64,000 nucleotides of DNA from Gekko japonicus (taxonomy: Eukaryota): positions 432,339 through 496,338 of the forward strand of contig NW_015169198.1 of assembly GCF_001447785.1 (NCBI RefSeq), in the 5' to 3' direction. The position numbers and the translations under genes are program-made. The notes beneath the pieces were generated by a model that saw only the letters and a list, made by a program, of their open reading frames with translations, made no database searches and had not been told where the DNA came from. This document shows, piece by piece, positions 1-64,000 of this stretch. How positions within the stretch are numbered: position 1 is the first letter of the stretch; every line of letters starts with the position of its first letter.

Positions 1-951
1 AGCTTCCATTGTATTCTCTCATTTCAAAGGCTGCAGACAAACTGGTCGAGAAGCATTTCCTCTATGTCTTGGAACTCACAGTGGTGGGTAAGATGGCGGA
101 GTGCTGCCACATATGTGGACATGGACTCCCTGGCCGCCTGATCCCATTTGTAAAAGGCATGGTGGTGAGCAATGTGGGATGGCTGTGGTGAAAAATGGTT
201 CTTTAGAAGAGCCATAATGTTCTTGTATGAAGTGTCCCAGAGTTCGGCCGGTGCCGCGAGACTCTGGGCAATCTTGAAGGTTGCAGAGCCACAGACGCTG
301 AACAGGGTGGCCCGCTTGTGGTCGGCATCAGTGATTTTGTTGATCTCAAGGAAGAACTCGAGATGGTTGGCATAGGTGTCCCATAGTTCTGGGGACGCAG
401 GGTTGAATTCTTTGAGGTGGCCTGAAGTGGCCATGTTTCTTCATCCGCAAAACGACTTGTAGAAGCTCTCAGCAGTGCTCTTCGTCCGGGGCGACGGTTC
501 CCCAGAGGTGATTCAGCTTCTTTGGCCTCTAGCCATGCTAGAAAGATCTCATCCTTGTTGCCAGTGTTAAATAGTGGGTTTAACATGGCAGAGGTGAGGG
601 CATAGTGATTTCAGCAAGCAGCAGTTTATTGCATCTCCACAGGAATGCTTTACATGGGGCAACTGCCCAAACTATAGACACCTAAGCCACTCCCAGCCCC
701 CATGTGATTGGTGAGTTCAAATGGCCTCCAGGCTCCAGATTGGCTGGCTGCCCTCAGGGGCCAATCCTCAGGCAGGTTCCAGGATCCTGCCTGCCTTTGT
801 TCTGGGGCTTCAAGCTCCACTAGGTGGACTCCCCAGACAAGCCCAGACATGCCTCTCCACGCTTCCTCTAAGTGGCCTTCCAGACAAGTCCAGGCATGTC
901 TCCAGCAGCAGTTAAGCTGGAGTGAAAGATTTCTCATTTCCAGACATAACA
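1..951 (-). mobile_element. Ty3/Gypsy LTR retrotransposon 5' end (5' LTR 565-951, PBS 546-563, gag from 434 running off the window edge)
   Basis: On the minus strand the LTR runs TGTTATG...TTTAACA with an AATAAA (tttatt at ~625). It is followed after 1 nt by TGGCAACAAGGATGAGAT, which matches the complement of the tRNA-Ser(GCT) 3' end (TGGCGACGAGGATGGGAT) with three G>A changes, then a gag-like ORF. Confidence 0.85.
24..434 (-). pseudogene. Gypsy gag N-terminal fragment
   Basis: The sequence MATSGHLKEFNPASPELWDTYANHLEFFLEINKIT...KRATLFSVCG...LLKNHFSP...YVAALRHLTHHCEF...LLDQFVC is typical of vertebrate Gypsy gag. It ends in a premature stop. Confidence 0.85.
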
Positions 952-1050
952 GTATGTGTATGTGTACATTCATGGGGAAGGAGTAATTGGAAAACACCTT
1001 GATTGGGGGACAGAATCTAAAGCTGGTGGTGCTCTATGTGTCTGAATTAC

Positions 1051-1105
<55 letters not shown>

Positions 1106-1116
1106 GACAGAGAGAG
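1051..1116. repeat. (GA)n/(GACA)n microsatellite
   Basis: Directly visible. Confidence 0.95.
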
Positions 1117-1117
1117 A

Positions 1118-1385
1118 AGGTTTGCCAGTCCCTTCGAGATGCCAGGGAGAGGGTTGGGGAATGCTCCAGGAGCCAGAAGCATTGCCCCCAACATACTGAC
1201 ATCACCAGAAGTGACGTCGCACATTGTGCCTACGTCACCCGGAATTGACATAGGCATGTCAGGAACAACACTCTGGGTTTTAGGCAAAATTCTATGATAG
1301 AATCGCACTCAAACCATAGAGTTTTGCCCCAAAACCAGAGAATACCCCCCCAATGTTGCCGATGTGCCTACTTCTGGGTGCCATA
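1118..1385. mobile_element. Degenerate hAT-type MITE fragment with internal palindrome
   Basis: Starts aggtttgcca, similar to the TAGGGTTGCCA TIR family. Carries ggaagtgac-like motifs and the palindrome ctctgggttttaggcaaaattctatg...catagagttttgccccaaaaccagag. Related to the MITE at 53326. Confidence 0.55.
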
Positions 1386-1974
1386 GGTGCATTGCTCCAT
1401 GTTGCTGTTGGAGGGGGGCAGAAGACTGCAAAACTATGCCTTCGCCTCTGCCATGTTAAACCCACTATTTAACACATACATAAGCCATTTCTCTCCAGAA
1501 AGATGGTACAGAATGTGGTTTCAGTTCTGCCACTACCAAAGTCACTTAGAAGAGTCATGCTCGGTTCCATTCAGTCACTGATAGAGGGGCTTCTTCCAGG
1601 CTGTAGCGCCAAAGTGCTCTTTTGCACTTTTCTAAATCCCATCTGTGCTGGTAGGGCTGGAAACAGCTGCACCTGCTCCTGTCCCTAGTGCCACTTCCAC
1701 AGCTTAACATGACAGAGCCTCTGCAGCACCCTCCCATTTCAACTGAGGGAAGTGTATTAAGGAAGGGGTACAGCCTACATCTTTCTTTTTTTCTCTGAGT
1801 TCTGTTGATACCAGGAAAGTGGCAGTGTTCCATTTCCTGCTGGAAGTGGATGGGCCAGTCGTAGGTTGGTGATGGACCTTCTGCATGTGCATGCTGACCT
1901 TTGATGCCAGTCCTGTTTAAATCTGTTGAGAATTCATCTCATGAGGTGATCCAAGTGTCACCTAGTGTTATCTT

Positions 1975-2400
1975 TAATAGATAAAAAATTCTCGCTGCTT
2001 ACTTTCTCCAAATCTTGCAGATTTTATAATCTCTGTCATAATAATTACTTCTCCCATGTATTTAAAAAATAACTTTAAAATCTCAAAGTTCTTTGTGGGG
2101 TAAGTAGTCCATTTTTGGAGGGGTAATTTTGTTGCCCCTTTCTGCACTTTCCCCAGCTTTACAACATTTGTTTTAGATGTGGCTACTGGAACTGTAAACA
2201 TGATTCAGAATGTGTGTTTACCATAGATCTCTAGAGGGGCATTATGATGCTGCCAATTTTATTTTCAGTTCCTTTCCTGTTAATATCTAGCATTGTGTTT
2301 GTCTCTTGAGCTGACAGTCTCATTGAGATATCTGGATGCTCCAGGATCTCATCCTGGTTTTTATCTGCCAGTTTAGCCCCATCAGTTGACATGTGAAATT
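1975..2400 (-). mobile_element. Old CR1 LINE ORF2 3' fragment
   Basis: Contains the motif KLGKVQKGATK and resembles the CR1 copy at 19900-20816. Confidence 0.7.
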
Positions 2401-3114
2401 AGGATTCTTTTTCCAGTTGCAAGGCTGGCTCAAGCTACAGGAAGAACTTCTACAACCTGCCTTGATGAATCCTGTGAAGACAGCTATAAAGAAAGCACAT
2501 GCCAACTCTTATGCCACCTGGAATCCATCCAAGGCAAGGTTGGCACAAGAGGAACTTGTATTTTCACCATCTTGAATAATTTGGTGACTTGAAGATGTCT
2601 GATCACCCGATCACCACAGATCAAGGCTGATCAAAAGTTCATATCTCTAAATATCATCAATGGTTCCATTATCAATAAAGGACAGAACCGAAACATTGAC
2701 ATCCTATGCATTGCATGGAAAATACCCATAAAAGCTTAACACAGGAATATGGATGAAGCCTTATCAGTGAAGCTGCTAAAACCAGGTCATCCTAGAACTG
2801 GAATGGGATATTTTCTCATTGCTATTTAAGTTTGTATAATTGCTGTCAATAACTATCAAAATATAGTATGAAGAGAACAGATATGGACAGTTGTAGAAAA
2901 TGCATATCAGAATAATAGGTGGCTGCCCTGTTTTCTTCAATCTTGCCTGACACAATCAGGCTACACAAATCATTCACCAGTCAATTGGGTATGCAATGAA
3001 AACTAACCAGTTCATAATTCTTCCCTTACTAAAACATAGGATGACCACAGATCTTGATAATGATGATGGTAACTTACAAGTTACAAGGCTTATACTTTTA
3101 AAAAGCCTATTAAT

Positions 3115-4297
3115 ATAAGACACAAGTGGGGACCCACAAGAAACTTGCAGAGATGGTGAATCCCTTCCCCCTCTTTGCTTCCTTCCCTCTTTCTCTTTCT
3201 CGATCAATCTGCCCCCTCTTTCTACCCTTCCCCTTACCTGTCTACCTACCCCATCTCTTTTGCCCCCTCCCTTCTCTGTCAATCTACCTCCCTTCTGTGA
3301 TAACCTACCTCCCATTTCCCCCTTTCTCCCATTCCCTTTATCTGTCAACCTGCCCCCTATTTCACTCCTTTCTTCCATCCCCCTTATTTGTCAATCTACC
3401 CCTCATCTCCCCCACACACATTTTCTCCATCAGTCTACCCAACCCTTGCTGCTCTCCCCACCTGCCACCTACTCCTTGTACTTCACTCACCCCCACCTTT
3501 GCAGTCCTCCCCACCTACCCCCCACCCTTAGCAATCCACTCACCCTTGTTGCTCTCCCACCTACCCCCCGGCACTCCACTCACCCACCATTCTTGCTGAT
3601 CTCCCTATCTACCCTCGCTCTTGGTATTCACTCACCCCCACCCTTGGCATTCACTCACTCTAAACCCTTGCTGTCTTCTCACCTACCTCCCACCCTTAGA
3701 AATCAACTATTCACAGGAGGGAATCTCTGAGCCAGCACATCCAGGCCCTAGCACTAACCTCAGGGCCTCACCACACCAGTGTCTGGCTGCCACTCCAAGC
3801 CCCAAACAGCTCCCAGCAGGCGTTGCAGTGACTGGGCCTCAAGTGACTCCCTGTATCCACTGCCATGGCAGCCAGGCCCCAAGCTAATCCTGGTGTCCCT
3901 TGACTTCCCAAGTGTGTCCCAAGTGGCTTCCAGTGTGCACTGTAGCAGCAGCTGAGCCCTGTGCAGCTCCCTGCTTCTGTTCCGGTGGTGGCCAGCCCCC
4001 AAGCAATTCCTGGTGTTCACCAAGTAGGCCTGCCAAGGCTTCCTTATTCTTTGAGCAGGCTTGTCAAGGCCTCCCCCACCTGCTCTCAGTGGCTCGCTTG
4101 GGGTTTGCCAAGGTTTCTTTCACCTCCACTCTTGGCTTCTCACCTGGAGCTGCTCTGAGTGGACCTGTGGAGGCTTCCATTACCCCTTGCTGGCAGATCT
4201 GGCACTCTGTTGCCACAGCAACCACCAGGCTCCTTTCCAGCTGTACTACAGTAAGTGTGTTGCCTGCGCATGTGCATATGTTTTATTATTTTCAGGA
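3115..4297 (+). mobile_element. Probable non-autonomous Helitron/Helentron-like element with C-rich tandem interior
   Basis: 5' end cacaagtggggacccacaagaaacttgc, 3' end tgcgcatgtgcatatgttttattatt, and a low-complexity C/T-rich repeated interior. Confidence 0.4.
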
Positions 4298-5598
4298 GTA
4301 ATTTAATCCCCCCAAGTTTGCAGAAAAGCCTGTGTAGAGTGTGTCCCCTACCTGCAGATTTAGATATTTACACATAGGGGGCACAGTTGGGACTTAGCTA
4401 TATAGATTAAAATTGATTATTACAATAGACCAGGCATAATGATGTCCAAACATACAAAGAAGCACAACTAAAACAACTACTTTTTCAGGTTTTTATCTAT
4501 TTTGTTTTAGTCACGAAGAAATGTACAAAAATGACAGCTACTATTATAGTGAATGCAATTCTTGTACCAAGTAACACTGGAAAATCTGATGATAAAACTA
4601 AATAAACACTAAAAGCTATCCTTGGAAATAAAATGTCTTTAGAAACGCAAGACAGTTCATATTGTCCCCTCTCGATATAACCTTAAGGAGTAATTCCAAG
4701 TACCCTGAAGCAAAATTTAGAGAGAATACATCCACCATAGTTCCTATTAAAAACAATGTAAAAAGCTGTCATTCTCCAGACTTTCCTACAGCTAGGATTT
4801 TTCTAAACATTGATTGACATCCTTGCACAACAAGGCTTGAAGTATTAGATCTCTGTCCAAATAATCAGTAAAAGGGTGTGGGGGGGAGATAATGATGATA
4901 ACAGTGATAATATAAAATTATTGAAAATGTTATTTTTTCTTAGTAATTTTTAACAACATTTGTAAAGCATAAAAGTGTCAGACGTGATCTACACCTCTAA
5001 AATTTTAAAATCCTGTTGAGCAGCTTTAATGAGCGATATAAGAATTTTTTTTAAAAAAATCACTAATGAAATCTGCAGATGCTCATTGTTTTGCTGTTCT
5101 TGATGACTCCTGTGGAACTGTAATGTTAAGCTTAGTTACGAGTTTTAAAGATTTACTTGAACTTTGATTGATATGATGTAAGAATGATGAAATCAGTGAT
5201 GACCATGGAAATTTGCCACATCTAGATTTTCATATATCTAAAAGTGACCCAAGGCCAGCTCATAATTGGTATGAATTGAGCCACTTAGGAGTATTTTTCA
5301 TACAGCATGAAATCAGAGCTTTCTTATACCTATTTTTAAAGAAGTTTTTTATTTTTATACCTATTTTTCAAGGCCACTGAGATATGGATTTTTCTTTTTC
5401 TTTTTTGAGCTGAGTGAAGCTACATACAGAATGCGTCTATTTAGAAGGACTTTTATTATCGTATTTTTGGCCCTTAGAGACTGAGATGATAGTTTTAGTT
5501 TATTTACTGAACTCTAGTTTTTTATGTATGGAAACTGTTTTAAACCAGTGTGTGGAAAGCAGTAATAAACATATCAAATAAATAAAATGAAAGGTGAA

Positions 5599-5687
<89 letters not shown>
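5599..5687. repeat. Compound (AT)n(AC)n(GA)n microsatellite
   Basis: Directly visible. Confidence 0.95.
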
Positions 5688-5689
<2 letters not shown>

Positions 5690-6439
5690 AAAACAAAAAG
5701 GCAAATCCTAATTATTCATTGTAAGTATGCACTGAACCATACTAGAAATTCCGTCTTTTTGTCTTCTTTTTCATGTGATGGGTATATATGTAGCTTGGAG
5801 CAGGGATTGTTGCCTGTGGGCAGTGCTTTGCTCCCAGTCTGACCCATGCCAGAGGGCCAGGTGGATAGCCTGTCTATTCTGTGAGCACCCTTGCCCATGG
5901 GATATGGGGGGACTTTCAGGCCACTTGCCTCTAGTACAGGTGTGCTGTCACTGAGTCTTTCTTCCCTGTCTGCAGAGGAAAGTTATTGGGTGCTTCTGCC
6001 TTATTGGTGGGTGTTGCCTATATTGCTATGGACTCCAACATACTGAGTATACTGTCTACATTAGAGGTCCCCAACCTTCTGGCACATGGGGACTGCATTA
6101 GAGTGTCCAATGCCTAAAGAGAGCCACATCTTAAATCAAAGTGTAAAAAAATATTAACCTACCTATTTAGATCAAAAGTTAACTTTCAGAGGTCAATGAA
6201 GAAATGTTAACTTGAATGCAGTCCATTTTGGAACAATATTTTTCTGTGGAATCCTTTTATCTAGCTACACATACTTACCTAGTCAGTGTGATTTTTGGGG
6301 CTGTTTTCTGTTAGTCAAGGCATTAATGTCCAAGTCAAGGTTTGTGACAGACTCCCTTAAAATGTCATGTAAATGTTCATCTGTAAGTCTTGACCTAAAC
6401 TTGGATTTCACAATTTTCATCTTGGAATTTTTTTTTTTG

Positions 6440-6520
6440 AGTAAAGTGGTACCTTTGAGACCAACAAAGTTTATTTAAGGCATGAGCTTTCATGTGCATG
6501 CACACTTTTTCAAACACATA
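6440..6520 (-). mobile_element. Penelope-derived non-autonomous fragment with degenerate hammerhead ribozyme
   Basis: Minus strand reads ttgaaaa-agtgtgcatgcacat-gaaagctca, a hammerhead layout (CUGAnGA-stem II-GAAA-NUH) with a mutated core. Confidence 0.5.
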
Positions 6521-7015
6521 CATCTTGTTCACATATGTATGTGGTGCCAAAGACTGTGAACATGCCTGCAGAAAATTTCTTTAGGTTGATAAATATGTCA
6601 GATAGACTAGAATAGAAATCTAACAGATTATTTTCTTTGTAAATTTCTCTAAGATGATGTAACACTGGGTTGCAAATCAATTAATTCCATCTGGAAAAAG
6701 TTACTTGCATCTTCTGGTGCTACTTCAGATGTATTCTGAAACATTCTCATTTCCTTTCCATGCTTATGGCAATCAGTGAATCTGTTCTGGAATTCCACCT
6801 GGAATAGGTTCAGTGCCTTGATGTGACTTTCAACACTGAATTGTAAATTCCCATCCTTCTCAAATTCTAATCCACTGCAGCATGAGAAATTTGAAAAGTT
6901 GCTTCACAAAAATGTTTAGGTTATGGGATACCTCCTTACATATAGACCTTTCGAGAATCTCATTGTCCCTGGAAGTGGGAAGCAGATTAAAAAAATTTAT
7001 GATTCCTAACTATCG

Positions 7016-8608
7016 GCCATGATAAAGGACAAAAATGGTAGGGACCTAACAGAAGCAGAGGAAATTAGGAAGAGATGGCAATAATACACACCAAAAAAAA
7101 CTGTACAAGAAAGACCTTTACGTCCTTGACACCCATGATAGTGTGATCACTGACCTCGAGCCAGACATCCTGGAGTGCAAAGTCAAATCGGCCTTAGAAA
7201 GCATTACTAACAACAAAGCTAGAGGAGGTGATGGTATCCCAGCTGAGCTATTCAAAGTCTTAAAAGATGATGCTGTTAAAGTGCTGCGCTCCATATGGCA
7301 GCAAATTCAGAAAATGCAACAGTGGCCACAGGATTGGAAAAGGTCCGTTTACATTCCGATCCCAAAGAAGGGCAATGCCAAGGAATGTTCAAACTATCGC
7401 ACAATTGCACTCATTTCACACACTAGCAAGGTCATGCTCAAGATCCTACAAGCTAGGATTCAATGGTACCTGGATAGAGAACTGCCAGAAGTACAAGCTG
7501 GATTTCGAAGAGGTAGAGGAACTAGAGATCAAATTGCCAACATAAAGCCTCTGTTTGTGTGGATCACAACAAGCTATGGCAAGTCCTTAAAGAGATGGGA
7601 GTACCAGACCATCTCACATGTCTCTGGAGAAACCTGTATAAGGGTCAAGAAGTGACAGTTAGAACTGGATATGGAACAACTGATTGGTTTAGCATAGGAA
7701 AAGGAGTACGACAAGGATGTGTATTGTCACCCTGGTTATTTAATTTATATGCAGAGTACATCATGCAAAATGCTGACCTGGATTAATCACAAACTGGAAT
7801 TAAGATTTTCGGGAAAAACATCAACAACCTCAGATATGCAGATGATAACCACTCTAAAGGCAGAAAGTGAAGAGGACCTAAAGAGCCTCTTGCTCAGAAT
7901 GAAAGAGGAGAGGGCAAAAGTTGGCTTGAAACTCAACATCAAAAAAACTAAGATCATGGCATCTGGCCCCATCACTCCTTGGCAAATAGAAGTCATGGAA
8001 GCAGTGACAGAATTCACATTCCTGGGATCCAAGATCACTGCAGAAAGTGACTTCAGCCATGAGATTAAAAGACGCCTGCTCCTCGGGAGGAAAGTTATGG
8101 CAAACCTAGACAGCATAATAAAAAGTAGAGACATCACCCTGCCAACAAAAATCCGTATGTTCAAAGCAATGGTATTCCCAGTAGTCATGTATGGCTGTGA
8201 GAGTTGGACCATAAGGAAGGCTGAGCACCGAAGAATAGGTGCTTTTGAATTATGGTGCTGGAGAAGACTCTTGAGAGTCCCTTGGACTGCAAGGAGATCA
8301 GATCAGTCAATCCTAAAAGAAATAAACTCTGACTGTTCCCTGGAAGGCCAGATACTGAAGCTGAAGCTCAAATACTTTGGCCACCAAACAAGAAGGAAGC
8401 ACTCACTGGAGAAGACCCTGATGCTGGGAAAGATTGAAGGTCAAAGAAAAAGGGGATGGCAAAGAATGAGATGGTTAGACAGTGTTGTCGATGCAACGAA
8501 CATGAAATTAAGCAAATTCTGGAGGATGACGGAAGACAGGAGGGCCTGGCGTGATGTGGTCCATGGGGTCGTGAAAAGTTGGACTCGAATGTGCGACTGA
8601 ACAACAAC
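7016..8608 (+). mobile_element. BovB (RTE-clade) LINE, 5'-truncated, frameshifted
   Basis: RT motifs WPQDWKRSVYIPIPKKGNAKECSNYRTIALISH, GVRQGCVLSP, and C-terminal MYGCESWTI...LKYFGH...LEKTLMLGKIEG. Ends in a (CAA)n tail at ~8601-8608. An internal deletion at ~7543 removes the stretch between RDQIANI and VDHNKLW. Confidence 0.95.
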
Positions 8609-8609
8609 G

Positions 8610-8790
8610 TTTATTCTCATAGGAAGCATCAAAGAGCTTTCACCTTAGCCCAACTAAATGTTCTCCACTCTGCTCAAACTCCGTGTATATACTGCCCCTG
8701 TCCATGCCAACCAGGTTTGACAGAGACAATTGAGCATGCCTTTCTATATTGCCATTTCTATCAAGAGATCTGCTTCAGTATACAGACAAT
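8610..8790 (+). mobile_element. LINE ORF2 C-terminal zinc-knuckle fragment (RTE-X-like)
   Basis: RAFTLAQLNVLHSA...CPCPC...ETIEHAFLYCHFY fits a CCHC motif. Confidence 0.55.
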
Positions 8791-9720
8791 TAATAACATA
8801 ACAGTCATTAATTTGGCCCCCTACCTTTGTTAAATAATAAAATGACAGGCCCACTTAGAGCCATCACAGTCCCTAGACAAAAATTCTATCTGTCCCCTTC
8901 TGGCACCCAACCCAAATAACACATGAAAAGTAATCACATTACTTGCCAACCTCCATACACTTCCTAGAATTTTTTTCCACTATGATTCTGTCTGCAGGTA
9001 TGCCAATGACATCTATGGAAATGAACCTCCCCTTCTAATTCTGCCAAAACCTACCATAGGCCCCCAGGCAATATTTCCTCTGCCATTCCCACATTCGGAA
9101 AAATATACACAAGATGGTTAGAACAGGAGTGTTTGCACTACCCCCCACCCAGTATTACCTTATCCATTCCTTAAGCCCCCAGGATTACCCAGCAGACCCT
9201 TGGAATTTTGTAGCCCAGGCCCCTCTTGGCAGCCTTATGCTCAGTGAATTTCTTAAACCACAATAACACAGTATCACAATAACCAAAATGAAGTGCCACA
9301 AGATATGGGAGGAAACATTAACAGCAAACTAGACTCAAGATTGCATAACTAAACAGAATTTTTTTACAGGTAAATCACTGCATTTTGAATGAACCTTACG
9401 GGTGGAACTTGATAATACATTAAAATAGGGCTGTGCTGTTTTGTGTCCTTTCCTGGTAACAAATGTGATATGTCATGCTTTGTATTTTCCTCCTCCTGAC
9501 ACCCAATGATCTTAGATATCTATGTGGCATCAGGGTGAGATATGGCATGATGTGCCATGGAAGGGGATAAAAGGGGCACAAAATGACTGGTGGTGCCATC
9601 ATGGTCAGACACTTTCATGCAGAATTCCATGTTCCCAGTTTACAAGCTTGAGATGGGGTGCAGGCTTTAACTTTTCATTTGAAGTATACAGTGCCATTTA
9701 AAAGGATGTCTTCATAAGAC

Positions 9721-10180
9721 TGTTGAATCCAGGGTTTAAAATGACAGGAGCTCCGAATCTTGGCCTGCCACCGGAACGTGAATGCACAGACTGTATCAAC
9801 ACAAGATTGGATTGAACCAAAGCTTTATTAATTATTTAAAAGCTAAATTCTTAAATAAACATATTTACTTCATTATTGCTGGCACTGTAAAAGGCTTTCC
9901 AATGGGTTCACTAGTTGTTGGACAGCCCCACCCTAGTCCCAAGCCCATAGCACTACATAACAATTCTTCACTTAGGCTGCAAAACAAATTGTACGGAGAG
10001 ATGCTGCCAGTCAAGGCCATTCTCCTATGCCAGTCAGCATGAAGGTTTGAGCAATGACGAGCAGCACCAAGAGCGTTCCCTCCCCGGGCACTTGGATCAG
10101 AGAGACTGAAGTGTCTAGTTTGGATTCCTCTCCTTATCCTGAGATACCTCAGGGTACTTGCCAATCTAATTACTGTAACA
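9721..10180 (-). mobile_element. Possible solo LTR
   Basis: TG...CA ends (tgttg...gtaaca) and a minus-strand AATAAA. No clear TSD. Confidence 0.35.
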
Positions 10181-10200
10181 ATGAGCCAGCTCTAAACCTT

Positions 10201-11290
10201 TAGGGTTGCCAACTCTGGCCTCGGATATTCCTGGAGATTTGTGGGTAATTTGGAGAGAGATTTCAACTAGAATTTATGGTATACTACAGGGTTTGCCTTC
10301 TGAACCTGCCATTTTTTCCAGGAGTATTTATCCATGTAGTCTGGAGATCTGTTGTAATTTGGGTTGCTAGCTTCTCCTTCAGAAATCTCCAGATATTTCC
10401 CAGCCCAGAGCTGGCAACGCTAAGCCTGGGTGATTGGGGTTCGGGGAGGGGCCTTGGTAGGGTATAATGCCATGCAGTCTATCTTCCAAAGCAGCCGTTT
10501 TCTCCAGAAGAAGCGGCATAAATATTTTAAATAAATAAAGGATTAAATAAGTGATTTATGTAAACATGTTCCCAGGAATGAGTCCTAGATGCTGGCATTG
10601 TAAACAATCGAAGGGATGGTATTCTCATATGTGGTGGGAATGCCCAGAGGTTAGGGTTTTCTGGACAAAGATATTACAAATTATAAAAAAGACATGTAAA
10701 GTATCATTGCCCATCAACTTTAATTTAATGCTAATGGGAATAGTAGGAAACCCAGTAATAAGCAAAGAGAACCAAGTTATGTTTAAAGCTATGATACTAG
10801 CAAGTAAAGCAGTAATAGCTCTAGGCTGGAAGAACAAAAATAAATGGACAGTAGAAATCTGGCATAATTATTTGTTTGATCTCATACAGTCCGATATAAT
10901 CGAAAAGTTGGAACGAAAGGTCACATGGGAAGAGAAGACTACGGGAATCAGGACGAAGTGGAAGACCTACCTGGAATGGATACCAACAGAAGGAAGAAAA
11001 GACATTCAGAGCAAGATTCAGACTTTGTGCCCGTGGCTGGGAATATAGGACTAAAACACCGGAATAGCATAGGGGGGTGGGGGGAGGGTTATAAATTATT
11101 ATGAAAAGTATGGTTAAAAGTTAATATGCAAAATTTGTGAAAAATAATTAAAAAAACAAATATTTATATTTTAAAAAGTGATTTATGTAATCTGGAGATA
11201 CGTGGTAATTGCGGGAGAGCTCCAGCCCCCGCATGGAGGTTGGCAAGCCTAGTTGTAATTCCAGAGAACTCCAGACCCCACCTGGAAGAT
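10201..11290. mobile_element. Nested TAGGGTTGCCA-TIR (hAT-type) MITEs interrupted by an L1 fragment
   Basis: tagggttgccaac at 10201, ctggcaacgcta at ~10411, ttggcaagccta at ~11240, plus repeated ctggagat/atctccag motifs. Confidence 0.6.
10564..11175 (+). mobile_element. L1-clade LINE 3' end (ORF2 C-terminal CCHC region, 3'UTR, A-rich tail)
   Basis: CWHCKQSKGWYSHMWWECP...FW. Flanked by a 15-bp TSD aagtgatttatgtaa at 10549-10563 and 11176-11190. Confidence 0.85.
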
Positions 11291-11944
11291 ATGGGAAAAT
11301 ATATGACACTGTGTGTAAAAGATGTATGCTTAAGGTAGATCTGTTTTGTCCAGGTTTACACTGTGTTCAGACATTCAGATAGCACCTTGTCAGTTTCACA
11401 ACCGCTAGTCCCACAGGATTCTAGTAATTTGCCTCTATAGCATACAATCTTTTTCAAGGGCAGTGATATACATACAAGACATAAGGTGCAATAAATTCTC
11501 TTAGTGAGCATAAAACTCTTGAAATGGCAGCATTTCCCCAGGGTTCCATTGGAACCCCTGCAGCAAACATAACAAGTTGTTTTCTGTCAGGCATTTCTTA
11601 AGTTCTGTCAGGCAACCCTACTGCCACCTTAGTTTTATTTATGTATTTATTTATTAAAACATTTATATCCTTTCTTTGTGGTTCAAGTTAGGGCTTTACC
11701 TATTTAATTCTTAACTCCTCCCCATTATACGGTATGGAGCAAATGAAAAAAAAGAACTGACCCAATGTAATTTAGAGAAAGATGCAAGAGCATTCCNNNN
11801 NNNNNNNNNNNNNNNNNNNNNNNNNNNNNNNNNNNNNNGCAGGGCAGCTATGCAGCAAAAAAGACTGGCAAGGAGGTGTGGGCTGGCACTAAATCATCTT
11901 TCCAAGTGCTCCTCTGATTGGCTGGCCAACATCAAGCCAAAAAA

Positions 11945-12130
11945 TTAAAACACAAAACACAAGTCCAGTGGTGCTTTAAAGACCAACAACTTTTATTTCA
12001 GTACGATCTTTTGCGAGACAGAGCTCCTTCAAACACAAACTGAACTCTGTCTCATACTGGAATAAATGTTGTTGGCCTTTAAAGTGTCACTGGACTTCTG
12101 TTTTGCTTTACTGCAATAGACTAACACAGC
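11945..12130. mobile_element. Penelope-derived non-autonomous palindromic element
   Basis: Inverted arms 11961-12006 and 12052-12097 (agtccagtggtgctttaaagaccaac / gttggcctttaaagtgtcactggact). Related to 6440 and ~51185. Confidence 0.6.
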
Positions 12131-13099
12131 TCCTTCACTGACAACGTCAAGCCAGCCACCTACCCCAATTGCTTGGTGCCTTCTATTTCTCAAGTGGGGT
12201 GGCATCAAAAAATGATTCCCTACAAGGGAAGGAACTGATCTTTCCACCATCTAGTTCCACCTTAAGTGCAAGATAAATATCAGTGCAGTCATGCACATAG
12301 CACCCTGAAAATGGTGTAAGTAGCCAGAAAGCATTGGAACACAGTAGGGGGCAATGGCAGAAGTGAGTTGCAGTCAAGTATTTCTCAGTTGTAAGCAAAT
12401 GACAAATGGCAACTTTAATTATTCACTATGTTAAGCAGCTAACATCCCTTAATGTCTAGCTGAGTGGTTGGATCCAATTACTGCATAACAAAAGATCTGT
12501 ACAATACTATATCTTCCAGCACAGGGAGTTTATGAAGACAGTTGACATCCATTATTTGCACATTTCTAATTTGTTGAAAGTAATTAGGAAGGCATTTAGT
12601 TGAAGAAATGGAAAAATCAGTTTCTCTTTGTAAGTAATGTGTACAGTTCTATGGTGTATATAGGACAAACGAGGGAACGTGCAAGAAAGGAACAGGAAGA
12701 ATGAAACATTTTGCCAACAAAGTAAGAGAACGCAACTGAATGATAGGCAACTACCTCCATTATTTGTCACCTACTTTACAGAGATCATAGTGAACACTTA
12801 AATGTCAGTGATATAAAAAACCTAGGGGCGTGCATTTGGCATAAACTGAGCTGGGGGGAAAAGCCAAAAAAATACGGGGTATTATTTAAGTTGAATACAG
12901 ATCAGTGAATCTGATCAGCTACCAGTATGGCTGAGCCTGAATAAAGCAATTTTTTTTTTGCTTTTAATTGGGTATATTTGCTTATACCAAATGGCTGGAG
13001 GGTTCTGCAATGATCTCAACTGAGTGGGGCCTCAATATTTATACTACTGGATTCAGATTCTCACTCTGTTCTGACTGATCACCTCGTCTTTCTGAGGGA

Positions 13100-14436
13100 T
13101 GACCAGTATACTCTAAAAAGTCTCTTTGGGGATTGTATCTCTTGAGGATTGAGGATGCCTGCCAGTTATGAATCCCTATCAATAAATCAGGCACCAGTGT
13201 TTTTGAAAGGCAAACAGCACAATTCTTTATTCACAGAAACTCAACAGGGGGGAATATTTGCACATAATATATTGTTGTTTGGTATGAATGCTTCACTATG
13301 CATTAACATAGGCTGTAGTGTTATAACTCTAAGTTTGTCACAGACTGACTTTGGTACCTTGATTTGTGATTTCACTCTCCAGTAACTGACTGTGGTTAGA
13401 CCTTGGACTTTCTCCGTCTGGCTCCCAGAGATTGACTAGTAAGACTATTCCAGCTTTTCCATAGTCTCTTCCAGACCCCTAGTCCTTCCTTTAACCACCT
13501 CACAAGTTCCCTTGGAGGAGTGTGTGTGTTACTTTGTGACTACTGAGGAGTTATTCAGTTTCTCCTCTCCATTCACTTTCCTCTCTCATTAGAGGGGACC
13601 AGTTAGGAGCATTATCCAGCCCCAGTTTTTCTCAAACTACTGCGTGCTTTTACACTCTGCTCCAGAAGCTCCCTTTTTTCCAAGAGCTCCCCAGCTAATA
13701 CCCTTAACCAGGGGTCGTTTCGTAGAAAAAGAGCTAGGGGAACTCATTAGCATATGCCACACCCCCTGACATCACCGGAAGTGTGTCATAAGGCCACACA
13801 CACCACCCTCAAGGGTCCCGGCCGCCGGCGGCGGCCTTGCAGCTCCACTGCCGAGCCCCATGAGGGGCCCGGCGGTGGACCTGCAAGGNNNNNNNNNNNN
13901 NNNNNNNNNNNNNNNNNNNNNNNNNNNNNNNNNNNNNNNNNNNNNNNNNNNNNNNNNNNNNNNNNNNNNNNNNNNNNNNNNNNNNNNNNNNNNNNNNNNN
14001 NNNNNNNNNNNNNNNNNNNNNNNNNNNNNNNNNNNNNNNNNNNNNNNNNNNNNNNNNNNNNNNNNNNNNNNNNNNNNNNAGGCTGGCGGGAGTGCAAGGA
14101 AGCCCCGCGAAGGCCCTCCCTGGCCCCAGGCAGGCAGGGGTGGGGAGAGGCAGGGAGGAAGCCACTTACCCTCCCTCTTCTCCTGCCTCCTCCAGGCTGA
14201 ATGAGGGCCGGAAGCGGGGCGGCCGGAAGCAAAGGGCAGGGCTTCGTCATGTGCCCCGCCCCCGTACCTCACCCGGGGGAACTGCGATCCCCACGTTTCC
14301 CCCAAAATGACCTCTGCCCTTAACTGTCAATGGTCAACTCTTAACTGACACTCCCTGAGAATTCCGAGTAATCTGCCCCCAAGACAGCAGCTCTCTTGTT
14401 TACCTGCTGCTGATCAACAAAACTTTAGTTCGTCAC
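13100..14436 (-). mobile_element. Probable solo LTR split by the 13709 hAT element
   Basis: Minus-strand AATAAA (tctttatt at ~13224), LTR-like composition and a gtcaca end. The left boundary is uncertain. Confidence 0.35.
13709..14316. mobile_element. Young GC-rich hAT non-autonomous element (contains assembly gap 13889-14079)
   Basis: TIRs caggggtcgtttcgtagaaaa / tttcccccaaaatgacctctg, with a perfect 8-bp TSD cccttaac at 13701-13708 and 14317-14324. Confidence 0.85.
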
Positions 14437-14649
14437 AGGTTCCTCTTGCAGCTTGGTTCCAAGCTGTTTCAAGCTGCAAGACAGGATCAGCTGGGGTGGC
14501 AGGAACTGAGAGCTCCACATCACCTCAGCTGGGGCTGGCTTGTCTTGCAGCTCAGTTTAAACTGACCTGCAAGAGGAGCCAGCCCCAGCCAAGGCAGTGT
14601 GGCATTCTCAGCTCCCACTGCCCCAGCTGATCCTCTCTTGCCTCCCCAC

Positions 14650-15030
14650 CACACGCAGATCCTGGGTCCACTTCTCCTGTGGAATGGTTTAAACCACGCC
14701 ACAGGAGAATACTTCCCAGCCAGGTCTGTGTGCATCAGGGAGAGACCTCCCTACTGCAGGCAGATCCTGGGGCGAGCTTATCCTAGGCTGCAGTTTAAAC
14801 CATGCTGTGGGAGAAGTCACCCCAGGCAGTTCTGCATGTGGTGGGGAGAGATCTCCCTGCTGCAGGCAGATCCTGGGGCCAGCTTATCCTAGGCTGCAGT
14901 TTAAACCATGCTGTGGGAGAAGTCACCCCAGGCAGTTCTGCATGTGGTGGGGAGAGATCTCCCTGCTGCAGGCAGATCCTGGGGCCAGCTTCTCCTGCAA
15001 TGTGGTTTTAACTATGTTGCAGGAGAAGCC
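14650..15030. repeat. ~106-bp tandem repeat (~3.5 units) inside hAT element
   Basis: cagatcctggg recurs at 14656, 14761, 14867 and 14973. The middle units are near-identical. Confidence 0.9.
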
Positions 15031-15994
15031 AAGCGAGCTCCAGGGCCAGGCTGGCTTTTTTTAAAAAATAGTATTTTTCTTCTATTCCTCTTCTATTGGA
15101 CTCAGAAAAAAATTGGGGTTTTCAACAAAATCCCAGATCCGAATACTATACCAGTATTGGGATCTGTGATTTTTCAGAAATACTGAATTTCTTTTGGGTC
15201 CAATGGACCTAAACCAAAAAATACCAGTTTTTTTGCCCACCCCGAAAAACACCCCCAAGACAGCTGGAGCTGAGCTGTCTCATGCAACTCCCATTCATTT
15301 CAATGGGATCTTGGGCTGGAGGACTTGCTGATTGACTTGCCAAGTAGCTCACATTATGTCAATAGCACCATAAGCTCCTTTGAAACAAGTACGGTAAAAT
15401 AACCACATGTTTTTTGCCAGTTTTTTATATTAAAAATAATAAAACAGAGACCAGTTGTCCTTTGTTTCTAAGCAAGAGAAGAAACCAATAAAAAAAGATT
15501 AGGAGATATAGTGACTGGCAATGCTAATGCTGCACTCTGTTATCTGGAATGGAAAGAAGAGCTCACACAGCAAGGAGCTAAGTATAGAGAGATCTTCTGA
15601 ACTGAAGGAGGATTCTGAATAAAATGTGATTATTATATAAATATTCATAAATATGAATGAGATACTCTAGAAGTTGGTTTTTTCATGCCAAATAATAGAA
15701 CAAGAAGGCCATTCAAACAGGACAGTTTTGGCTTGATTGGCAGGAGCAAAGCTGTTTTTTTTTCACATAACACAATTGCCAAAATGTGAGATATATGTGA
15801 TTGATGCCAAGTAGAAAGATACTGTATTCTTCCTTCTACACAAGACATGAAACTTTTTTATTCTCACCAAGTTGGAGAACGTCGGTCTCGAATACCTCAG
15901 TGACTGTTGCCTGGGGCCGCAGACTGTTTGACTGACCATTGGCTGGGGTTCAGGTCCTCTAGGGACCCTCCTCGGCCTCACCACATACCAGGTA

Positions 15995-16340
15995 AAAGGT
16001 AAAGGTTCCCTTGCTCGAAAGCCAGTCGAATCCAACTCTAAGGTTGCGGTGCTCATCTCCGTTTCAAAGCCAAAGAGCCAGCGCTGTCCGAAGACGTTTC
16101 CGTGGTCATGTGGCCGGCATGACTAAACACCAAGGTGCACGGAATGCTGTTACCTTCCCACCGAAGTGGTACCTATTTATCTACTTGCAATTTCTTGCTT
16201 TCGAACTGCTAGTTTTGCAGGAGCTGGAACTAGAGATGGGAGCTCACTCCATCATGCGGCACCCGGGTCTCGAACTGCTGAACTACTGACCTTCCACAGC
16301 CTGCAGTTCAGCGTCTTAACCACTTGAGCCACCGCAGCTC
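15995..16340 (-). mobile_element. Sauria SINE
   Basis: tRNA-like head gagctgcggtggctcaagtggttaag and (ACCTTT)n tail on the minus strand. TSD ccacataccaggta at 15981-15994 and 16340-16353. Confidence 0.92.
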
Positions 16341-17798
16341 CACATACCAGGTACAAAGTAACAAAATCACTTCTGCCACCAGGTGTCTCTGAGCAGCCTT
16401 CAGTCTCATTCCTTCACACCTCTGTGCTTTCCAGTCTCATTGTGTCTTGACTCCCTGAGGCTGCTTTGGAGATTTGCATCCCTGCCCCCCCCCCCCGCTG
16501 CCCTGGGCAGCATACCTCTTCAGGAGTTCTAGGGCTGGATGTTTTTTCTGTGTCTGAATGCCCCCAGCCCTTAATCCCTTCTCCTTCCCCTCACTCCTTC
16601 CAGACTCTTTCCACTCCTTGGCTCCCTCCTCTATTGGGAAGACTTGACTGTCCTTTGGGGCTGTGCTGAGATTCAGCTGGCTGCACAGGTCCTGGAGATA
16701 GCCCCCAGCTGCCTTGCCATCTGTGCCTTGCCGATTAAGCCAGACCATTGGCTCTCCTTGCCAGGAGCCACCGCACACCATCCACGACTCCAGTGCTTCT
16801 TCTTCTGCCTCACCTCCCTCCTTTCCTGGCTCCCAGCTGCTTTTTGAACATGCCGCCCTGCTCACCAGAGTGATTCCTGCCATTAAGTTGACATCTCTGC
16901 ATTCCTTCTGGCCTGGCTGTTGGGTTTTTTTTTTTGCCATGCTGTCAACAGTAGGGATGGGCACAAACCAAATCACGAAGCAAAATCCATCATGAATTTT
17001 GCCCTGTTTGTGGTTCATGAACAGAAGTTTGTGATGGGTCGGTTGTCATGAACTTCCACAAACTTTTGTGGCTGTTTGTGGCGGTTCATGAGTCTGAGTC
17101 CCTTTAAACTTGTGCTTTCTGTTCCACACAAAAGCTGCAAAAACAGCTGAGCAGTGGGGAGGAGCTGTCTTCTGCTGTCCCTTTAAACGTTAAATGGACT
17201 GCACAAGACAGCCAAAAACAGCTGACCAGCGGGGAGCAGGCTGTTCCCCTTTGCTCAGCTGTTTTTCAGGCTTTCTGCAAAACCCATTTAAAGGGACTGT
17301 GGGCCCTTTCAGTGGGGGTTGCGGGGCCACAAACCGGTTTGGTTCGTGGTTTGTAGTTCAATTCATGGCTCAGCCAGGAACTGACAAGAACAGCATTGCC
17401 CCCCTAGCTGGAATAAGAGACAGACACATATGTTGGGTTAATTAATAGGCCACTTTTATTAACTTTTGATATTAACTGAGAAAACTGTAAGGAAAAATGG
17501 CAAGGGCAGAAACTCTTTGCGGGATAGTAAAGTCACCAAGACACCCTCTCTTGCCATGTAAATTAGGGTGAGCCACCCTGCCCCAGCCAGCACAGCAATC
17601 AGGAAATCACCCTGGAACTCCATCCCCTGAGCTGCGAGGCTCCAGGGCATTCCCAGGGGCAGTCTCTTTTCCCTGTCCCAGGCTGCAGGGCACCAGACTC
17701 TCTATACACCCAAGCTGGGTGTCAGCTGTTGCTCACCAGCCCACAGTCTACATCTGAACACAACCCTGCCACTGCCACTGCCAAGGCCAAGCCTCTGC

Positions 17799-18380
17799 TT
17801 AGGCCCTTGCGCCCACCAGAAGGCTCAAGGCCACCCGCAGACCTTGCTGCAGATCCTCCAGGAATATGTCCATACCCATTTTGGAAAGATGGATACCCTC
17901 ATTCCTGTGCAAATGACAACAGCTGGCATGAATATCCTGGTGAGGCAAAAATTGGCCAAAGCCTCCTTCAAGAAACCTCTGGAGCTCCCTAGCCACCTTG
18001 CGGTGTGCTTTGTCAATTGCCAGAGGGTTCCCTGCCCCGTGCCACACCAAGCATGGCACCATAGCAGACCAGATGATTAAGGTTCCAGGCCACTGCCTCC
18101 TAATGAGCTGAAAGTCAGCCCGGGCCTGAAGGTTCAATGCCTTTCCTTTCATCAGACCCAAATCGTTGCTGCCCAGAGGAATAAATTAAACATGGGGGGG
18201 TCCAACCCTCCCTTCAAACAATAACTGCAACAAACTGGTCCACTGCAAGCCATGGCATCCCAGCCACTCCACCATAGCCTACCAACTAAGACCCAGCTGT
18301 AAACTGATGGGCGTCCGCTTTGTTCGGTGAGCAGCCCAAAATACAAAACTGTGTCCTCAGATGAGAATTCTCTTCCTCTC
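17799..18380 (-). pseudogene. SGNH/GDSL hydrolase-like ORF of the YR retrotransposon
   Basis: Hand translation shows block I ILI*GHSFVFWA, block II WLGCHGLQW, block III LGSNDLG and block V EGIHLS. In-frame stops are present. Confidence 0.75.
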
Positions 18381-18457
18381 CACTGGACATCAGGACCTGG
18401 AATGAAACAACAGTGAGCAAAGGAACAACACTTCAACTCAACCTTGCTGAGACCTAT

Positions 18458-19440
18458 TTAGAGCCTCACCATGGGCCGCACATATGACTTGCAAGCTGAC
18501 GAGTGCCACCTTCCCCGGTGCTGAATGTCCCGAGCCATATAACCCATAGCTGCTGCCATGGAGGCAGCTCCAATGCAGTAGGAATGGGTGCAAAAATGCA
18601 TTCCAGCCAGCCCCAGCTTCGCCAGTGCCTTAGAAGTGACTGCCCAGAATTGGTGCTTGGTCAGAGGGCTTGAATCTTGATGATGAAACAACAGACCACC
18701 CTCCAACCCCGACCACCAAATAGGCCAACGCAGAAACTGAGCACAACTTCTCAGAACATGCACCCAGCATGACCAAAGAACCCTGCTGTTGCTGATCTGT
18801 CTTTGACTGCTGCAGGGTAACTGACCACCAAATAGGAGGCCAACGCAGAAACTGAGCACAACTCCTTCTCAGAACATGCGCCCAGCGTGACCAAAGAACC
18901 CTGCTGTCGCTGATCTGTCTTTGACTGCTGCAGGGTAATGTAAGCCTTGTTGGCAACCAAATGCACATCCTGCACCCTCAGTGCATGAGCGGACCCATCA
19001 CTCTTTGACTGAGCAACCAGCTTGTTTATCCAAAAAGCCCCACAAATTGCAACCAGGGCAGCAGCGTGAAATAAACAGGCCTCAAAATTAGATGAACAAA
19101 CATCGCTCCAAGTAGCCTGGAGGCCCCTAAGAACTGAGGGAGACATAGGACACCTGGGGTCATCTCATATCCAGCCCTCCTATATCCTATGCATTCGGAA
19201 CTCCCCTGTAAATTCAGCCACGCCCCGGGCTTTGCTAGCGTAGGCTACTGTGGACAGCATTCCTTTAATTGAGCTAACCGCCAAGCCCCTACCTTTCAGC
19301 ACAACACAAAAGTGTAAAAGATGATCCACAGGAACCAGCCACGCACTAGGGTGCCCTACCTCTTGCCTGAACTCAGCCAACTGGCAGACCGCATGGTCAT
19401 ACGCCCGGTTTTTTGCCTGGAGCAATGGCTAGCCCCATCA
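18458..19440 (-). pseudogene. Tyrosine recombinase (YR) ORF, frameshifted
   Basis: N-terminal domain HLLHFCV...LAVSSIKGMLSTVAY. C-terminal HSYCIGAAS (H-x-x-R box with R mutated) and GRWHSSACKSYVRP containing the catalytic Tyr. Confidence 0.85.
18711..18938. repeat. ~112-bp tandem duplication within YR ORF
   Basis: gaccaccaaatagg...gactgctgcagggtaa at 18711-18820 and 18823-18938. Confidence 0.9.
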
Positions 19441-19463
19441 CCCTGTGCACTTTGGCTCTCCAA

Positions 19464-19900
19464 CTAACCAGAGTTCTGGTGGCATTTGTACTGGCTGTAA
19501 GTTGGCTTCTGAGGCCAGCTGACAGAACCTCTCCATCTGTTTGCAAGAGAGAGTGTCAGCCACCCCATTGTCAATCCCCAGCACATGCATAGCAAAAAAC
19601 CCAGAATATTAAGCCACAGGCAACGGAGCATGGAGGCTCTTACCAATAACATGACCTGCTGTGATTTGGATGTGAGGGAATTAATGACCTGAACCACTGC
19701 CAAGTTATCGCACCAAAAGTGGACCATGTGGTTGGCCAACTGCTCTACCCACAACCAAACAGCTACTAAGATAGGAAAGAACACGAGGAAGGTAAGATCT
19801 TTTGTCATTCCAGCCCCCACCCAATTGGCAGGCCATTCCTCAGCACACCAAAGCCCCCTGAAGTAGACTCCAAAGCCCAAGGATCCAGCAGTGTCAGAAT
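19464..19900 (-). pseudogene. DIRS-type RNase H domain
   Basis: YSDTAGSLGFG...W...DLTFLVFFPILVAVWLW...FWCDNLAVVQVINSLTSKS. Confidence 0.85.
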
Positions 19901-20816
19901 AAGAAGCCATTGTTGGATCAGTCCACTGGCCCATCTAGTCCAACACTCTGTCACACAGTGGCCAAAAATACCAGGTGCCATCAGGAGGTCCAGCAGTGGG
20001 GCCAGGACACTAGAAGCCCTCCCATTGTTGCCCCCCCCAAGCACCAAGAATACAGAGCATCACTTGCCTCAGCCTCATCTATACCTTGTGGCTAATAACC
20101 ACTGATGGACTTCTGCTCCATGTGCTTATCTAATTCCCTCTTGAAGCTGTCCTTGCTTGTAGCTGCCGCCCCCTCCTGTGGCAGTGAATTCCATGTGTTA
20201 ATCACTCTTTGGGTGAAGAAGTACTTCCTTTTATCTGTTCTAACCCGACTGCTCACCAATTTCATTGAGTGCCCATGAGTTCTTGTATTGTGAGAAAGGG
20301 AGAAAAGTACTTCTTTCCCAACCTGCTCTATCCCATGCATAATCTTATAAACTTCGATCATGTCACCCCTCAGCCATCATTTCATCAAGCTAAAGAGCCC
20401 CAAGTGTTTTAACCTTTCTTTACAGGGAAAGTGTTCCAACCCTTTTATCATTTTAGTTGCCCTTTTCTGCACTTTTTCCAATGCTATAATATCCTTTTTG
20501 AGGTGTGGTGACCAGAACTGTACACAGGACTCCAAATGAGGTTGCACCATTGATTTATACAGGGGCATTATGATACTGGCTGATTTGTTTTCAGTTCCCT
20601 TCCTAATAATCCCCAGCATAGCGTTGGCCTTTTTTATTGCAGTTGCACACTGTCTTGACATTTTCATTGCGTTATCCACTACGACTCCAAGATCTCTCTC
20701 TTGGTCAGTCTCTGCCAGTTCGGAACCCATCAACGTGTATTTATTGTTAGGATTTTTGGCTCCAATGTGCATCACTTTGCACTTGGCCACATTGAACCCC
20801 ATTTGCCACATTGACC
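19900..20816 (-). mobile_element. CR1 LINE 3' fragment inserted in Ngaro pol
   Basis: WQMGFNVAKCKVMHIG...ERDLGVVVD...LEKVQKRATKMI...MIEVYKIMHG...RKYFFTQRVINTWNSLP, followed by the CR1 3'UTR ggactagatgggccagtggactgatccaac. Confidence 0.95.
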
Positions 20817-21960
20817 TTTGCAGCCAGGCCTCAAGCACTTTCAGCTTTATGGGGCTGGGTCCCTTTTCCAGCAGATTGGCCAGGCCCAGCCCCTTCCAGC
20901 TTCCTGCAACCCTTCCAGGGCTTGCCTCAGAAGCAAGCTGAAAAGGGGTGGGGTCCACTATGCAGGGGACACTCATGTCGGTACTGGCAAAAAATTTTAC
21001 TGCACATGCCTAGCGACCCAGATTCCCAACATATCTGGTGGGGTTGAATCGCCTACCCCACGGAACCATGGGAACCAAGTGAGCAATACATGATGGACCA
21101 AGTGACCACTGTGAGATCGATCACCAAAGTTCACTCGAACCAGCGCCATGACTTGCAGACAAAGCTATGGGTTTATCTGATCCCACTGCAAGGCTGGCTG
21201 CATGGCTGTCCTCATCCTGAACTCTTTGTCGTACTGTAGCCAGGTGGAGCCAGTGAAACCCGTATAGCCCTTGTAGATGATGTCAAAGTACTGGAACAAT
21301 GATGCCATCCTCCAAGGCTGTGCCTTTGCCAGCAGTCCCACATAAATTAGAAAACCAGCCATCTAATTTTCCCAGGTCCTGTCCACCTTCATCTTTTTCA
21401 ACTTCTCCTTGTCCTTGTTGTCTAAATCCTTCTTCTTCTTTTTTTTCCGATTTAATTGTTTATTGGGTTTTTAAAAGCCTCCCGATAAAGTAGGGTAAAA
21501 ACATCTATGTAATCTCCTTTACAAATCTTTTTCCCTGGTAGCCGGCAATAAATGGTCACCAAGAGGGAGGGCCAAATCCCTGAAGGGGATAGCTGAGGCA
21601 GGCACGGCTGCGTAGGCAGGACCCCATGGAGATGGACCACCCCATCAAGGTGCCCCTGGCATGTTAGAAGCCTGTATTGCTGTACAACTCAGGGCTCCCT
21701 GGGTGGCAGCATGTGTAGGCTGGTCAGCCCAAGGCTGCCAAGGACCCTGGCTGTATGAAGGATTAGCCTGGCCAGGAGGCACCGCTGCAGGAAGAGGCTG
21801 GCTCCACCAACGCCCCCAAGGCCAAGGCCTCCACCCATGATCCATGCTGCTCTACCACCACCGGTAACCACTGCCACTCCTTTTCTTACCATACAGCCAC
21901 ATGCTGGTAGCCTCCTCTGCAGCCGCCCTTTCCACCGTTCATCATCACCCCCCACCACCG
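20817..21960 (-). pseudogene. Ngaro/DIRS gag plus pol N-terminal stub
   Basis: KGDYIDVFTLL, then WLQYDKEFRMR...WDQINP, a zinc-finger-like ICWE..GMC..FCQYRHECP....HP, and then SPIKLKVLEAWL, the usual start of the RT region. Confidence 0.8.
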
Positions 21961-22399
21961 CAATGCCACCTAGGGCTGCAGCATCACTGCTGCTACCTCC
22001 CCTTGCTCAGTCTGAGGCTCAAATGGCTGGTGCAGCTCTCACAAGCATTCTCCCAGACTGAGCACAGGGCGAAGACTGGCCCTTGGAAGGTGGGGCCAGC
22101 TGAAGAGGCTCCAACCCCGTCCACCATTAGAACCCCATATGTGGTCAATTGCCGCAATAGACTGTCTCTCCTGGCAGGGAGGGAAAGGAGACTTCCTGTC
22201 CCCACGGCCACAAGGGCTGGCGGCCGCTGAACCGAATTCTCCTGGTTCATGCCCATCCCTAGTCAAGAGCACCTCAACACTGCCCAGGCCCTGTGGAGCC
22301 ATCCAAGCATCCACAACTTCCTTGGTACTCTTCCCTTGATTCAGATGTAGGAATCCATGATAACTGGGTTGGCTTATTGTCTCTGCACATGGGGTGACA

Positions 22400-22780
22400 T
22401 GACTATTGCATAAGAAATGATGATTTTAGCTAAGGAGAGATGATTTTAGCAAAAGGAAGTCACTGAAAAAAAAAGATAAAGTAAGGAGGAAGGTTAACAA
22501 AGAGTCTAGTAAAGAAGATGCAGACATTTTGGAAGCACAAAAACAGTTTGTAGATGTTTCAGTGGAAGAAGCAAATAAACACTATGCAGTGAGGGAATAG
22601 AAGGGGAAGAAGGCATCCAGGAGAATATTAGAGGTATAGTGGAGTTCAGAAGGTTCAGTAAGTTGAATAGTGAAAGATGAGTTGAAAGAAGGGGTTGGAA
22701 AGATTTATTCTTCCTTTGACATATTTCATATCTCATTTAAGATGACAGTGAAACATAAAGGAAGAAATGTCAGCAAGCTA
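22400..22780 (-). mobile_element. Possible ancient L2 fragment
   Basis: Purine-rich plus strand with a Leu/Ser/Pro-rich minus-strand translation typical of decayed L2. No diagnostic motif. Confidence 0.3.
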
Positions 22781-24199
22781 TTTTAAGCCATGAACAGGGC
22801 TGAAAGTATTCCCCCCTCCCCAAAAAAAGTTTCTATTATCACTGTATATTACCAGTACCTCCAGTTCACACTTGCACATCATTTTTTATTAGCTGTAAGT
22901 ATATTGGCATACATACTATTGATCATTGCAAAATCTGATTAGATTGAATTTCATAATAGAAAGAGTCCCCCCCAGTCCCTCGGAGCTGCTCATCAGATCA
23001 AACCCCATTCCAGGAGATTTCTGGCGAGTAGTCTACCCACGTTTGGCTCAGTCCGGACACATACAAATAGTTCTGTGGCTGGCTGGCCAAGTTGCTCCTC
23101 AGAGTTCAGAATTATGTCCTGAGACCTTAAAAGGGTACCAGCAGTGCAATCATAAACATGTATACTCAGGAGTTAATCTCACTGAGTTTAATGTGACTTA
23201 TTTCCTATTAAGAGTAGAGTACTTAGGATTTCATCCTTCAAGAACTGTTTCTTAAGTGCTGAAACTGGAACTGCGGACTATAAGGAAAAAACTGTGAGAA
23301 GGGAGAGGAGAGTTAGGAAGGGTTGGCCACTCTACACCCTGGGTTCTGATCCTCTAAACTTTTTGGATCAAATCCCTGGGAGTAGAAAAGGGTATAATTC
23401 TAAGCATGAATCTATTCATTTCTAATATACACATTTCGATTTACAATTTCAAATATTGTTTTGATGTTTTAAAAATGGTTTATAACAGTCAGTATTTTCC
23501 TTTGAATTATCATTGTTTATCCCTGAATCTATGAAATTACCCTTTAAAATCTCTTTATTCTAATCAAATAGCTGTGTCAATTTCTGCTGGTGCCTTTGTG
23601 ATACTATTTTTTAAAAGTTCTGTTATGTTTTTTGTGAACACACAGACTGTGAACATAGAACTCTACTGTCCTCAAATATCTAAAAAAAAGTGGCAAACCA
23701 AGACTTTGTTATTTAATGATCCAAAATATTTTTGGCATTTTCGCAAATGCAGTGAACAGATAGAAAGGAAACTAAGCATTTTCCTTCATCTTATGAATAA
23801 TGGCCTGTGTCTTATCATTCCACTCAGTAAGTCTGAATCCTCCCTTCAGTCTAAGAAACTTTCTTCCAAGTTAAGTGCCTCTTCACAGGAAGAAGAGTCA
23901 TTTCTGTTGGAGGAGGGCAATTTAGACTGGAGGAAGAGTTCATGCTGAGTAGCTTGATGGCTACACATTTAATCAGGGATTGGACCTAGCAAAATTTTCC
24001 TGCTTCTGCTTTCCAGATCTCCATGAAATGCTGCTCCTGGGGGATAGGGAAGGGTGGCCTCTTCGCCAGCGCATTGCTGGAGAATTGAGGCACTCTTCCG
24101 CCCCGACGGTCCTGCCACTGCTTCGTCTGTAATGGAACTAGAGCCACCGACTGGGACAAGTGTTGGAGATCGGGCGTATAAAATGTACCTTTAGCGAGG

Positions 24200-25375
24200 T
24201 CTCCGGACCATCAATGAACTGTGAGTTGAGTTAAACCAAAATGCCGGGAACTTAAAAGAAGGCACCCCCTGGGAATGGTAAGACGAGCGAGCAGGGGAGG
24301 GGCCCCTCCCATGCGCACAAAGAATTAAAAAGCGATTTGCCAAGGGGGAGCAGAAACAAAAGCATTGAAATCTGTTTTGAGAGATCAACGAGACTTTAGT
24401 AAGTTTTAGAAAAGTAAACAATCCAAAAATGGCGGGCAAAAAAATGGAAAAAGACAGACTAGCAAAAGTGAAACCACCGGGGAGCATGAGCCCGCGGCCG
24501 GAACATACCACTGAGTTTTCTAAACTGCTAGCGTACTCTTTGTGCCATCTACTGGACCAGATGATAAACATCAACCATCTGATGACCAGATGACGAACAT
24601 CAACCAACAACTGACAGCCTAAAACCAGAATTTTGCCCCTCAGCAGCTCCAACTGACTGAGACTACAAAAAAAAAACCCAAACAAAAAACAACGGAGCAA
24701 ACAGCTGAGAAAGTGAAGGAAATGGATGCCAAATCTAAAAAGGTTAAGAAAAAGGTCCAAATGTTGGAAAAGAAACAAGCTTCAGACGAACTTCAACTTT
24801 TACAGCTACAAATGGAGAAAGCTAACTTAGTCTTCTGGTTCCAAGGGGTCCTGGAAGCAAAAGAAGAGAATCTAAAGCAACTTTTGAGCGAAGTGTTAGC
24901 TCCATTTACAGATTTAAAATCGGAATACTTTGCAAGTGAAATGGATGTGGTTTATAGAGCCTATTCCGTTTATATCAAGAAAAATAATCTGCCTGGAGAG
25001 ATAGTGGTCAGATTCTCAAAGAGACATGTGAGGGATCAAATCCTAAAAGCAACTACAGGAACGCCCTTGAAAATTGGAGGCAACACTATCAGGATTCTAA
25101 AAGACATTCCATTTGAAATAAGGAAGAAGAGGAAGAAGTATAAAGACTTGATTCTGTTTTTGCAAACAAACAGCATTTCCTACAGATGGTTGACCCCCGA
25201 AGGTATCATTTTCAAACTGCTGGATGAAAAAGAAAAAAATTGACTCTGTTTCCAAAGCGCGTGAGTTCCTGAGACTGCAACTGGGAGAGTCAGGTGAGGA
25301 CGGCAAGGAAGAAGACAGCAAACCTAGTGATGAAATGGACTTTGCTACTTCCGATGAGGACTCTGCTTCCGAAAA
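24200..25375 (+). mobile_element. L1-clade 5' region and ORF1 (coiled-coil plus RRM/CTD-like), no ORF2
   Basis: ORF 24713-25243 ...LPGEIVVRFSKR...IRILKDIP...SYRWLTPEG resembles L1 ORF1/L1TD1-type domains. Frameshift in an A-run. Confidence 0.75.
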
Positions 25376-26232
25376 GGGGGCAAGATGGATATGTGAACCG
25401 CACTTTCTTAATGATGAACTAAATCATCTAAACCACTCACTTCAAGCAAATGGCTACTCCAAGAATGAAATCAGAAGAGCAATTAAACCAAAGGTAAAAC
25501 AAACAACTGAGGAAAAATAATCTCCCACAGGAAAAATGTTTTTGCCATATATCAAAGGAATCACTGATCAGATGGGAAAACGTATGAAAAAACACAGCGT
25601 AGCATTCAGACAAGAATAAAAGAACATGAAAGACACTGCAGACTGGGCCAGCCTGAAAAATCACCAGTGACTCAACATAGCCTAACTCAAACAGGACACA
25701 GTATCTTATTCCAAGAGACTGAAAGGCTGGACAAAAACATCCAATTATTATGTCAGAGTACACAGGAAAGCCATCGAAATTCATAAACATAAGCACAATT
25801 TCAACAGGAAAGAAGAGAGTTTAAAAATAAATAGGGCATGGTTTCCTGTCCTGAAAAACACAAAATGCTCTACATCTTACAACAGCACTACAGATAAGAT
25901 TAGAATTTCAACAGCCAATTCATATGCAAAAGAATTGGACCTAGCAAAATTTTCCTCAGGAAAGCTCCTCCATTAGCATGTCACAGCCTGGGGAACTCCT
26001 ACAAGATAATGACAGCCCTACCCCACCTTCCTGAGTAAATATAAATTACCTGCCTACCATTTTTCTTCTCACCTTGACACAGAGAGTATGCCATCTTTCT
26101 GTGCTGTACCTCTGAGGATGCCAGTCACAGCTGGTGGAGAAACGCCAGGTACTACAATGCCAACACCACAGCCATACAACCCGGAAAATCTACAACAACT
26201 AATGAACTCCAGCCATGAAAGCCTTCAACAAC
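25376..26232 (+). mobile_element. Penelope-like element 3' part (RT thumb, GIY-YIG C-terminal part, 3' pseudo-LTR)
   Basis: ARWICEPHFLNDELNHL...LQANGYS, then LPYIKGITD and SIQTRIKEHERHCRLGQPEKS. The GVY...YIG stretch is deleted at ~25598. Confidence 0.85.
26105..26153 (+). ncRNA. Degenerate minimal hammerhead ribozyme of the Penelope pLTR
   Basis: gtacct-CTGAGGA-tgccagtcacagctggtgga-GAAAC-gcc-aggtac. Stem I is gtacct/aggtac. The cleavage triplet reads GCC instead of GUC. Confidence 0.7.
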
Positions 26233-26292
26233 TCATTCATTCATTCATTCATTCATTCATTCATTCATTCATTCATTCATTCATTCATTCAT
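26233..26292. repeat. (TTCA)n microsatellite, probable tail of a MIR/Squam-like SINE at ~26290-26480 (-)
   Basis: The repeat is directly visible. The adjacent sequence has cctcacaacaac...ccaaggttacccagtgagctt, a CORE-SINE pattern. Confidence 0.75.
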
Positions 26293-26853
26293 TCTGTTCC
26301 TCTTTTCTTCATAATTGATAGCCAAAGTAGCTTATCACATCATTCTCTGCTCTATCCTCACAACAACAACTTTATGAGATAGGATGGGCTGACAGAATGC
26401 AACAGTCCAAGGTTACCCAGTGAGCTTCTGTCGCCCTGGTCCTAGTTTGCCACTTGAGCCACTACTCCACCTTGGTAGTTTGCCTTGAATTTTCCTTTTT
26501 TGAGGAAACAATGTGCATGTGGGTAGACAGAGAGATCTTAATTTCTCTATCTCTTGGCATTTTGCTATGTAAATTCATATGTTTGATCAAGTATGTTTGA
26601 ATAAAAGCCATAATGAAAGAAGTTATGAAATAAACAGAGGCTTTCTAAAGCAACTATTGTTTCTGGATACCTCTGCCCTTTCTGGAATTCATCTTCTCAA
26701 AGGAATCTCGAACTGGTCTTCCAACATCATTATATTGATATTTGAATAACCAGTTTGTCTGGAACATTCCACATAGCACTATATTTAAGTGCAATGCGTG
26801 GGCTTATAAATGGTGAAGAAAAATCTTTTAATGCAATTGATAGGGAACAGATA

Positions 26854-27207
26854 GAGCTGCGGTGGCTCAAGTGGTTAAGACACTGAACTGCAGGCTGTGG
26901 AAGGTCAGTAGTTCAGCAGTTTGAGACCCGAGTTGCCGCATGATGGAGTGAGCTCCCGTCTCTACTTCCAGCTCCTGCCAATCTCGCAGTTCGAAAGCGA
27001 GAAATTGCAAGTAAATAAATAGGTACCACTTCAGTAGGAAGGTAACAGCGTTCCGTGCGCCTTGGTGTTTAGTCATGCCGGCAACATGACCATGGAAACA
27101 TCTTCGGAGAGCGCTGGCTCTTCAGCTTTGAAACGGAGATGATCACTGCAACCCTAGAGTCGGATTCGACTGGCTTTCGAGCAAGGGAACCTTTACCTTT
27201 ACCTTTT
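26854..27207 (+). mobile_element. Sauria SINE
   Basis: Same family as the 15995 copy, with an (ACCTTT)n tail. TSD tagggaacaga at 26841-26851 and 27208-27218. Confidence 0.92.
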
Positions 27208-28210
27208 TAGGGAACAGAATAACATTTCTTCCTTCATATGTCTGCTGCCACAAATCAGTGCAGTGTAGTTATGCTACATACAATATTTGTTGACTCTCAA
27301 GAGTTGCTTATTCAGAAATTTCTTATCTGCTGATGTCTTCCCTGTCTTCACACTCATACATATAATTAAACATACACTAAATTCCATCTTTAAAATGATT
27401 AGAATATCTCAAGGAAAAAACAAGAAAAATCTTTTTTTTTAAGTATATAACCTTGTATATCAAATATATATTATGTGAAACTGCCACTGATTAAACCACA
27501 AAATATTTAATGTACTTTAGGAGCCTGACATTTTGAATTCACCTGTTTTTTTCTTCTTTGCAAATATAGATTGCTTCTAGGTAATTTTTATTTCTGATTG
27601 TCCTGGGCCTTCATCCCCAAAATTGCTACCCTAAGCTACTTTTAAGGAAAACTTCTTAGTGACCCTGTAAAGTATTTTATTTCTGTGTTATTGATATGGT
27701 TGAGAAGATGCTCGGAGAGTGGCACAAATATAGAATTTGCCTCTATCCTCCCAGGATGTTGAAGCAAAGCACTTACATCTGTCTCTACTCCATACTAGTC
27801 CATGGTAATGCTTGTGGTCAAGGGACTGTAAGTGAAATTTCTGCATGTGCGCCTGGGGAACAGAGCCAGAGAGCAAAATATATTTTGATGAGACAGAGGT
27901 TGCTGCTTATGTAGAATTAAAGCCTCCAACCCTCAAGTCAATAAACCAGTGATGTAACTGGAATGAAACAACACTTCAGGAAGATAGTTTCAGCAGCAGT
28001 GCAGTCCTCTGCAGTGGAAAAATGTGCTGCTCTGCTGATTGGGAAATGTTCCTGTCAAGCATTTGATCTCTTTCTTCTTTCTCCCATCTATATGAGCTAT
28101 AAAGTAGACAGCCAGGTGCTGGAATAATGAATGATCGAGATTATCAAAGTCTATTAAATGTTGTCATGCCTCTTTCTTTGGATTAAATATAGCAATACTA
28201 TTAAAAAGCA

Positions 28211-28428
28211 TGCCCTGACTTGGATGGCCCAGGCTAGCTCCATCTTGACAGATCTCAAAAGCTAAGCAGTGTCAGCCCTGGATAGTATTTGGATGGGAGA
28301 CCCCTAAGGAATTCCAGGGTGGTTATGCAGAGGAAGGCAATGGCAAACCACCACCTCTGTTAGTCTCTTGCCTTGAAAACCCTACACTGTAAGTTGGCTG
28401 CAACTTGACAGTACTTTACACTCACACA
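28211..28428 (+). mobile_element. 5S rRNA-derived SINE (5S-Sauria-like)
   Basis: gatctcaaaagctaagcagtgtcagccctggatagtatttggatgggagacc matches the 5S rRNA A and C boxes, followed by the RTE-type tail gaaggcaatggcaaaccac...cttgccttgaaaaccc. Confidence 0.8.
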
Positions 28429-29659
28429 TCAATAAACCAGCATTTCCATTTACTTATTTGATTTTTAAAAAATCCCCTACCAGTTTGGCATGTGTCCTGT
28501 TCGCCTCAATGATCAAGGAGCCAATTGTTCACCAAGCTGTTCATGGGCATTCAAATGAATCCATATGCATCTGTCTGTATGATTATACTGCTTTCTTGCA
28601 GCTGCTGCCCTCATACACAATCTCATTGTCACCGCAATTAAAAAGGAAAAAAAATGTTTTATCTATTTGAGTTGTGGCTTACTACTTAGATGTCTGTGTG
28701 CTCCTTCAGTATCTGCTCTTGAATGGATACTTCTACCTCTGTGGATGGAAAAAGCAGGCAATATATAATGCCATTCATTAAAAGGATATATCTGATTGGC
28801 TAGGAACAAAGAGGGAATGAAGTGGGTATGAGTCCATGCTTGACAAGCTGGTCAATTTAATGATGTGACCATGACCCAGGGCATACGTGCCTCTTCCCTG
28901 ATAATTAAGGTGCTTTAGTTTGCAGACTGTGAAAGTGCAAAAGCAGCTACCAGCTGCAACTTATTTGTTACTTATTACCAATGCACAATGTAGGTCAGAG
29001 GTACTGTGCCAGTGCAAAACTTTTCGGCATGGTGGTCAAGATGAATTCTGAACCCCCACTTGCCTAGTGACCATTATGTGATCCAATCAGAAGCTCACCA
29101 AATATGTAAGCAACAAAGTTTAGTTAAGGTAAGTTCATTTAATGATAATGACCATGTTCAGTTACTGAACATGCTTGACTTTAGTATCCAAGTGCACATC
29201 ACTGCCTGAGAAGCTTAGAACTAGCAGGTAAAAACTAAATTCCAACATGGTAACATGTCATGGGCCTTTGAATTACCTTTGCTGGTATGGATCGCACATT
29301 AAATATTTCCTGAAATGAGAGAGATGATGTTTGCTGCTTGTATATGTGATTATGCCATACAATCTCAATCATTTTTATAACGTTGGCTTTGACCGATATT
29401 CTGAATCAAAATGAAGAAGAGGTCACACATATTATTAGTATAAGAACTGGGCAAAGCATTTTAAAGCCAGGTCAAAGGGGCTACAGTTAATGGGCCAAAA
29501 GAAACTTTCATCCAAGGCAAACTGTTCTTGACATTGCAAAATATTTGGATAACTTTTTGTTCCATTGTGTTTCATTTTGCACACATCTCTCTGCTTCTAA
29601 CCTTTAGCCATGTTTAAAACCAAATGTAAAATTGAGATTATACAGATTGTAAACCTTAA

Positions 29660-30583
29660 ATGCCATATTATATAAAAGCTCAGGGACAAACTGAACCTTA
29701 ATCCAGACAAAATTGAAATGCTGTTGGTCAATGGAAAAGCTGCTTGCGGATTGCAGAGCCAGTCTGTCCCGGAGGCGGTTGCACTCACCCTGAAGGAATA
29801 GCTTCATAGTTTGGAGAGTCCTACTGAATCCTGTATTACAGTTGGAGGCTCAAGTCTCCCCCATGGGATATAATGCCTTTAATCAGCTTGGGTTGGTTTG
29901 GCAGCTATGGGCAATCCTCAGAAAGCATGGTCTGACTGCAATGATCCAGTCTCTGATCACATTGAAGTTAGATAATTGCAATGAAAGCTACCTTTGAAAA
30001 AGGTTTGGAAACTTCAGTTGGCCCAAAATGTAGTGGCAGGGCTACTGTCAAGAGCTGGTTATGGGAGTTGTATCACTCCAGTGCTGAAAGATCCACACTA
30101 GATACCCATCTCCTTCTGGGCACAGTTCTAAGTCCTGGTGCTTACGTATAAGGCCCTAAAGAGCCTGAAGCCAAGCTACTTGAAGACTCATCTCCTTCCA
30201 TGCTATCCAGTCTGCTAGTGATTTTATTTGAACAGTCAACCTTAAAATATATATTTAATTTTAATTTGACACTCGCCTTGTCCCTACTTTTTTTAGGCAC
30301 TGGACTAAAACATGTCTTTTTAGTCAGGCTTTTAATTAGGGGTTTATCTTACCAGCTTTTTAATAGTCTGCTTCTTTCTTGTGGATAGTTTTGATGCTAA
30401 CTGCTGATGCTATGTCTAACTGACTGATTTTTAATGACAGTTTTTAATGGTTTATTTTTACTGACTTGTTTTCTATACCGTGTAGCTTTTTATTATTTTA
30501 TAGCTTTATAACTGTAAGATGTCTCAAGCATAATTCTGAAGAGGTGACATAGAAATATTCTAAATAAAAGCAATAAATAAATA
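29660..30583 (+). mobile_element. Old L2 LINE 3' fragment
   Basis: KLNLNPDKIEMLLV and KLQLAQNV motifs, a T-rich 3'UTR and an (AATA)n tail. Confidence 0.8.
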
Positions 30584-32479
30584 CACCTTACAATGTACAT
30601 GGGTCTGCTATGGGAATTGGTAAACTTATTGCAGCTGCAAGCTCCCAGTGAGAACTCCATTTAAAAGTGTCATGTTCAGTTTGGATTGGGACTCTGATCC
30701 GGGGGGGGGGGGGGGGGCAGGCTGGCTGGCTGCTGCTTTCCCTTTAACCATTTCCCAAGCCAAAATGGTACCAGTGAGGTGTTACTTGCCTGATCAGCTG
30801 TGCATGGCCTATAGAGCCTGGAGGGGCAAATAATTCCTCTCAGCACCATTTCAGGTCAGGATAATGAAATGGGCCCAAAAGACAGAAGTCCCTCTTCCCC
30901 CTGCACCATGCTCCCGATCTGAATCAGGTCCCATGGTGCACTCATGTACATCATAGCATGTAGTGTGTCCCTCAGTTTAACTGTCAAGAAAGCTTTATGC
31001 TTTTGCTGATATACTTAGAACAATAGTTCAGTAGCTTAATATAAAGAAAATATCTAAACATTTACCCCAGTTTTACGTGGACAATAAGCTTGTATATCAT
31101 GGCAGCAGCCCCCCCCCCCACAGGTTGGCCTTGGAAGTGTGTGGACTAGCTGTCAAGGTGTGTCACTATGGTAAGGAGTATTTGTGTATAGACCGGTATT
31201 TTTATAGAATATAATCTCCACATGGGTGAGCTACACCTTATTCCATCAGTGGTGATAGATTCAAAAGGTATATTTCCCTGGATTGTACAACCACAATGTA
31301 TCTCCCCATCAAAAAAACAACAGCAACACCCTAGTATATCTGTTGAGATTATGACTACTGACATTACTGGCCATCGGTGTCAGGCAGCTGCTTGTATCCT
31401 AAAGCTTTCCTCCTACCTACCAGTGACAGTAAAGATGAACTTGAGGAGGGGGTGAGCACTTTTTTTTCTTTTAGCATTGGCATAATATACCTTCATTGTT
31501 CAGTGTGGTTTAGAATTAATCCAGAAAAGCATGTCAATTTTGTCTCAAGTGCTGAACAGTAAAAGGTTATGTGAACATAGGCTCACATGCTTGTTTTCAA
31601 GGTTCCAAAGCCACTGAGGTAGCCTGTAAATATTTAGCTAAGGGAGGATTCTGAGCCTTGGGAGCAATGAAGATATACTGAGCTTGTGTGGTGAAATATG
31701 GGAAGGCTTCCCAAAGAAACTGAGCTAAATCTTAATATCAGTCTTGTTTTCACCTCAAGGTGAATATAGCAAGTCTAGCAGAAAGTAGAAAGGGCTTGCA
31801 GGCAAGCACATGTGCTGGGCCAAGTGATTTTGGAAAATATATGAAGGCACTCAGAAATTTCACCTTTCCCCAGAGCTTTAAAAATCAGCCTTTGGATGGT
31901 TGCTTTCTCACAGCTGCCTCTGAACTTTGATTAGTGTTCTAGAGTGGCATCAAAAGTAAAGAAACCCTATTTATTTCCGCATGAACCACTGAGATGTTTT
32001 CCAAGTTTCTCCTTCAGTAAATGTGTGGGGAGGGAAATTTGACCCCAAAATCGAAACCCACAAAAGCTCAATCTGAAACGATACTACTTGATTCATACAT
32101 GGTAGTGGAGAGGCCAGATCAGTAGTTAGATGTGCTGCCTCCACTCTGTATTACATATTGTATGAGAATATGTCTCAGAAACCTCACTCCATCTTGCTTG
32201 TTTCTGTTTCCACACACACATAGGGTCTGAAAGGACCCTCAGAAGAAAGGATCTTTTTTCTAGCCCTTCCCAAGGAAGAGGCAACAACAACATACTGAAG
32301 GCTGGCAATGAGCAGTAGAAGTGTCCCTCCCTGAATCATTACAGTTGTACAGGTATCTGGAATGCCTGTCATGGCCCAATCAAGACAGCATGGATGTGGG
32401 AGTAGAAAAAGCCCCATACTCCTAACTCAGGAGCCAGAGGAGCAAATAGTCCAAGTGTCATTGTGGAAATCACTAATAC

Positions 32480-32665
32480 ATGTACGTGTGCAAAGTGCTG
32501 TCATCTCATAGCCAACTTCTGGCAACCCCAGAGGGATTTCAAGGTAAGTGATGAAGCAAAGGTGGTTTGCCATTGTCTTCTCCATAAAGTCTTCCTTAGT
32601 TGTCTCTGTTACAAGTACCAATCATACTTAGCTTCTAAGATTCAATGAAATTGGGTTATACCATG
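32480..32665 (-). mobile_element. Degenerate 5S/RTE-tail SINE
   Basis: ggtggtttgccattgtcttc and cttagcttctaagat, the reverse of the 28211 family. Confidence 0.55.
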
Positions 32666-35024
32666 CCACCCTCAATCTTGCCATTCCCTGGGGTTTGCCA
32701 GAAATCCACTGTTCTCATTAGGATCCTCTATCCAGAATATTGTTATCCATATTCCACCCACCTATAACTAGCCCAGGAAATATCATGGTCTGAACAGGGG
32801 TGTGGTTCTCTTCCACTCTCTTGGGAGAAGCTAAAATTAGAGAAGGAAACTACAGGAAAGACAAGGTACAGTATTTCCTCCCTTCTTCTAGACCTGGAGA
32901 CTCAAGTATCCTATAATGTCACATTCTGTTGTTAGAACTCTGGGTTCCATTAGTTGGATCCCATGGACATGTTCTGCTAATAGTTGATCCCTTCCTCCAG
33001 TACAAACACTAGTGTAGGAGACTGTTGCATTATGGAGAAGGTGCAAGCCACTAAAGGAACGCACAACGATTAATGACACTAATCCATTAGATCCAATTCT
33101 ATAACTGCACAATTTGAATCAATATTAAATTACCTTTGTAATATGTATTTGTAGATACTGTAGAAACTTTCTGTCCATACCAAAGATTGGCAATGAATAA
33201 AAACAGGTATTGGTTCTGTTTTAAACAAGGACAACTTGAAAAGGTGTATGTGTGTCTGTATGAGGGAGAGAGAAAATTTTGAAGAACTTGCCAATGTGCC
33301 AAGAGCAGTAGAGATAAAAGACATCAGTGTGCCAAAGGTGTCTTGAAGGGGTTGGGGAGTTTTGCTATTTTGGGCCACAGTGTGACGGTAGTAGCTTTTC
33401 ATTCCAATCAGTCTAATTAGATTTTATTTATATATTCAGTTATGCTTATTAGAATCCTTGTACAGAATGTTTCCTGGTTACATGTTTGTAACTGGCACTT
33501 AAAGTCTAGTAAAGACTTAGCAAACAACAAATATAATCACTAGCACAAAATGCAGCATTCCACTTTCTTTCACTTGTTTGGTAGGATAATGATGGCATTG
33601 GAAATGCAGCTTCATTCTGATTTCTCTCTCCCTTTGCCAAGTGCTTTAAAGAGGAGTGTTAACACTATTCAAAGTTGTTTCAAAAGATCAGAGTACTGAG
33701 AATCAAATACCTGTGATCACTGAACAAAATGGCTTATCATGCTGATTCTAACTATTAGAGACAGTTTTTAAATGGCTGAATATTTAGGGATATGACTCAC
33801 AAGTATTAAATTATTATTATAATGATTCTGCTTCTTTTGATAAACAGATTCAGATTCTCGTTGTTCACACCCCCTCGTTTGACTATTTCCGCAGAATTTT
33901 AACTGTGATCATTCAGTGAATATGAGAATTATGGAGCTAAATGGAAATATTGTGTGTGTACGGGGGCGGGTTAGTTACTGCAGGTATTATCAGAAAAATG
34001 TTTAAATCTCAACATTTGTTCAATGGAAATAGCATATATAAATCCCAAACAAAAACACTGAAAGGAAGAAAAAGAGAGAGGATGAGAAAGTGGATGGACA
34101 GACTGCTGTATCTAAGACTGACACTAATAATCATGAGCTTGATATCCATGTCAAAAGTTTCAGCCAGGGAGAATTGCTTGCTGAACATATATACAAACTG
34201 TAACAACAAAAAATAATCAAAACACTATTTTGCTATTGTCATCCCAGCTCCTGGACACAGAGATTAGCTTTAGATGAAGACCCAAATGATTGCTTGGGAA
34301 ATTAGTCAGGGAAATGTGTGGCCACTATTTTAAGTTGCCTTACCTTTCTTTATCTTGGTTCCTGTTTCCTGTAGGTTTGTCACCTTTTTCTTATTGGTGC
34401 CCCAGACCTTTAGAGGTGTCTTACAGTTTGAAATAGCTACTTTAGCTCTTTTGGAATCCTTAGCATGGTCTCAGACACTGAAATAGGCTATGGGGGGTGT
34501 CTTAGCCTTTGTATTGGAAGTCTGCTGTGTATGCCTAAGAGAATATAGATTCTGCAAGCTTTCTTCCAGGAGAATGCTGTTATTACCTTATTACGTTCCT
34601 CTCAGCCTTCTTACTGTACTTGTGCCATTCAAGGTATTGAGGAGGAGTAACTTTGAAACCCAGATGATCCTGCATGTGGGTACACTAGCCCCGTTCCCCA
34701 CATAACATGGGTAGGCTTGCTCCTCTTTCACTCCTGGTCAATCTTGCTGAAGACTTGGCTTCTGTGATGTAATGTAGGATGGGGAGTAGGTCAGAGAAAG
34801 TACTTCAAATTTCCATTCCTTCCACACCTGCCAAACTTGATAAGCCTTTAGTTCATTATAGAAGACAAATGAGTCCCTGTAATTCTGGCAGGGAAGTTTA
34901 GGCGATGTCAGCATCACCAGTTGTTCTTTTGATGTCACAACTTGAATGACAGAAAATAACTGTTTCAGAATGAATCATTGCTGGGGAGACAGCCTAGCAC
35001 TGACACTTTGTACCTCTTTCGCTT

Positions 35025-36060
35025 GATTTATTTATTTTTTTATTATTAAATTTATACCCCACCCTATCCAGCCAAGGCCGGCTCAGGGTGGCTTACAGAA
35101 AGAATAAAACCACAATAAATAATTTAAGCATAAAACAATTCAGCATTGAAAGGTGCTAACAAATTGACATTTCAAGTTAAATTTACATTTAAGTTTAAGA
35201 TGGTGGTCGGCTTTCATTATACCATCCTAGTGATCGACCCAGATCTAACATTGTGAGGCTGGCGCAGGCTGATCAGGGAGCACAGTTCTCCCTTGGGGCG
35301 GCTCCTAACTGAAAGCCTGGTGGAAGAGCTCCGTCTTGCAGGCCCTTCAGAACTGCATAAGATCCTGCAGGGCCCTGATCTCCTCCGGGAGCTCATTCCA
35401 CCAGAGAGGAGCCACCACCGAGAAAGCCCTGGCCTAGATTGTATGGGGAATGGCAGTCCCTCAGGTAGGCAGGTCCCTGACCATTAAGGGCTTTAAAGGT
35501 CAAAAACAGCACCTTGAAGTGAATCCGGAACGCTATTGGAAGCCAGTGCAATGACTTCAGCACAGGCAAGGGCTTTAAAGGTAAGAACCAGCACCTTGAA
35601 GCGAATTCGGTATGCTATCGGTAGCCAGTGCAATACCTTCAGTACAGGCTTAATGTGCTCCCGCATTGGGAGGCCCATTAAAAGCCTGGCTGCAGCATTT
35701 TGCACCAGCTGTAGCTTCCGGATTTGCAACAAGGGCAGCCCCATGTAGAGAGCATTAGAGTAGTCCAATCTCGTGGTGACCATTGCATGGATCACTGTTG
35801 CCAAGTCGTTGCGTTCAAGGAAGGGAACCAACTGCCTAATCAGCCGAAGATGGTAAAAGGCCGACTTGGCAGTGGCTGCTACCTGGGCCTCCATTGTTAA
35901 GGAGGCATCCAAGAGCACTCCCAAGCTCCTAACCTCCAGCGCTGGCACCAACAAAGCCCCATCAAAGGTCGGGAGTGGGATCCCCTACCCTTGGTCCACC
36001 CTGACTCAGACACAGGACCTCCATCTTCATCGGATTCAGTTTCAGTCGGCTCAGCCTAAG
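35025..36060 (-). mobile_element. L2 LINE 3' fragment (chimeric, two subfamily pieces)
   Basis: SLGVLLD...RLDYSNALYMGLP...KLQLVQNAAARL...LHWLPI. The 3' tail is at ~35030. Confidence 0.9.
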
Positions 36061-36517
36061 CTACAATGGACAACAAGAGGGATCTGAAATATTCTGCCAC
36101 ACACAGTTTTCAGCAGCATTGGTTGTGAAAACTGCAATACTATATATACACATCTTCAGGTTTCTCACACCTGATATGTGGATGGACAGGAAATCAAAGG
36201 TATGTATTGATCAGTGTACAATACCTTCAGTAGAGAATCTGAAGAACCACTCACAGTCCTGGCATGGTATATAAAAATCTAATTTACAGAAGAATGTGTA
36301 GAGCATAGCACTCTGCATACCTATAACTCTTTCTTTAGTTTCTAGCATGTGTGGAATTATCAGGGATGTTCAGAACATGTGCCTTTTAATACATGAAGCT
36401 GCCCTTTATGAAGTCACTGGTCTATCTCGCCACTCCAGCCTACTCTAGCTGCCAATGTTTCTCCATGATGTCAGTTAAAGATCTTTCCCAGTGCTGCTCT
36501 CCAACTGGCAATGTCTA

Positions 36518-36632
36518 TGATAAACCTGTGGTACAAGCAGTCACACTACATAGGTATCTACTATGTCATGGCCTCTACAGTCGATAAACCTGTGGTACAA
36601 GCAGGTATCTACTATGTCATGGCCTCTACAGT
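36518..36632. repeat. Short tandem duplication
   Basis: gataaacctgtggtacaagcag and aggtatctactatgtcatggcctctacagtc each occur twice. Confidence 0.85.
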
Positions 36633-37368
36633 CTACATCACAGAACTTTAACAGACTAAGAATTTGCATAAACCTGCCATGGTATTTAATCCAGCACTGA
36701 CACAATTCACTACTGTTCTTTGTTAGGTGTTTTTAAAAGCTGGTATTAGAAGAGTTAAATTTTGTTTTCCTTTTGCCATTGAAATAAAGTTAATAAGCAA
36801 CCTGAAACACAGGCTGGAGCTGCAGATGCTAAAGTTTTAAATAATCCTAGAAGGGAAGAAGAAAATTGTTCCTGACAAGAAGAAAATATACATTGCAAAA
36901 TTGTTTTTTGTATGTTGAAGTGCCCTGAGTGTTTGGACCACACTGCTTATTTCAATGTTTAACTAAACTTGTTGATAATGGAAAAATACCACCCCCAATA
37001 ATAGTTTCCTTAAACCATGCCCTTTAACCCTTGAGTAGGTTTTTGATGTTGTTGTTCCTTTTCATTGTTGGCATGGTAACCGAGAGGCACTTACTGACAG
37101 ATCAATGCATGGCTACATCAACATAACATTTTCAGTCAAGTTCCCAGGAGCTTTCCTCCTGAATGTGTCATTTTGATTCAGATAACTAAATCAGGCTAAG
37201 CACCACAATGATAATGGATGACTTGCCTCATTAACTGTCTCCTGCTGTTTTACCCTGTCAGGAAGCACCAGAGTGAATGTCTTGGCTCCTAGGAGAGGAA
37301 ATGGTTTCTATTATTTATTATTTTGATGTGTTATTTTATCACGCCTTTCCATTCATTTGGTTAAATTG

Positions 37369-37370
37369 GT

Positions 37371-37413
<43 letters not shown>
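37369..37413. repeat. (GC)n(GA)n microsatellite
   Basis: Directly visible. Confidence 0.95.
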
Positions 37414-37418
<5 letters not shown>

Positions 37419-38751
37419 TGCGATATGACCCCCATGAAACTTCACTAATAGGAAATAGAGCTTAATGAATTCTCACAAATACTCTATAAAGATTTGATTA
37501 TGTTATGAGTAATAATCAATTAATATGATTATTGTATGGGCACTCACCATGCACTATTTAATCCTCCCCTCTTTAAGGTCACTCTGCTTTCTCAATACAC
37601 TGTAATTATGATAATATCCAATTGAACATTTATTCTCCAGCAGGTTTACATTTTAAAATTATATATTACATATATGAATAAATGTAGGCATAGATATTAA
37701 ACAATTCCATTAACAAACCTTTGGTTTGGAACTACTTGGCAAGCAAGAATTCTATCTAGAGAGGCGTGGGCCAAAATGAGAAGTGAGATTGTCCCTCTTT
37801 TGAGTCCTATGATTATAAAAAGGTTTATTGTGAAAGACACAAAGACCTGGTGTTCTTCTTTGTAAAAATTCTCAGCTGTAAGGGAACCCACATTCCATTA
37901 ATGTTTAGAAAGGGCTATGGAGGTTCCTAATTACCAAATGATCTTTGCCTAATCTATGATTATAGACTGTATATTATATAGCAAGAAAATGTAGATGATT
38001 AGGCTTACCCACAACGGTACTTTGGTTATCTGTATATGATCTATATGTTTATATGAAACAAATTCTAGTTCCATGTATCTCTATAGTTTATTTTTATTTA
38101 TTCGCTTCATTTATATCCTGCATTTCTCACTGGGACTCAAGGCGGATGATAAAATACGAACATAATTCAATTAGTTGGAAAAGACTTCCAATAAATTATA
38201 CAGTAATAGAGTTACATAAATGGAGAACAAACAAAAGACAATGGCATGACCTACCATAATGCATAGTGGGTTACCAAGGTCAAGGGTGATCACACAGCCC
38301 TAAAGTACGATTGCACACTAGAACCATGCCAAGGCATTGTATTTTCACTCACAATATTTTCCAGGGCAAACTGGGAGGTGGGACAATAGGAGATTGGAAT
38401 TTTCACAAATTTATTTATTTATTTATTTATCATTTATTAATCAGATTTATACCCCGCCCTCCCCCGTAGGGCTCAGGGCGGCTAACAAGGCAAGAAACAT
38501 TCATTTGTCATTCTTAGATATTCTTTGCTGCTCTTCACAAATATTTCTTTCCCCAGCCTGCATCTTGACATTTTTAATGTTCACTTCAAATTGCTGATGC
38601 AATATCAGCCAGTCATATCTGATGAGGTCCAGTATTGTGTAGTGGTAAGCATGTTAGATTATGGTCTGGGAGAGCTGCATCCAAATCCCCATTCTGCTGT
38701 GAAGCTTACTGGGTGATCTTCAGCCAGTCACATGCTCTCACACTGGTTATC

Positions 38752-39508
38752 TCATGGCAGAATTGTAGCATCATGGAGTTGGAAGGCACCTCCGGGGTCA
38801 TCCAGTCCAACCCCCTGTACAATGCAGGAAATTCCCAAATACTCCCCTCCCACACACACCCAGTGACCCCTGCTCCATGTCCAGAAGTTGGCAAAAAACC
38901 CTCCAGGATACTTGGCCAAATTGGCCTGGTGAAAATTGCTTCCTGACTCCAAAGTGGCAATCAGCATTTCCCTGGGTGTGTAAGAAAGGGCCATGAGAAC
39001 TAAGCACTGAGGCAACCCTCCCTGCCCTCCCTCTCATGATCTGCCTAAATTCACAGAATCAGCATTGCTGTCAGATGGCCATCTAGCCTCTGCTTAAAAA
39101 CCTCCAAGGAAGGAGAGCCCACCATCTCCCAAGGAAGTCTGTTCCACTGAGGAACTGCTTTAACTTTCAGGAAGTTATTTCTAATGTTTAGCTAAAACTC
39201 TTCTGATTTAATCTCAACCCGTTGGTTCTGGTTCAACCTTCTGGGGTAACAGAAAACAACTCCACACCATCCTCCATATGACAGCCCTTCAAGTACTTGA
39301 AGGTGGTTATCATATCACCTCTCAGTCATCTCCTTTCCAGGCTAAACATACCAAGCTCCTTCAACCTTTCCTCATAGGACTTGGCCTCCAGACCCCTCAC
39401 GATCTTTGTTGCCCTCCTGTGGACACATTCCAGCTTATCTATATCCTTCTTAAACTGTGGTGCCCAAAACTGAACACAATACTCTAGGGAAGGTCTAACC
39501 AGAGCTGA
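38752..39508 (-). mobile_element. CR1 LINE 3' fragment inserted in a CORE-SINE (38620-38750 / 39510-39560)
   Basis: 3'UTR gttggaaggcacctccggggtcatccagtccaacccc, and ORF2 end ([19 protein letters not shown] on the minus strand). Confidence 0.9.
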
Positions 39509-39737
39509 GTATTATCATAAGGATTAAATGGGGGAAGGAGGATAAAAATTTACTTGCCACCAATTAGATTTAGCTATATGATGACATTTTCATGACTAAT
39601 CACAGTGAAGGCAGGGAATATTGCTCTCACTAAATGATCTTCCTGATCATCCCATCTAATGATGCTGGCATGTATCCTACTACTCCACTCCATCACCAGT
39701 CACAATAGACAATAGTTGGCTGGGTGGACCAGTATTG

Positions 39738-39945
39738 AACACATAAATACATGAAGCTTCCTTGTACTGAATCAGACTATGGTCCATCAAGGTCAGTATT
39801 GTCTACTCTGACCTGCAGCAGTTCTCCAGGGTCTTAGGATGAGGTCCTTCACATCTCCTGTTACCCAATCATTTTAACTGGAGATGCTGGGGGATTGACC
39901 TTCTGCATTCAAAGCAGATAATCTAGTACTGAACCATGGCTCCAC
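39738..39945 (-). mobile_element. tRNA-derived SINE with CR1-like tail (related piece at ~36385-36510)
   Basis: catgaagcttccttgtactgaatcagactatggtccatc...ctggagatgctgggggattga...tactgaaccatggctcc. Confidence 0.6.
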
Positions 39946-40925
39946 CCCAATCTTCTGACTCAGTATAAGGCAGGTTCCTTACTTTACCCTCCCTACATGC
40001 CATCCCCCAGGAACATTCTCTCCAGTCAGGACATGGAAAAGGCAACTCTTTCCTTACAAATAATTTCACTCACAAAGGCTCCCATTTGGCGAATGCATTA
40101 ATCTATAATATTCTTAGGCTAGTTTGTTCATGTACGGTCTATAAACAGCAGTTGTGAGTCCAAAATGCATATTTGAGCTTTCAGCTTTTGTGTATCTGAC
40201 CAAGGTCCATATAATTTAGCATTCTGTTTCTAATAGTGACCAACCAGATGCATCCATGCATTTCTAACGAGGAAACTTTGCTGTGTCTCCAGATCACTTA
40301 TTAGAAAACAGCTGTTAGCTAAAAAAAATGAGTATTGTAGTTTTTTGTGAACTTGCCCTATACCTCAGAGAAATGGGTTATGATGTTCCTTGAATAAATG
40401 AAACAAGGTTATGGCATACAACATGGCTTTGGATGTGGGTATACATAAACACATATATTTCTTGCATTAACACTTACTATTAAATATGAAGCCACTGGAA
40501 GGAGCCAACTAGCCAAGTCCAGTCTTTGTGCTGAAATGGAATCTCAAACAATTTTTTTTAAATAATAGCCCTTTAAGTTATAGTGGTTCATAATCTTAAA
40601 GCAGGTCTGAAAAAAGTATGTCCTTCCTGCCAAAGGTGACTTCTGAAGAGATAGCTCCAAATAGCTCGTCTGTAGACAGGAAATTGTGTTTTGAATTTGG
40701 ATGATCTACTCGATAGACTATCCCATGCACTGAGAAGCTATTCTATTAATAGATGCTGACAAAATGGCACAGAGTACCTGTGAGAGTGAGGTTATTCTGT
40801 GTTGCTCTGAAGATATGTGTAGTTGAGCAGCATACAATGATCCCCAGATTCACATGTGAATCTGCAAGCTATTTTGTGAAGAAAAAAGATCACGAGTACA
40901 GTGGCTTTCAAAAGCTCTAAAACAC

Positions 40926-42250
40926 TGTCACTGCCAGGTCACTGTGAGAGGTTCCCCCCATTGTCCTTGCCAGGACCCTTCCACTGAGCCATGTGGCATC
41001 CTGCTGGTTTCCTCTGCTGTCATGTAAGTTTCCATCAAAGCCATACCATCATCCATTGTCTTGACTCATGGCATAAAAGCCAATGGCTAGCCAGTGCTGG
41101 AAATAAGGAGTATGATGAGTTCCACAATCTGCCTGGCTGAGTGCACTGTGGGCTTGAGCCATTATAGTGCCTTCACCTTCACCCATTGTCCCAGAATACA
41201 AGAGTGGGACCCTTCTGCTACAATACTCCTCAACCAATGCTGATAGGTGTCTTTGTTAATGTTTACTATATTCTGAATAATGCCTTTCACCTTTTCATAA
41301 TCCAGCACATCCTTAGGAGACTGAGTATCTACCAGCTCGTGCACAACCAACCAGTAGCTTGAGCCATCCTCTCAAAAGTATACAAGAAGGCCCCTGGCTC
41401 TTCACCAGGGCCCATTTTTGTTAACTTTGGGAGAGGCCCCATGGTCAAACCATTGCCCCGTATAAGTGCAACCATAGCTATTGTCAAGCCTGGCCACATG
41501 CTGTGAAGGTGACCCACCACTGCCACTGAGTATATTGCTGGATCACCACCATCTTTTCCAAGGCCCTTTGTTGTTGTTCTCCCATTGAATGCAACAATTG
41601 TTTGGCTAATCCTGCTTCTTCCCCACCTCCACTGATTCTGGACAGAAGGCTTCCCATCTCCATGGGTGTGGTCCCCAGCATCTCCACCACTGTCACCACT
41701 ATGTCATGTTCCAGCCCAGCCCAGGCAGCAGGAGCAGTCAAGGTAGGGAGTTTCAACAGGCTAGGGAGATGCTCCTCCTCTATATCTCCTACCAGAAGGT
41801 CACACACATACTGGAAAGTTTCCCAAGAAATGTGTTTTATTCTGTTGAGGAGGTGTTGCCAAATGCTTCACTTCCCTGAAACCAGCTTCCTGGTTCCCTC
41901 ACCTATCTGTGTGCAATTGAGTTCCACCCAGACTATTCCAGGACCCTTGCCATTCTTGCTGCCATCTGCCCAGCTCCTAAGCACAGCTGCCCTTAAATCT
42001 GTTCCTGGAAGCTGCTTTCCACCTGAAAGCTAAGGGAGGGCTTTGGACTGATGCCTCCCTCCTCGCCTCTGCCAACCCAAGGGAACACCTTCCCCTGATA
42101 AGGCTATCCTTGAGCCTAGCAGCCAGCCCTGCCCAATCAATGACCTTCCAGCCAGACTCATACAACTGGCTTGGATCTTCCCCCTCCCCTTACACCATTT
42201 AGCCACACCCTTTCAGGGTCAGGCTGCCCCAGCCGGTTCCCTGTGCCACA
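40926..42250 (-). mobile_element. Gmr1-like Gypsy remnant: LTR (~41799-42250) plus SCAN-related gag fragments
   Basis: LPKLTKMGPGEEPGAFLYTFERMAQATGW and DYEKVKGII...TYQHWLR motifs. The LTR reads tgtggc...gtgac with AATAAA and is followed by a TGG PBS-like sequence. Confidence 0.7.
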
Positions 42251-43349
42251 GACACTGTTAGTGCAAACTTACTCATATTTTCTCAGAAAAGTCCCGGTTT
42301 ATTCAGCTGGACTTGCTTTTAGGATTGCAGCCTGTATATATTGAGGATCAGTTATGTTAGTTCCTGGACTGCTGTTGCTGTTACCTTATCCACAAATACA
42401 TTTGATTTTAATTCCTGGGTTCCCTAATTAAGCATATAGTAAATTACCCTTATGTAAACATCTCTTTCTTTCTTTTTCATAGCAAACAGGAGAAATTTTT
42501 ACACATAACCATTAAAAAGAAGCATTCCATATCTCAGATGTAAATTTGAATCCTTCATAATGTAAGACATCTATCTGTAAGTATTGAAAATATTAGCCAT
42601 TAACAAATTCTTTCTTCTATTGAGATTCACAGCTGATAATTCATTACCCTTGGAAGTAAAGATGACAAGAAGATTTATGATTATCTGGGTAGAGAGTTCA
42701 GATATATTTTAAGACCATCTATTTCACATTCTCATTAGGTTTGCTTCTGTTCCAATATACAATGAAAGAGCACCAGGTCTCATTAAATTTTTCCTGTACA
42801 CAACTTTTAACTTCCTGTATTGACTTGTATGGGGAAATCCCCCCCCCACTGCCAAAGCATAATATGCTATATTTTATTTGACCATGTCTCTTTCCTAGAC
42901 AACTTTTCTGCTTCCAGACTTGTTCCAGTAATATTCTCACTGTTATATGTAGTCTTTGATTATATGTTCCCTTTTTTCCTGCATTCCCATGGGGAGAATA
43001 TTTAATAGAGCTATCTAGGATCACATGGTACTTTGATTCCTACAATTTTATTTGGCCTTTTGCTATTTTTGGCAACTGGGCACTTCCACCAGATATGTAG
43101 GTGACCCTTTGCTTCTATCACAGAATCAGCACATACTAGAGGCAGTGGTTATCATTGTTTGCTACTATATCCAGAGTGAGGTATCACCTGTACACAAATC
43201 TAAGTATATTCTCCATTATTTCCACAATAACTGAAACATTTATTAGGAGACCTTTTGTCCACCTATCTTTGTAAATGGTGCTTTTACTTTCCAGATTTGC
43301 CATCAACCAATATGATGTAGCCACCAACCAGTTATGTTTTGCAGGTTGA

Positions 43350-43692
43350 TGAAGAAGAAGAGAAGAGAGAGGAGAAGAAGAAGAAAAGAAGAAGAGAGAG
43401 AAGAAGAGGATGGAAGAGAGAGAGAAGAAGAGATTAGATTTATACCCCGCCCTTCACTCAGAATCTCAGAGCGGTTTACAATCTCTTTTCCCTTCCCCTC
43501 CCCACAACAGACACCCTGTGAGGTAGGTGGGGATGAGAGAGCTCTTTCAAGAACTGCCCTTTTCAAGGACAGCTCTGACAGAACTATGGCTTGCCCAAAG
43601 TCATCCAGCAGCTGCAAGTGGAGGAGTGGGGAATCAAACCAGGTTCTCCCAGATTAGAGTCCTCACACTTAACCACTACACCAAACTGGCTC
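43350..43692 (-). mobile_element. Squam3-like tRNA/CORE SINE with (CTT)n-type tail
   Basis: Head agccagtttggtgtagtggttaag, B-box ggtttgattcccc, and CORE-like cacaacagacaccctgtgaggtagg. Confidence 0.85.
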
Positions 43693-43711
43693 ACAGGGTA
43701 GCACTCAAATT

Positions 43712-46700
43712 TAGGGATGGGCACAAACCAGAAAAATGTGGTTCATATTGGTTCATGGTTCATGGTGTGCACAGTTCACAAACCACAGACCATCATGAAC
43801 TTTTTGATTCTAGATGGTTTGTGAGGTTCATGACTCAGTAGAAGAGCCCCCTGGTGTGTCAGACAGCTGCAAGCAATTTACCAGCATCCAGTCCAGATGT
43901 GGAGGAGAGGGAGAAGGCTGGGCCCAGTGTTTCTCCAACATCCCTTGAGCGCCAGCGCCATCAGTGGAGATCAGACCTAAGAGCCCGTCGCAGTGAGCAT
44001 TTGATGGATTGCAGACACCTGTCACCAGATGAGTACTTGCAGGGATGCGTGCCACAATTAGCAGCAGCTAAACAGCCCATGGAGAGCCAGCTATAAATCC
44101 AGGAAGGGGGAAGCTGCTTATTGTGGATGCAACTTGTACCATGGCTGCATCACCACCCACCTTGTCTCCTGACTTGCCAACCGGAACCTCTGTTGCTCTG
44201 AACCTGGACTGAACACTAGACCGCCCAACCTCTGGACCCCCAACTCTTGGACTGACTGACAACTTCCCTTTCCAGATACCTGACCCTTGGGCTGTCTCTT
44301 GACCACTCTCCTGCTTGAACCTGCACTGTGAGTTACTACCTGGTACTGTCTGCCTGGTTGTTCTGTGGAACTTCTGTCTGCTCCCCCACCAGATCTGCCA
44401 GGGCCAGTACAGTTGGTGTAGGAGGGTTGAGAGTCCAGGGTCCAGTTCCAAGGCTTGGGAACACGTGCAGGATACAGGGGTCTGGGTCCCAGGCTTCAGG
44501 AGCAAGCACAGATTACTAGAGACAATGTACAAGGCAGCAGGGTCAGGTATAGCTCTGTTTGCTAAACAGGTCAACACAGAGAGGGATGGCAAGCAAGGTT
44601 GCTTCTGCACCAAGCTTTGCTCAGCATGGTCCTTTTATCTGTACCTTTTGCTGACTCATCACCCCAGGGCCAGGTGTCATTCCTTACAGCCGTATTCACC
44701 TTCCTACAGGTGCAGGTCTTTTACTGTTTCCCTATCAGTCTGTCAGCTAGTCCTGCAAGGACTCAGCTCCAGGAACTAATGCTGACTGTTGCTGAGCAGC
44801 CAAAGGGGTGCTCCTTCAGTTCTACTGAGCCACCAAGTGCTCACTTCTTCTTCTACACTCTACTGGCTCAGGAGATGCTGGAGGGGGGAGCTGGCCTCTG
44901 TGGCATCTCTTTCTCTCCCTGGAAAAATGAACAGCCTGGCCATGATTCCCGATGCTTCCCCCATTGGGTCTGATGTCAGATCTGGTTGCTCAGGTCAGGA
45001 TTCCATCAGTGTGGAGCCTGATTCTTCAGATTCCTTTTCATCTGAGTAGATGGCAACTGGATGCTCCATGACAGACTATCCTCTACCTGCCCTCCAAGTT
45101 TGGTGAGGATTGAATTTATGGCCCCTAAAGAAGGTGCCCCAAGGAAAATGCTTTCTGGGGAACTGACAGGTGCAGGTTCCGGAGGTTCATGGGTGTATAG
45201 AACAGATCCTGTGCAAGCAAGAGATACCAGACTCACTGCGTATCTCTGGCTGACTCTCCTCTACCTGCCCTCCAAGTTTAGAGAGGATTAGATTGACAGG
45301 GTCTGGAGTATACCCTCCCCAAAAAGGTGCCCCCATCCTACATTGTTTCCAATTTGACAGGATCTGGAGTATGCCCTCCCCGAAAAGGTGCCCCCATCCT
45401 TCATTGTTTCGAATGGCTGGGGAAACCCAGCAAAAAAGCAAGGGCAATAGAAGCCATGCAGAACAGAATCAAACCACCAAAGAATCTCTGCAATAGAAAT
45501 GGAAGGTGAGGGACATTTTCACAGGTCCAACAGAATCAGTGCAATGTGCCCAGCAGAACCAGTGCCACTATGGCACTGCAAATGAAACAGGACCAAGGTC
45601 AAGCCAGGAAAGTGCTTTTGGGGGAAATGTCAGGCAAAAATGTATAGAAAGGACCCCCTACAAGCAACAAGCAACACACACCAAACGCACAGGGAACCTC
45701 ACCCCGCTCCTCTACAAACTCTCCAAATTGGGGGTGGGGACACCAAACGCATAGGGAAACTTCAACTGGGCAGCCTCCCCCCCCACCAAACACTGGAAGC
45801 AAGGCAAGCATCCCCCCTATGTTCACAGCCCCCACAAGTTCTGAATGACAGAAAGGCAGACATGCAAGACTTCTGACAGGGGATCCCCAAAGTTACCCTG
45901 TGAGAGCTTGTTGGGTACCCCAGCCCTACCAGACCAGTGGAAAACAGAGTTTATCATTTGAAGTGATTAGTGATGTCTGTCTTTTCCAGAGAGAGCACTG
46001 GGGAGACCTTTTTGGTGGGGTCTGTAACTGGGACCCCAGAAATGTAATCCACCCCCAACATGGAGAGACTGTAGAGGAGTGGGGGACAGGATGAGGTTCC
46101 CTGTGTATTTGTGTAGCTTGCAGGGGGTCCATTCTATACACTTTTAAATCTGTGTCTGACATTTTCCCCAAATGCACTTTCCTGGCTTGACCTTAGTCCT
46201 GTTGGATTTGCAGTGCCACAGTGGTACTGGTTCTGCTGGACACACTACAGTGGTTCTGCTGGGCTTGCAAAATGCCCCCCACCTTCACTTTCTACTGAGA
46301 CATTTCCTGGTGTGATCTTAGTCCATTGGAAACAATGGAGGATAGTGGCACCTTCTCTGGAGGGCATAACTCAGATCCTGTAATTCCAATCCTCATCAAA
46401 CTTTGAGGGAAGGTAGAGAAGCATCACCCAGAGATCTGCTGTGAGTTTGGTTTCTCTAGCTTGCACAAGATCTGTTCTGTACTCTCCCAAATCTCCTGAT
46501 CATGTGCCTGTCATTTCTCCAGAAAGCAGTTTCCTTGGGGCACCTTTTTTGGGGGGGGGGAGTTGTAACCAGGCAGGTAGCTAATGTGGGGCGTGTGAGG
46601 CAACACCCCCTACTGAATTCACAATGCCCCTAAATTTGGCCAAAGGAGAGGCAAATGCAACAGGCCAAGCAGTCGCGGGGGGTGATGTGATGCCGGGATT

Positions 46701-47198
46701 GTAGGGGGGCTCCCACTACACATCTTTCTGCCAGACCCTCCCCAGATTCTGAACATGCAAAGGTACCTGATATGAGTCTATATATCTGTCTGCCTGGCAT
46801 GCCAACCCCCCCACTACACTACCTTCCTCCACCATGCATGTGTGTGCTCCCCTCACTGTCAGGCACCTCCATTATTTTCTCTCCTTCCCCCCTCCTCCAT
46901 CCAGTGCCCCCCATCCAGTGCCCCACCACCAAAAATCATCTGGCTACAGTGCTGGTTGTAACTTGGACCCCATAAATCCAATCCTCACCAAAGCTGGAGG
47001 GTAGATAGAGGAGAGTCAGCTGGAGCTCCCCAGCAAGTTGGTGTCTCTAGCACACCAAGGGGCCTTTCTACTGCATCACAAACTTCATGAACCAAACCAG
47101 TTCATCTAGTGCAAAAAAGTTTGTGATAGTCCATGTTTTGCCAACCCACATGCCACAAACCATGAATCAAACCACGTTTCCTGGTTTGTGGCCATCCC
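43712..47198. mobile_element. Large foldback-like hAT non-autonomous element
   Basis: TIR tagggatgggcacaaacca (19 nt identical to 16952) pairs with tggtttgtggccatccc. Long inverted arms (about 45250-45790 vs 46000-46560) and modular ccaagtttggtgaggattg repeats. Confidence 0.75.
43857..45073. mobile_element. LTR-like insertion(s), apparently two oppositely oriented solo LTRs, in the left arm of the foldback element
   Basis: Absent from the mirror right arm. TG...CA ends (tgtcag...gtaca; tgtagg...atgaca) and TATA-like motifs on opposite strands at ~44091 and ~44633. Confidence 0.45.
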
Positions 47199-48556
47199 AG
47201 TGGCAGTGGGGGAGCAGCTATCCAGAAGGCACCCACTAATTTGTGGAGTGCCCCAAGGAGTGGTGCTTTCCCCAATGCTATTCAACATCTATATGTGCCC
47301 CCTTGCCCAGATTGCCCAGAGGCATGGACTGGGTTGTCACAAATATGCGGATGACACCCAGCCCTATCTGTTGTTGGGCGGCCAGTCAGACTCTAGTCTG
47401 GGAGATCGGGACCTGGCGTTGAAACCTTTGGCTGGTTGGCTTACACTGAGTCGACTGAAATTGAATCCAATGAAGACAGAGGTCCTATGCCTGAGCCAGA
47501 GTGGACCAACATTAGGAATCCCTCTCCCGACCTTCAGTGGGGCACCATTGGTGCCAGCACCAGAGCTCAGGAGTTTGGGAATGCTCCTGGATGCCTCCTT
47601 GACGATGGAGGCCCAAGTAGCAGCCACTGTGAAGTCTGCCTTTTACCATCTATGGCTGATTAGGCAGCTGGTTCCCTTCGTTGAACGCAATGACCTGGCA
47701 ACAGTAATCCATACAATGGTCACCTTGAGATTGGATTACTGCAATGATCTCTACATGGGGCTGCTCTTGTCCCAAATCTGGAAGCTGCAGCTGGTACAGA
47801 ACACAGCAGCGAGGCTGTTGCTGTGTCTTCCTGTGCGGGAACACATCCAGCCCGCCCTAAATGCACTGTACTGGCTGCCTATAGCATACCGAATTCGGTT
47901 CAAGGTGCTGGTTCTTACCTCTAAAGCCCTATATGGTCAGGGACCTACTTACCTAAGGGACCGCCTTTCCCCCACATGTTCCCCAGAGAGCACTAAGATC
48001 GGGGTCCCAAAACCATCTGGCCCTCCCGGGGCCTAAAGAAGCCAGGCTAGCAGTGATGAGGGCCAGGGCCTTTTCTGTGGCAGCCCCTTACTGGTGGAAT
48101 GAGCTCCTGAATGACATCAGGGCCCTGCAGGACCTTTTACAGTTCCACAGGGCCTGCAAAATGGAGCTCTTCCACCAGGCCTTTGATTAGGGGCCACCTC
48201 TTAACATCGAGGCTCTGGCCCTCCAACATCAGCACCAGCTTAATATCTTATGGCCTGGCAACAATTCAGACTGTGGTGGCAATTTGGCTATCTATATGCT
48301 GAGACAATGCCGCTACCATTTATTAGTATTACTAGCAGTAAAGCCCGTTGTGCAAATGACAATGTTGCTACCATTTATTAGTATTATGTTTGCTAGCACT
48401 TGTTTGCACATGTTCTGGTTTTAACTTTATTACTGTTTTAATGCTTTAATGTATCTCGCTGTTTTAATATATTTATACTTATACATATGCTGTAAGCTGC
48501 CCTGAGCCTGCCTGGCAGGGAAGGTGGGATATAAAATAAATAAATAAACAAACAAA
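47199..48556 (+). mobile_element. L2 LINE 3' portion (RT C-terminal half, 3'UTR, tail)
   Basis: GVPQGVVLSPMLFNIYM, YADDTQ, LKLNPMKTE, RLDYCN and KLQLVQN motifs, with an (AATA/AAAC)n tail. Confidence 0.95.
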
Positions 48557-48834
48557 CTGCAAGTTGAAAAGACCAAATTCAAAGCCTGTCAAGTGAGTGT
48601 GCATAGAAAATTCTTACAGTAGGAAAAGAAATTATGGGTAAGATCAGGCAAAGTCAAAGACTTTTTAAAAACCACTGATGCACAGTATGATTTTTCTCTT
48701 ACAGATGTCATTTATATATGTACTTTATTGATATTATAATAAAATCTGGGGGGGGGACACTGATTTGTGTGGGAGTGATTTAATCACACAGTTAACCCTC
48801 CCACTGAAAATGCTTTAGATGGAGGTACACCTAC

Positions 48835-49121
48835 TTTCAAGTATTGAGGCAGGAGACGATGAACCGTAAAACAGAACCTTTATTCAACATTGCTTCAGGA
48901 CTTCAACAACAACGCTTGCAGTTTTCTTTATATTTATACCATTGCATAGTGAACAACAACAACATTGTAACTCTGTGCCCTAGGCTTGATTGGCCCTAAG
49001 CAGAACGATACGATTGGTAGTTTTCAGTTGGCTTAGGACCAATGAACACTCTTCATTCTTAACCAATAGTAATGCAGTGATTACGATACCAAGTTCAAAA
49101 GTAATAGCTTAGAACATAACA
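48835..49121 (-). mobile_element. Solo LTR with 5-bp TSD
   Basis: cctac at 48830-48834 and 49122-49126. Ends cataaca like the 565-951 LTR. Minus-strand TATA, CCAAT boxes and AATAAA are present. Confidence 0.75.
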
Positions 49122-49339
49122 CCTACGTTGTAGCAGATCTGTTGTTTTCTCAATATGAGAGAGAGATTGAGGGTGCTTTTCAGCCAAGTCATATTTCTGT
49201 GCTGTTATCTATTTTGAATTAAAATTTTGCTGTTTATTGACATATATGCACCCCTTCCTCCTTCATGCAACTGGGAGAAAACAGCTGCTCCAAGTTCATG
49301 TGGGTTTTTGGAACAGTTATCAGGAGACCATCTCCTAAC

Positions 49340-49930
49340 CATTACCACCCAATGGAGAACATTAACTCTTGGAGGCAGCAAAGTTTCCAGAATGAGGTAT
49401 CAGAAGTACCCAGCTGCCAGCAGATATGCTGGGAGTGGGCTCCTAATTCACACCTTAAAAAATATTGCTGGGTACAGAGCAAAAACTTCCCAGCTGGAGA
49501 TCAGAAGCCAGCTACCAGCCAATCCCTCATTGGTTTCTGATGGCGACAAGTAGCAGGCCCCTGAGAATACACATGAACAGGTTGCAAACAGCCTGTTGGT
49601 TAATTGGCTGCCTGAACACCACTGGTGAATGGAAAGTGAGCCAAACTGGCAGGTGTTTGAGCATCCCTAGTGATGATGCTGCCAGTTACTTTTGGGGATA
49701 GAAAGGGGGTAGCAGTGGGAAGGGCTGAGATCAGCATCTTGTAAACTAATCCCAAACTATTGTGGGGCTTTGATCAGATTAGTAATAGGTTTGAATCTTT
49801 CTGTATGTCCCCTTTCTGAGTTTCAGCCGCATCACTATTTGTAATAATTTTATTAAATAAGTGGTTGTCATTTTACAGAGGTAGGTCTGACTTGTCTGGG
49901 GTTTACAATGAACCCATGGCAGGTGTGACA
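49340..49930 (+). mobile_element. Possible old solo LTR
   Basis: Ends gtgtgaca with an attaaa signal upstream. The left boundary is unclear. Confidence 0.3.
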
Positions 49931-51824
49931 TTTGAACCCATGATCAAATCAATGTAATGGATAGAACACCCTTGTTCTTAAAAGGCTGCTTTAAAATTTT
50001 TACAAAAATTGTCTAGCATGCAGAAATTCTGAAATGTCTTGGCAGTAGGTGGACTTCACAGAAACCAAGGACAATATCATATCAGAAATCACTTTTTAAA
50101 ATTCAGGTGTGATCTGAATTAGCTCCTAAATGCTATCTTTCTACATCATCTTAAAATAGCTTTTGAACTAGTGTTATTTCTTTTACTAAATCTCAGTCAG
50201 AAAACCTTATGATTTTGCATCATATTCAGAGAACAGTCCACTCAGTGAAAAGCAAGTATCATCAAAATAACATGTCAGAGATCTAGGATCTCCCATCTAG
50301 TAACAACTGCATCAGTTGTTGCTTTTTCTGATCTAAATGCAGTGCGGGATTGCCTAGAGACCTGAAATACACACAGCATGCCCATCCCTGATTTTGCAGT
50401 TTATTATATGTTCTAAACACTCCTCATTTGGGTGGGAGGAGATCTGTATTGTCAATTATATAGCAACTAAATTCATCCCAGGAAATTTGAGGGTTGTATG
50501 AAGTACAATAGGTCATAAAGAAAGGGCTTGAAATCAGTCTATTCCTGTCCTCCCAGGAACGTCTATGTAATATGGATTAAGTATAAATATTTATACTCAA
50601 AGTATGCTAGGCTAATGACATCTGAAATGATCCTGTGGCTGCAACTCTTTCAGGGTAGGGAGCTCTGAAGACAATGTCTTTCACATTACTCATTCTCCTT
50701 GATTCTCAGTGTGAATTTCAACTACAGAACTCCATTTTGTAAGGCCCTGAAGTGGAGAGACCCCTGCTACTTCTTCCCCTATAGTCAAACAAATTAGTCC
50801 TCTATAGTCAGACAAATTAAATTGTTGCCCTGGCCTAAATTAAATTGTTGCTATGGACCCTTATTAATACTTGATAACGGCTATTCAAATACATTAAGAT
50901 GCATTGTGAGACTAATTGCTTAGAGTACTAATGAGGATAGATCATGGAATAAATGTTTTGTGGTTTATAAGATGTACAGGCTGTTGCTGACACCTGAAGG
51001 AGTGCATTAGCGTGTATGTGTGGTAGACAGTGAATCAGTGAGGATATGTGTGTGGACCAGGGGTTGTCATCTTCAGGGTCTCAACAAACATACAGAACAA
51101 ATGAAAATCAGGAGCTTGAGAGGGTTCTGCAGAAAGAACACTATTGTTTCCCATATTTCTTCAGCAACTGTATCTGTTGATAATTCCAGATGGGTAGCTG
51201 TGTTGCCAAAAACAGGAGTCTTGTGGCAGCATAATGACTAACAAAATGGTTGAATAGAATCTGGTCAGTCAGTTAAGGTGTCTCTAGTCCTCTGCAATTG
51301 TTTATGTTTGTGAAGGACATTGCTGGCTCAGGATTCAAAGCCATGTAGTTGTATGGGTTACGGTGCTTTGGAACTATTACTTTAAATGGGAAATCTATTG
51401 GAGGGACTGGGGCAGCTGTTTGTAAATATAACGGCACCAGATTTGTATAGAACATAGTCCTCTCTCAAATTTAAAGTTCCCTCAAGTTTCAAGTGAATTA
51501 GACCTTGGGATATGATTTCACAGACCCCTGCAGTAGATGTCCCTTGGCACAGGAACAGTTCTCTCCACTCATTCCTATTGTTTGTGTGTGTGTGTGGGGG
51601 GGTGTCACCAGTCATCAGCATTTTTTTTTTAAAAAACCCTGTCTGCATTATCATAGAATGTTAGAGTTGGATGGGATCTTGCAGGTCATCTAGTCCAACC
51701 CCCTGCACTCTGCAGGAGCATAGCTGAAAGATAGCCCTACAATTTAATTTTCCTATGCTTACAGTGACCAACTGGTTTTTTAATCCTTTCTGCTGAGAAC
51801 TCTGCATTTGCCATGCTTCCCTTT

Positions 51825-52451
51825 TGTGGTCTGTTATTTGTTGCACAATGTGAGGAAGGAGAACAGCAGCTTTTCCAGTGTTCCTGATGGAAGACTTTTT
51901 CAGGGGGGCCTGTAGTGGCTGTTTCTCAACCAAATGACAGGAAAATTGCAGAGGTCTGTGTTCTGCCTGTCCACTAAAGACCATCCAAGTTTCAAGCAAA
52001 CTGGACTGAGGGTTCCAATTTGATGGGCCACTGAACAAGAATCCCCCAGGCTTTCTACTTTCAGAGGGGGAAAAAGTCTCCACTGTCACAAAGGAAGGGG
52101 GAGAATGAGCAAACTTCAATGGCAGTTCTACTGTTATCTGTGGTCTGTTATTTGTTGCACAATGTGTGGAAGGGGAACAGCAGCTCTTCCAGTGTTCCTG
52201 ATGGAGGACTTTTTCAGGGGGGCCTGTAGCGGCTGTTTCTCAACCAAATGACAGCAAAATTGCAGAGGTCTGTGTCCTGCCTGTCCACTAAAGACCGTCC
52301 AAGTTTCAAGCAAACTGGACTGAGGGTTCCAATTTGATGGGCCACTGAACAAGAATCCCCCAGGCTTTCTACTTTCAGAGGGGGAAAAAGTCTCCACTGT
52401 CACAAAGGAAGGGGGAGAATGAGCAAACTTCAATGGCAGTTCTACTGTTAT
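51825..52451. repeat. ~314-bp direct tandem duplication (two highly similar copies plus a diverged third module)
   Basis: tgtggtctgttatttgttgcacaatgtg...ttcaatggcagttctactgttat at ~51825-52137 and ~52140-52451. Confidence 0.92.
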
Positions 52452-52747
52452 TCTGTATGGAGGACATTTGTGGGGCTGGATTTGCTGTTTTTTTCAACCA
52501 AATCACACCACAATTACATGCAAATGCTGCCTGTCCATTAAAGACCACCCAAGTTTAAAGCAAATTGGACCAAGGGGTACAACGCTATGCACCCCTGAAC
52601 AAGGTTTCCCCAGGCATTCTACTTTCAAAGAAAAATGGGCTCTGTCTCCACATAGGAGAGAGCAGCTCTCTGCAGCTTGTCTCCCAACATGTTTGGCTCG
52701 GAAGGGAGCAATGCCATTGTCCTGGAAATCAGTGGACAAAAAGAAGA

Positions 52748-52750
<3 letters not shown>

Positions 52751-52784
<34 letters not shown>
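52751..52784. repeat. (AC)n microsatellite
   Basis: Directly visible. Confidence 0.95.
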
Positions 52785-52786
<2 letters not shown>

Positions 52787-53174
52787 GTGCATGCTGCATT
52801 GCTAGTATGCACCTGAACTGGAGGGGGGGAGTTTAGATTTTTCAGGAAGAGGGGTTTTGTTATACCAAAAGCCCTGGATTTGTATTACTGTTCTAGGAAA
52901 TCACTGTACTGACCCCAAAAGTGAATTCCATGTATATCATTAGCTCAGGAATTTCATTATGCATACCCCTAACATTTATATCCCGCCTTTCTCCCCAAAG
53001 AGGGCCACCAATCAAGCTAACATAACATACATCAAAAAACCAATTAAAGAGCAGAGCTAAAATACATATATTACACAGAGGACAGAAAATTAAAAAGCAA
53101 GAGAAGAAGGAGGAACAATTGAGGAAATACCACATGAAACAAAAACGTCTTCACCAATTGGCAGAAGATAGTAG

Positions 53175-53746
53175 CCCTGTTCACAAGTTACAGTGAAAAT
53201 ATATACAATTTTTGTACAGGGTATACTTGACTTTTTAAATATGTGCTTTGAGTAACTCTCACAATACATTCAACACCTGTACAGCTGAAAAGGTGGTATA
53301 AACCCCACATTTATTCATGTACCAGTAGGGATCCCAAGTCCCCCCGAGGGGCGGAGAAATCCCCGCCCCAGAGGCCCGTTCCCCGGCACTGCTGGATCAG
53401 GCCCCGGGGGGAACTCCACCCCGACATGCGCATCACCCGGAAGTGACGCAGGCACGCCAGGCACGCTGGGGGCGGGGCCACGGCCATACAAGGGAAAACT
53501 CTATGGTTTTCCCTTGTATGGGCATGGCCCCGCCCCCAGCGTGCCCGGCATCATAACGTCACTTCCGGGTGACGTGCATACAGCACGATGCCGGCCGGGA
53601 GGCCCACGCTCCCGGCGAAGATAGACTTGGCAACCCTATGTACAAGTTTCATTTGGATAGTGAACACATGTTGGCTCTTTGTTACAAACAGATGTATGCA
53701 TCTACATGCAGGATGTACACATGTCTACTGCAACATGTGAACAGGG
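53175..53746. mobile_element. Old MITE (possibly Harbinger-like) hosting a younger MITE
   Basis: ~33-bp degenerate TIRs ccctgttcacaagttacagt / actgcaacatgtgaacaggg. Confidence 0.6.
53326..53638. mobile_element. CpG-rich palindromic hAT MITE
   Basis: TIRs tagggatcccaagtc / gacttggcaacccta, TSD tgtaccag / tgtacaag, and a long internal hairpin centred at ~53500. Confidence 0.85.
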
Positions 53747-54619
53747 AGGTGACAGAAGAGAACAACTAACCCTAGGGAGAATATTGGTGCCATGACTAAA
53801 AAGGACCACAACTATGATGTTTTTCACAGGTTATTTTCCCTAAATTGGATGCTGTTGGGAAGTGGGGGTATTTTTCTGCTTCCATGCAGCATCACAATGC
53901 ATACATATATGCACCTCCCGGGTTTCCCCCAGTTTTAACCTAATCTTGAATAAACTATTCTTGTGCAAACTTTTGGGAAAGATCACAGACAAGTCTGGAT
54001 GGCTGCTGAGTGCAAAAGTTCAGATTCTCCTGGTCCCACCCACATGACAGCCATTTCCCCTGNNNNNNNNNNNNNTATAGCTGTTGGCAGAGCATAGATA
54101 TGCAGTAAAAGGGAGCACAAGCTGTTTAAAATATTAATGGCCCCGTCACACAGGCCGGATAACGCAGGGGGGAGGTGTGGCTAATTGCTCTGGTGCAATT
54201 AGAGCCGCCAGAATGTGATCTGACGTGTCAGTGGCAAACCACGGGCCCTGTCCTCCCCTCCTGCGCATTAATGAGGGGCCAGCACAATCATACCGCGGGA
54301 GTCCGAAGGCAGCCCATGGCAAACCGTTTGCCACTACATATGAGGTACTGTTTTTTTATTGCGCTTTTTTGGTGGTATGCCACAGGTTGGCCACGGGTGT
54401 GCTCCACTTGCCAGATGTTGCAGTGTGGTTGCACCCTGATAATCCGCCCACCACCCATGGCTCTCCCGTGGCAAATTCTCCATGTGACCGGGACCAAAGT
54501 CAGTTTATTAAGAAGAGAACAAACTTTGTAAGAAAGAGGAGAGAGAGAAAGAAGTCTGTCTAGCTATGGGGGAGTCAGTAACGAAAAGATCTCAGCAGCA
54601 GGAGGAAAAACCCCAATTG

Positions 54620-54895
54620 AGCCAATCAGAAGACAGGAAGAAGACTATTTAAAAATAGTAGGAAGTCCCTAATCTGACTATGTTAACTAGTTGTTCCCCC
54701 TGCTGCATGTTCTTGTCCTTGCTTTATCTATGCATGATAGACCTTGCATATCAGCCAATCAGGAGACAGGAAGAAGACTATCTAGAAATAGTAGGATGTC
54801 CTTAATCTCACTATATTAACTAGTTGTTCCCCCTGCTTCCCCCTACTGCATGTTCTTGTCCTTTCTTTATCTATGCATGATAGACCTTGCATATT
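54620..54895. repeat. ~132-bp tandem duplication inside an LTR-like segment (~54480-55000)
   Basis: agccaatcag...gacaggaagaagactat...gaccttgcatat occurs twice. Confidence 0.85.
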
Positions 54896-56419
54896 CCAGC
54901 AGCAGCAACAGTTTCTTCTCCCTGCAACTAAGGGGGGTTAGCAGCAATTGAATATTGTTATATCATCACAATGATATGATCTTTTTATATCTGAAACAAT
55001 ATAACAGTTCATGGTGCGGTAATGTCCCTGAACCTGAAAACCCTTCCTGGCGTCACTGGCGCTTCCCCCTTCCATATCTGAGCCCTAATTTGCTACCTTT
55101 GAACATTACAAGGATTGCAGCCTAAATTTGCAGTTTCAAAGTAAATAATGGTGAAAAGTTCTTCATCTTTTGTATGTAGAATAATGTGCAAACTCCAAGT
55201 CAGGGTACAACTCATTTTTGAATCTTCAATTTGCATACATGCTTCCTGTAACACATGAAACTGTTACAACAGGGAAAAAAATTGACAATCCATCTGCCTG
55301 CCATGCCATGGAGGTCTGAGAGAAACTTTCCCATTTATTTTTGTGGAATTTTTCCAGCTTGTTGAACAAAGCCTTTATGGTTTTGGATTATTAAGGGTGA
55401 AAATAGATACCAGTGTTTGCAATAGTATGATTTTCCAAGGTGTTAATTGCCCATTGCTCTATGTTTAAAAGCATCATCAATTGCTTTCTGATTACCTTGT
55501 AAAAACAGCTTTTATTGTTCTATTTGCATTTTTTTTTTTTTAGTGGAGAAGATCAGCAGGGTTTAGATTTCTCCTCAATGTTAACTCCTTCCCACCCCAA
55601 ATTCAAAGCAATCTTGGCCATACACTTTATGTTCCTGGGTTTAGACAATGTGAAATTCCTGACATTAAAGCTGGGGGTCAGTTTGCCTCAGCCCCATGAG
55701 TTCAAATGATACGCAAGTCTCATTGGATAATGTTCAGTGGGTCTAGCCAAGAGGGAAACATGGTTTGTGAGCCTATATTCTAACTGTGCCCCCCCCCCCC
55801 ATCAGGCTTTTGCTGCTGGCTGCCTAGGATAGCTGTTGCCTTCTTGGTGAAGTTTTCAAATCTGTTGGAGTGACAAGTAGGATTGTGAAGTGGTGTGCAT
55901 TTGAAGGGCATGTTTGGGTGACATTTGGATTTTGTGTGCGTGTTGAAGTTGTAGTGGTTTCATTGAAAGGGATTTGGGTACATTGTTTTTCTTCAGGAAT
56001 TAGGTACATTGTTTCCCCTTTTTAGAAGCATTCCCCACCACCACCCTTATTCTTTTATGTATTGATTTGCTCCAGGAGGAGGGAGAACTCTTTTGGGCGG
56101 CAGAATTTGACTTTTAATACTGCTTTGTCCAACTGTTGCATTTCTGGTACAGCTATTCAGGTTGCAGTGTAAAGTCTGCATTATAACTGGTAGTCTTATT
56201 ATAATTGTATTGGTTCACAAGATCACTGCTGATTAATTTAAGCTGGTATTGCTCCCAAGCATGGTTTGGACTACTGTTATGTTGAGTTGGTGATTTAGAC
56301 AAGATGTTCTGGTATTAGCAGTTAGAGCAATGCTTGTATTATAATCACTCCATGTTCAGATTTTGAAATTATACATTGAGTTTGCATTACAGGTTAAAAC
56401 AGTGTTTCCACAGCAAAGA

Positions 56420-57000
56420 TTTAGCATTGGAAGTTAAGCATTAAGCAGAATTGGCACTGAGTGGAATTTGGGCATTGTAATTTTACATTGCAAGCTAGAT
56501 AATAAGCAGTTGGCCGCACTGAAAGGAAAAGCAATTCAAGTGAAGCAACAGGCACACTTGGCATTGGGTGGATTTGAGTATTGCAAGCTTTTTGCATTGC
56601 AAACTGGCAACAATCAGAATTAGTATCATTGCGAGGATTGGGCAGCAAAAAAACAGGAATGGTGGTATCACAAGGCTTTTCCAAGGCTTTTATATTGCAT
56701 ATCCAGGCAAGAAGCAGAATTGGTGTAGTTGCAACAACTTTGCAAGGGATGTGCATTACAAACAATAAGCTGAAGTGGTAGTTTTTCAAAGTTTTTGCAA
56801 GGAGTTTGGATAGCAAGTGGTCCAGTAAGCAGAAGCATCTGGCTTTGCAAGGCTTTTGTAAAGATTTTGTATTGCAAGTTGGCCACTAACCAAAAGTGGT
56901 GTTGTTGCAAAGGTTTGCAAGGATTTCTGCATTTTAAGGTGGGCAACAAGCAGAATTGGTGGCATGTCAAGTAGTTAAATGGTAAGCATAGTTGGTTGTG
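56420..57000. repeat. Diverged ~60-bp minisatellite
   Basis: agcagaattgg-like unit starts at ~56444, 56712, 56768, 56828, 56889 and 56949, with recurrent ttgcaagg. Confidence 0.7.
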
Positions 57001-57529
57001 GGCAAAGGGCTTTGTCTTTCAGTTAAACTGAGTTGTTCTGGGGTGCAGTTCTAGCTCACCTCCTCATGGTGCACCCTGGATAACACTAAAGAGCTAGAAC
57101 TTTTGATTGCCAGACAATTGTATAACATCTTGGCTACACTACACACATGGAAACAATCAAGCAATCAAACAGTCCTTCTCAGGACTACTTGACAAGGGGT
57201 ATAGGAGACTGCATCCACATCTGTGTCACTCTGCTGACTGGAGCTTTGTAGTAATTCATCAGATATATTGGATAGTTATGTAATATTCCCACAATGGATC
57301 TGTGCTTTGTTGGGCCATATTATTAGATTTCTAGGCCAATGGGGTTGGTGAGGTGGACAATGGCTTCTGATTTTTACCATTCTTTTGCAGTATTAGGTAT
57401 CCAAGCTAACAAAGATAAGAAACTTAAAACTGTGGAAATTTGGATCCTCTCTCCCACAGGGGCCCATTCCAATGTTGTCTGATGAGCAATACTCTAGTGC
57501 CTGCAAGTGGTGGCCAGAATAGACATTCT

Positions 57530-59640
57530 GTTATTTTAAAAAAATATTGATAATATATAGAATTTACAAATCACAATTGTAGTAGATGTAATACAGTTTT
57601 GAAGATGTAGAATAAGTCAAATTGTATATAAATTAAATTAAAATCATTACAGCAGGTGAGTCAGAATATGTTAACTTACATAGCATTAGATGTCTCAATA
57701 GGCAATAAGGTTAGCAAGCAGGACAGAACATTAAATTCAAATGTATTATAATTAAGTAACTGTATAGTTCTATAACTGGAATAGAATAGATCGCAGGAAC
57801 TGCTGTGAGTTGGGCAACGACTCTATATCTGCGGAAGAAAGAGGAGGGAAGACAAGTGAGGAGAAAAGAAAGTGGAAGAAGAGTGGGGGAGAGAGTGAAA
57901 GGTGACAGTGAGGATAAAGTTAAAGTATTTGTTGGTATGTTGGATTAGGAGGCAATAGGTCCTGCACAAGAATATATTCAAAAAAGGGGAACCATTTCTC
58001 AATGAATGAAGTTCTCTTGGGATGGAGGTCTGATTGAAGCAGTCAATCTGTGATTTTTCCCCATTATCAGGTGATCCCATATCTTCGAAAACCAGTTGGT
58101 CAAGGATGGCAGCGATGGAGACTTCCAGTGGGATGCTAGTGCTGTCTTAGCATCTGTCAGAAGGCTATGAATGAGCTCCCATCTAATTTTGGGAATCAAG
58201 GGATCACCATTGTGTTGCAAGATCAGCTCAGGGGTTAGTGGAAGCATGTAGCCTGTAATTTGTTTGATTTGCATGAGGATGATGCTCCAAAAACCTTTTG
58301 AGTGTGGGCACTGCCACCAGCAGTAGGCGAATGTGCCAGTGCCTCCACAGCCTTTCCAACAGAGTATAGAGCAGGAGAGAGAGATCAGTGCCAGCTTTTG
58401 GGAGTGATGTACCACTGAGATATGATCTTGTAGGATCACAACCGAACATGTGTGGAAGACGTGGAGGCAGGGGTCATTTCGTAGAAAAAGAGCTAGGGGG
58501 ACTCATTAGCATAACTCATTAGCATATGCCACACCCCCTGACATCACCTGAAGTGTGTCCTCCCCACAGCCGGCGGCGACCTCCAGTCCAGTGGGATGCT
58601 AGTGCTGTCTTAGCATCTGTCAGAAGGCTATGAATGAGCTCCCATCTAATTTTGGGAATCAAGGGATCACCATTGTGTTGCAAGATCAGCTCAGGGGTTA
58701 GTGGAAGCATGTAGCCTGTGATTTGCATGAGGATGTTGCTCCAAAAACCTTTCGAGTGTGGGCACTGCCACCAGCAGTAGGCGAATGTGCCAGTGCCTCC
58801 ACAGCCTTTCCAACAGAGTATAGAGCAGGAGAGAGAGATCAGTGCCAGCTTTTGGGAGTGATGTACCACTGAGATATGATCTTGTAGGATCACAACCGAA
58901 CATGTGTGGAAGACGTGGAGGCAAGCCAAATAGTGAACCACTGACCATCTGTAAAGGTGATACTGCAATCACATGACCAAGCCAATTGGTAAGGCAAGGG
59001 TTTGGAGGGATGACGTTGAAGTAGGATGTGATATATACTTTTGATGAGATCACGGGAACCAGCGTCATCGGAATTCAGTAAATCCTCAAAGTCTGTGGGG
59101 GTGAGCTTACGATAGTAGATAAGTGCAGGTTGGTAGTCACGTGTTGCGACTGAAGGTAGAACAACCATGGAATTTTTTGTTGAAGCTGTTGTTCTAAGAG
59201 CAATTTTGGTGTGAGGTCATGATTCATTGCCAAGTCTTTTAGACACTTGATTTGGCAGTCCTTCAAAGAGAGGTGGTCCGTAGGTGAACTCCCAGGGAGA
59301 ACCAAGTTTGATGTAGGAAGGAAGAGAATTGCAAGTACTTTGGAACCAACATGTTTGTAGGTGTCCCACATTTTGAGAAAGATGCTGCTGCGAAGTTGAA
59401 GAGGACATGATTTTGGTTCGGTCCAGATTGCATCTTGTAATGAAAGAGGATGTAGGAGTGGATTTAAGGTTGAAATCCAATTTGCTTGATCTCCAGTCTT
59501 TAAGATTTTAACAATATTTGATAATAGAATGGTTTTACGGTATGTGAAAACATCCAGGTAGTTGAGAGCTCCTTCCGTGGTTCTCAGTCTCAGTGTTTTG
59601 AATCTGATTCACGGATGTTTGCACTTCCAAAGGAAATGTC
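57530..59640 (-). mobile_element. L1-clade LINE 3' portion with internal duplication
   Basis: FLWK..., CWKGCGGTGTFAYCWWQCP..FW and AKTALASHWK motifs, with a 3'UTR toward 57530. Confidence 0.85.
58468..58586. mobile_element. One-ended fragment of the 13709-type hAT element
   Basis: caggggtcatttcgtagaaaaagagctagggg...catatgccacaccccctgacatcacc is nearly identical to 13709-13790. Confidence 0.85.
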
Positions 59641-61734
59641 TTCATTTGAGGGTGTCTGGGGAAAGTGGAATTCTTGACACTAAAGCCAGGGATCAGTTTG
59701 CCTCAGCCCCATAAGTTCAAATGAGGCACAAGGCATAAACGAGGCCATGGGTAATGGTCATTGGGTCATAAACAAGGCTCAAGACCATGGGTAATGGTCA
59801 TTGGGTCTAGCCAAGGTGGAGGCATGGCTTGCATATATTCTAACTGTGTCTTCTTCACACTGGCTTTTGTTGTTGACCTGTCCAAATTCCCTTTAGACAT
59901 GACAAGATAAGCAGGTAAGTATTTGAGGTCAAGCAAGAATTTGTTAGTCTTCCATGGTCTGGCTATAGGGGATTTGTTTGGCTTCCAATGGATTGGCCGT
60001 TTTTTGCCTGCTTTGTAATGTCATAGGGGAGGTTGGTTAAATAGGCCTAGTCATCTGACTGTTTATGTCATAACTAGTTTGGCAGGGATAGAGTGTGCAG
60101 ATCACTGTTGATAGGGATGACTATCAATCACCGTGAGGCATCAGCAGTGGGGGGGGGGGATGTCCAAAACAGCATATCATTGGCTGTGCAGGGGGTGGGT
60201 AGGAAGGACTGCCGTTGGTGCTTAGCAACATCTTTCCAAACCTGGTAGTGGCAGTGATGCACATCAAGTTTGGAGTCAGGGTGGATCTGCCCAACAAAGG
60301 AAGCCATAGTCAGGCTGCTTAGAACAACATGCCTATTTAAATATGTTAGCATATTCAACAGTATGGCATAGATCAGTTTATTTAAATAAACTAGTTTAAA
60401 CCCAAGAAGTTGCCTTAGGTCTTCATCTGAGGGGTGCCTGGAGCAATAAGTTAAGGGTAGCTCACCTATTTCCCCCATAGTTCTCTGACCATGACTACAC
60501 AGTAAGAATGCAATCCTATTAATATTGGTGAGGAGCAGGTCCCATTTGATTCAGATAGATGTACTCCCAGGTAAGTGCGTATAGAACTGCATACTCAGCT
60601 TAACCGCAAACCATTTTGTAGATCATTTTTTTAAAATGTTGATATCCAGAATTTATATGTTACTCTGCTGCCAGTTTAAGACACTTTTTGGCATAGTCAG
60701 ATATGAAGTTTTTATTGCAGGAAGGAAAAATCATGGATACATGTTGCATCCCGAGTATCATGCTCAGATGGCCAAGATAAATGAGCTATTTTCTTTGCAC
60801 CTGCATGACAGCTATAAAAACTCCTTCCTGCACAGACTCACAAAAGCCCTAACCTGGGCATCTTTCCAAAAGCACTGCATTTAAAAAATCAGCTAACCTT
60901 ACTGTGTGAATGTGGTTTCTACATTCTGCAATAGATATTTAACAAACCAGAGTTATGAATTCAATTAGAGCTAAGCATAGACAGCCACACAGTGTTGGCC
61001 AAGGAGCTGATGGACTAGTTATTTGTGCTATTTATTTATTTATTTGCTGTTAATGGATAAATTCTATCAACTTCAACTCACATTAATTTTTCTTCCACTG
61101 GTTGAAAAGCCTGAAGGAAATTAAATGAAGACAAACAATCAATAGCACCAGATGCATGTAGTAGTACTGATTGAAAACAAGCTATTGTGTTAGTGATTTA
61201 CCCAGCTTGATAGAAAATTGCACAAAGGACAAGTGACCGTGTCTCAAAACGATTGTGAGGCACAGTGTACAGCTCATAATCTTATAGTTGGGTTTTTTGT
61301 TTTTTTGCTTTCTTCCTTTCAGACAATAGCTGCCTTGGATCCTATTTAGTGCATGCATTCTTTCCCACCCTCCACCTTTCCCCTAGCAGTCCCTTTGGAG
61401 CTATGAATGCTGCAACTCAAACACGATCCCCAGATGAACTAAGTTTGCTTCGTTCCCTCAAATAGATGCAAAGTGAGCTCCTGATTAGATCACCTCAGTG
61501 CTTGTTCTAAAAATTCATGTCAAAGAGCTTTGAACCAGCACAGTAGCCACATATTCTGTAGGGTCAAATTGTTGAGGTGTGGTTGTCTTTTTTTTTTAAA
61601 TGAAATTACCAATATTGCACCATTACACCATTTCTACCACAGGGCAGTATTCTGGTGTCATGGTGTAATAGTGCTTATCAGCTCAGCTATATGTCTGGTC
61701 AACATCAATAAAGGGGGGGATTAGATTTCTTATT

Positions 61735-62279
61735 ATAACTAGCAGTAAAGCCCGTTGTGAAAACAATACAACGAGATCTAGAAAGATGTGATGTGTAAGA
61801 AATGCATAGGCTGGAAGGAGGTAAAGTAAATATTAGCAGTCTGTAAGTGAAAGATACAAATGTGGAAATAAAGTTGTAGCCAGCCTCATCAGCCCTGAAC
61901 CTGGGGTGGTTTTTCCCGAGAGAGAGACATCCCAAAAAACGACCTCTGAACCTCCACAAGCAGTGCCCTATGAAGCCAGGGTTGGCTTAAACAATGGCTT
62001 TTGCTGGGAGGCTAGGAAAACCACGTCTTGGCTGAGAAAACTCAGGCCAAAGAGAATTCTCCAGGCTGGCTGCACTGCCAGGCACCCTCCATGCAAGCAA
62101 CCCCCTCCCCCTTCACATGTCTCTCCTATCAGCTCTGCCCAAAGAGGACTAGTCTGGGCAAGTCTCTGCCCTCGCCTCAGGCATATTCCACTGACCAAAT
62201 GGCGAGTCTTTTGTCTGTCAAAGGTACAGGCAGGCAGGGACAAAAAGCCTCTGGTCTGTGCTACTGTCATGAATGAAGT
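61735..62279 (+). mobile_element. Helitron/Helentron-like non-autonomous element 5' part (ends in gap)
   Basis: actagcagtaaagcccgttgt...acaacgagatctag forms a subterminal hairpin. The same end occurs at 48331. Confidence 0.55.
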
Positions 62280-62401
62280 NNNNNNNNNNNNNNNNNNNNN
62301 NNNNNNNNNNNNNNNNNNNNNNNNNNNNNNNNNNNNNNNNNNNNNNNNNNNNNNNNNNNNNNNNNNNNNNNNNNNNNNNNNNNNNNNNNNNNNNNNNNNN
62401 N

Positions 62402-62925
62402 CCAATTCTGATGAGGAATCTTCTTCAGATGATCTGGTTTTATCCGATTCTGAACTTCTCGAGCCACGTGAGCTGTATTCTCCTTCTTCTTGATGACTTT
62501 TCTCTTCTGCTAATATTTCCTTTGGTAGTCCTTGAACTTTCTCAAAAAATTGTTTTGCTTTATCAACAGAGTCAATCTTTTCTTTTACATCCTTGTACTT
62601 GAATGTTAACCCTTCTGGTAGAAGCCATCTGTAGCTAATTGATTTCTTTTGTAGAAATGTAGTTAAATCTTTGTAATATCTTCGCTTTTTTCTGATTTCA
62701 AATGGTACATCCTTTAGAACTCTTATTTCCGACTCTTTAATCTTCAAGATGTTTCCATTGGTAGCTTTGAGAACTACGTCTCTTGTGGACCTTTTTGAGA
62801 ATCTGACTATAATTTCCCCAGGCAGGTTTCTCTTCTTTATGCATTTGGGGTATGATCTATCGACCACATCCAAATCGCTTAATAACTCTTCATGTTTCAT
62901 ACCTGTCATTGGGGCTAATGCTTGA
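62402..62925 (-). mobile_element. L1-clade ORF1 fragment (related to the 24713 ORF)
   Basis: LPGEIIVRFSKR...IRVLKDVPFEIRKKR...SYRWLLPEG. Confidence 0.78.
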
Positions 62926-64000
62926 GTCTAGTTTTCAGTTATTCCTATAGAGATGTGGCATCACGTCCAATGGTGTCCCCTCAGGTCCCCACCCCTTTGG
63001 ACTCCCACTAGCAACTCTACATAGCAAACATTTGGAGAGAGATTGACCATGAGCACTGTGCTTTTCAACATATATGAGAAAGCATGCAAAGCAGATATAT
63101 CCAATTTTGTGTCTGACACATCCAAACAGTTCACTGATCAATCGGCTCCCAGATGCAGCTCATAAGAAGTATTTGGGCTGAACCAGAAGGTGCATCTCTA
63201 TCCCAAAGGCTGGTGCCTAGAAGGCTGCAGTGAGGTTGGGGGAACCAGGCAAAATTGCTCTCCCATCCTTTTCAGTCAGTAAAAAATTTCACAGGCACAA
63301 AAAACTGGTTACCCCTCCTCAGTGCAGACCCTAGGTGACTGTCTAAGTGAGTCCCACAAACCCCAGCATCAGCATTTGCATTCTGCAGACCTGGAAAACA
63401 GGGGAGAACATTATCTGCAGGTGTGTTTAAATGTCTTTAAAGCCTATACTGTCAGGACAGAATAAACCCAGCTACAACTTACACTTCGGCTTTGATGGAC
63501 ATACTGTTATCTTCCTGACCTAAAATCCAAGCCTGTGTAGAATTACGTTTTGGACAGCGGTCCTCAAATGGGCCTTTTAATTCCAAATTGTTTTAAACTT
63601 TTATTTTAAAATAAGAGGCTGCATTCATAACAAGGAGCTAGTCATTAATGGAAATCTGTACCAAGTCTGCACCTTGGTAAGGTAGCTAATCCCAATGCCA
63701 TTTCCTTCAGCTTTGGGACTCAAACCAGTTGGCCGTGTATGGCTATTTTGCTGGGAGAATCACAAGGTCATGTTACCTTTAAAGTTCTGTTTCCCAGAAA
63801 GTGAGAGGGAGTGAAAGATGAGACAGGGCAAAGAATGGCTTAGAAGATACATCCATGACAGACACCTCATCCAGCCAGAACACATAGTCCATGTTCACAC
63901 AGCACAGCTTCATTTCAGATTGACACTTCTGTGAAAAACATTTCCTTCAATTACACTGCTGGAGCACTTCAGGAACACTGAGAAACATTCTTATTCTATA

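Follow-up and report, generated by a model that had tools for sequence, protein, structure and literature searches.

A dead retrotransposon within a small DNA transposon

The window (the whole 64,000-nucleotide stretch of DNA analysed here) carries on its minus strand a Ngaro-type tyrosine-recombinase (YR) retrotransposon whose exact ends are at 22238 and 17395. A sequence-only reading of this DNA had placed it at 17392..22228, which was roughly right, with the two ends off by 10 bases (at 22238) and 3 bases (at 17395). The element sits at an AAT within a small non-autonomous, MITE-like DNA transposon, also on the minus strand, whose left end (22239..22261) has a 19-nt inverted arm that pairs with 16952-16970 and whose remainder occupies 16952..17394. 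In uninterrupted sister copies of this host transposon the left end continues directly into the sequence beyond the element's 3' end, and these empty sites fix the overlap at the insertion as AAT, now present at both ends. The genome yielded 3,321 first-look candidates for the host transposon; the 40 that were scored have identities of 71–85%.

The window copy is dead and itself does nothing. Its parts, all on the minus strand, begin with the A1 terminal repeat (22050..22238), which starts with the AAT common to the target, is 83% identical to the 5' end of the nearest relative, L031/L177, and matches the A part of the solo A-spacer-B units L178 (72%, E = 5e-16) and L179. Next comes a 5' untranslated region remnant (21826..22049), after which about 1.2 kb of 5' UTR and gag, with the gag start and splice donor, has been deleted (the alignment to L031 skips from 2314 to 3559). 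The sequence ATGGTAAG at about 21890 was considered as a surviving donor and rejected; it aligns with the L031 5' UTR and not with the donor. The remaining C-terminal part of gag (20837..21825), recognized by a DNA match to L031, has frameshifts and stops (seven are listed), and its translation is 60% identical to residues 431–692 of the gag product of the intact relative L108 (tblastn). It includes a zinc-finger-like Cys/His pair at about 21037-20935; zinc fingers had been proposed here, and in L108 they appear as a C-x8-C-x4-C-x3-H plus C-x2-C-x3-H-x4-C pattern, although it matches no Pfam zinc-finger family.

The start of pol (20818..21075) overlaps gag and matches L108 pol residues 4–89; the next match begins only at residue 455. 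The RT domain is absent, about 1.1 kb of it having been replaced by the 914-bp 3' end (20815-19902, minus strand) of a younger high-copy LINE, which we take from its tail motif to be of the CR1 type; 39 other scored copies of that LINE, out of 10,657 candidates, are 91–94% identical. A sister copy, L172, has RT coding sequence upstream, whereas L031 has 1.1 kb of element DNA at this position. An RNase H domain with one frameshift (19450..19901; 66–70% identity to L108 pol 455–604) is followed by a dead YR gene (18458..19540; 48–68% amino acid identity to L108), which is frameshifted, is interrupted by stops at 19182 and 19167, contains a 118-bp tandem duplication (18722-18938) and is altered at two positions of the catalytic tetrad.

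Beyond the YR gene lie a predicted splice acceptor (18397..18416), consisting of a pyrimidine tract and an AG at 18398-18397, and the SGNH/GDSL hydrolase exon (17799..18396), which is 64% identical to the intact L108 SGNH. The four SGNH blocks (GHS, G, GxND and EGIH) are where the sequence-only reading had put them, but the frame contains three stops (18359, 18281 and 18188) and so is not the open ORF it had described; block V is EGIH here and DGVH in the relatives, with Glu in place of Asp. The proposed minus-strand order of gag, RNase H, YR and SGNH likewise agrees throughout with L108, except that gag is reduced to its C-terminal half and RT is lost. The copy ends in a single B repeat (17395..17775) with an AATAAA at 17460-17455 and a terminal GGC-AAT; it matches the B of solo unit L178 (68%, E = 1e-53). 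The A2 repeat, spacer and second B are missing, and a self-repeat search of the window copy found none.

Intact relatives and classification

The genome holds near-intact young copies of the family, including intact ones with gag, RT/RNase H, YR and SGNH ORFs in that order. L108 has all four, with matches to the Pfam families RVT_1, Phage_integrase (E = 3e-7), Phage_int_SAM_1 and Lipase_GDSL_2; its pol stops 36 residues past the last RNase H motif and has no Pfam methylase match. Other apparent "open frames" of 1,000–1,900 amino acids, resembling fused polyproteins, were rejected as runs of N. No end-to-end inverted match, as would mark terminal repeats in inverted orientation together with an internal complementary region (ICR), was found in the window copy, L108, L115 or L116; the only inverted match in L108 is a 29-nt local palindrome, and an inverted match between A and B in the window (equalled in 2 of 500 shuffles) was set aside because it is absent from L115.

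The ORF order, split repeats, missing methylase and position of SGNH after YR support a Ngaro-like assignment. DIRS1-like elements would have the inverted terminal repeats and ICR that are missing here, and the PAT-like class shares the split direct repeats but not the lack of a methylase. The sequence-only reading's identification of a hydrolase-bearing Ngaro-type element in a lizard-like host thus stands: other copies also carry the hydrolase, relatives have split direct repeats in place of inverted ends, and the nearest named homologues are squamate. A genome search with RT returned close family members alone and no outgroup.

The SGNH domain

The hydrolase family matches Lipase_GDSL_2, PDB entry 4C1B and SGNH folds. 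Intact SGNH ORFs score 25.6–27.9 bits against Pfam, under the curated cut-off of 32.9; the best sequence match with a solved structure is 4C1B (E = 7.5e-8, 23% identity). The predicted structure (pLDDT 89.9) has the SGNH alpha/beta/alpha fold, and the top Foldseek matches listed are SGNH-fold proteins with TM scores of about 0.7. The open 128-amino-acid piece of the window frame has no Pfam match (the window's own fragments gave only a weak Phage_integrase match), so the SGNH profile match suggested for it was obtained with the intact relatives, and the SGNH identity of the window frame rests on them.

Across 78 places the catalytic Ser, Gly, Asn and Asp-x-x-His have top-residue frequencies of 0.90–0.94, against a column median of 0.81, values inflated by the picking of copies by similarity. 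Median dN/dS is 0.10 for SGNH (111 of 210 pairs) and 0.08 for the YR control (8 pairs); as judged from these comparisons, the domain is under purifying selection.

Split repeats, single-B copies and solo units

The complete arrangement in the family is A1-ORFs-B1-A2-spacer-B2, with A about 170–190 bp, B about 420 bp and a 180-bp spacer between A2 and B2. In L115 and L116, A1 and A2 are 95% and 89% identical, and B1 and B2 94%. A direct similarity between the two ends of the window copy had been offered as a relic of such repeats; it is a chance match (its score is 20, the shuffled mean is 17.7, and 103 of 500 shuffles reached that score), and it also compares an A with a B repeat, two sequences that show no relationship in intact copies.

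The B1-A2-spacer-B2 block was found at only 8 of 55 scoreable places, the other 47 having a single B, and the matching count for solos is 22 of 28; both products are common and have exact ends. The block would usually fall to one B during or after insertion, most likely through recombination between repeats, much as solo LTRs arise. Alternatively, before it inserts, the element might be cut by its own recombinase at both of the identical B|A junctions, making the solo unit a mobile passenger. The abundance and exact ends of both products agree with such cutting, as do the young, near-identical copies L108–L110, which are already single-B, and one head-to-tail double solo (L146). The same products are expected, however, from repeat recombination after insertion, and no permuted copy (with the spacer upstream of the ORFs) occurs among the loci scored for repeats; moreover, short-read assembly can merge identical 420-bp repeats, and many of the young loci have gaps. 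Pre-insertion cutting seems to us rather doubtful. A diverged B2 in L107 was rejected as a sign of site-specific cutting because there is a gap in that locus and its flank is duplicated, and hairpin potential across four B1-A2 junctions was inconsistent (z = +0.41, -1.16, -2.23 and -1.40).

A predicted Gag-SGNH splice

We think it likely that the window holds a dead copy of a Ngaro-type element whose intact relatives make an SGNH esterase spliced to the first 135–141 residues of Gag; the splice, taken by itself, appears quite likely. Of 62 copies that could be scored, 49 have the acceptor (pyrimidine tract plus AG) at a constant 47 nt ahead of the codon for the catalytic Ser, and 21 of 26 copies have a GGTRAG donor in gag, in phase with it; choosing copies by similarity inflates such conservation. 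The donor lies in a variable part of gag and in L108, where it is at + coordinate 6596 and the acceptor at 3099, is the sole in-frame one across 461 codons; protein constraint could contribute to its conservation, since it also codes for Gly-Lys. A Met upstream of the catalytic Ser is missing in 40 of 62 copies, and no Met position is common to more than five. The Gag N-terminus is joined to SGNH in nine of 43 homologues (325–342-amino-acid models from three other squamate genera), which are not independent evidence because these automatic gene models could have been built from those very splice signals. Among the joints listed for three runs of raw reads and three sets of contigs, none links donor to acceptor, at a coverage that mixes copies and amounts to less than one read at the donor; no RNA containing L108 was listed, and the 119 candidates scored, out of 5,273, included no spliced retro-copy.

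The hydrolase could instead be a separate protein of a Ngaro-type element, made from its own start, by re-initiation or by readthrough from YR, as implied by the "fourth ORF" drawn in the literature. In 22 of 62 copies an in-frame Met does precede the catalytic Ser, which fits this, as do the continuous or abutting YR and SGNH frames of L114, L112 and L117 and the lack of an RNA joint. Those Mets, however, are spread over 19 positions, L107–L109 have a stop right before the acceptor and no Met, and the acceptor is kept in a non-coding gap in phase with the gag donor, so that we consider separate synthesis quite improbable. Less probable still is that a YR lineage with split repeats, PAT-like or otherwise, gained the hydrolase independently of amphibian Ngaro. 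PAT-like elements do have split direct repeats (in the sections of PMC9210276 and PMC6681497 drawn on), but PAT and DIRS elements code for a methylase (PMC7192593, in the part drawn on), which L108 pol does not match, and the SGNH domain has amphibian homologues at 38–42% identity. The hydrolase is probably a spliced exon rather than a stand-alone gene.

From the known biology of the family, the element RNA would start in A1 and end in B, RT would copy it using the internal B1-A2 junction to rebuild the ends, and YR would link the joined end to a host AA(T) site by recombination. A second, spliced RNA would run from the gag donor to the acceptor ahead of SGNH and leave out the zinc fingers, RT and YR; its product would keep the Gag N-terminus but carry an esterase in place of the RNA-binding end. 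On the analogy of the esterase in ZfL2-1 ORF1, Gag-SGNH might assemble together with full-length Gag and attach to membrane lipid or hydrolyse it. A broader scheme, which seems unlikely to us, has splicing produce two Gag isoforms (one that binds RNA and one, a Gag-esterase, that is directed to the membrane) and the split repeats represent separately integrating A-ORFs-B and A-spacer-B units resolved by the recombinase; its two isoforms resemble both the spliced env message of retroviruses and the esterase of LINE ORF1p.

Comparison with other elements

A Ngaro layout with SGNH is already published for Xenopus (PMC9210276), where, in the sections drawn on here, gag-like, RT/RH, YR and SGNH hydrolase ORFs lie within A1-ORFs-B1-A2-B2 repeats, methyltransferase is lacking and the function of the hydrolase is unproven. 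The ORF order, split repeats and lack of methyltransferase are the same in our family, which differs in its squamate-type host, its thousands of candidate copies (the window copy being dead), its repeat lengths (236 and 152 bp in Xenopus) and its spacer between A2 and B2. Those sections do not mention splicing of the hydrolase, which is predicted here, and our literature search found no description of a conserved splice or missing start codon for Ngaro SGNH. The family bears on the role of the Ngaro hydrolase, which the papers drawn on leave open: a defined Gag-SGNH fusion of about 335–340 residues gives experimenters a protein to express and a junction to seek. If the splice is true, this would be a further retroelement that joins an esterase to the protein forming its particles, which would favour a membrane step as a general part of retrotransposition.

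ZfL2-1 ORF1p (PDB 4C1B) similarly has the SGNH triad in an esterase on an RNP-forming protein. It belongs to a non-LTR element, however, and is an unspliced coiled coil-esterase ORF1 with only 23% identity to the Ngaro domain, whose block I is GHS; it is reported to be active and lipid-binding (PMC3905857, in the part drawn on), whereas the Ngaro domain is known from its sequence and predicted fold. The bdelloid Vesta LTR retrotransposons have a GDSL ORF3 in a likewise env-like 3' position, and PMC5408684 remarks that spliced messages are the usual source of ORF3 products; these are integrase-type elements, for which the parts of that paper drawn on describe no Gag fusion. DIRS1-like elements, also YR retrotransposons, share overlapping ORFs and a trinucleotide common to both ends (PMC7192593, same part), but the inverted terminal repeats, ICR and methylase of that class are lacking here.

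The free-standing A2-B2 units are like the solo AB repeats of Cafeteria Ngaro (PMC8547959) and the SIRE of Trypanosoma VIPER (PMC6681497), for which the sections drawn on propose a recombinational origin or leave the origin open; here the reciprocal single-B coding form was also counted and is in the majority (47/55). This predominance of single-B and solo forms, alongside near-intact young copies, shows why repeat libraries miss Ngaro ends.

Structure and decay of the window copy

The element occupies window positions 22238 to 17395 on the minus strand, and translation of 17300-22400 and comparison with an intact relative in the same genome (L108) give the order gag C-terminal part, pol start, RNase H, tyrosine recombinase (YR) and SGNH hydrolase. 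On each side the element is bordered by one half of a small DNA transposon, whose inverted ends lie at 22243-22261 and 16952-16970. Uninterrupted sister copies of this transposon (e.g. L122 and L125) read through the insertion point, so the limits can be placed at 22238 and 17395, with AAT at both ends; this fits the shared trinucleotide that passages of PMC7192593 give as the YR insertion signature of DIRS elements.

The window copy is dead. Stop codons interrupt gag (seven listed), YR (two) and SGNH (three), and YR also carries frameshifts and a 118-bp duplication (a 117-bp duplication in the YR of L110, within oriented positions 6140-6403, is close in size and lies in a different place). 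Its nearest relative, L031, is 74–80% identical in DNA; compared with L031, the copy has a deletion of about 1.2 kb in the 5' UTR and gag, and a 914-bp piece stands in place of 1.1 kb of the reverse transcriptase (RT). The 914-bp piece, with 39 other scored copies at 91–94% among 10,657 candidates, is a LINE 3' end, which from its tail motif we take to be CR1; one sister copy of this piece is preceded by RT coding sequence. The SGNH end of L031 is itself truncated (about 7530-8400) by other DNA that, on inspection by eye, contains a GDSL-like motif and resembles a LINE ORF1 esterase.

The element family and its split repeats

DNA and protein searches of the genome gave three sets of first-look candidates (1,262, 3,317 and 5,273; these are not copy numbers), from which 40, 150 and 119, respectively, were scored, and 78 distinct places, the window copy included, were examined. 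L108 has four open ORFs with matches to RVT_1, Phage_integrase and Lipase_GDSL_2, the Lipase_GDSL_2 match scoring under its curated cut-off; at G000:C14002, plus-strand coordinates 2056-7964, it carries A1 and a single B. The B repeats of the young copies L107, L109 and L110 are 99.5% alike, and the family has therefore been recently active. At L107 (G000:C10068), B1 and A2 are near-identical to those of other young copies and B2 differs from B1 by 4%; a gap and a duplicated flank of 1.26 kb are also present there. L114 has about ten 67-bp units in tandem inside gag (oriented 3167-3821).

The full layout, A1-ORFs-B1-A2-spacer-B2, is seen in L115 and L116. By hand count the B end could be scored at 55 of the 78 places (the other 23, the window copy among them, failed the motif); A2 and/or spacer plus a second B follow the first B at eight of these, and 47 have a single B only. 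A spacer search found 30 loci, which fall into 28 places. Of these places, 22 hold solo A-spacer-B units, four hold full elements, one a head-to-tail double solo and one a B-A-spacer-B without ORFs nearby. Solo AB units have been described from Cafeteria and Trypanosoma. The double solo L146/L151 (G000:C7844; A-spacer-B-A-spacer-B), with B copies 100%, spacers 99.5% and the two A copies only 90% alike, may represent a non-autonomous form, or may result from the assembly. DIRS1-type inverted ends were not found in the window copy, L108, L115 or L116, nor was a methylase found in the pol of L108.

The direct similarity between the 5' and 3' regions of the window copy, which the sequence-only reading offered as a possible repeat relic, is due to chance. 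The 5' end of the window copy matches three other places. Two of these are solo units, and their B repeats match the B of the window copy as well, so its 5' end is a true A repeat. There is also weak complementarity between the 3' end of A (22088-22054) and part of B (17682-17646), reached by 2 of 500 shuffles; it was not seen in L115.

The SGNH hydrolase and its likely mode of expression

The hydrolase of this family is real. Atlas assigns it to SGNH clusters at 0.98, the first match of a 20-sequence profile is 4C1B (the ZfL2-1 LINE esterase), and the predicted model (pLDDT 89.9) matches SGNH folds. Conservation at the five catalytic positions is 0.90–0.94, compared with a column median of 0.81. 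Median dN/dS among 21 intact ORFs is 0.10 (111 usable of 210 pairs; 88 saturated and 11 too close were left out), similar to the 0.08 of YR over eight pairs, these pairs being non-independent and dS close to saturation. A homologue search restricted to lengths of 107–342 amino acids gave 43 proteins, mostly squamate, with two named amphibian matches at 38–42%. By analogy with the ZfL2-1 esterase, which passages of PMC3905857 describe as hydrolysing esters, binding acidic lipids and proposed to direct the RNP to membranes, the SGNH domain may have a comparable function.

The SGNH frame has no common start, since 40 of 62 copies lack an upstream Met and in the remainder Mets are scattered. A pyrimidine tract and AG, the predicted splice acceptor, lie exactly 47 nt 5' of the Ser codon in 49 of the 62 (elsewhere in nine, none in four), and an in-phase GGTRAG donor occurs at the same gag position, after 135–141 codons, in 21 of 26 copies. 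Among the 43 homologues, nine (Eublepharis, Heteronotia, Elgaria) are automatic 325–342-amino-acid models in which the Gag N-terminus is fused to SGNH, and in five of these nine the SGNH match starts exactly at the acceptor codon. Speaking against the splice, no donor-acceptor joint was seen in six RNA runs or contig sets, where depth at the donor is very low, and no spliced retro-copy among 119 scored of 5,273 candidates. One RNA run has 10 and 9 molecules that start or stop 23 nt past the AATAAA of B, as expected of a poly(A) site. The genomic signals give good support to the idea that the family's hydrolase is likely made as a spliced Gag-esterase; the window copy retains the acceptor and has lost the donor.

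Relation to known elements

SGNH and split repeats are described for Xenopus Ngaro, function unproven, in PMC9210276; PMC9004415 places Ngaro fossils earlier than amniotes, and passages of PMC4350176 mention Ngaro just in passing. Our literature searches brought up no paper about squamate Ngaro hydrolases or their splicing; Repbase, supplements or older Ngaro papers may already hold such families. The hydrolase-bearing Ngaro-type element recognized in the sequence-only reading is a dead new representative of a known type, and the part worth following is the likely spliced Gag-esterase.

Other remnants in the window

An ORF at 24-440 (minus strand) with a weak PNMA match (E 1e-4) is probably what remains of a gypsy-type gag. 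The plus strand carries remnants of LINE reverse transcriptases, with RVT_1 matches, at 7050-8600 and 47110-48036, and LINE-like pieces were seen by eye at 24623-25243, 35493-35984 and 61968-62927.
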